This document shows, one piece after another, positions 1 through 37,348 of a stretch of DNA of 37,348 bases; positions within the stretch are counted from its first letter, which is position 1, and every line of letters begins with the position of its first letter. The stretch lies in NCBI GenBank assembly GCA_964414825.1, contig CAYPZM010000005.1, positions 1 through 37,348 on the forward strand. Direction: 5' to 3'. This stretch comes from an uncultured Cytophagia bacterium. GTDB lineage: Bacteria > Zhuqueibacterota > Zhuqueibacteria > Residuimicrobiales > Krinioviventaceae. The notes beneath the pieces are model-generated. The model was not told where the DNA came from and ran no database searches. It saw only the letters and a list, made by a program, of their open reading frames with translations. The translations under genes and the position numbers were made by a program.

Positions 1-726
1 CGAATTGTCTTTTGTTTCAATCAGGAGCTATTTTTGGTGCTGCATCTCATGATTGCCGGACGCCTGCATTGGAAACCGGCAAATGCGACCTTGAATCGCA
101 AAACCGGCCTGGCCGCACTGGATTTTCTGCATGGCACCCTCCTTATAACCGAGTCGGGCACAAAAAAGCGTGCGTCTTTGCATCTTGTGCAAGGCGAAGA
201 AAAGTTGCGCCACTTTGACCGAGGCGGTTTGAATGTAATGTCTGCTTCTGTTGATGAATTCGCGCAAAGGCTTCGAGCCGAAAATCACACACTCAAACGC
301 ACTCTGACCGATCCTCGGTTGTTTGATGGCATTGGCAATGCCTACTCGGATGAGATTTTGCATCATGCCCGGCTATCTCCGGTGCAGTTGAGCCAACGGC
401 TCTCCGATGAAAAAATCGTCCAATTGTATGAGGCGTGCCGTTTTCAATTGCAGCTTTGGACCGAGCGACTGCGCGCCGAGTCGAAAACAACATTTCCCGA
501 AAAAGTAACAGCATTTCGTAAAGATATGGCGGTGCACGGCAAATACAATCAACCTTGTCCGATGTGTGGCACATTGGTGCAACGCATTCGTTACGCGGAC
601 AATGAGACCAACTATTGTCCACGCTGCCAAACCGGCGGCAAGCTGTTGTCGGATCGCAGTTTGGCACGACTGTTACGCGAGGATTGGCCAAAAACTATAG
701 AAGAATTAGAAAATCGGAGCCGTTAG
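1..726 (+). CDS. Fpg/Nei family DNA glycosylase (formamidopyrimidine-DNA glycosylase-like), 5'-truncated by the window edge
   Basis: Frame is open from base 1 (RIVFCFNQELFLVLHLMIAGRLHW). Contains the H2TH motif LTDPRLFDGIGNAYSDEILH and a C-terminal zinc finger CPMC...YCPRCQ. Confidence 0.92.
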   Translation, partial: RIVFCFNQELFLVLHLMIAGRLHWKPANATLNRKTGLAALDFLHGTLLITESGTKKRASLHLVQGEEKLRHFDRGGLNVMSASVDEFAQRLRAENHTLKRTLTDPRLFDGIGNAYSDEILHHARLSPVQLSQRLSDEKIVQLYEACRFQLQLWTERLRAESKTTFPEKVTAFRKDMAVHGKYNQPCPMCGTLVQRIRYADNETNYCPRCQTGGKLLSDRSLARLLREDWPKTIEELENRSR

Positions 727-884
727 CCGGAACGCATAAGCGTCTATTTTTGTTGCTTTAATAAACAGGTTTTTTGCAGAATCGCAATTAGATTTGAGGT
801 TGTGGCAAATATTCAGCAATAGCTGTGTCAACAAGCAGCAAAAGATCCAAAAAGCAATTTAATACATAAAACAGGAGATCGATC

Positions 885-1046
885 ATGAAAAAGATCGTCG
901 AACATTACTGCAAATATTGCCAAAGTGAAACCAAAATGAAAAAAATTGGCGAGGCCTCCCACATTGGCGTTTACTGGTTGCGTTGTAATAATTGTTCAAA
1001 TTGCTGGATGATTGCGATTGAAGAATTTCAAGAGCTCGCCAAATAA
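885..1046 (+). CDS. Small zinc-ribbon-like protein, 53 aa (below the ORF-track cutoff)
   Basis: AGGAG at 873-877, ATG 885, TAA 1044-1046. Translation MKKIVEHYCKYCQSETKMKKIGEASHIGVYWLRCNNCSNCWMIAIEEFQELAK has two CxxC pairs. Confidence 0.7.
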   Translation: MKKIVEHYCKYCQSETKMKKIGEASHIGVYWLRCNNCSNCWMIAIEEFQELAK

Positions 1047-1242
1047 TCAAATTTTGCGGTATCCGTTTGCTCTTGTTTATTTCGAGCTGTGTTGGCAATT
1101 GAATTTCTTTGGATAACTATGCTGGTTATAAATGGGAGTTCTGAGTGCTGACTTGGAACAATCTTGAACGTTTTCGTGTTATCTCATCACTAACTTTTAC
1201 GACGTCGTCCCAATATACTGCCGAATTTTAGAAACTTGCACT

Positions 1243-1276
1243 AAAAAAGCACTTGCGATTCAATAGGTGCTTTTTT
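1243..1276. terminator. Terminator-like inverted repeat upstream of the trehalose operon
   Basis: AAAAAAGCAC...GTGCTTTTTT with A/T tracts on both sides. Confidence 0.45.
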
Positions 1277-1388
1277 CAATTCAATCCGATGTTTCGCCAG
1301 ATAGGGCAAGGTGTGACGATAGCTCAAAAGCTTACAACAACAAATGGAAAACAATGCCTCGTTTGTAAAGAAAAAATGAAAGAGAATC

Positions 1389-3587
1389 ATGTCAAAGATT
1401 ATTATTGTCTCCAACCGATTGCCCGTTCAAGTGACACGCCGCAAAGGCAAAATAACCCTAAAACCCAGTGCCGGAGGACTAGCAACCGGCATCAGTTCTA
1501 TTCACAAAAAAATGGACATGTTGTGGGTGGGTTGGCCCGGAACGGTAACCAGCTCGTCCGCGGAAAAAACTCAAGTGACCAAAGCCTTGCAAAAGGAGCA
1601 TTTGCGCCCGGTGTTTCTTACACAATTAAAAGTGGACAAGTACTATTCCGGTTTTTGCAATAGAACCATTTGGCCTTTGTTTCATTATTTTGTTCAATAT
1701 GTTCTTTATGATGAATCGTTATGGCGCGCCTATGAAAGTGTCAATCAACATTTTGCCGATAGGGTGATGGAATTTTATAAGCCCGGTGATTTTATTTGGG
1801 TGCACGACTACCAGCTCATGCTGGTGCCGGGCATGCTGCGCGAAAAAGCGCCGGATGCCTCTATTGGTTTTTTTCTGCACATTCCATTTCCCTCGTTTGA
1901 GATTTTTCGCTCGTTGCCGTGGCGCGAGGATATTTTGCGTGGACTCATGGGCTCCGACCTTATTGGCTTTCATCTGTTTGATTACGCTCGCCACTTTCTC
2001 AGCTCGGCCATGCGGCTGTTGGGTCTTGAGCATGAATTTAGCCTGTTGCAGTACGAGGACCGTACCGTACGTGTAGACACATTTCCCCTGGGTATTGATT
2101 ATGAAAAATACGCTCAAGCCCACACAAAAACAGCGGTAAAAAAAGAGATATCCCGGCTTTCCAAAAACACCAAACATCGGAAAATCATCTTATCTATAGA
2201 CCGGCTTGACTATTCCAAAGGATTGTTACAGCGTCTCAAAGCGTATCATCTTCTGTTGCATCGGAATCCTGAATATCGCGAAAAAGTGCAGCTCATCTTG
2301 CTGGTGGTACCCTCTCGCGCCCAGGTAGAGTCTTATAAACACCTAAAACGAAATTTGGACGAGATGGTTGGACGCATTAACGGCGAGCACGGCACAGCCG
2401 GTTGGACGCCTATTTGGTATTTTTATCGCTCATTGCCATTCAATTCTATATCGGCACTGTATAATCTTTCCGATATCGGCCTGGTAACTCCGTTTCGCGA
2501 TGGTATGAATTTGGTCGCCAAAGAATTTGTTGCCAGCAAGCAAGATCAATCCGGAGTCATTGTGCTATCGGAAATGGCAGGAGCTGCCGGAGAGTTGAGC
2601 GAAGCCGTGCTGGTCAACCCAAATGACATCAACAATATTGTTAAAGCGCTGGAAATTGCCGTCAATATGAACGAGGATGAGCAACGCCAACGCATGAAAC
2701 GTATGAACGAACGTTTGCAACGTTATGATGTGCAGCGCTGGGCAGAGGACTTTTTTGACCGGTTGACCGAGCTTAAACAAATACAGCAATATCATAAAAT
2801 TCAATATTTGAACAAAAAGATACACCAGGGGGTAATTTCACGCATTAGAGAAAGTAAGAAGGTATTGGTACTGTTAGATTACGATGGCACTCTGGTTCCG
2901 TTTGTACCGCGTCCCGAAAAGGCAAAACCAACTCCGGAATTGGTGAAAAGCTTGAATCTTTTGAACAATATGCCAAATATCGAGTTAGCAATCATTAGCG
3001 GTCGCGACCGTACAACTCTGGACGGATTTTTGCACAACGTGTCTTGTCATAAAATTGCGGAACATGGCGCCTGGGTTAAAGAAAAAGATCACGACTGGCA
3101 CACCATCGAATCGTTATCTCAAGCCTGGAAGGAAGAAGTTCGTTTGATTTTGGATCGATTTGTATATCGAACCCCGGGTTCGTTTATTGAAGAAAAAGAA
3201 TTTTCCCTGGTCTGGCATTATCGCAAAACCGATGTTGGCCTGGGAGTGACCCGAGCCAATGAATTGATAGACACGCTGCAATACATGACGGCAAATCTGA
3301 ATCTTCAAGTGCTTGAGGGCAGCAAGGTAGTTGAAGTTAAAAATTCCGGCATTAACAAAGGGCGAGCAGCGCTCTATTTCATCAACAATGTGGAGCCGGA
3401 TTATATCCTGGCCGCAGGTGATGACTGGACCGACGAAGATACATTTAAAGTATTGCCGGAGAATTCCTGCAGTATCAAAGTTGGTAAAACAGCTTCGGCA
3501 GCGCAATACAATGTGAAATCATACAAAGAAATACTGAAACTACTTACGGAGGTACACGGAGCGAATGAACTCAAAGAGGTTGAATGA
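1389..3587 (+). CDS. otsA: Bifunctional trehalose-6-phosphate synthase/phosphatase (OtsA-OtsB fusion, GT20 + HAD)
   Basis: VSNRLP, SAGGLATG, WVHDYQL, FFLHIPFP, DRLDYSKG, RDGMNLVAKEF. HAD domain LDYDGTL...GDDWTDED. Confidence 0.95.
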   Translation: MSKIIIVSNRLPVQVTRRKGKITLKPSAGGLATGISSIHKKMDMLWVGWPGTVTSSSAEKTQVTKALQKEHLRPVFLTQLKVDKYYSGFCNRTIWPLFHYFVQYVLYDESLWRAYESVNQHFADRVMEFYKPGDFIWVHDYQLMLVPGMLREKAPDASIGFFLHIPFPSFEIFRSLPWREDILRGLMGSDLIGFHLFDYARHFLSSAMRLLGLEHEFSLLQYEDRTVRVDTFPLGIDYEKYAQAHTKTAVKKEISRLSKNTKHRKIILSIDRLDYSKGLLQRLKAYHLLLHRNPEYREKVQLILLVVPSRAQVESYKHLKRNLDEMVGRINGEHGTAGWTPIWYFYRSLPFNSISALYNLSDIGLVTPFRDGMNLVAKEFVASKQDQSGVIVLSEMAGAAGELSEAVLVNPNDINNIVKALEIAVNMNEDEQRQRMKRMNERLQRYDVQRWAEDFFDRLTELKQIQQYHKIQYLNKKIHQGVISRIRESKKVLVLLDYDGTLVPFVPRPEKAKPTPELVKSLNLLNNMPNIELAIISGRDRTTLDGFLHNVSCHKIAEHGAWVKEKDHDWHTIESLSQAWKEEVRLILDRFVYRTPGSFIEEKEFSLVWHYRKTDVGLGVTRANELIDTLQYMTANLNLQVLEGSKVVEVKNSGINKGRAALYFINNVEPDYILAAGDDWTDEDTFKVLPENSCSIKVGKTASAAQYNVKSYKEILKLLTEVHGANELKEVE

Positions 3588-4779
3588 CTATCGGACTATC
3601 GTAGGGGATCGGGTTGTTAACACCATTTTTCAAAAAGCCAGACGTTTGTACAACAAACGCATTATTAATGTCAATTCTACATATGCCGGCGGTGGCGTTG
3701 CTGAAATTATGAGCAGCCTGGTACCGCTGCTTAACGACGCTGGTGTGGCTGCCGATTGGCGCATCATCCGCGGTAGCTCGGATTTGTGGGCCATAACCAA
3801 AGAATTTCATAATGCCTTGCAAGGCGATAAAATCAAACTCACCGCCATAAAACGAAATCAATATTTGCAGGCAAATGCGGATTTTGCCACGTACGCGCAT
3901 TTGGATCAGGATTTTGTCATTATTCACGATCCTCAGCCGTTGCCGCTCATCCAATATGTGAAAAAAAATCAACCCTGGGTGTGGCGCTGCCATATCGATC
4001 TGTCCACTCCTAATCCCGATTTGTGGGAATTTGTAAAGGATTACCTGATCCGCTATGACAAAGTGGTGGTTTCGAGCGAGCACTATAAGAAAAAAGATTT
4101 ACCCATGGATCAAATCGTGTTTCAGCCGGTTATCGATCCGCTAACCTTGAAAAATGCGCCGCTCTCGGATAAAGATGCCGCCAAATATATCCATGAGTTT
4201 AAAATTCCTTTGGACAAACCGATTATCACACAAATTTCGCGCTTTGACAAGTGGAAAGATCCTATCGGTGTGGTTGAAATATTCAAGCTCGTTAAAAAGA
4301 AAATTGATTGTCGTCTCGTTCTTTGCGGCAGCATGGCGTCGGATGATCCGGAAGGCATTCAAATTTATGAGCAGGTGAAGAAAAAAGCCAACCACCTGAT
4401 TGAAAGCGGAGATATTCTGCTCATCACTCACGAAAACAATTTGCTGGTGAATATTCTGCAACGCATGTCCGCCGTGGTGCTGCAAAAATCGTTGCGTGAA
4501 GGTTTTGGGTTGACCGTGACCGAGGCGCTTTGGAAGGGCCGTCCGGTGGTGGCCTCCAACGTAGGCGGCATCCCGCTGCAAATCGAGGACGGTCAAACAG
4601 GACTTTTGGTCGACCCCAAAGACTACAATGCCTGCGCCGAGCGCATTATTCAAATCCTCAAAGAACCGAAAAAGTATGAGGAAATGGGCCGTTTGGGTCG
4701 CGAATATGTGCGCGAACATTTTTTGGTCACCCGTTTGATGAACAATTATATTGATTTGGCATCTGATATGATTGATTAG
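3565..4779 (+). CDS. treT: TreT-like trehalose glycosyl-transferring synthase (GT4)
   Basis: VNSTYAGGGVAEI, FHNALQG, IHDPQP, WRCHID, SRFDKWKDP, QKSLREGFGLTVTEALWKG. Overlaps the otsA-otsB end by 23 nt. Confidence 0.88.
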   Translation: MNSKRLNDYRTIVGDRVVNTIFQKARRLYNKRIINVNSTYAGGGVAEIMSSLVPLLNDAGVAADWRIIRGSSDLWAITKEFHNALQGDKIKLTAIKRNQYLQANADFATYAHLDQDFVIIHDPQPLPLIQYVKKNQPWVWRCHIDLSTPNPDLWEFVKDYLIRYDKVVVSSEHYKKKDLPMDQIVFQPVIDPLTLKNAPLSDKDAAKYIHEFKIPLDKPIITQISRFDKWKDPIGVVEIFKLVKKKIDCRLVLCGSMASDDPEGIQIYEQVKKKANHLIESGDILLITHENNLLVNILQRMSAVVLQKSLREGFGLTVTEALWKGRPVVASNVGGIPLQIEDGQTGLLVDPKDYNACAERIIQILKEPKKYEEMGRLGREYVREHFLVTRLMNNYIDLASDMID

Positions 4780-4808
4780 TGGACGGTTTTTTGTAAAGGA
4801 AGCTTGAC

Positions 4809-6209
4809 ATGTCGCAGCCATCACAAAACACACTCGATAACAAGTTTGAACCGTTTCGGCAGCGTATGCTGGAAGCGGGTATGAACGAGATTATTTTAAA
4901 TAATTTCCGCTATTACTATAATCAGTTGCGCCAGGGCGAGGTGGGATATATCCCCGAATCCGAGATTCAAACGGTTGAAGACCTGCCGGATTCCCAACAG
5001 CTTGGCTCGGAAGATGAAAAGCTGGGCAGGCAGAATCTAAAATACACCGTCGTAATAAAGTTGAACGGCGGCCTGGGCACGAGCATGGGACTGAACAAAG
5101 CAAAATCGCTGTTGCCGGTTAAGAACGGCCGGTGTTTTCTCGATATCATTGCTTTGCAAACCATTAAACAAGGCGCCCGCCTATTGTTGATGAACAGCTT
5201 TAGTACGCGTCAAGACAGTTTGAATGTCCTATCAAACTATGATGAGCTCCAGGGCGATATTCCGCTCGATTTTCTGCAGCATAAAATCCCCAAAGTGGCG
5301 GCAGATGATTTCTCACCCGTGCATTTCCCGGATGATCCTGACCTGGAATGGTGTCCTCCGGGCCACGGCGACTTGTACATTTCAATGGTCACCAGCGGCG
5401 TACTTGAAAGCCTGCTCAAGAACGATTATCGTTATGCCTTTGTCTCCAATGTCGATAATTTGGGAGCGGTGTTGCAGCCTTCTATTTTGGGATACGTGGT
5501 TCGAAACGAGCTCGAATTTCTCATGGAAGTTGCCGAGCGCACCCCGGCCGACCGCAAAGGCGGGCATTTGGCCAAACGCGGCGATTCGTACATTTTGCGT
5601 GAAATTGCACAATGCCCGGAGGAGGATGTTGAGCATTTTCAAAATATTGAGCGTCATCGCTATTTCAATACCAATAATTTGTGGATCGATCTGCTGGCTT
5701 TGCAACAGCACCTGGAGCAAAAAGAATACATGCCAAAATTGCCTTTGATTGTCAATCAAAAGACAGTCAATCCGCGCGATGCAGACTCGCAGTCGGTGTT
5801 TCAGTTGGAAACTGCCATGGGCGCGGCAATATCCTTGTATGATCGTTCGGCGGCCGTGCGCGTGCCGCGAACCCGGTTTGCACCGGTAAAAAGCACAAAT
5901 GATTTGCTGTTAGTGCGCTCGGATTATTATCAACTCAACGACGACTATTTGCTCGTACCGCATCCGAACCGGGCGTGCGACAAGGTGGTTGTGGATTTGG
6001 ACAAGACGTATTATAAAATGATTGATGATTTTGATACGCGTTTTCCCAAAGGAGTCCCTTCCATGGTTGCGGCGCGCTCTTTACAGGTAAATGGCAATGT
6101 GGTTTGGGGAAAAGATATTCGTATTCAAGGCGATGTTCAAGTGAATGGTATTGAGTCCGTAAAGAAGATAGCTGACGACGCTGTACTCGAGGGAACGGTA
6201 AATTTATGA
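4809..6209 (+). CDS. UTP--glucose-1-phosphate uridylyltransferase, eukaryote-like UDPGP family
   Basis: KLNGGLGTSMG, LMNSF, WCPPGHGDLY, SNVDNLGA, KGGHL, FNTNNLW, QLETAMGAAI, RFAPVK. Confidence 0.92.
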   Translation: MSQPSQNTLDNKFEPFRQRMLEAGMNEIILNNFRYYYNQLRQGEVGYIPESEIQTVEDLPDSQQLGSEDEKLGRQNLKYTVVIKLNGGLGTSMGLNKAKSLLPVKNGRCFLDIIALQTIKQGARLLLMNSFSTRQDSLNVLSNYDELQGDIPLDFLQHKIPKVAADDFSPVHFPDDPDLEWCPPGHGDLYISMVTSGVLESLLKNDYRYAFVSNVDNLGAVLQPSILGYVVRNELEFLMEVAERTPADRKGGHLAKRGDSYILREIAQCPEEDVEHFQNIERHRYFNTNNLWIDLLALQQHLEQKEYMPKLPLIVNQKTVNPRDADSQSVFQLETAMGAAISLYDRSAAVRVPRTRFAPVKSTNDLLLVRSDYYQLNDDYLLVPHPNRACDKVVVDLDKTYYKMIDDFDTRFPKGVPSMVAARSLQVNGNVVWGKDIRIQGDVQVNGIESVKKIADDAVLEGTVNL

Positions 6210-6706
6210 GCGCGCAAGGGGGAGCGGATCGTTATTCGCCGCAAAAAATAATCATCGCCGCCATGGATGCCAACCGCTTGATTGGCGATGGTGACAAGCT
6301 GCCGTGGAAAATCCCCGAAGAATATAATCAATTCCTAACCTTCATCACAGATCAAACTGTGATAATGGGGCGCAAAACCTTTGAGATATTTAGCAATGAC
6401 TTGCCGAGCGCTCGCACGTTTATTATTACGCGACAGCCAAAGCACTATCGACAGGCAGCCGTGTGTCACTCGTTCGATGAGGCATTGAAAAAGGCGTCCG
6501 CGTATCCCGAAACTATATTTATCGCCGGTGGAGCGCAAGTTTATAAAAAAGCCCTGGCTGTTGCGGACAAGATGTATTTGTCATTTGTAAAAGGTCAGTA
6601 TAGAGGCGATACTTACTTTCCTCCCTTTGACGAATCGAATTGGGAAGTGGATTCCCGCACCGATTTCCCGCGATTTGAGTTTGTGATTTATTCTCGACGC
6701 TCGTGA
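6206..6706 (+). CDS. folA: Dihydrofolate reductase
   Basis: IAAM..NRLIG...LPW, VIMGRKTFE, IAGGAQVY, GDTYFP. ATGA overlap with the UGPase gene. Confidence 0.9.
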   Translation: MSAQGGADRYSPQKIIIAAMDANRLIGDGDKLPWKIPEEYNQFLTFITDQTVIMGRKTFEIFSNDLPSARTFIITRQPKHYRQAAVCHSFDEALKKASAYPETIFIAGGAQVYKKALAVADKMYLSFVKGQYRGDTYFPPFDESNWEVDSRTDFPRFEFVIYSRRS

Positions 6707-6720
6707 TCGATTTCACAACA

Positions 6721-6987
6721 TTACGTTTTTGCAAATGCGGATTTTACCGTAACATCCGGGAGCTGTCCGATTTTTCCGGTCAGAGCGCCGACCTGATCGG
6801 TGCTGCCGTCGACAATTAGCGAAATGATGGAAAGATTGCGCTCTCGATAGGGCAGACCCAGCCGGCCGATTATGATGTCGCCGTAATCGTGCAGAATTTT
6901 GTTCAACGCATCATACGCCTTGTCCGGATTTTGGACAATCACTGCAACCACACCAATGCGACGGTTTTCAGAAGATTGATCTGACAT
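6721..6987 (-). CDS. TM1266 family putative iron-only hydrogenase system regulator (NikR C-terminal/ACT-like fold)
   Basis: RIGVVAVIV..LNKILHDYGDIIIGRLGLPY..SIISLIVDG..GALTGKIGQL. GAGGAG RBS. Confidence 0.85.
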   Translation of the reverse strand: MSDQSSENRRIGVVAVIVQNPDKAYDALNKILHDYGDIIIGRLGLPYRERNLSIISLIVDGSTDQVGALTGKIGQLPDVTVKSAFAKT

Positions 6988-7014
6988 AGTTCTCCTCGTT
7001 GCGCAAATAATTAC

Positions 7015-7048
7015 CCGATCATCCGGGAGGCATTTCCCGAATGATCGG
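7015..7048 (-). other. 14-bp stem-loop upstream of the TM1266 gene
   Basis: Minus strand CCGAUCAUUCGGGA-AAUGCC-UCCCGGAUGAUCGG. The one mismatch becomes a U.G pair only on the minus strand. Confidence 0.6.
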
Positions 7049-7169
7049 CTTAAAACACCACAAGCAAATTTAACACAATCTCTCTTTTTTCAAAGAACTT
7101 CCCGGTGGATTTTTTATATCGCTTTTGCCGCATTGGAAAATGCCAACGATGTTTATTCAAAAAAACCGC

Positions 7170-9467
7170 CTAGTGATTGTGCCCAACGGTAAATCCAAAC
7201 AATACCCGCCTCGGCACCAACGGACCATAAGTATATCCGGCATCTCGAAATATGCCGCTGTCAAAATCGTTTTGAAAATCATTCGTAAGATTATAAACGC
7301 CCGCGGTCAAGGTACCCAAAAATCCCCCAGCCAGCGGCACACGGAACGATGCGATCACATCAAACGTTATAAAGTCTTTTGTTTTTTCAAGACGATCCTC
7401 TGTTATGTAACCGGCATAATGTGGCACATACATACTGCCGGTGTACTTGCTGGTAAACATCAGGTTGAATCGCGTCGATACATCATACGAGCAGCGCAAA
7501 CTGCCATACACATTCGGCGTACGATAAATGCGGTTCGAACCAAAATCGGGCTCGGGTTCATCCAACAAGCTCGATTGAAGCGTAACGCCGGACAGCAGCT
7601 CGACGTTGCGCAGGCGCAGACCAAACTCGGCTTCGACACCTTGCACGCGCAAACCGGGGCCGTTGATGCGATAAAATTCAAATTCGCTGGTCGCGGGGTC
7701 GTCGCCCTCGGTTAATAAAAACGTGTTTTCCAGGCGCGTATAAAATCCATTCATACCGAATTTGAGGCCAATCACATCAATAATATCCTGATACTCCAAT
7801 CCGCCGTAAACGGTGTGGCCGCGTTCTTCTTTTAAATCCTGGCGATTGCGAATGATTTGACCCTCGCCGCCCACCTGGGTGATGTGCAAATCTTCGTCAA
7901 ACACCTGCGGCGCTTTGAACCCGGACGAATAGCCGCTACGAAAGGTGATTTCATTCGACAAATTGCTCTTAAGCGCGATCCGCGGGCTGACAATGAGCGA
8001 TTGAATGGCCGAATGCTTGTCAAAGCGCGCTCCATAAACTAATTCTGTGGATTCATTCGCGCCAAAAGTGTAGGTGTCTTGCAAAATAAATCCGAGGTCG
8101 GAATAGGTTTCATCAATTTCCCGGTCATAAGCGACGGCAATATCGTGGATCGAATCCTGGCTGTATTGCAGTCCAATGATAGTCGCATGCCGGCCCCAGC
8201 GGTAATTGGCGCGCAGCCCGCTCACAAGCAGCGGATTTTCCGTCGTTCCATACGCATCGGGATCTTGCTCGGCACCATAATAGGTATTTCGGTTGGTTAG
8301 CGCAAACGAGGCATAGGCTTTGTAGTCGAAAAACGGCGTCGGGCGCTGCGTCCATGCCAGCGAGCCGCCGTAGCGATCCGTTTGCGCCCACTCGGCAATA
8401 TCGGCTTTATGCGGCGCCAGGTGAAATTTGTTGCCACCGCGTCGATCCTCGTGAATATAGTGCAATTGCACGGAAATCTCGCTGCGCGTGTGCGGCGTGA
8501 TAAAAATGTTGGCGCCAATTGCCTGATTTTTGAGTTCGCCAATTTCGCTGAAACCGTCATTGTTGTGATCATACGGCAAACGCTGGCGCACCGTGCCGAA
8601 CAAAATGCCCCTAACCGTGCCCGAAGCATTAACCCGCGAAATGCTGCCGCCAAAGCGATGATCTCGGGTGTTGTTGATGGTGCCGTTATTGTAATCCAGA
8701 TTAAATTCATTGTGTGTGGGCCGACGCGTAATCAGGTTCACTACGCCGCCAATTGCTTGTCCGCCGTACAAAGAGGAGCCGCCGCCTTTGACAATTTCCA
8801 CCCGCTCGATCATCTCCTGCGGCAGTTGTTCCAAACCGTAAACCCCGGCCAGACTGCTTATGACCGGATCGCTGTCGATGAGGATTTGCGTATAATGCCC
8901 CTCGAGCCCCAGCAACCGCACCTGGGTGAAATTGCAATTCTGGCAGTTGGCTTCCACGCGTACACCGGTTTGAAAATCCAGAGCCTCGGCCAAATTATTA
9001 ACTTTTTGGCGCACTAGCACATCCCGCTGAACCACGGACGTTTTTACCGGCGAATTTGCATAAAGTTGCGGCATGCCGGTGCCGGTCACCACGATTTCGT
9101 TCATTTCAATAATGGAAGGCTTTAGAGAAAAATTGATGCTCGATTCCGAACGAACGCGAACCGTCACAGGGATTTCTAAAATATCATAACCCATCATGGT
9201 CGCACGCATGTTGTATTCACCGGCGGGAACACCGCGAATGATATAATTGCCATCCGGACCGGAAGCGGCGCCAATGTTTGTGCCGAGCAGCACGATGTTG
9301 ACGCCGGGCAAGGCTTCGCGGGTCGAGTCATCCGTGACCGTGCCGTACACCAGGCCATAGTTTTGGCCGTGTTGATGGCGGTGCCGGCGTTCACGATGTT
9401 GTGACAATAAGGATGTGGATAATATGATTAAAAGCAATATCATAAAACGAAATTTGAAATTCAACAT
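7170..9467 (-). CDS. TonB-dependent outer-membrane receptor with N-terminal carboxypeptidase-regulatory-like domain, probably metal uptake
   Basis: Signal peptide, His/Arg-rich start, EIVVTG TonB-box-like segment, plug motif NCQNCNF, IERVEIVKGGGSSLYG, C-terminal YNLTN...YGP..PR. Confidence 0.92.
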   Translation of the reverse strand: MLNFKFRFMILLLIILSTSLLSQHRERRHRHQHGQNYGLVYGTVTDDSTREALPGVNIVLLGTNIGAASGPDGNYIIRGVPAGEYNMRATMMGYDILEIPVTVRVRSESSINFSLKPSIIEMNEIVVTGTGMPQLYANSPVKTSVVQRDVLVRQKVNNLAEALDFQTGVRVEANCQNCNFTQVRLLGLEGHYTQILIDSDPVISSLAGVYGLEQLPQEMIERVEIVKGGGSSLYGGQAIGGVVNLITRRPTHNEFNLDYNNGTINNTRDHRFGGSISRVNASGTVRGILFGTVRQRLPYDHNNDGFSEIGELKNQAIGANIFITPHTRSEISVQLHYIHEDRRGGNKFHLAPHKADIAEWAQTDRYGGSLAWTQRPTPFFDYKAYASFALTNRNTYYGAEQDPDAYGTTENPLLVSGLRANYRWGRHATIIGLQYSQDSIHDIAVAYDREIDETYSDLGFILQDTYTFGANESTELVYGARFDKHSAIQSLIVSPRIALKSNLSNEITFRSGYSSGFKAPQVFDEDLHITQVGGEGQIIRNRQDLKEERGHTVYGGLEYQDIIDVIGLKFGMNGFYTRLENTFLLTEGDDPATSEFEFYRINGPGLRVQGVEAEFGLRLRNVELLSGVTLQSSLLDEPEPDFGSNRIYRTPNVYGSLRCSYDVSTRFNLMFTSKYTGSMYVPHYAGYITEDRLEKTKDFITFDVIASFRVPLAGGFLGTLTAGVYNLTNDFQNDFDSGIFRDAGYTYGPLVPRRVLFGFTVGHNH

Positions 9468-9567
9468 GTTGGTCTCTCCTTATAGAATTTTTAGGCATGC
9501 GCAATCGGCATCGCTTTGCAAAATGAGTTAAAAACAGGTTTCTTTTATCTCGAATATGTTGTACCGA

Positions 9568-10083
9568 TCATCTAAACGACTCGACCACAAGGCACCAGCG
9601 TTTAACGGCCTTGCAAATGGAGGCTGCGGATAAAGTGGCCCCCGAAACCGCATCGATCTCGCTACCAACAGTCAAGTTTGATGTGGCGGATTTTCCGGTA
9701 AACTGCTCCAGCCAGAACATGTTCATCACCTGGCGACCGTGGTTGCCCTGGTAATCGAGAATGGAGAGCTGCTCGATTTGACCGTGGGAATCGATCAAAA
9801 TTAACGCGGTGATGAATGCGGATTTTGATCGCACCGCATCCACAATGGCATAGGCGGTTTCGGTGCCGTTCTGCTCTACCTTCCACAGATACACAAAGTC
9901 TTTTATGAAATATTGTCCGGCTTTTTGCTCAATTTCTGATTTGAGAGGTTTGGGAATTTCAAATTTTTCGAACCGAATTTGAGCATCAGAATAAAATTCG
10001 GAAATAGCGGTTTCGGCTTGCTCTTGAATATTGGCCATTCCGAGAATGGGAAGGAAAATCAAAAGGCATAAAGTTTTCATCAT
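9568..10083 (-). CDS. Exported FMN-binding domain protein (RnfG/NqrC-like flavinylation domain)
   Basis: Signal peptide, WLEQFTGK and flavinylation motif IDAVSGATLS. Confidence 0.85.
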   Translation of the reverse strand: MMKTLCLLIFLPILGMANIQEQAETAISEFYSDAQIRFEKFEIPKPLKSEIEQKAGQYFIKDFVYLWKVEQNGTETAYAIVDAVRSKSAFITALILIDSHGQIEQLSILDYQGNHGRQVMNMFWLEQFTGKSATSNLTVGSEIDAVSGATLSAASICKAVKRWCLVVESFR

Positions 10084-10108
10084 GTTTTTCCTGAATATTA
10101 AAAATGAG

Positions 10109-10136
10109 ACACTGCCGAGAAACCTCTCGACAGTGT
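10109..10136 (-). terminator. Intercistronic hairpin after the porin gene (partial terminator or stability element)
   Basis: Minus strand ACACTGTCGAGA-GGTT-TCTCGGCAGTGT followed by CTCATTTTT. Confidence 0.55.
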
Positions 10137-10145
10137 TTAAAAAAC

Positions 10146-11201
10146 TTAGAACATATAGCCGACGCCCACGTTCAGCAGCGTTGTTTCGCTGTCGTCCAGT
10201 TGCCGCGCACGTACGCCGTAATCAAATTTAAAAACGACCTGGTCGATGGGTTTGACCGTGAGACCGAGCATCCATTTTTGATAATGATAGGCCTCCTCGG
10301 CATCTCCGCCCGTCATAGTCGAACTGGCAGTATTGTAATCAGTCCAGCGCACCCAGGGGATGATCTCGGTGGGCACATTCAACAGGGAACCGATATTGTA
10401 GCCGAGGTCAACATAATAGCCCATGGACGATTCGATTTCGTAATCATCAAACGAGATACTGCCGATTTCAAACGTGCTATAAATATGGTTCAAGTGATAT
10501 TGAGCATGAAACTCAAAAAGCGAAAGCCCGACAGGATCGGCATCTCCACGAACCGCATTGTTTTTCGTATAAGAAAATCCAAAGCGCGTACCAGGAAAAC
10601 CGGCATAATCCATTCGCAAAGCAAAAAGCAGCTCTTCGGCATTGGCTTTGTAGCCCTTGAGGCGTCCACCACGAATGCCAGAGCTGGCGCTGAATCCGTC
10701 GCCATTTAACCCTTCCATAATGGTCAAATTGTATTCGATATTGCTCACATATCCATACAGAGCTGCGCCATTACCAAACCACGTGGTCGGAATGATGACG
10801 CTGGCATATTCGGGCCGCTCGACGCTTAGAAATGTGGGCGGCTCGTGCGTGATATTAATGATGCCGACCGGCGCCAATACCACACCGGCGCGAAAGCCGA
10901 AATAGGAATTGGGATGAAAATCCACATAGGCCTGCTCCAGCTCCAGCTCACCCTGGCCGCTTTTTACAAAGTTGTGCTCCAGCTCCACTTCGGCGGCAAA
11001 CGACCACTTTGGCGTCCATTGGTGGCCATAGAACAAGACAAATCGATGAAAATCGAGTGTTTGGGTGTCTTGCGTTTGGTTCACATTATAATGCAATTCA
11101 CCATAGCCGCCAATGGACGATTGCGGCTCAAAAAAGTCATCCTGGGCCCAAAGCAGGCTTGCCAGAGATAGACAGAATACGGAAAGGAGTTTGATATTCA
11201 T
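10146..11201 (-). CDS. Outer-membrane beta-barrel porin (OprO/OprP-like)
   Basis: Signal peptide, IGGYGELHYN, DFHRFVLF, EVELEH, LEQAYVDF, HEPPTF, IIPTTW, terminal aromatic GVGYMF. Confidence 0.8.
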   Translation of the reverse strand: MNIKLLSVFCLSLASLLWAQDDFFEPQSSIGGYGELHYNVNQTQDTQTLDFHRFVLFYGHQWTPKWSFAAEVELEHNFVKSGQGELELEQAYVDFHPNSYFGFRAGVVLAPVGIINITHEPPTFLSVERPEYASVIIPTTWFGNGAALYGYVSNIEYNLTIMEGLNGDGFSASSGIRGGRLKGYKANAEELLFALRMDYAGFPGTRFGFSYTKNNAVRGDADPVGLSLFEFHAQYHLNHIYSTFEIGSISFDDYEIESSMGYYVDLGYNIGSLLNVPTEIIPWVRWTDYNTASSTMTGGDAEEAYHYQKWMLGLTVKPIDQVVFKFDYGVRARQLDDSETTLLNVGVGYMF

Positions 11202-11233
11202 AACTTCTCCAATACATTAAATGAATATAGTAG

Positions 11234-11262
11234 CGATAGAGTGACACCACATCAATCTATCG
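11234..11262 (-). promoter_or_regulatory. Hairpin between the RAPP ORF stop and the porin RBS
   Basis: Minus strand CGATAGA-T-TGAT-GTGGT-GTCA-C-TCTATCG, preceded by a pyrimidine-rich tract TTCCATTCCTAAACCATTC. Confidence 0.5.
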
Positions 11263-11283
11263 AATGGTTTAGGAATGGAAATT

Positions 11284-11652
11284 TTAAGATTTCGTGGTAG
11301 GAGGTGCGCGTGGACAGAGAATAAATGAACAAGCAGCGGAATTTTGTGCAGCGAGTCGTAATACAAGTCCAGCTAAAATTAGCAGGCTAAAAAGAATGGG
11401 GGAAACAAACGTGAGTATTTGCTCAATATGAGTAAAAAGATGAAAGGTTAGCAGTTCCAGCGAGGAATGCGAATGCTCGGCACCCCCACCACCTTCCGGC
11501 ATGGCGTGCGTGTGCACGATAATTATGCCATTTGGAAGCCGGTGCAAATGCGCATACATATAAACCAGCAGCAAGAAGGATAGTATGGAAGCCAGAACAA
11601 CAGCGGTGACCAGGCTGCAGGTTCGGTTATGTCGTTTTCTAAAACAAGGCAT
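11284..11652 (-). CDS. His-rich two-TM protein ending in RAPP; putative arrest/leader peptide, 122 aa
   Basis: ATG at 11652 with GAGGAG about 13 nt upstream, overlapping the regulator stop. Basic N-terminus, TM1, HLH..IVHTH..HSH loop, TM2, then CPRAPPTTKS*. The longer ORF-track call (11802) is an overlap extension. Confidence 0.75.
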   Translation of the reverse strand: MPCFRKRHNRTCSLVTAVVLASILSFLLLVYMYAHLHRLPNGIIIVHTHAMPEGGGGAEHSHSSLELLTFHLFTHIEQILTFVSPILFSLLILAGLVLRLAAQNSAACSFILCPRAPPTTKS

Positions 11653-12190
11653 TGGGAGAAAACAACTCCTCTTTTCCGGCAAAATAGCAAGCTTCTTCGC
11701 AGAAATCGCACGATTCATCGGCATGGTCGCAGTGATAAACATGGCGGATAAATTCATTACGAAATGTAACGGCTGCGGGATGTTGCGAGAGATATAATCC
11801 AATAAAGGAAAGCATTTTTGCGCTGGTTTCCTGGGTTAATAAATGTTCGATTTTGCAGGCATCGGCTTCGGCAATATTTGGAGGAAGACCGAGCACATCG
11901 GCAAAAAAGGTTTGCATGAGACGCCGTTTGCTGAGCACAGCATTTACCAGCTCGCGGCCGTGTGCCGAAAGGCGTAGGAATTTATTGGGATCTTCCAAAA
12001 TATAGCCTTTTTCCTTGAGCTTTTTCAAAGTGATGGAGACACTGCCGCGCGTGAGTTGCAGATAATTAGCCACGTCCACGGCGCGTGCATAGCCCTGTTC
12101 TTTGGTAAGCGTATGAATGGCCAAAAGATGATGCACCGAGCTGTGTTGCAGTTCGGCTTGATCAAATTGTTTCCACACGTCTTTAATCAT
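11639..12190 (-). CDS. DtxR/MntR family metal-dependent transcriptional regulator with Cys-rich C-terminal tail
   Basis: HTH YARAVDVANYLQLTRGSVSITLKKL and dimerisation motif FFADVLG...AEADACKIEH. Start taken at MIKDVW (12190), after AAGG. Confidence 0.9.
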   Translation of the reverse strand: MIKDVWKQFDQAELQHSSVHHLLAIHTLTKEQGYARAVDVANYLQLTRGSVSITLKKLKEKGYILEDPNKFLRLSAHGRELVNAVLSKRRLMQTFFADVLGLPPNIAEADACKIEHLLTQETSAKMLSFIGLYLSQHPAAVTFRNEFIRHVYHCDHADESCDFCEEACYFAGKEELFSPNALF

Positions 12191-12205
12191 TTTGTTGACC
12201 TTGCC

Positions 12206-12227
12206 TTTGTTATATATATCAAACAAA
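12206..12227. promoter_or_regulatory. Candidate autoregulatory operator TTTGTT-N10-AACAAA
   Basis: AT-rich inverted repeat 16 nt upstream of the DtxR-like start codon. Confidence 0.35.
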
Positions 12228-12411
12228 TTGAATATAGTACAAACAATACAAACAAGCAACACTTTTTATCTTGTCAAGTTCATTTGCTTTAAAATATAGA
12301 GGTGAGAAATGATTATTTATTTTAGATTTTAATTTGATTTTGATAAAAAATTGCTCTATAATAGTTTAAAATAAATTTAATATTGAATCCAAATACAGGA
12401 GGAAATAATTA

Positions 12412-12909
12412 ATGCATGAAAAGAGTATCGAACTATTGAACCGAGGCGTTGCAGACGAACTGGCAGCCGTACATCAATATATGTATTTTCATTTTCATTG
12501 TGATGACCAGGGTTACGATTTGCTGGCCGGACTGTTCAAACGAACGGCAATCGGCGAAATGCTGCACGTTGAAGAGCTTGCCGAGCGCATTCTGTTTTTA
12601 AAAGGCGAGGTGGAAATGGCGCCTTCGGCTGAAGTGAAGAAAATCCACGACGTCAAGGAAATGCTCGAAATGGCCGCGCAAATGGAAGAAGCCGCGCAAA
12701 AAGATTACAACGCCTGGGCCAATGAATGTGCAAAAAATGCAGATTCTGTTTCGAAAAAAATATTTGAAAGCCTGGTCGAGGATGAAGAAGGCCACTATGA
12801 CCAATTTGATAACGAGCTGGAAAACCTGAAAAAATTTGGTGATAATTTCCTCGCCCTGCAATCCATTGAACGCAGCAAAAACATGGCTTCCGGAACCGCG
12901 CAAGAATAA
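12412..12909 (+). CDS. bfr: Bacterioferritin
   Basis: ELAAVHQYM, EMLH (heme Met next to ferroxidase Glu), LAERILFLKG, EEGH. AGGAGG RBS. Confidence 0.9.
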   Translation: MHEKSIELLNRGVADELAAVHQYMYFHFHCDDQGYDLLAGLFKRTAIGEMLHVEELAERILFLKGEVEMAPSAEVKKIHDVKEMLEMAAQMEEAAQKDYNAWANECAKNADSVSKKIFESLVEDEEGHYDQFDNELENLKKFGDNFLALQSIERSKNMASGTAQE

Positions 12910-12931
12910 CAGTTGAGCCATTCCAAGTTGA

Positions 12932-12975
12932 GAAACTCATCTTTGGGGATATGCCAAGGATGAGTTTTTCTATTT
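12932..12975 (+). terminator. Intrinsic terminator after bfr
   Basis: AAACTCATCTTTGG-GGATATG-CCAAGGATGAGTTT followed by a T-rich tract. Confidence 0.7.
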
Positions 12976-13020
12976 CCCATCCTTTTCCCTTCCCCCTTTT
13001 TCTCTATTTAAAAAAAATGT

Positions 13021-13069
13021 TTGCATCTCAAATTAAATGTTTCTATTTTCTATATGTTTAAAGCATATA
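13021..13069 (+). promoter_or_regulatory. Sigma70-like promoter plus palindromic operator upstream of padR
   Basis: TTGCAT-N17-TATTTT (13021-13049), then TATATGT-TTAAA-GCATATA (13051-13069). Confidence 0.55.
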
Positions 13070-13083
13070 TAAGGCGACTTGAC

Positions 13084-13455
13084 ATGCCAAACAGACATAG
13101 ACAACGAAATTGCTCCTGTTTTAACGAACGCCGGCAACGCTGGGTCGAACCATCCATTTTGTACCTTTTGTGGGACGGTCCCAAACACGGCTACGAATTG
13201 ATGGCGTCTTTGCCGGAACTCGGATTTGTTCAGGGCGCAGCAGACCCCGGCGCTATTTATCGCACTTTGCGCGTAATGGAAGATAACGAACTGGTACACT
13301 CCGAATGGGACACCACTGGCACCGGCCCGGCAAAACGCACGTATACATTGACGGATGAGGGCCGCGAACACTTGTCCTGCTGGCGCGACGCCTTGAAGCA
13401 GCGCCGTGATTCATTAGATGCGTTTATTCGGCGCGTTGAAAAGATCATCACATAA
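13084..13455 (+). CDS. PadR family transcriptional regulator with N-terminal CxC
   Basis: EPSILYLL..PKHGYEL..DPGAIYRTLRVME..V.SEWD..GPAKRTY.LT..G. Start taken at MPNRHRQRNCSC. Confidence 0.9.
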   Translation: MPNRHRQRNCSCFNERRQRWVEPSILYLLWDGPKHGYELMASLPELGFVQGAADPGAIYRTLRVMEDNELVHSEWDTTGTGPAKRTYTLTDEGREHLSCWRDALKQRRDSLDAFIRRVEKIIT

Positions 13456-13468
13456 GAAGGAAAGAATC

Positions 13469-13828
13469 ATGAAACTTGCCATTAGCTGTAAAGAGCACTC
13501 TGAAGATGCGGATGTGGATCCACGATTTGGGCGAGCTCTCTACTTTTGTATTTATGATACGGATAGTGACGCCTTTGAATTTATCGACAACGCACAAAGC
13601 TTAAATTCGCCAAGTGGCGCTGGCGTGCAAGCGGCGCAGACCATACTAAATGCCGGTGTCTCCGCCTTGTTGACCGGCCATTGCGGCCCCAAAGCGTTTC
13701 GAGCGCTTGCCGCTGCCAATGTGCAAATTTATACAAATGTCGCCGGAACCGTGCAGGAGGCGGTTTCGGCGTTTAAAGATCATAAAGTAAAACTTGCCGA
13801 TGAAGCGGATGTGGAGGGGCATTGGTGA
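13469..13828 (+). CDS. NifB/NifX (MTH1175) family protein, orange protein (ORP)-like
   Basis: VDPRFGRA, SGAGVQAAQ, LLTGHCGPKAFRAL, C-terminal DVEGHW. AAGGA RBS. Confidence 0.9.
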   Translation: MKLAISCKEHSEDADVDPRFGRALYFCIYDTDSDAFEFIDNAQSLNSPSGAGVQAAQTILNAGVSALLTGHCGPKAFRALAAANVQIYTNVAGTVQEAVSAFKDHKVKLADEADVEGHW

Positions 13829-13830
13829 GC

Positions 13831-13909
13831 CGGGATACGAGGTACGGGATTGAATCATCAACAACGTAAAAAATCTCGAGTTACATATTCCAGTATCGAG
13901 CATCAAGTA
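13831..13909. repeat. Degenerate heptamer repeats in an intergenic spacer
   Basis: CGGGATA-CGAGGTA-CGGGATT (13831-13851) and TCCAGTA-TCGAGCA-TCAAGTA (13889-13909). Confidence 0.45.
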
Positions 13910-13928
13910 ATCTATTTTGGAGGTCTTT

Positions 13929-14129
13929 ATGCCTGGAGGCGACGGAACCGGACCAATCAACGATGGTGCCGGGAGTTGGAGACGCGGCCGCGGACGACGC
14001 GGAGTGGGGAGCACAGTCGAAACTTGCGTTTGTCCGAAATGCGGCCACGTTCAGGAGCATCTGAGAGGGAAGCCATGCACACAAACCGTTTGTTCGCAAT
14101 GCGGCGCTTTTATGACGCGGCAACGATAA
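13929..14129 (+). CDS. Small protein with DUF5320-like N-terminus (MPGGDGTGP), Arg/Gly linker and Cys-rich domain
   Basis: GGAGG RBS. Motif CVCPKCGH...H..GKPC....CSQCG. Confidence 0.8.
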   Translation: MPGGDGTGPINDGAGSWRRGRGRRGVGSTVETCVCPKCGHVQEHLRGKPCTQTVCSQCGAFMTRQR

Positions 14130-14166
14130 ACGGTTATCATCGGTTTAAATTCAATACGGAGTAAAC

Positions 14167-14361
14167 ATGCCGGCAAAACGGAAACACGTTATGGGCAGCG
14201 GCGGCAACTGCATCTGCCCGAAATGCGGCTATACCCAAGCGCACGAACGCGGTGTGCCATGCCAGGAGGAACGTTGTCCGCACTGCAATGTGCATTTGTT
14301 CCGTGAGAGTTCGGCCCATTTTCGACAATTACAGCAGAAAAAATCTCAGCACGAGGAGTAA
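14167..14361 (+). CDS. Small Cys-rich metal-binding protein
   Basis: GGAG RBS. GGNCICPKCG...HERGVPC....CPHC, the same motif as the preceding ORF. Confidence 0.82.
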   Translation: MPAKRKHVMGSGGNCICPKCGYTQAHERGVPCQEERCPHCNVHLFRESSAHFRQLQQKKSQHEE

Positions 14362-15083
14362 TGACCACGACACCAAAACGATTAAACCGCTCACAGATCA
14401 ATTTTATTATCGATATTATTTTGATGGTGGTGATGATGCTGGCCGCAGGCGTGGGATTGCTCATCAAATATGTGTTGCTGCCCGGATTTCAATGCAACAT
14501 CAAATACGGCCGAGATGTTGATTTGGCTTTTTGGGGGCTGGATCGGCATCAATGGGGTACGGTGCATCTGATTATAAGTTTGGTTTTAGTAGCGCTTGTT
14601 GCGCTGCACATTGTGTTGCATTGGCGGCAAATTAAATGTTTGTACAAAAATTTGGTTCGCGATCATCAAAAGCGCATCGTGCTCGCGTTCGGACTGCTGC
14701 TTGTTTGTGCGGTATTGGCAATTGGACCGTTGTTTATCAAACCGCAGGTCGTTGCGTCGGTCGGTCATGGCACTGGTCGATTGCACGAGTCAACGATTGA
14801 GCACGTCAGCCATATTTCCGACCGTCAAAGCACCCGTGTCGAGTCTGAAACAGAGCATCAGGTGCATGCTTCTCTCTCCAATGACATTCCGATTTACGGT
14901 TCTATGACGATAAGGGAGGTGGCTGCTCAATACAACGTTTCTGCGAAAGAGCTGGCGCAACACGTCGGCGTTCCCGAAACCGAACTCGACCAGCGTTTGG
15001 GGCGCTTGCGTCGACAGTACAGCTTTCAGATGAGTGAAATTAGAGCATACATTGAAAACCAACAGAACTCAAATCAACAATAA
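14361..15083 (+). CDS. DUF4405-family membrane protein with C-terminal soluble domain
   Basis: Three hydrophobic helices, GLDRHQWGTVHL..LHIVLHW, His-rich linker, C-terminal GSMTIREVA motif. TAATG coupling to the upstream ORF. Confidence 0.78.
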   Translation: MTTTPKRLNRSQINFIIDIILMVVMMLAAGVGLLIKYVLLPGFQCNIKYGRDVDLAFWGLDRHQWGTVHLIISLVLVALVALHIVLHWRQIKCLYKNLVRDHQKRIVLAFGLLLVCAVLAIGPLFIKPQVVASVGHGTGRLHESTIEHVSHISDRQSTRVESETEHQVHASLSNDIPIYGSMTIREVAAQYNVSAKELAQHVGVPETELDQRLGRLRRQYSFQMSEIRAYIENQQNSNQQ

Positions 15084-16028
15084 CCTGACGCATAATGTTT
15101 TTGGCCCGGTGCCCTCGCGACGATTGGGTCGCAGCATCGGCATCAACAACATTCCGCCAAAAATTTGCACCTACGGTTGCATCTACTGCCAGGTGGGGCG
15201 AACCACGCATTTCACGGTGCATCGCCAACCGTTTTATGAGCCAAATGAATTATTAGACTTGGTTCGCGAAAAGGTAAATTATTTCGAGTGGGCCGGCGAG
15301 AGTATTGATGCATTAACGATTGTGCCCGATGGTGAGCCGACACTCGACTCCCAACTGGGAGCGCTCATCCGTGGATTAAAAAACTTTAATATACCTGTGG
15401 CTGTGTCACCAATGCGTCACTGCTGTGGATGCCTTCGGTGCGCCACGATCTTTTGGCTGCTGATTGGGTGTCGCTTAAAATTGATGCGGTTTCCGAAACG
15501 TTGTGGAGAAAAATAAATCATCCAACGCAGGATTTGAGCTTGCAAACTGTACTCGAAGGCATGAATATATTTGCCAGCGAATTTGGTGGCACATTGGTGA
15601 CCGAAAGCATGTTTTTACAAGGCCTCAATGAACATATATCACACGTGCGAGTTCTGGCCGAGTTTATCGCACAGGTGAATCCCCGCATCGCATACATTGC
15701 GGTTCCCACTAGACCACCGGCCGTTGGGTCGATTCGGACGGCAGATAGTGAAGCCTTGACACGCATCTTTCACGTTTTTGCAACTGCCGGACTGAACGCT
15801 GAATATCTAATCGGTTATGAGGGAAATGCTTTTTCCTCCACGGGAGATGCGAAAAATGACCTGTTGAGTATAACCGCCGTACATCCCATGCGGCATGATG
15901 CGGTGGAAGCGCTGTTACACCGTAATAAAGCGTCATGGCGAGTTGTGGAAGACCTCGTGACCGAGAATCGTCTTTTAAAAATTGAATTTGATAACTTTGT
16001 ATACTATGCGAGACAGAGTCGGACATGA
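15034..16028 (+). pseudogene. Radical SAM protein (COG0731/TYW1-like) broken by a 1-nt deletion at about 15405/15406
   Basis: FGPVPSRRLG, CTYGCIYC and DGEPTL in frame 1. GTG-TC-ACC-AAT-GCG-TCA-CTG-CTG-TGG restores V-x-T-N-A-S-L-L-W if one base is added, continuing into the 15429..16028 frame. Start codon is uncertain. Confidence 0.8.
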
Positions 16029-16861
16029 TTGTTAGTATTGCCAGCGGCAAAGGCGGCACCGGGAAAACCACGATTGCGACCAATTTGGCGGCGGCGTTAT
16101 CGGATCGGCAGGTGCAGTTGCTCGACTGTGATGTCGAAGCGCCCAATAGCCATATTTTTTTAAAACCGGAAATCAATAAAACCGAAACGGTCAACATTCT
16201 GGTGCCGCATGTTGACGAAAACAAATGCACATTGTGCGGGCGCTGCTCCGAGGTATGTCAGTATCATGCCATCGGCGTGTTTGGCAAAAGTGTGTTGGTG
16301 TTTCCCGAACTCTGTCACGCTTGCGGTGGGTGCTCGCTTGCGTGTCCCGAAAATGCGATTAACAAAGTGCCGCATGCGGTGGGGGAATTGCAGTTGGGCC
16401 GCGCAAACGGTATCGAGTTTGTCACCGGACAGCTCAACATTGGCGAAGCCAAAGCCACACCGGTGATTTCTGCTGTTAAAAGTAATATTCGGTACAACAG
16501 GATTACCATTATTGATGCGCCACCGGGAACGTCATGTCCGGTGGTCGAGACGGTTCGAGGATCGGATTTTGTCTTGCTGGTCACCGAGCCCACACCGTTT
16601 GGCCTCAACGACCTCAAGCTGGCGGTCGAGGTAATGCGAAAATTAAAATTGCCGTTTGCCGTGATCTTGAATCGCGCCGATATGGGTGATGATGGGGTAG
16701 AACGATTTTGTGAGAAGCAACGAATTGACATCCTGTTGCGAATTCCACAACGACGAGACATTGCCGAGGCCTATTCCGGCGGCCAGTTGCTCATCGAGGC
16801 GTTGCCGGAATATCGCGAAATGTTTCGGACTCTTTATGCAGAACTTGAGGTGCGGGCATGA
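16025..16861 (+). CDS. MinD-superfamily P-loop ATPase with inserted 2x[4Fe-4S] ferredoxin domain (COG1149)
   Basis: ASGKGGTGKTT, DCDVEAPN, CTLCGRCSEVC, CHACGGCSLACP, DAPPGTSCP, VTEPTPFGLNDL. Confidence 0.92.
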   Translation: MIVSIASGKGGTGKTTIATNLAAALSDRQVQLLDCDVEAPNSHIFLKPEINKTETVNILVPHVDENKCTLCGRCSEVCQYHAIGVFGKSVLVFPELCHACGGCSLACPENAINKVPHAVGELQLGRANGIEFVTGQLNIGEAKATPVISAVKSNIRYNRITIIDAPPGTSCPVVETVRGSDFVLLVTEPTPFGLNDLKLAVEVMRKLKLPFAVILNRADMGDDGVERFCEKQRIDILLRIPQRRDIAEAYSGGQLLIEALPEYREMFRTLYAELEVRA

Positions 16862-17721
16862 AAGAATTGGTGACGATCAGCGGCAAAGGCGGAACCGGAA
16901 AAACCAGCGTGCTCGGCGCACTGGCGGCACAAGCACAAAATGCCGTACTGGCTGATTGTGACGTGGATGCCGCCAACCTGCACGTGCTGCTCAAACCCCG
17001 CATTCAACAAAAATCGGCGTTTTATGGCGGCAAAATCGCGCAAATTAGCGCGCCGTCTTGTATCTCCTGCGGCGTATGCCGGGAGGTTTGTCGATTTGAT
17101 GCCATCACTCCCGATTTCCAGGTGGATGAGATTGCCTGTGAAGGCTGCGGTGTGTGCGTATGGAAGTGTCCGGTCGATGCTATTTCGTTCACTCCGCACA
17201 AAAACGGCGACTGGTTCATTTCGCAAACCCGTTTTGGCGATATGGTACACGCAAAACTCGGCGTTGCCGAGGAAAATTCAGGAAAATTGGTTACATTGGT
17301 ACGCCAGGAGGCGAAAAAGCTGGCCGAAGAAAACCATCGCGATCTGCTGCTTGTGGATGGCCCGCCCGGCACTGGCTGTCCGGTTATTGCTGCCGTTGGC
17401 GGCGCTGATGCCGTGCTCATCGTTGTGGAGCCGACGCTTACGGCGATTCACGATATGCAGCGCGTGGTCAAGCTGGCACGTTTTTTTAATGTGCAACCGT
17501 TTGTGGTTATCAATAAAAGCGATTTAAATGACGAGCTCTCAACTCAAATTTGTGACTTTTGTGAAAAAGAACATTTGATGATTGTCGGCCGCATTCCGTA
17601 TGACCTGGCGATTGTGCGCGCTCAGCTCCAGGGCAAGACGATTTTTGAGGTTGCGGATGCCGCACTAAAGGAGCAGTTTGTTGAGTTGTGGAAAAATGTG
17701 CAGGTAGCTATTAGCGTTTAG
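16858..17721 (+). CDS. Second MinD-superfamily P-loop ATPase with inserted ferredoxin domain (COG1149)
   Basis: ISGKGGTGKTS, DCDVDAANL, CISCGVCREVC, CEGCGVCVWKCP, ENSGKLV, DGPPGTGCPVIA. ATGA overlap. Confidence 0.92.
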   Translation: MKELVTISGKGGTGKTSVLGALAAQAQNAVLADCDVDAANLHVLLKPRIQQKSAFYGGKIAQISAPSCISCGVCREVCRFDAITPDFQVDEIACEGCGVCVWKCPVDAISFTPHKNGDWFISQTRFGDMVHAKLGVAEENSGKLVTLVRQEAKKLAEENHRDLLLVDGPPGTGCPVIAAVGGADAVLIVVEPTLTAIHDMQRVVKLARFFNVQPFVVINKSDLNDELSTQICDFCEKEHLMIVGRIPYDLAIVRAQLQGKTIFEVADAALKEQFVELWKNVQVAISV

Positions 17722-17759
17722 CATTTAGCTAATAGCTAAATGCTGCAAGCTAGCAGCTA
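17705..17759 (+). repeat. Hairpin built from inverted heptamer repeats
   Basis: TAGCTAT-TAGCGTT-TAGCATT-TAGCT / AAT / AGCTAAA-TGCTGCA-AGCTAGC-AGCTA. About 23 of 26 positions pair on the + strand when G.U is allowed. Confidence 0.65.
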
Positions 17760-17790
17760 AATAGAAATCAAAAAACTTCAAGGAGACAAT

Positions 17791-18132
17791 ATGACTCGCT
17801 ATGCCATCCCTATCGCAAATGGCCAATTGGCCATGCATTTTGGGCATGCATCACAATTTGCTATTTTGGATTACAACCCGGAAACCAAATCCATAGAAAA
17901 AAATGAAATGCAAACCCCGCCGCCGCACGAACCGGGTGTACTGCCGCGGTGGCTGCACGAGAACGGTGTTAACACCATTATTGCCGGCGGTATGGGCCAG
18001 CGCGCCGTGATGCTGTTTGCACAAAACGGCATTACTGTAATCACGGGCGCCACAAGCGGCGCGCCGGAAGAGATTGTTTTGGCTCACGCCAACGACGAGC
18101 TGGTGACCGGCGATAATGTGTGCGATCACTGA
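17791..18132 (+). CDS. NifB/NifX family protein (HFGH...PPPHEPG...NVCDH type)
   Basis: YAIP, MHFGH, PPPHEPGVLPRWL, IIAGGMGQRA, GDNVCDH. AAGGAG RBS. Confidence 0.9.
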   Translation: MTRYAIPIANGQLAMHFGHASQFAILDYNPETKSIEKNEMQTPPPHEPGVLPRWLHENGVNTIIAGGMGQRAVMLFAQNGITVITGATSGAPEEIVLAHANDELVTGDNVCDH

Positions 18133-18234
18133 TCAAATTTCATTTCATCTTTCCAATATTTTTGGAAGCATTTGACCCAAAAGTCGGTTCCTAGCGTTTG
18201 TAATACAAGCGAATCGATCTTTGTGAGGTTCATC

Positions 18235-18840
18235 ATGAAAACGCATGTTTTCAAAACCCTGTTTTTTACTTTGTTGGTTCTGCTGTTACCGCACCTGACG
18301 CTTGCGCAATCCGACCGCGATTCCTGGCAGCAGCCCATGAAAATCATGGATGTTTTGGGCATCAAACCCGGAATGGTCATTGGAGAAGCTGGCGCCGGGG
18401 ATGGTTATTTCACTTTTTTTCTGTCTGAGCGGGTGGGAGAGAGCGGTCACGTTTATGCGAATGATATTGTCAAATCCAAGCTGAAAAGCATTGAACGACA
18501 GTGCGAGCGCGACAGCATCACAAATATTACCACCATTTTGGGCGAGCCGGATGACCCGCTGTTCCCGAAAAACAAACTGGATATGGTGGTGATGATGCGC
18601 GTGTTTCATCACATTCAAGAGCCAGAGAAATGGATGAAACATGTGATCCCCAGCATGAAACCCGGGGCACCCATGGTCATCATCGATGCCGATCCGGATA
18701 AAACCGGCCGCCGCCGTCGAGACCATTTTATGACCCGCGAACAGGTGCTCGACGCCATGGCCGAAACCGATTTCGAACTGGACCGTATCGAAACCTTTCT
18801 CGATCGCGATAATATTTATGTGTTTTCTTTAAAAAATTAA
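18235..18840 (+). CDS. Class I SAM-dependent methyltransferase with signal peptide
   Basis: GAGG RBS, hydrophobic leader ending TLA-Q, RDSWQQP, GAGDGYF, VYANDI, KPGA. Confidence 0.82.
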   Translation: MKTHVFKTLFFTLLVLLLPHLTLAQSDRDSWQQPMKIMDVLGIKPGMVIGEAGAGDGYFTFFLSERVGESGHVYANDIVKSKLKSIERQCERDSITNITTILGEPDDPLFPKNKLDMVVMMRVFHHIQEPEKWMKHVIPSMKPGAPMVIIDADPDKTGRRRRDHFMTREQVLDAMAETDFELDRIETFLDRDNIYVFSLKN

Positions 18841-18880
18841 ACCGACTCGCATTTACTCGAAATTAAACGATTAGCTCAAC

Positions 18881-18906
18881 AAAAAGGGCGAAAAGTAGCC
18901 CGCCCC
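18881..18906 (-). terminator. Intrinsic terminator between convergent genes
   Basis: Minus strand GGGCG-GGCTACTTTT-CGCCC-TTTTT. Confidence 0.6.
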
Positions 18907-18970
18907 ATTTATCGTTGAATTATTTCTTCCTTTTTGTCATAGACACACATCATCGTTCTCGCACGTGCTT

Positions 18971-20014
18971 TTACCGCATCAAGGCCATCTTGCGCATTTG
19001 CGAAAACTCGTCCGTCGTCAATTCATAAACATAAACACCACTCGGGACATTTTGTCCATTGCTATTCCGGCCGTCCCAGGTCAGAGTATGCATTCCATTG
19101 GCAGTTTGTTCATTCAGCAGGTTGCGGACGAGTTCGCCTCGAACATTATACACGTTCAACTGGGCTAGCGTGGTTTTTGGAATTGTGAATGTGATTTGCG
19201 TTGAAGGATTAAACGGATTCGGGTAATTGGCCTTCAGTGCGAATCCGGGTGCCATTGAACCATATTTGGCTTTAATCGCAGTCATTTCCATAGTATACAG
19301 GCTATCGACTTGATCCGCACTCAGCGCATAGTTGAAAAATTTGACATCATCGATCAAGCCGTTCCAGGAATTTCGATACGTGCCCTCAATTTTGGCGCCA
19401 ATGACCAGTGGATCGGGAGTCAGGCCAACCATGTTGCCGTCGGCCGAACCTTCAACATCCAGCTCGCCATCCACATAAAGAAAGGCGAAAGTGTCATCAT
19501 AAATCCCGACAATGTGGTGCCACTCGCCGTCATCGATGGTTATGTTGCCGTAAAGGTTGAACGGTTGTGAGCCATCTTCGTCCTTGGCTTTAAAGTGAAT
19601 GCCGTTAACCGTTCCACTGCCGCCGCTGTTGTTGCGCTCCAGAAAAAATTTGTCATTTTTGAAAATGATGCCCTGCCAGTCTTGAGTGAATTCGAATACG
19701 GCCACCCAAACTGAAACGGTGAACATTGTGCCCAACTCGTCGAACAACGACATGTCCGTATCATCGACAATGATAAAACTGGAATCGTCCTCGCATTGGA
19801 TGGCGCCTCCGTAATATCCGGCTTCGGGCTGCCACACAATATTGCCAACCCAGGTGCCATCGCGATCTCCGGCCACATCCTCGGCAATCTCTCCTTCAGC
19901 CTCGTCGAACGTCCAATGCGCAATGGGTGGGTCCATAGCATACCCGTTTATCCCCAGCAACGCCAATGCTAGCACAACAGCAATTCTTGTGATGGTGCAG
20001 TTCTCAGTTTTCAT
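18971..20014 (-). CDS. Secreted LamG/concanavalin-like jelly-roll protein with FlgD-Ig/T9SS-like C-terminal domain
   Basis: Signal peptide, AHWTFDE, WHHIVGIYD...LYVDG, GLIDDVKFFNYALS, NYPNPFNPST...WDGRN. Confidence 0.85.
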   Translation of the reverse strand: MKTENCTITRIAVVLALALLGINGYAMDPPIAHWTFDEAEGEIAEDVAGDRDGTWVGNIVWQPEAGYYGGAIQCEDDSSFIIVDDTDMSLFDELGTMFTVSVWVAVFEFTQDWQGIIFKNDKFFLERNNSGGSGTVNGIHFKAKDEDGSQPFNLYGNITIDDGEWHHIVGIYDDTFAFLYVDGELDVEGSADGNMVGLTPDPLVIGAKIEGTYRNSWNGLIDDVKFFNYALSADQVDSLYTMEMTAIKAKYGSMAPGFALKANYPNPFNPSTQITFTIPKTTLAQLNVYNVRGELVRNLLNEQTANGMHTLTWDGRNSNGQNVPSGVYVYELTTDEFSQMRKMALMR

Positions 20015-20165
20015 GATGCCTCCAACGTTTGTTGCAATTCTGTTTCTGGCATTATTGCCCTTAAATTCAATATATCAATCCAGGGGTTAATGGCAAGACC
20101 AAAGGTAGATAAATTTTTCTCGAACTGATCAAGCACATTAGCAAAGTGAACAAGGTATAAACAGA

Positions 20166-20193
20166 AAAAGGCGCGAAAATCTCCGCGCCTTTT
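20166..20193. terminator. Intrinsic terminator downstream of the Gfo/Idh/MocA gene
   Basis: AAAAGGCGCG-AAAATCTC-CGCGCCTTTT. Confidence 0.75.
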
Positions 20194-20222
20194 CATTGTG
20201 CAAATAATATGTATAATTCGTC

Positions 20223-21662
20223 CTAGCTCAAATCCGGAACCACAAAAGGCGCGCGATATTCTTCACGTCGCAACAGTGCATCGGCTTCATCGTCATCGGC
20301 AAACTGCTCTTTGCGGCCGTCAAAGGTCAGCTCGCGTCCCAACATGTAGGAGATGTTGCCGAGGTGCGGCAGCACGCTGGAACGGTGTCCGACTTCAATG
20401 TCGCAATTCAGCATTTCCTGTTTGCCCGAGCGAACGGCTTCGATAAAGTTGCCGTAATGGCCGCCGGTCCCTGTGCCCACAGTGACCAAGGCATCCGATT
20501 CTTCAGCTTCGATGTTTTCGGAATTGGGTCCGGGCTCGCCTTTGTAACCAAAATAGGTTTTCCAGTTGCCACCGGCGTCGATTTCCAGCCAGCCATCGCT
20601 GCCATAGAATACGTTACCGATCTTGATTTCGCCATCAGCATTGGTGAACAAGCCGCGTGTGGCGAATTCAAACAAAGTACCATCTGCATACTCGAAGATC
20701 GTGGTTTGCGTATTGGGGGTATTTTGCTGAGAATCGAAAATATAATAACCGCCCATAGAGCGCACTTTTACCGGGTACTCGTCCTTGTTAATGCCCCAGC
20801 GACCAATGTCGAATTGATGCGGGCCCTGGTTTCCGGTGTCGCCATTGCCATACTCGAAATTCCAGTGCCAATTGTAATGGAATCGGTTGCGGTTGAACGG
20901 GCGTTTGCGTGCCGGTCCGAGCCACATGTCATAATGCACTTTGGAAAGATATTGTTCGGTAAAAGTGGGCATTTTGCCGGATTTGTCGGTGCGCAGGTAA
21001 AATGCTTCCGTGGGCTCCATGGGGCCATCGGGATAGCGGCCAATGTCCCAGCGTGGTTTGTAACACAATCCGCGCGCCATATAAATGGTGCCAATGCCGC
21101 CTTCGTGCAAGAATTTCATGGCAGCCATGGTGTTTTTTCGGGAACGGTTTTGGAATCCGACCTGAACCAGCACATTATTGGCGCGTGCCGCGTGCACCAT
21201 TTGGCGGCCTTCCCACACAGACCAGCTCGACGGTTTTTCAACGTACACGTGCTTTTTCGCTTGAGCAGCCCAAATGGTACCGAGTGCATGCCAGTGATTT
21301 GGCGTGGCAAAGGTGACGGCATCGATGTCTTTGTCGTCAAACACTTTGCGCATATCCCATTCCGTGCCCGGGGTATAGCCAAATTCTTTGTTGATGCGGT
21401 CCAAACGTTCGGGGAAGAGGTTTTCATCCACATCACAGATGGTTTTGATCTCTACGCCAGGAATTTTGCCAAAGCCGCCAATGTGACTGCCACCTTGGCC
21501 GCGAATACCGATATTGGCAATGATAACCCGGTCGTTGGCACCCAGGACTTTGCTGGGATAAAAGGGGCCAGTAATGGCGCCCACTGCTGCCACAGCCGCT
21601 GTAGTTTGCGAAGAACGTTTCACAAATTCACGACGTGTCATATCGTGTTTTTCTTCTGCCAT
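20223..21662 (-). CDS. Tat-exported Gfo/Idh/MocA family oxidoreductase
   Basis: TRREFVK twin-arginine leader, GIRGQG, ATPNHWH, HVYVEKP, YDMWLGPA, NQGPHQFD. Confidence 0.92.
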   Translation of the reverse strand: MAEEKHDMTRREFVKRSSQTTAAVAAVGAITGPFYPSKVLGANDRVIIANIGIRGQGGSHIGGFGKIPGVEIKTICDVDENLFPERLDRINKEFGYTPGTEWDMRKVFDDKDIDAVTFATPNHWHALGTIWAAQAKKHVYVEKPSSWSVWEGRQMVHAARANNVLVQVGFQNRSRKNTMAAMKFLHEGGIGTIYMARGLCYKPRWDIGRYPDGPMEPTEAFYLRTDKSGKMPTFTEQYLSKVHYDMWLGPARKRPFNRNRFHYNWHWNFEYGNGDTGNQGPHQFDIGRWGINKDEYPVKVRSMGGYYIFDSQQNTPNTQTTIFEYADGTLFEFATRGLFTNADGEIKIGNVFYGSDGWLEIDAGGNWKTYFGYKGEPGPNSENIEAEESDALVTVGTGTGGHYGNFIEAVRSGKQEMLNCDIEVGHRSSVLPHLGNISYMLGRELTFDGRKEQFADDDEADALLRREEYRAPFVVPDLS

Positions 21663-21869
21663 GTTACACTCCTTCTTTCTTTCATAAGGTTAAGGTGACT
21701 CATATGTTCTATTATAAGTTCTTTTCACACAATATGCAAGTATTGTGATAATTGATGCCAAAATTGTTTGTAGAACGGAAAACCGAGCTCCAAGTTCCTT
21801 GTTTTTTGGATACTGACACATGGTATTCCGCCCAACAGGTTATGAAGTTGTGCCATATTTGCCGCAGCA

Positions 21870-24284
21870 CTATTGTATCAACAAGGCTTTTTGAACAGAG
21901 GAAAAGCGCAAAGTGGTCATTCGGATGAAATAGAGGCCATTGCCGAGCTCCGAATTCGACTCCCATTGAACATGATGGCGTCCGGAGGGCCGAACATCGT
22001 CCACCAAAGTGCTCACTTTTTGTCCCCGCGCATTATAAATGGAAATGGTCACGTGCGCGGTTTCTGCCAGGCTGAATGGAATAGTTGTGCGCGGATTAAA
22101 CGGGTTGGGATAATTTTGTCCCATTTGAAATTCCAATGGCATATTATGTTTCTCGCCAACCTTTACCTCGTACGGCGCAGGATAAATCCAGGTGCCGATG
22201 CAACTGCCCTTAAAGAGCTCGCCGGTGTGCGGATTGACTTTCATGGCGCTCATTCCATTGCGTGGCAGGTTTTCCGTAATGCCCTGCCACGATTCGCCGC
22301 CATCCAAACTGCGAAAAATGCAAGAGATACCATTCTCAAACATGCCGGCGTACAAAATGCCGGGCACATTCGGATCCGCTGTAACCGTGCGCACAAAATT
22401 GGCGGAGGAATGACCGTTGGCAAGCTGCAGCACATTCAGACTGGTCCACTCGCTACCATCAAATGCAGCAAGGTCGTACTTGGAATCAAGCGTATATAGT
22501 TTGTCCGGATCAAACGGGTCGGCAGCAAAGGTCGGCAAATTATCCAGACGAATAAAGCGCCAGCCGGGTTTGGCGTACACTTCCCAGCTTGTGCCGCGAT
22601 CTAACGAGCGCAAGATGACGCGGCGGTCTTTGTCCATGGCAAAAATCACATCCGGCTCGGCCCGGCACATGCCCACCAGCGTCGAGTTTGTATACGGTGA
22701 TGGAAATTCGATGGGCGTAAAGTTGCGCCCGGCATCGGTTGAAATTTTATCGCCGGCATAAACCGTATTGGGATCGTTTGGATGAAACGCGATGAACAGA
22801 TTCATATCCTCTTGATCCGCACCTTCCGTGACCAGCGACCAGCTTTTGCCGTTATTGGCCGTGCGCATGAGCTGGGTTTTGAAATAATCGCCGACCGAAG
22901 CGACGATCACTTGAGAGCCCTCGAGCGGCTGAAAATCACCCGAATACGCGCCCAGCCAGCCAATCAGTCCGGCCTGATACCAGTTCCAGGCATTCGGATT
23001 GGTGTTGGGTTCAAAATAATCACCGCCGGTTAATGTGATGCGCATGCCGACATCGTTATTAAAAAAAGCAAAGCGCTCCGAATCCAGCGGATCAAACGCA
23101 GCCGCATCGTTCCACCAGCTCCAGGCATTGCCGGTAAAGCCGGTGGCGCTTTCGTTAAACTGCTCGCCGCCATCCGTGGTTTTGAACAACGTGGAGCGTG
23201 AAAATGCCACGGCCTCATCCACATTTTGGGGATTCGGAACCAGGCCGGACAAGTCGCCATCAATCCAACGCCGCCAACCGTTTTCGCGACCGAGGCCGGG
23301 AAATGTGGATATCGGGCCAAAATCCTGCCAGGTCTCGCCATTGTCGTCACTATAAATCGAAGTTTTATTCAATCCAATGAGATACAATTTATCCGGAAAT
23401 CCGGGATTCATGACCACACGCGTTGCCGGATGGGATATGATCTTTTCAAACGTAACGCCACCATCGATGGAGCGGTAGAGTCCATCATTACGAATCGTGG
23501 CATATATCGTATCCGGCTGTTGCGGATGGATCGCGATAGAGGTTACGGATCCGGTTGGCAGATCGCCAGCTTGCTGCAAATTTTCGCCGCGATTCGAGCT
23601 CGCATATAGCCCTTTGTCTGTACCGACATAAACCGTCGATCCATCGCTGGGATGGCAGTACACGCCGTGAATAGTGGCATGCCCGGAAAGCGAGCTGACC
23701 TTTTCCCAAGTTTGTCCGCCATCCTCGGAACAAAACAGCCCGTTGTTCGGAAACGCAGCATACCAACGTTGCGCCGATGCATCGCCGTCGCAACTGGCCA
23801 GGTCATACTCGATGTTGTGCCGATAAACGCGATGCCGGCTACTCGCATAATTCACATTCGTCTGCAGCACCAGCTCCCAGGAATCGCCGCCGTCTGTGGA
23901 GCGATAGAGGCCTTCAAATTCTTCGGCGAGATAATTGTAAGAGTTGTCGACAATGATAAATACCAGATGGGAATCATTCGGATCAACCATGATGGATTGA
24001 CCAAAGGGCAAAAACAATCCAATGTCCAGACACTTTTGCCAGGTTTCGCCGGCATCCGTGCTTTTCCAGGCGCCGCCGACATCGTGCGACAAATAAATGC
24101 GATCCGGGACATTCAAGCACCGGGCAATCGAATGCGGATGCTGCTCACCTTCGCCCCCGAATTTTCCTTGCTCGAATTCCCGTTGCGAGCGGATGGGCAA
24201 GACGCGCCAATTGCCGGGTTCTTGAGCGAGTCCCTGGATTGAAATAAAAACGATCAAAAATATAAAGGTTGTAACGGTTTTCAT
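21870..24284 (-). CDS. Secreted BNR/Asp-box beta-propeller protein (GH74/Vps10-like) with T9SS-like C-terminal domain
   Basis: Repeated S.DGG.TW boxes, DVGGAWKS motif, NYPNPFNP C-terminal domain, signal peptide. Confidence 0.82.
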   Translation of the reverse strand: MKTVTTFIFLIVFISIQGLAQEPGNWRVLPIRSQREFEQGKFGGEGEQHPHSIARCLNVPDRIYLSHDVGGAWKSTDAGETWQKCLDIGLFLPFGQSIMVDPNDSHLVFIIVDNSYNYLAEEFEGLYRSTDGGDSWELVLQTNVNYASSRHRVYRHNIEYDLASCDGDASAQRWYAAFPNNGLFCSEDGGQTWEKVSSLSGHATIHGVYCHPSDGSTVYVGTDKGLYASSNRGENLQQAGDLPTGSVTSIAIHPQQPDTIYATIRNDGLYRSIDGGVTFEKIISHPATRVVMNPGFPDKLYLIGLNKTSIYSDDNGETWQDFGPISTFPGLGRENGWRRWIDGDLSGLVPNPQNVDEAVAFSRSTLFKTTDGGEQFNESATGFTGNAWSWWNDAAAFDPLDSERFAFFNNDVGMRITLTGGDYFEPNTNPNAWNWYQAGLIGWLGAYSGDFQPLEGSQVIVASVGDYFKTQLMRTANNGKSWSLVTEGADQEDMNLFIAFHPNDPNTVYAGDKISTDAGRNFTPIEFPSPYTNSTLVGMCRAEPDVIFAMDKDRRVILRSLDRGTSWEVYAKPGWRFIRLDNLPTFAADPFDPDKLYTLDSKYDLAAFDGSEWTSLNVLQLANGHSSANFVRTVTADPNVPGILYAGMFENGISCIFRSLDGGESWQGITENLPRNGMSAMKVNPHTGELFKGSCIGTWIYPAPYEVKVGEKHNMPLEFQMGQNYPNPFNPRTTIPFSLAETAHVTISIYNARGQKVSTLVDDVRPSGRHHVQWESNSELGNGLYFIRMTTLRFSSVQKALLIQ

Positions 24285-24438
24285 GCAAACTCCTTTTTTG
24301 AGAGCTAAAAGTGCGATTTGACTCGGCTGCTGGTTAATTCAAGTCATTTCGAGAGGACCTTGTCCTGAATGTTTTTGAGAAAATTTCTCTACAAAACATA
24401 TTGATCGGAAGAATGGATGTCAAGAGGTTCATGGTGAG

Positions 24439-24467
24439 AAAAGCGGGGCACCTTATGCCCCGCCTTT
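24439..24467 (-). terminator. Intrinsic terminator
   Basis: GCGGGGCA-N5-TGCCCCGC, read with TTTT on the minus strand just after the 24470 stop. Confidence 0.75.
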
Positions 24468-24469
24468 GA

Positions 24470-25981
24470 TTATTTGATCAGCAGCATTCGTTTGGTTTCG
24501 CTAAAGTTTTCCGTTTGCAGGCGGTACAAATACACGCCGCTGCCCCGTTGTGAACCATCAAAATTGACCGCATAAGAGCCGGCGACTTGATGTTCATCCA
24601 CCAATGTCGCAATTTTGTGTCCTATGAGATTATAAACGTCAAGCTGAACCTGAGATTGTCCAGGGATGGAATACCGAATTTCCGTGCTTGGATTGAACGG
24701 GTTCGGCGTATTTTGCATCAACGTGTAGCCGGATGGAGTGATTTCAGACGTGGTTTTCACCGCCGTACCGGTTCCGCTCATCTGTACCAAACTAATATCA
24801 TCGAGCGTGACATGAAAGGAATCGACCGCGGCTTCGCTTCCGACTTTGATGCCAAAATAAACCTCAGTCGGCTCACCGGCAGTTCCCGGTGCCACATATT
24901 CGGTGGTATTGTTTCCGGCACAAGCGTAACTGCGAAACGTGCCGTTGATTTGATCACCACTGCAGCCGTCACCCGAACTGAAACCGGTCAACAAAGCCGA
25001 ATTTGATTCTCCCGCCGGAGTCCAATCCTGGCCCTCGATGGGTTCTTCTGAGCTCAAATAAACCTGGCACCAAAAGCCGTCTTCCAAAATGCCACTGACA
25101 TGCCGAAAACCGCCGTTGAACTGATACGTAGCTCCACCCATAAGCTCGACTTTTTGCCAAATCAGCCCATTAATCGCTTCGCCCTGCGGTTGACCTTTGA
25201 TGATCATGCAGTTATTGTGACCAAGAGCGGGGGCGTTTTCCGTCGAATCCGAGAGCACTACATTGAGGGGCTGACCGCCGGTTAAATTAAAAACATTCCA
25301 GCCGGTGTCATCTTCAAAATCGCCATTTTCAATGAAATTGGGACGCAATGAAATATCATCCACCAGGATTTCAAATTCCGTGCCTCCCCAACCGGCGCCG
25401 GTTTTTAAGCCAATAAACACCGGGACGGTTTCGCCCGTAGCTGCGGGAGCTCGGTACAAGGCCGTATGATTGGGATCGCATGCATCGTCCATAAAAGTCC
25501 CATCGACTCCCAAACCCGCGCAACCAGACCAGGAGTTGAATCCATACATGCGGTCCGAATGGGTAGCGCCAATGGGCGTCCAGTCCACGCCATCCACTGG
25601 CGCCTCGGTGCTGACATACATTTGAAACCAGGAGCCGTTTTCAAAATCACCGTAAATGCCCGTCCAGGCGGCATCGCACACATAGGTTTTGCCACCTTGC
25701 AATTCCACTTGCTGCCAAATGAGCCCATTAATCCATTCACCATTCATCAGCAAGCCGTAAAAATAAAGGCAGGCATCGCCGCTGCCATGAGCCGGACGCT
25801 CTTCTGTATAAGGAAAGACGTATTCTACCTCGTCGGGTGTTCCACCGTTAAAGACTGTCCAGCCCGTGTCATCCTCGAAACTGCCGTTGACGACCACATT
25901 TTGACCATAGGCGGGAAAACCGATACACAAGAAAATCGCAAAAGCCAACAAACAAACTGCGTATTGCTTAGCATGAATCAT
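24470..25981 (-). CDS. Secreted protein with two tandem CBM4/9-like beta-sandwich repeats and T9SS-like C-terminal domain
   Basis: GGAGG RBS favours the MIHAK start (25981). Duplicated NG.FEDDTGW..INGLIWQ.VEL..DDISL unit, then QNTPNPFNPST. Confidence 0.8.
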   Translation of the reverse strand: MIHAKQYAVCLLAFAIFLCIGFPAYGQNVVVNGSFEDDTGWTVFNGGTPDEVEYVFPYTEERPAHGSGDACLYFYGLLMNGEWINGLIWQQVELQGGKTYVCDAAWTGIYGDFENGSWFQMYVSTEAPVDGVDWTPIGATHSDRMYGFNSWSGCAGLGVDGTFMDDACDPNHTALYRAPAATGETVPVFIGLKTGAGWGGTEFEILVDDISLRPNFIENGDFEDDTGWNVFNLTGGQPLNVVLSDSTENAPALGHNNCMIIKGQPQGEAINGLIWQKVELMGGATYQFNGGFRHVSGILEDGFWCQVYLSSEEPIEGQDWTPAGESNSALLTGFSSGDGCSGDQINGTFRSYACAGNNTTEYVAPGTAGEPTEVYFGIKVGSEAAVDSFHVTLDDISLVQMSGTGTAVKTTSEITPSGYTLMQNTPNPFNPSTEIRYSIPGQSQVQLDVYNLIGHKIATLVDEHQVAGSYAVNFDGSQRGSGVYLYRLQTENFSETKRMLLIK

Positions 25982-26260
25982 AATTTCGTCCTCCAACATG
26001 ATTAATGATGTGTGAATTATTGGTTAGGATTGCCTGGTTACCTCCTTTCCTTTGAACATCAGCGGTAAAGACGCATATTTCACACAATGTCGGAGTGGTA
26101 AGAGTGGTTCATTGTGGTGCAAGAGTGATACGCGTCTATAGCTACTTGTATGTAGTGGATTTTTTTCACTTTTTCAAGTAATGTTGCAATGTTTTTTTAG
26201 GATTAAAAAAATGGGATCGATGAAAATATCGAATTTTCGATTGGTAGTGAGAAAGGTGCA

Positions 26261-26303
26261 CGAGTTAATCGCCGCAAAATCTGATTTAGCGGCGATTAAC
26301 TCG
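26261..26303. repeat. Perfect 15-bp inverted repeat (REP-like hairpin)
   Basis: CGAGTTAATCGCCGC-N13-GCGGCGATTAACTCG, no U tract. Confidence 0.7.
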
Positions 26304-26330
26304 CAATATTGATAGTATGTGTTAGCAAAA

Positions 26331-27035
26331 TCAATCCGGACTCAGTTCGGTTATTGGCGTCAATGTTAATTGACGAAATTCCACTTCCGCGCCTTCAGCT
26401 TGTACAGCAATCTGCCCTTGCGTGGCTGTGGCGTCATAACCAAAATTGACCAGATCGTCGTTCACCCATACTTTGATCGAATCGTCAAGGCACTCGATGA
26501 TCATTTTGTTCCACTCGCCCAAAGGATTTTCAGAGCCATCGGTCAAGTTGAGAATGCGCCGTTTTTTGCCTTCGGTAATGCCCCATTCCTCTTGGGGACC
26601 GCGGCGTTCCACCATATTGGGCACGGTAATGTCTTCCACAATGCACCAAAAGTCGCCGGCGTTCTCGTGCATCATTTGTACCTCAATGGATTGCGGGAAC
26701 ATGTCATACAACGCGCGCGGCGTGGAGGCGTGCACCAGGATGCCACAGTTTCCCGGCTCGCCGGCAAAGCGGTATACGGCTTCCAAGCGGTAATCTTGAT
26801 ACACAGAGTCGGTAATCAAGTGTCCCCGCGGTTCGCCCAAACTGACCAAAAAGCTGTCGCGAACCACGAACGGAGGTTGAAGCTCGGGATTCTCATCCAT
26901 GGCCGGAACATCCATGTGCCAGCCGCTCAGGTTTTCGCCGTTGAACAGCTCAATAGTTTCAGGTTCAGTTTGTTGACTAGCGCAAGTCCACAACAGCAGG
27001 CTGCAAATCATCAACAATCCCAGGGGTTTCCACAT
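26331..27035 (-). CDS. DUF1080 (3-keto-disaccharide hydrolase-like) lipoprotein
   Basis: Lipobox-like LLWTC, LFNGENLSGW, GNCGIL, IEVQ, GEWN, IAVQAEG..VEFR. Confidence 0.88.
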   Translation of the reverse strand: MWKPLGLLMICSLLLWTCASQQTEPETIELFNGENLSGWHMDVPAMDENPELQPPFVVRDSFLVSLGEPRGHLITDSVYQDYRLEAVYRFAGEPGNCGILVHASTPRALYDMFPQSIEVQMMHENAGDFWCIVEDITVPNMVERRGPQEEWGITEGKKRRILNLTDGSENPLGEWNKMIIECLDDSIKVWVNDDLVNFGYDATATQGQIAVQAEGAEVEFRQLTLTPITELSPD

Positions 27036-27127
27036 ACTTTTTCTCCTTGTTTTGAGGGTAAACGTTTTTAATATTTTATAAAATATCTTGATTCTTGCAC
27101 TAAAATCAAAGTTTAATGTTCACGGGA

Positions 27128-27589
27128 TCAAAACTGATTCGCCCACTCTCGCGCGCGTTCCAGCTCTCCTTCTTTTAGCGGACCTTCAGTATCTTGCACA
27201 AAAAACCCTTCGGGAGGCACTGCCACCTCGCCACCTTTGGTTTTTAGCTTTTTGGCCAACGGCTCCGCCGCATAACCGAATAACTTTATCATCTTTTTCA
27301 GAAATTTTGAATCCGTATCCTCTGCCGAAATTCGAGTGTCAAAGGCGGATACCCGAATGCCATGCAGTCCTTTTCTATGAATTTTGTTGATAAACTGTAT
27401 TACGGGTGGTGTGGCTTTGAACGCGCGAGTTGGGGATCCAACAATCAAGAGGTCCACGTCCTGCAATGAATCGGGATCGGCATCTCCAACCCGGGTTGCG
27501 GTTGCGCGCGATTTCAAGCCATCCGCAATGGCCTGCGCGATTTTTTCCGTGTTGCCAAAATACGAGTCGTACACGATTAGGGCTTTCAT
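27128..27589 (-). CDS. Flavodoxin family protein
   Basis: VYDSYFGNTEKIA, LLIVGSPT, AFDTR, EGPLKEGELERA. Confidence 0.88.
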   Translation of the reverse strand: MKALIVYDSYFGNTEKIAQAIADGLKSRATATRVGDADPDSLQDVDLLIVGSPTRAFKATPPVIQFINKIHRKGLHGIRVSAFDTRISAEDTDSKFLKKMIKLFGYAAEPLAKKLKTKGGEVAVPPEGFFVQDTEGPLKEGELERAREWANQF

Positions 27590-27904
27590 TTATCTTCCTT
27601 TTTCTCATGGTTTAGAAAACATTTCTGCGAATTATGAGTATGTTGATTGAAAGATATCGAGCGTACGTGTGCAAAGAGGAGAATGTCCTGTTACACACTC
27701 TTTGTGTTCGGAATTATAAACAATGTATGGATTTGAACTTTATTTTCAAGAATTTTTCGAAAAAAAAATAGATCGTGTTGTAGCGCTTGCAAATAGTTCA
27801 AAAAGCATTATATTACCGTTCGAGAATGGGGGAAATTCTCACGAATTTGGGATGTTCAGACTTTTGCCAATTCAAATAGTTGTAACACAACCGGGAGCCA
27901 CATA

Positions 27905-28576
27905 ATGAATACTATCCTGTACGCTATCCCCATTTTAATCGTAACCGTGTCTTTGCTCATCCGCGCCGAGTTTCAAAATGCGCGCAAACAGATATATCTG
28001 TTTAAACCGCTATCCACATTGGTGGTGATTGCCGTTGCGGCGCTGTCTTTTTTTAATCCCGACAGCAATATCACATTTTCCAGTTTTGTTGTACTCGGCT
28101 TACTCTTTTCCTTCGCGGGCGATGTGGCGCTCATGTTTCAACAACATCGCAACGCTTTTCTGATCGGGCTGGTCGCTTTTCTAATCGGACATATCGCATA
28201 TGCTATAGGATTTTCTCTTTTTACCGGAATATCATCCCTCGATATTCTGACCGCTGTTCTTCTCCTCGCCGCCGGTTTTGGATTTTATCACCTTTTAAAA
28301 CCAAACCTTGGTTCTATGAAAATCCCGGTCATTTTGTACATGGTAATCATTTCTACCATGGTGAACCGGGCTTTTGCGGCTCTTGCGAGCCCTGTATTTG
28401 GCAAAACGCATGCATGGATGATTGCAGTTGGCGCGTTGCTGTTTTATCTTTCGGATGTGATGCTGGCGGCCAACAAATTTTGGAAACCGTGGCGATATCA
28501 TCGATTCAGCCTGGTGTTGTATTATGCCGGACAATTGCTCATCGCTCTTTCGGCAAATTGGTTCACACCTGTATGA
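27905..28576 (+). CDS. YhhN/TMEM86 family lysoplasmalogenase
   Basis: FKPL, GLLFSFAGDVALM, FLIGLVAFLIGHIAY, GALLFYLSD, YYAGQLLIA. Confidence 0.9.
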   Translation: MNTILYAIPILIVTVSLLIRAEFQNARKQIYLFKPLSTLVVIAVAALSFFNPDSNITFSSFVVLGLLFSFAGDVALMFQQHRNAFLIGLVAFLIGHIAYAIGFSLFTGISSLDILTAVLLLAAGFGFYHLLKPNLGSMKIPVILYMVIISTMVNRAFAALASPVFGKTHAWMIAVGALLFYLSDVMLAANKFWKPWRYHRFSLVLYYAGQLLIALSANWFTPV

Positions 28577-28679
28577 GACTGCCAGGCGAAAAGAGTTCAA
28601 CAGTAGTTATCCCTACCTAAACTCGATTATCTATAAACAAAAGAGCCACCATCAAAACATCTATGGCTGCAATTTTCTA

Positions 28680-28729
28680 TTGCAATTAAAGTATATTTCT
28701 GTAAATTATATATGTCAAAAACATATATA
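28680..28729 (+). promoter_or_regulatory. Promoter-like element plus perfect palindromic operator upstream of mrp
   Basis: TTGCAA-N16-TAAATT, then TATATATGT-CAAAA-ACATATATA (28707-28729). Confidence 0.6.
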
Positions 28730-28767
28730 TAAATAAAACATCTTTACACAATAAAGGACATTAAAAC

Positions 28768-29661
28768 GTGAACACGCCCCACTCTCAACCGACCAACGCA
28801 GATCAAGCCATGGAAGATCTGCAAATCGCACAAACTTTGGATCAAATCAAATATAAAATTCTGGTGTTTTCCGGCAAAGGCGGCGTTGGCAAAAGCACTG
28901 TCTCCGCCAATTTGGCTGTTGGTTTGGCGCTTGCGGGAAAAACAGTCGGACTTTTGGATATCGATTTTCACGGTCCCAGCATTCCCAAGCTCATGGGCCT
29001 GGCAGGTAAAAAACCGGATATGGCGGGTGACAAAATTTTGCCGCTAAACTTTTCCGAAAATCTAAAAGTGATGTCTTTGGGCATGTTGCTCAACACCGGC
29101 GATGATGCGGTTATCTGGCGCGGTCCCATGAAAAATGGCGCCATTCGCCAGCTCGTAAAAGATGTTGAGTGGGGCGAGCTGGATTATCTGATCGTCGATT
29201 CGCCGCCGGGCACAGGAGATGAGCCACTTTCGTTGGTGCAAACCATGCAAGACCTGACCGGCGCTATCGTGGTCACGCAGCCGCAGCAGCTTAGTGTGGA
29301 TGACGTTCGTCGCTCCATATCCTTCTGCGAAAAATTAAACCTGCCGGTTTTGGGCATTGTCGAAAATATGAGCGGATTCATTTGTCCCCATTGCGGTGAG
29401 GTTGTGGACATTTTTAAATCCGGTGGCGGCGAGGAATTGGCGCAACAGAAAAACATTCCGTTCCTCGGCAAAGTCCCCATCGATCCGTCAATCGTCGACG
29501 CGAGCGATGAGGGCAAACCGTTTGTTTATCATTTTGGCAAATTGCCTGCCGCCAAAGCGTTTGACGCCATTGTTGATCACGTGGTGCAGCATGTCGAGAG
29601 CGGTGAGCAAGTCGCTAAAGAAAAACCTGAGGATACGGCAAAAGATACAGAGAATGGCTGA
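28768..29661 (+). CDS. mrp: Mrp/NBP35 (ApbC) family Fe-S cluster carrier ATPase
   Basis: SGKGGVGKSTV, DIDFHGPSIP, VIWRGP, DSPPGTGDE, VENMSGFICPHC. GTG start with AAGGA RBS. Confidence 0.94.
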   Translation: MNTPHSQPTNADQAMEDLQIAQTLDQIKYKILVFSGKGGVGKSTVSANLAVGLALAGKTVGLLDIDFHGPSIPKLMGLAGKKPDMAGDKILPLNFSENLKVMSLGMLLNTGDDAVIWRGPMKNGAIRQLVKDVEWGELDYLIVDSPPGTGDEPLSLVQTMQDLTGAIVVTQPQQLSVDDVRRSISFCEKLNLPVLGIVENMSGFICPHCGEVVDIFKSGGGEELAQQKNIPFLGKVPIDPSIVDASDEGKPFVYHFGKLPAAKAFDAIVDHVVQHVESGEQVAKEKPEDTAKDTENG

Positions 29662-29835
29662 TTCTGTATTGCTCTCATGAAAAAAGCGAAAAACACATAT
29701 TCTCAAGAATAATTGCGTCGGCTATTTCTAATTTGTGCAAATGCATGTTCAGCGTTTTTTCAGGATAGTTCATCGTTTATATTATAATTTATCGATATGG
29801 AAGCTTCTTATTTCAATAAAAATGTAAAAGCGCCG

Positions 29836-31182
29836 ATGAACACATTTACCGATATCATCCTCGACAGCATCACGGATGGCGTTTTTACCGTGGATCAGGA
29901 GTGGCGTATCACTTCGTTTAACAATGCGGCTGAAGACATAACGGGCGTATCGCGCGACGAAGCCATTGGCCAATTCTGCAGCGATGTGTTTCGCGCCAGC
30001 GTGTGCGAGTCCGGTTGCGTGATGCGGGAGACTATGAAGACGGGCGAAGCGGTATTGTGCCGTTTGCTGTATATCGTGAATGCCGACGGCGAAAAAGTAA
30101 CTCTCAGTGTGTCCACCGCGCTGCTTAAGGATAGCGATGGCAACATTATAGGCGGCGTGGAAACGTTTCGGGATTTGCGCACCGTCGAGACTCTGCGAAA
30201 AACATTGAGAAAAAAGTACTCGTTTTGCGACATTGTTAGCAAAAATGCCGAGATGCAAAAGCTTTTCTCTATTTTACCGCAAATCGCCCAAAGCGACAGC
30301 ACGGTGCTCATTCAAGGCGAAAGCGGCACGGGTAAAGAACTGGTGGCGCGGGTGATTCATCACCTGTCGCCGCGACACACAAAGCCGCTGGTGGCAGTAA
30401 ATTGCAGCGCACTGCCGGATTCGCTACTGGAATCCGAATTATTCGGTCACAAGGCCGGCGCCTTTACGGATGCGCGCACGGATCGCAAGGGACGCTTTGC
30501 TCAAGCCGAGGGCGGCACGCTGTTCCTGGATGAAATCGGCGACATTACACCGGCACTACAGGCCAAGCTGCTGCGCGTGCTGCAGGAAAAAATTTATGAG
30601 CCGCTTGGCGCCAGCGAATCCGTTAAAGCGGATGTTCGCATTGTGGCGGCTACGAACAAAGACTTGTCCGAGTTGGTGGAACAGGGCGAGTTTCGGCAGG
30701 ATCTTTTTTATCGCATCAACGTGATCAAATTGACTGTACCGCCGCTGCGACAACGCAAAGAAGATATTCCACTCCTGGTTCGTCACTTTATTGACAAATT
30801 CAATCGTTTACAAGGCAAACAAATCCAAGACGTCTCTCCGGATGTGTTGCGCATTTTAATGCGCCATGATTATCCTGGCAATGTGCGCGAGTTGGAAAAT
30901 ATTATCGAACACGCGTTTGTGCTATGCAACGAGTTGATCATTCGCTCCGAACATCAGCCGTTTGAGCTGCAGGAACGGCAGTCCACAAAAACTCCTGCGG
31001 CTGACAGCACTTTGCAGCAAGTGGAAGCCGACTTTATTCGCGCCACATTGGAGAAAAATCATTGGAACCGCGAAAAAACTGCCGCCGAATTGGGCATGCA
31101 CAAGAGCACCTTGTTTCGAAAGATCAAAAAGCTGAATATCGACCTGCCGCCCTTGGATGGGCGGTCTGCCTCTCAAGAATAA
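29836..31182 (+). CDS. Sigma54-dependent enhancer-binding activator (PAS-AAA+-Fis HTH), OrpR-like
   Basis: PAS with C-x8-C-x3-C (CSDVFRASVCESGC), GESGTGKE, ESELFGH.AGAFTDA, LFLDEIGD, DLFYRINV, HTH. Start is 29797 or 29836. Confidence 0.92.
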   Translation: MNTFTDIILDSITDGVFTVDQEWRITSFNNAAEDITGVSRDEAIGQFCSDVFRASVCESGCVMRETMKTGEAVLCRLLYIVNADGEKVTLSVSTALLKDSDGNIIGGVETFRDLRTVETLRKTLRKKYSFCDIVSKNAEMQKLFSILPQIAQSDSTVLIQGESGTGKELVARVIHHLSPRHTKPLVAVNCSALPDSLLESELFGHKAGAFTDARTDRKGRFAQAEGGTLFLDEIGDITPALQAKLLRVLQEKIYEPLGASESVKADVRIVAATNKDLSELVEQGEFRQDLFYRINVIKLTVPPLRQRKEDIPLLVRHFIDKFNRLQGKQIQDVSPDVLRILMRHDYPGNVRELENIIEHAFVLCNELIIRSEHQPFELQERQSTKTPAADSTLQQVEADFIRATLEKNHWNREKTAAELGMHKSTLFRKIKKLNIDLPPLDGRSASQE

Positions 31183-31269
31183 GTTTTGTCCTCCTCGATT
31201 ATCCCGGCCTGGGGTCTGAACCCTGGCGAAGCTGTCGAAAAAGCTAACAACCAAGTCATGCCTACGGAG

Positions 31270-31448
31270 CAGGGCATTGCAGATTCAAACGACACTCTCT
31301 CGTTCCCCCGCTCTGCGGGGGAATTGCAGCATGGACGCTCGGCGTCCAGCACTTGTTGCGAGTTTCGGACGCAGAGCGTCCTATACTGCATTCCGCCGCG
31401 GGAGCGGCGGAACGAGAATGCTGGGACGGCCGATTCTGCAACAGCCTG
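31270..31448. mobile_element. Inner MITE-like insertion with 4-bp target-site duplication GGAG
   Basis: Ends CAGGGCATTGCAGATTC / GATTCTGCAACAGCCTG (13/17 match), flanked by GGAG at 31266-31269 and 31449-31452. Confidence 0.7.
31298..31417. repeat. TCTCGTTCC...GGAACGAGA REP doublet with internal GGACGC..GCGTCC palindromes
   Basis: Symmetric arrangement of four short palindromes inside inverted ends. Confidence 0.75.
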
Positions 31449-31561
31449 GGAGGCAGGCATCCATAACTCTATTAAAAATAGATTCCCGCCTTTGTGGGAG
31501 TGACTTGAGGAACGTGCTTTGGGGACTTTTTCGACAGCCTCGACAGGGATAGTCCCAACCA

Positions 31562-31690
31562 TTGCACAGTTGCACATATATCAATCATACAGTCGCAAGT
31601 CTGCAATTTTACAATCGATCAATAGCTTTTAGTAAGATTCGAAATATCAAGTGCTTGCGCCAAGTGCTCCAGTGTGGCATGCATATTGTT
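31562..31690 (+). promoter_or_regulatory. Sigma54 promoter region: two putative UAS, IHF site, -24/-12 element
   Basis: TTGCA-CAGT-TGCAC (31562) and TCGCA-AGTC-TGCAA (31593). TATCAAGTGCTTG (31645-31657) fits WATCAANNNNTTR. TGGCATGCATATTGTT (31675-31690) has GT rather than GC at -12. Confidence 0.68.
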
Positions 31691-31711
31691 TTAGAGTGGG
31701 AGAGGAAAACA

Positions 31712-32083
31712 ATGAGAATAGCCATCACAGATCATGAAAACCGCATTTCGCCGGTGTTTGATTCCAGCCAGTGGCTGCATGTGTTTGATGCGGACGGCAA
31801 CGGTATAGAGATGCATCAAGAGTACATCGGCGACCGGTCGCCGTTTGGCAAAATTGTCCGCCTCAAAGACCTGGGTGTGGATGTGCTTATTTGCGGCGCC
31901 ATCACGCGGCCGCTGCAGTTCGATCTTCTTCATGAACACATTCAGGTCTATCCCTTTGTGTGCGGTGATGCAAAAGTCATTTTGGATGATTTTCTCAAAA
32001 ACAAACGCATCGACGGGCGATTTGCCATGCCCGGTTATGGACAACAACGGCGGCGACAGCAACGACGCGGTGGTCACTTTTAA
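31712..32083 (+). CDS. NifB/NifX family protein (RISPVFD type) with Arg-rich tail
   Basis: MRIAI..RISPVFD, GVDVLICGAI, PFVCG, FAMPG. GAGG RBS. Confidence 0.85.
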   Translation: MRIAITDHENRISPVFDSSQWLHVFDADGNGIEMHQEYIGDRSPFGKIVRLKDLGVDVLICGAITRPLQFDLLHEHIQVYPFVCGDAKVILDDFLKNKRIDGRFAMPGYGQQRRRQQRRGGHF

Positions 32084-32102
32084 TCAATCAAAGGCCGAGA
32101 TT

Positions 32103-32474
32103 ATGAGAGTATATATCGATAAAGAGTTGTGCACCGGATGCAGCGTGTGTGTCAAGATTTGTGCTTTTGATGCGATTTCGCTGCAAGACGGCAAGGCTGT
32201 TGTGGATAAAAATCTGTGTCGCTATTGCGGCGCTTGCGTGCAAGAGTGCCGCTTTGGCGCGATTTCCATGCTGCCCGACGAACAGCCGGTCAACGCCAAT
32301 CCACCTGTGAATACTTCGGCGCATTCTCTTTTTAACATGCCATTTCAAAACAGAATATCGAATCGCCCCCCTGCTTTGGGAAACGGAAATGGTCGCGGCA
32401 TGGGCAGCGGCAGACGCGGCGGCAATAGACGCGGCAAGGGTAGCGGTCGCAAAATGGGACGCGGATTCCGGTAA
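32103..32474 (+). CDS. 2x[4Fe-4S] ferredoxin with Gly/Arg-rich C-terminal tail
   Basis: CTGCSVCVKIC and CRYCGACVQEC. Tail GRGMGSGRRGGNRRGKGSGRKMGRGFR. Confidence 0.88.
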   Translation: MRVYIDKELCTGCSVCVKICAFDAISLQDGKAVVDKNLCRYCGACVQECRFGAISMLPDEQPVNANPPVNTSAHSLFNMPFQNRISNRPPALGNGNGRGMGSGRRGGNRRGKGSGRKMGRGFR

Positions 32475-32519
32475 ATCCGCGGATCAATTAAATTTTCACC
32501 ATCAATAAAGGAGGTTCTT

Positions 32520-32852
32520 ATGCCTTTCGGAGATCGAACCGGCCCCTTGGGACAGGGTCCGATGACAGGACGCGGCGCGGGCTACTGCGCCGGTTATGAG
32601 ACACCCGGCTATGCCAATCCTGGCGGATTTGGCTTTGGTTTTGGACGGGGATTCGGACGAGGATATGGCCGTGGTTTTTATGGCCATGGAGTTGCCCCGC
32701 GATGGGGTTGGAATGTACCAGCCTCGGCTGCGCCTGAACCCAGTAAAGAGCAAGAACTTGACATGCTCAAAGGTCAGGCCGATGCCCTCAAACGCAGCCT
32801 GGAGCAGATTGAAAAACGCATGCAAGACCTGGAAGCCAAAGCAAATGAGTAG
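32520..32852 (+). CDS. DUF5320 family protein
   Basis: MPFGDRTGPLGQGPMTGRGAGYCAG, GFGRGFGRGYGRG, C-terminal coiled coil. AGGAGG RBS. Confidence 0.9.
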   Translation: MPFGDRTGPLGQGPMTGRGAGYCAGYETPGYANPGGFGFGFGRGFGRGYGRGFYGHGVAPRWGWNVPASAAPEPSKEQELDMLKGQADALKRSLEQIEKRMQDLEAKANE

Positions 32853-32859
32853 CAACCTG

Positions 32860-32885
32860 GCGAGTCAAGTTTATACTTGGCTCGC
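32860..32885 (+). terminator. Intercistronic hairpin after the DUF5320 gene
   Basis: GCGAGTCAAGT-TTAT-ACTTGGCTCGC with a weak U tail. Confidence 0.5.
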
Positions 32886-32939
32886 TTCATTCCAATAGGG
32901 TTCATTCCTGAACTTGAAACTCCAACAAGCGAGAAAAAC

Positions 32940-33809
32940 GTGAACATTTCACTCGATTGCATTCCATGCATAGTCAACAGCTTTGGACGGCTGCTCAAAC
33001 AAGACCATGTTCCGCAAGACAAACATGAAGAAGCCATGCGTCAATTGCTATCGTTCCTCGCAAGCGCGGACTATCGAAAATCGCCGCCGGAGCTAGGCCG
33101 GGAGATGCATCGATTGATTCGAGAAATCATCCAAAATTCCGATCCATATCGTGATATTAAAAGAGCTTCCAATCGTATGATGCTGGATGAGATCCTGCGA
33201 TTGCATCAACTCGTCGATGAATCCGATGATGCTTTTCAAACAGCGCTGCGTTTGGCTCTTGCCGGCAATGTCATTGATTATGGCCCACAAGATCGCCTGG
33301 ATATCTGGGAAACCATAGAGCGCGTCTTGCATGAGCCGTTTGCTGTGGATGATTCCAAAGTCTTGCGCCGAGATCTTGGCACCAGTCAACAGCTTTTATA
33401 TGTTGGCGATAATTGCGGCGAAATTGTGGCCGACAAGATTTTTCTCGAAACCATCGCGCATCCCAATGCCATTTTTGCTGTGCGTGGCGGGCCAACGATC
33501 AATGATGCAACAATGGAAGATGCCGTTGAGGTAGGAATTGATTCCTTGGCGACCATTTTAACCACCGGTGATGATGCGCCGGGTGCGGTGTGGGAGACCG
33601 CATCGCAGGAGTTCAAGGATATTTTCATGGCATCGGATGTGGTCATTGCCAAAGGTCAGGGCAATTCGGAAGGTTTGATTGATGTGGATCACAATATTTA
33701 TTTTTTATTCGTCACCAAATGCGAGTTGATCGCCAGTCGTGTGGGCGCGCGTAAAGGGGATTTTGTTGTGAAACGTCAAACGAGAACACGAAATGGGACA
33801 GATCAATGA
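32940..33809 (+). CDS. DUF89/ARMT1-like damage-control metal-dependent phosphatase
   Basis: DCIPC, DPY, ALAGNVIDYG, DNCGEIVAD, PTINDAT, VIAKGQGN.E, KC. GTG start at 32940. Confidence 0.9.
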   Translation: MNISLDCIPCIVNSFGRLLKQDHVPQDKHEEAMRQLLSFLASADYRKSPPELGREMHRLIREIIQNSDPYRDIKRASNRMMLDEILRLHQLVDESDDAFQTALRLALAGNVIDYGPQDRLDIWETIERVLHEPFAVDDSKVLRRDLGTSQQLLYVGDNCGEIVADKIFLETIAHPNAIFAVRGGPTINDATMEDAVEVGIDSLATILTTGDDAPGAVWETASQEFKDIFMASDVVIAKGQGNSEGLIDVDHNIYFLFVTKCELIASRVGARKGDFVVKRQTRTRNGTDQ

Positions 33810-33860
33810 GGATACATTAGACGTGGCTCATCTTGTCCAAACATTGTTTTTTTGTTACAA

Positions 33861-35903
33861 TTAGGGGTGCACTCCGAGTGCAACAAACACAACATGAGGC
33901 TGCCCAACAGATAGATCCGGTGTGCGGGCGATTTCAATCTCGGCATCGAAAAGATTGTGAGCGCCAACGCCGAGTTGCAGTCCGCCTGATATGTTATAGG
34001 ACAGTTGCGCATCGACTTGGGTAAAGGCATCGAGTAAAAAACGGTTCTGATCGTCATCGAACTGTTTGGATTCAAGTTGCAGGTCGAATAGAATCGTAAA
34101 TTTTGAAAAACGATACTTGACACCCACATAGCCAAAGTGTTTGGGAACCTGGGGCGTTGAATTACCGACGAGTTCGGCTTGCGCCGCATCGGTAATTTTA
34201 GAATCGGTAAACACATAATTGCTGCGCAGCCGCAACGCTTCAGTGATGCTCCAGTTACCCTCAAGTTCGATCCCCCGCGAGCGCACGGCACCGACATTTT
34301 GCCGCTGTCGCATAATCAGCGATTCGGACACCTCGAGCGTGGCGTTGCTGATGGCATCCTGCAAATTCATCTGAAACAAAGTGATCGACATATCAGCTTG
34401 TTGAAAATAAACGTCCACACCAAGCTCTAATCCCGTTACAAATTCGGGCGTCAGGTGGCGGTTGGGCGACGTGATGACATCGCCGACGCGAAAGCCGCGA
34501 TACAACTCGTTCAGCGTGGGTGAGCGAAAGGAGCGGTAGGCCGCGCCTCGAAATTTGAGATTGGAAATCGGATTCCAGGCCGCCGAAAGGCGCGGACTGA
34601 ACACGCCTTCCGTCGAACCGGGCCGTCCACCTAAAATTGCCGAGCCGTCGGAGAGTGGCGTAAGCAAAGAATCGGTTTGCGAATTTTGCACCCGATCGTA
34701 GCGCATGGAGGCGCTGACATTTAGAATTTTTCCTGCCTGCCATTGATCCTGCACATAGATTCCCCAATTCGTCTGTCGCCCCCCCACATCCAAAAGCGAG
34801 CGAGCCTCACCGTTCCAGTAAGACGTTTCATGGCTGACGCCTTGTTTTTTGTTAAAGGACAAACCAAATTGCAAGTGATGTGCGGGGAGCACGAATCTAC
34901 TTATAAGATCTGACACCCACATGTGCGAAGGCACACGTTGCGAGCGCACCCGTTGCTCACTAGTGCGGTTTACCGCCACAGCGCTAAAGGATTGATTAAA
35001 GGTTTGCGAATGATACAACGTCTGCCATTCGAGCGAAAACCGCGGCGAGACTTGATACATCAACTCGCCATCCACAGTGTACAATCGGGTGTCGTTTTGT
35101 TGAATCTTGGTGCCATTGTCGCGGTGCTCATCAAACAAAGTTCCGCCAAGTCGCCATATCCAGTGATTCCTGGAAAAACGCACATCAGTCGACAATTGAT
35201 TGTAAACCGCATGAGCTCGGGTATCCACCTGGCCGCGTTGCTCTTGCGGAATTTTGTAATAATTGCCCATTTTTCCGCTTTTAGCTGCGACATGCAGATT
35301 TAAATTGGAATTCAATGTTTTTACAAGGGATGCGGATAGATCGTAAGCGCCTGTTGAGTGGCCTTGTGCAATCAGACGTGTATGAGAAGACATATCGGGC
35401 AAAAATTGAATGATGCCGCTGATCGGGCTGGAGCCATACAGCGAGCTGCCCCCGCCGCGCACAATTTCCACACGGTCAATGGCGGCAGCGTTCAAGCGGC
35501 TCCAATATACCCAGCCGCCAAACGGATCGTTCATCGGCAGGCCCTGCCATAACACCAAGGAGCGCGATGCACCGGAGGGCCCAATGCCACGCAAGGAGAC
35601 ACCCTGAATGGTGGGATTGGAGATGGCGCTGGAGCTGCGGCGAAACAGCGAAAATCCGGGGGTGTGTTGGAGAATTTCATCAACCGCAGGAGTGACGACA
35701 TGGGATTCGCGAAAATCAATGCGTGAGATGCTGAAAGGTGACGCAACTGCCGGCGTGGCGTCACGAAACGCCGTAATAGTTACCACACTATCTGCCTCGT
35801 AAAATTGAATCTTCGATTGCGCAAAAGCCGGTGACATCGCTAGTAGCAAAGTCAGAAAAATAGTCGTTGTTCGCTTTTTCCGTTTCATCGGTGAATTCAA
35901 CAT
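33861..35903 (-). CDS. TonB-dependent receptor
   Basis: Signal peptide, plug PGFSLFRRSSS..NPT.QGVSLRG, DPFGGWVYW, IDRVEIVRGGGSSLYG, FRSPTLNELYR, HNLFD. Confidence 0.9.
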   Translation of the reverse strand: MLNSPMKRKKRTTTIFLTLLLAMSPAFAQSKIQFYEADSVVTITAFRDATPAVASPFSISRIDFRESHVVTPAVDEILQHTPGFSLFRRSSSAISNPTIQGVSLRGIGPSGASRSLVLWQGLPMNDPFGGWVYWSRLNAAAIDRVEIVRGGGSSLYGSSPISGIIQFLPDMSSHTRLIAQGHSTGAYDLSASLVKTLNSNLNLHVAAKSGKMGNYYKIPQEQRGQVDTRAHAVYNQLSTDVRFSRNHWIWRLGGTLFDEHRDNGTKIQQNDTRLYTVDGELMYQVSPRFSLEWQTLYHSQTFNQSFSAVAVNRTSEQRVRSQRVPSHMWVSDLISRFVLPAHHLQFGLSFNKKQGVSHETSYWNGEARSLLDVGGRQTNWGIYVQDQWQAGKILNVSASMRYDRVQNSQTDSLLTPLSDGSAILGGRPGSTEGVFSPRLSAAWNPISNLKFRGAAYRSFRSPTLNELYRGFRVGDVITSPNRHLTPEFVTGLELGVDVYFQQADMSITLFQMNLQDAISNATLEVSESLIMRQRQNVGAVRSRGIELEGNWSITEALRLRSNYVFTDSKITDAAQAELVGNSTPQVPKHFGYVGVKYRFSKFTILFDLQLESKQFDDDQNRFLLDAFTQVDAQLSYNISGGLQLGVGAHNLFDAEIEIARTPDLSVGQPHVVFVALGVHP

Positions 35904-35979
35904 GGCGTTAGATTTTAAAATTCCAATTCATCTTCAAGCAGTCGGAACGGATAAGGCAGAGTAATGGCATAGTCCAAGT

Positions 35980-37266
35980 TTAAAATCTTTCATGTGAACC
36001 GGGCATATCGCCGTGGCTGTTTACAGCGATCAAGGTCAATACAATCAACACAAAAACAATAAAGCCGACAATTTTGAGCCAACGTGCCCAGGTTTCTTGC
36101 GGTCCTGGCAAAAATGTCAGTTCGTTTGTTTTATTTCGATTTAGAAACCACATGGCAAAGAATATAAACAATACAATCCAATACAAAACTTGATTAAGCT
36201 GAAACGGCAGTCCGGCATAAAAGACCAGCTTAATAATGTGGCTAAATGCAAGATAAAACATGACATATAAAAACAGCATGGCTGCCGCAAACCGATTTTG
36301 GGATGTCTTGGAATTAGAATAGGCGCGAAACAGCAGAAATCCAAGCGTGGCAAAAATAATCGTGGCGATATAGGCAAAGAGAATTTGCAGTTTTGCAAAG
36401 GCAACGCCGTTTGTAATATCCAGACGTTCCGCCATGGGAAGGAATTTTTCGACATCAAAAGCTTGAATGATATTGACGAGGGGAAGAGCAACGAGCAAAA
36501 AGATCAAAGCCAGGTGGTTTGCAAGTTTGGAGGACTCGAGACTGGTCGGCCATTCCCGTGAAAACACACCGTAAGCCATGCCAAGCCCCCCAAAAAAGCC
36601 CAGGCTGAATTCCATAACGTTCCACCAGTTAAAGGTCAATCCGGAAACGTTGCCCATCACCTGCAAAAAATTGCCAAATGCGAATCCAAATCCGGCACCT
36701 AAAGCGGCATACCCGGCAACTCGCAACGCACGGAAATATCCGTTCCGATAAAGATACCAGGCCAGGGCCACGGCAGCGCCCAAACACGCTGCCCAGAGCT
36801 CGGATCGCGGCGGCGTCATAAACCACTCAAATTGGGCGATCAGCACATACCAAAAAATCAAACCGCCAGCGATCATTTCCGTGAACAGTTGTGACCATTT
36901 CGGTTTGCGGTCTGGGGGAGTTTCGAGTCCCAAACCAAACAGGCCACCGCCAATATAGCCATACAGCGCGCCAACCACGCCCAGCATGGCCAGGCCATAC
37001 AGGACATTGCCAAAATCGGTTCCGCGACCGTAACCGACAATGCGGCCATAGCTCATCATACCGCCAACTCCCCAGCCGACCGCGGCAAGCGCAGCCAGTG
37101 TTGGCAGGCGGCGAATCCAGTCCTCGCGTTTGGCGGCGACGATCACCGCCATTCCGGCCAGTGCGCCGGCCCACGCCGCACCATGTTCATGTCCAAAATG
37201 GCCGCGGATCGCCCATCCGAGTCCGAGCACCAGTGCAATAAACAGCAAAGCAGTTCGTTGTGTCAT
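35980..37266 (-). CDS. Polytopic membrane protein of unknown function
   Basis: About 12 hydrophobic Gly-rich segments, N-terminal GWAIRGHFGHEHGAAWAG, AGGAG RBS. Confidence 0.8.
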   Translation of the reverse strand: MTQRTALLFIALVLGLGWAIRGHFGHEHGAAWAGALAGMAVIVAAKREDWIRRLPTLAALAAVGWGVGGMMSYGRIVGYGRGTDFGNVLYGLAMLGVVGALYGYIGGGLFGLGLETPPDRKPKWSQLFTEMIAGGLIFWYVLIAQFEWFMTPPRSELWAACLGAAVALAWYLYRNGYFRALRVAGYAALGAGFGFAFGNFLQVMGNVSGLTFNWWNVMEFSLGFFGGLGMAYGVFSREWPTSLESSKLANHLALIFLLVALPLVNIIQAFDVEKFLPMAERLDITNGVAFAKLQILFAYIATIIFATLGFLLFRAYSNSKTSQNRFAAAMLFLYVMFYLAFSHIIKLVFYAGLPFQLNQVLYWIVLFIFFAMWFLNRNKTNELTFLPGPQETWARWLKIVGFIVFVLIVLTLIAVNSHGDMPGSHERF

Positions 37267-37348
37267 GGTGTGGCTCCTATTTTATCAACACAGCAATTTT
37301 CTAATCGACAAAATGCCAGATAAAACCATAGCGCAACCACAATTGCGG

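Follow-up and report, generated by a model that had tools for sequence, protein, structure and literature searches.

A family of small histidine-rich membrane proteins with a C-terminal RAPP motif as candidate metal-sensing arrest leaders for outer-membrane metal-uptake operons

P0001 is a 122-amino-acid membrane protein encoded in the window, by which we mean the whole 37,348-nucleotide stretch of DNA analyzed here. It belongs to a family of small inner-membrane proteins that we interpret, with a probability of roughly 0.6, as translational-arrest leaders that sense metal and serve outer-membrane metal-uptake operons. By analogy, the family is probably a histidine-based counterpart of the copper-sensing leader peptides. 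We infer that its members would sense a metal in the periplasm, that binding of this metal would drive release of a stalled ribosome, and that the downstream genes would then be shut off. To our knowledge, metal-responsive translational arrest has been demonstrated experimentally only for copper and only in DUF2946 proteins (CruR, CutF). If the arrest-leader reading is true, arrest sensing would be extended to a new ligand chemistry consisting of six histidines, to metals beyond copper, with a ZnuA/ABC-3 importer among the partners, and to another bacterial phylum.

The small membrane protein and its family

P0001 is encoded on the minus strand (11284..11652, stop codon included), with its ATG at 11652 and its TAA at 11284-11286; the assignment draws on the translation and on homologues. 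All features that follow are on the same strand. The basic N-terminus, MPCFRKRHNR, is followed by a first transmembrane segment (TM1) or signal anchor (residues ~13-33, 11554..11616), which is a hydrophobic stretch and corresponds to helix 6-33 of the predicted model. Three HxH motifs come next: H35-L-H37 (11542..11550) and H47-T-H49 (11506..11514), which occupy strands 1 and 2 of a predicted beta-hairpin, and H60-S-H62 (11467..11475), in which both histidines are invariant in the family. A second transmembrane segment (TM2; residues ~79-101, 11350..11418) is indicated by a hydrophobic stretch and by the predicted model. The candidate ribosome-arrest site, RAPP, is encoded by CGC GCA CCT CCT (11299..11310) four codons ahead of the stop and is followed by TTKS. 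The AlphaFold2 model is a confident two-helix hairpin (mean pLDDT 82), and a PDB structure search with it returned no matches at E<=0.001. A preliminary description of this DNA had listed the basic N-terminus, TM1, the three HxH motifs, TM2, and RAPP, and each of these elements was found in its place. The same description had TM2 only partly in the exit tunnel at arrest; this needs correction, as TM2 ends ~14 residues before the arginine and at arrest would therefore lie wholly within the tunnel.

On sequence grounds, the P0001 family is a real gene family that is unannotated. At E<=1e-3, it comprises 49 cluster representatives among metagenomic clusters. In the host phylum, copies are present in 48 of 167 genomes, with 61 genomic copies altogether. 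Homologues of P0001 share 25-45% identity with it, have open frames, and carry the same motifs. No match to the family was found in Pfam or NCBIfam. A word-index protein search with P0001 gave no match, whereas the same search with the family profile gave 12, none of them named; a related-locus search with a 10-sequence alignment returned only 2 loci. Gene callers often miss proteins of this family; the window ORF, for one, is absent from the results of the large word-index search.

Conservation is concentrated in the histidines and the C-terminal motif. In an alignment of 50 sequences, H35, H37, H47, H60, and H62 are invariant, while G42, H49, R115, P117, and P118 are conserved in at least 90%. 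The HxH motifs are thus upheld across homologues, with five histidines invariant and the sixth (H49) conserved at that lower level. No cysteine column is conserved in this alignment, and none of the columns between the third HxH and RAPP reaches 50% conservation. The genomic copies have RAPP in 38 cases and RGPP in 22, 60 of 61 in all, which bears out the expectation of a conserved C-terminal motif. The motif stands 2-25 residues ahead of the stop and is followed by an unconserved tail. All six arginine codons and all four codons each of alanine, glycine, and proline are used at the motif in these copies, which points to selection on the peptide. In the one remaining copy, RAPP is frameshifted, and this copy precedes a TonB receptor that is broken into two fragments. 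The motif is R[AG]PP in 43 of the 49 representatives and RSPP, RDPP, or RPPP in five; the remaining sequence is truncated.

RAPP and RGPP are the two cores that arrest translation experimentally in many sequence contexts; as reported in PMC12992588, proteomes are depleted of them, whereas small exported proteins encoded upstream of TonB receptors are enriched in them at the C-terminus. In line with this depletion, ORFs of at least 150 amino acids in the host genome contain RAPP 5 times and RGPP 0 times, against 21 occurrences of PPAR and 20 of PPGR.

The distance between the ligands and the arrest motif is also conserved. The third HxH and the arginine of RxPP lie 55-57 residues apart in 88 of 104 sequences, and all but one of the 104 fall within 53-59. 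The roughly 50 residues ahead of RAPP are fixed in length while their sequence is unconserved. The first and second HxH are 12 residues apart in 93 of the 104 sequences, and the loop before the third HxH varies from 11 to 21 residues. Lysine and arginine are denser in the N-terminus than in the loop (0.21 vs 0.07; 48 sequences), which argues for an N-in, loop-out topology. A hydrophobic segment corresponding to TM2 is present in 94 of 104 sequences; as a general trait of the family, TM2 is thus not universal. Tandem double copies occur at six loci. The fixed HxH-RxPP spacing could instead be set by the folded protein, as the combined length of TM2 and a linker.

Genomic setting

The gene organization of the window links P0001 to outer-membrane uptake. 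The first gene after the leader encodes the outer-membrane porin P0003 (10146..11201; Porin_O_P 1.2e-8, OMP_b-brl 3.5e-6), and a terminator-like hairpin follows directly (10109..10136; 12-pair stem with 6 GC pairs, tail CTCATTTTTA). Next come the exported FMN_bind-domain protein P0004 (9568..10083; PF04205 1.9e-7) and the TonB-dependent receptor P0005 (7170..9467), which has Plug, barrel, and CarboxypepD_reg domains and carries the tag QHRERRHRHQHGQ after its signal peptide. These Pfam domains agree with the order of porin, FMN protein, and TonB receptor first proposed for the locus. Among solved structures, the receptor is best matched by the colicin I receptor and by a TonB-linked receptor that has no name, and orthologues of P0005 directly follow the leader in relatives.

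This association extends across the family. We tallied 51 distinct first genes downstream on the same strand as the leader: 31 encode TonB receptors, 17 encode members of a porin-like family, and one is the porin of the window. The anticipated position upstream of porin or TonB-receptor genes is hence borne out, with an outer-membrane uptake protein in 49 of the 51 distinct cases. In 15 of the 17 cases with a porin-like gene, genes for ABC-3 permeases and a homologue of ZnuA come after it. Matches of this ZnuA-like protein to Mn, Zn, and Fe binders are equally good. The porin-like family has no relative in Pfam or the PDB, and profile comparison with the window porin gave a probability of 1.7%.

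The gene upstream of P0001 (11639..12262) encodes a DtxR/MntR-type regulator whose C-terminal tail is rich in cysteine; it was identified by Pfam and NCBIfam matches (among them Fe_dep_repr_C 7.7e-13 and Fe_dep_repress 2.5e-6 in Pfam). Judged by the N-termini of homologues, its likely start is the methionine of MIKDVWKQ near 12190. The P0001 ATG overlaps the final 14 nt of this gene. The preliminary description had proposed a periplasmic sensor layered beneath a cytoplasmic repressor; such layering is limited to a small subgroup, as a DtxR-type gene is upstream of only 5 of the 61 family copies.

An 82-nt spacer separates the P0001 stop from the porin start (11202..11283). It holds a hairpin at 11234-11262, consisting of a 7-bp stem (CGAUAGA/UCUAUCG) and 4 inner pairs, together with the porin Shine-Dalgarno (SD) sequence GGAGAAG. 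The hairpin and a pyrimidine-rich tract had been singled out beforehand. The hairpin is real and the tract is a modest one, with pyrimidines at 15 of 23 positions past the stop; both lack statistical support as regulatory RNA in the window. Folding of the leader-to-porin RNA was not significant against shuffles (z -0.46; 56/200 folded equally well), and no terminator-like site was found on the minus strand of the spacer.

Pairing between the arrest site and the next ribosome-binding site was also considered. In the window, the RAPP footprint is an average partner for the porin SD (rank 59 of 131 sequence windows). In 15 of 48 family loci, which do not include the window, the arrest footprint ranks in the top 5% as a partner of the SD. 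Duplexes between RAPP footprint and SD were stronger for cognate than for non-cognate pairs (-10.99 vs -10.02 kcal/mol; p 0.0036 by permutation). The same offset was seen for a control region within the ORF (-8.40 vs -7.60), so the cognate difference may be one of base composition, and it was not counted as support. Family spacers show no C>G skew (C 18.1%, G 16.7%), no enrichment of intrinsic terminators (5/46 vs 2.2 +/- 1.3 in shuffles), and no shared operator motif; those 7-mers that are enriched are rich in A and T, and ATCGAT does not keep to one position. The sequence TCTATCG recurs among the closest relatives only.

Proposed mechanism and alternative explanations

In the arrest-leader reading, the nascent chain would be brought to the membrane by its basic N-terminus and TM1, with the N-terminus remaining inside. 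A segment of 30 residues would be threaded outward, made up of the beta-hairpin, with one HxH on each strand, and the third HxH. As demonstrated for RAPP and RGPP elsewhere, the ribosome would be expected to stall at R-A-P-P; the P site would hold Pro-tRNA and the A site the second Pro codon. At the stall, the third HxH would be ~57-59 residues from the peptidyl-transferase center, about as far as a chain must reach to pass through the exit tunnel and translocon, with TM2 still in the tunnel. The stall and this placement rest on experiments with the motifs in other proteins and on the spacing measured here. When metal is scarce, the stall would last and the downstream genes would be on, as the stalled ribosome would shield the transcript from Rho or hold the next ribosome-binding site open. 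When metal is present, the six histidines would bind it, the mini-domain would fold, and the resulting pull would free the stall, with termination four codons on and a drop in downstream expression. The candidate metal is a divalent transition metal, with Mn, Fe, and Zn indistinguishable here. The direction of control could also be the reverse, by analogy with CutF, with metal inducing the stall.

A different role is conceivable in which P0001 is a stable two-TM accessory subunit of the uptake system, its periplasmic histidine cluster binding metal so that it could chaperone, relay, or sense metal on behalf of the receptor or the ABC importer; RAPP would amount to no more than a programmed pause that aids insertion, and downstream control would not occur. 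We consider this possible, if on balance unlikely. It gains from the confidence of the predicted two-helix fold with its beta-hairpin (pLDDT 82) and from the retention of TM2 in 94/104 sequences, which count against an arrest leader and together imply that the mature protein may have its own job. The tandem paralogues at six loci and the translational coupling of the window ORF behind a regulator gene, rather than at the head of an operon, favor it likewise, and both are unusual for a simple leader; moreover, the window spacer lacks significant RNA structure and gives no signal of stall transmission (RNA z -0.46). Such a subunit does not readily account for the arrest motif, since ordinary proteins are under selection against RAPP and RGPP (PMC12992588), yet in this family the motifs are near-universal and always 2-25 residues from the stop. 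In the ~10% of members without TM2, RAPP would be on the opposite side of the membrane, which a structural role would hardly explain, and the 50 residues ahead of RAPP are fixed in length with no conservation of sequence.

It is improbable that the family consists of arrest peptides that monitor insertion or secretion capacity, as Sec/YidC-type substrates, or the state of the envelope rather than metal, with the histidines serving some other use. Arrest by the RAPP peptides ApdA, ApdP, ApcA, and their relatives is reported to be released by translocation force (PMC7897499, PMC10987492), and the signal anchor and usual second TM of the P0001 family would suit such a monitor; yet the genes downstream are those of metal uptake in 49/51 cases, not sec or yidC, and histidines are the only invariant residues beyond the RxPP region. 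That P0001 is a chance ORF over the end of the regulator gene is scarcely credible. The word-index search without a match would fit, but open-frame homologues with the same motifs in 48/167 genomes and 49 metagenomic clusters refute it, and the recurrence of one architecture across the family places the pattern far beyond chance.

A more far-reaching version of the arrest-leader reading, which we regard as doubtful, envisages widespread His6 nascent-chain sensors that would gauge, through the translocon, how much of a divalent metal (Mn, Fe, or Zn) is available in the periplasm, part of them with anti-SD Ala-Pro-Pro codons (GCU CCU CCN) and with tandem copies in series. If true, the anti-SD codons would mask the ribosome-binding site of the next gene when no ribosome is stalled there, the same twelve bases would encode brake and switch, and tandem RGPP-then-RAPP copies would be two sensors in series.

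The family provides a compact natural test object for the force-coupled release of RAPP arrest, as its His mini-domain is 30 residues long, its spacer is fixed in length but free in sequence, and its two arrest cores are the strongest known. In annotation, the family offers a name and a testable role for ‘hypothetical proteins’ that mark metal-uptake operons.

Comparison with known systems

The nearest named cluster to P0001 in a protein-language search (0.93) is DUF6769 (PF20558), an uncharacterized family found mainly in Bacteroidota. One clear member occurs in the host phylum, P0055 (1e-13); this small TM protein contains an HHHH run and has GLRAPPLA as its C-terminal end. Comparison of the P0001 family with this true DUF6769 member by hhalign aligned only the RAPP tail within the last 30 residues (probability 10%), the PF20558 profile did not match P0001, and a word-index search with P0055 found only itself. 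Among the papers found, one mentions DUF6769, in an unrelated context. The look-alike clusters in the protein-language search are labelled mostly Bacteroidota.

The P0001 family resembles the RAPP/RGPP class (ApdA, ApdP, ApcA) in its motif, small size, C-terminal placement of the motif, localization signal, and placement upstream of TonB receptors, as that class is described in PMC12992588. Family members are small (<300 aa), have RAPP or RGPP near the C-terminus, bear a localization signal, and are encoded upstream of another gene, which are the features by which the class is defined there. The main text of that study (Fujiwara et al. 2025) treats the TonB-related arrest class collectively, almost all of its members having a signal sequence. 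The HxH family is not described in the text of PMC12992588, the supplements of which may list members; in the passages on metals and histidine, zinc does not occur, and histidine is mentioned only for two Streptomyces proteins.

CutF of Rhodobacter capsulatus, a DUF2946 protein, uses PPP and CxxxC and is sensitive to EF-P, whereas the P0001 family has RAPP or RGPP and HxH. In CutF, metal induces stalling and turns on a detoxifying oxidase. The P0001 family precedes uptake genes, so the opposite sign of control is expected. An SD-masking helix is supported in only about one third of P0001-family loci, and not in the window.

CruR of Bordetella pertussis (PF11162) offers a close parallel. As reported in PMC9426467, the CruR gene lies immediately ahead of the gene for a TonB-dependent transporter, which the metal switches off, and its CxxC-RAPP spacing is kept to within 1-2 residues and matters for regulation; arrest at its RAPP was shown by toeprint (PMC12992588). 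Homology is not detectable: the PF11162 (DUF2946) profile gave no match to P0001 at E<=10, none to 50 family members among the matches listed at E<=1, and none in the 167 phylum genomes at E<=0.001, though 48 of these carry the P0001 family. Taken with the lack of a conserved cysteine and the CruR-like fixed spacing between motif and RAPP, this supports the earlier proposal of a His-ligand analogue of CruR without CxxC. Both are small exported proteins with a metal-ligand motif, a RAPP close to the C-terminus and a few residues short of the stop, a conserved distance from motif to RAPP, and a gene upstream of TonB-dependent receptors. They differ in that distance (55-57 residues in the P0001 family, 45 intervening residues in DUF2946), in the candidate ligands (six histidines in three HxH motifs rather than CxxC), and in topology, the P0001 family having a signal anchor and a second TM where CruR has a cleavable signal peptide and a soluble part. 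In addition, the partners of the P0001 family include ZnuA/ABC-3 importers.

A conserved family of small histidine-rich membrane proteins

P0001 is a 122-aa protein encoded on the minus strand of the window (11284-11652). It comprises a basic N-terminus (MPCFRKRHNR), two hydrophobic segments (residues ~13-33 and ~79-101), three histidine motifs (HLH 35-37, HTH 47-49, HSH 60-62) and RAPP at residues 115-118, followed by TTKS and the stop codon. This observation is confirmed as first described: the coordinates reported for RAPP (11299-11310) and for a hairpin beyond the gene (11234-11262) match the sequence exactly, and the reported overlap with the stop of a DtxR-like regulator gene is present, the P0001 ATG lying 14 nt inside the end of that upstream gene.

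The protein has no match in Pfam or NCBIfam. When 1.84 billion cluster representatives were searched exhaustively with HMMER, 49 family members were recovered at E ≤ 1e-3 (6 at E ≤ 1e-10), most of them 115-135 aa long. A word-index search, which is based on called genes, did not retrieve the P0001 ORF itself; with the family profile it gave 12 matches, all unnamed. A protein-language search returned 30 unnamed clusters, mostly labelled Bacteroidota, at 0.97, followed by DUF6769 (0.93) and DUF2946 (0.92). In the window's phylum, six-frame profile searching located the family in 48 of 167 genomes; for the 105 with completeness of 90% or more and contamination of 5% or less, the count is 33. Some genomes carry 2-4 copies.

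The preliminary description had proposed checking whether the HxH motifs, a C-terminal RAPP/RGPP and a position upstream of porin or TonB-receptor genes recur in homologues, and each does. Across 50 aligned sequences, H35, H37, H47, H60 and H62 are invariant, and G42, H49, R115, P117 and P118 reach at least 90% conservation; the stretch from the third HxH to RAPP has no column with a 50% majority. Spacing was compared across 104 non-identical sequences, leaving aside P0017, P0022, L074 and L092, to which the search patterns for the motifs could not be fitted. Of the 104, 93 have the second HxH motif 12 residues from the first. The third follows after a loop of 11 to 21 residues and lies 55-57 residues from the arginine in 88 sequences (53-59 in 103). 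The CxxC-RAPP spacing of the copper-responsive leader CruR is likewise fixed, and altering it impairs regulation (PMC9426467).

Lysine plus arginine density falls from 0.21 in the N-terminus to 0.07 in the net-acidic histidine loop (48 sequences), a charge distribution that argues for an N-in, loop-out topology. An AlphaFold2 model of P0001 built on the family alignment (mean pLDDT 82) predicts a helix (6-33), a beta-hairpin (34-38/44-48) with the first two HxH motifs on its adjacent strands, and a second helix (64-112). A structure search found no solved structure similar to this model.

R[AG]PP and a short tail form the end of 43 of the 49 representatives; RSPP, RDPP or RPPP replaces R[AG]PP in five, and a 105-aa sequence stops after the second transmembrane segment (TM2). 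We also retrieved 53 regions around genomic matches, which together with the window contain 61 family genes. RAPP (38) or RGPP (22) is found 2-25 residues from the stop in 60 of these, most commonly with tails of 6, 3 or 4 residues. All six arginine codons and all four codons each of alanine, glycine and proline are in use at the motif; the constraint is thus on the peptide and not on the RNA. The sole gene without an in-frame RxPP (L082:8061-8804) carries RAPP in another frame and is therefore frameshifted. Only two short fragments of the TonB receptor behind it are left (approximately residues 131-165 and 725-766), so the whole locus appears to be decaying. At six loci (L047, L050, L053, L063, L064, L072), tandem family pairs precede one TonB receptor, each pair consisting of an RGPP gene upstream and a RAPP gene downstream.

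Neighboring genes and candidate metal

The gene upstream of P0001 encodes a DtxR/MntR-type regulator (Fe_dep_repr_C 7.7e-13, Fe_dep_repress 2.5e-6), which MntR models match below their cut-offs. Its Cys-rich C-terminal tail (HCDHADESCDFCEEACYF; 11639-11720, minus strand) is kept in the four related loci having the regulator, and suggests an extra metal or Fe-S site. Such a regulator precedes only 5 of the 61 copies, namely the window and its nearest relatives; the proposed layering of the leader beneath a cytoplasmic repressor does not hold as a family trait.

Domain matches reproduce the downstream order claimed earlier, all on the same strand: a porin (Porin_O_P 1.2e-8), an exported FMN_bind protein and a TonB-dependent receptor with the mature N-terminus QHRERRHRHQHGQ. 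A strong terminator-like hairpin (10109-10136, minus strand; 12 pairs, then CTCATTTTTA) separates the porin and FMN_bind genes, so the porin gene alone may directly follow the leader in that transcript. The divergent neighborhood beyond the regulator (12412-17721, plus strand) is iron-related, with genes for a ferritin-like protein, a Nitro_FeMo-Co family member, a DUF4405 (cytochrome b-like) protein and two Fe-S P-loop NTPases.

Across the family, the downstream gene was taken as the first same-strand gene of at least 150 aa, with tandem copies counted once per shared gene and three contig-edge loci and the decayed L082 left out. The resulting 51 distinct proteins include 31 TonB receptors with Plug, barrel and CarboxypepD_reg domains, 17 members of an unannotated ~440-aa family with a signal peptide, the window's porin, an amidohydrolase and a 185-aa unknown protein with a TonB receptor three genes further on. 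The ~440-aa proteins (L084:8635-9936 and 16 homologues) are conserved, have a coiled-coil-like N-terminal part and have no relative in Pfam or PDB. They are likely outer-membrane proteins, and probably channels. Their gene always lies between the leader and the ZnuA/ABC-3 genes: in 15 of 17 loci it is followed by genes for a ZnuA-family binding protein and two ABC-3 permeases, and the remaining two loci reach the contig edge.

Solved Mn, Zn and Fe binders match the ZnuA-family protein about equally, solved relatives of the TonB receptor indicate no substrate, and the neighborhood is iron-flavored; hence the metal would be Mn, Fe or Zn. Basic, His-rich tags (for example QHRERRHRHQHGQ, QHHHRRYGRHHDE) follow the signal peptide of TonB receptors in the window and its close relatives (window 9380-9420, minus strand; L040, L042, L043, L046) and of ZnuA-like proteins (L067, L074, L084).

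Possible routes from a stall to the next gene

Spacers between leader stop and next gene start are AT-rich, not C-rich, and long (median 146 nt, n = 46). A regulatory role of the hairpin described earlier finds no statistical support in this window, where the RNA between RAPP and the porin start is no more stably folded than shuffled sequence (z -0.46) and the spacer contains no terminator-like site. Nor are terminator-like hairpins enriched in family spacers (5/46 versus 2.2 ± 1.3 in shuffles).

CCU serves as the first proline codon in 29 of 59 copies, where local codon use would predict 10.6; kinship among the sequences inflates this test. The Pro-Pro codons often read CCUCC and, in full-length folds, often pair with the ribosome-binding site (SD) of the next gene. 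At 48 loci, we ranked the 33-nt arrest footprint as SD partner among all windows tiled along its mRNA. It was the best partner in 8 and in the top 5% in 15, and below the median in 13; the window ranked 59/131. When cognate and non-cognate footprint:SD pairs were compared, the offset was equalled by a control region. On these results, SD masking by the RAPP codons is plausible in about one third of the family and unsupported at the window locus. There, by analogy with CruR, a Rho-type mechanism would be the default guess.

TCTATCG or its complement CGATAGA is a recurrent element 45-90 nt past the leader stop in the closest relatives of the window (window 11234-11262; spacers of L040, L042, L043, L044, L046), often within an inverted repeat of variable spacing and order. 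It may be an operator, a promoter element or an RNA stem.

Interpretation and relation to known arrest leaders

The preliminary description interpreted P0001 as a metal-sensing arrest leader of an outer-membrane uptake operon. Its core is supported by the conservation of the His motifs, RAPP and gene context; the mechanism is hypothetical. According to Fujiwara et al. (PMC12992588), RAPP and RGPP are the two cores that give robust, EF-P-resistant arrest in several sequence contexts. The same authors report them as depleted from proteomes and over-represented close to the C-terminus of small exported proteins whose genes lie upstream of TonB-receptor and other metal genes. Crude ORFs of at least 150 aa from the window's genome contain 5 RAPP and 0 RGPP, versus 21 PPAR, 20 PPGR and 20 RAPA. 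From the spacing, ~57-59 residues would separate the histidine domain from the catalytic centre at arrest, a length roughly equal to that of tunnel and translocon combined, with TM2 wholly inside the exit tunnel.

We assign a probability of about 0.6 to the family being a metal-responsive arrest leader. A stable accessory membrane protein with a RAPP that does not regulate is the less likely alternative, and other readings together take the remainder. Of 104 sequences, 94 have a hydrophobic TM2, and a few clearly lack it; in those few, RAPP would be exported, which fits a co-translational role better than one in the mature protein.

Other proteins with RAPP near the C-terminus were also found. 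P0055 (L093:1492-1917, minus strand), a DUF6769 (PF20558) member (1e-13) from the window's phylum, is a small transmembrane protein with an HHHH run and the ending GLRAPPLA; only its RAPP tail aligns with the His/RAPP family, and DUF6769 may be another uncharacterised RAPP-leader family. The window's genome also encodes an unrelated 95-aa transmembrane ORF (C90:5949-6236, plus strand; L096:1950-2234) that contains HNHEADLVEHEDCP, ends in TRAPPYLSF and precedes genes for a 277-aa lipoprotein and a TonB receptor; again, only the RAPP tail aligns. A weak relative upstream of a TonB receptor (L092:8014-8409; E 1e-4) lacks the HxH hairpin and has no Pfam match. It carries SHHH and CIAC (CxxC) 43 residues before RAPP and may link to the Cys-type, DUF2946-like design.

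Membership of DUF2946 (PF11162), the CruR/CutF family, was rejected: the profile is absent from the Pfam matches listed at E ≤ 1 for 50 family sequences and matches none of the 167 genomes, and the 50-sequence alignment has no conserved CxxC, in agreement with the proposed His-ligand analogue. No paper joining RAPP, arrest peptide and zinc was among the matches listed. Small RAPP/RGPP ORFs upstream of TonB receptors are a published class (PMC12992588); the sections and passages on that class consulted do not describe the histidine family, though the supplements may list members. The family's design matches that of CruR and CutF: an export signal, then a metal motif, a spacer of fixed length, RAPP and a short tail, with a TonB receptor downstream. 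The design is known from CruR/CutF; what is added here is the His-type family.
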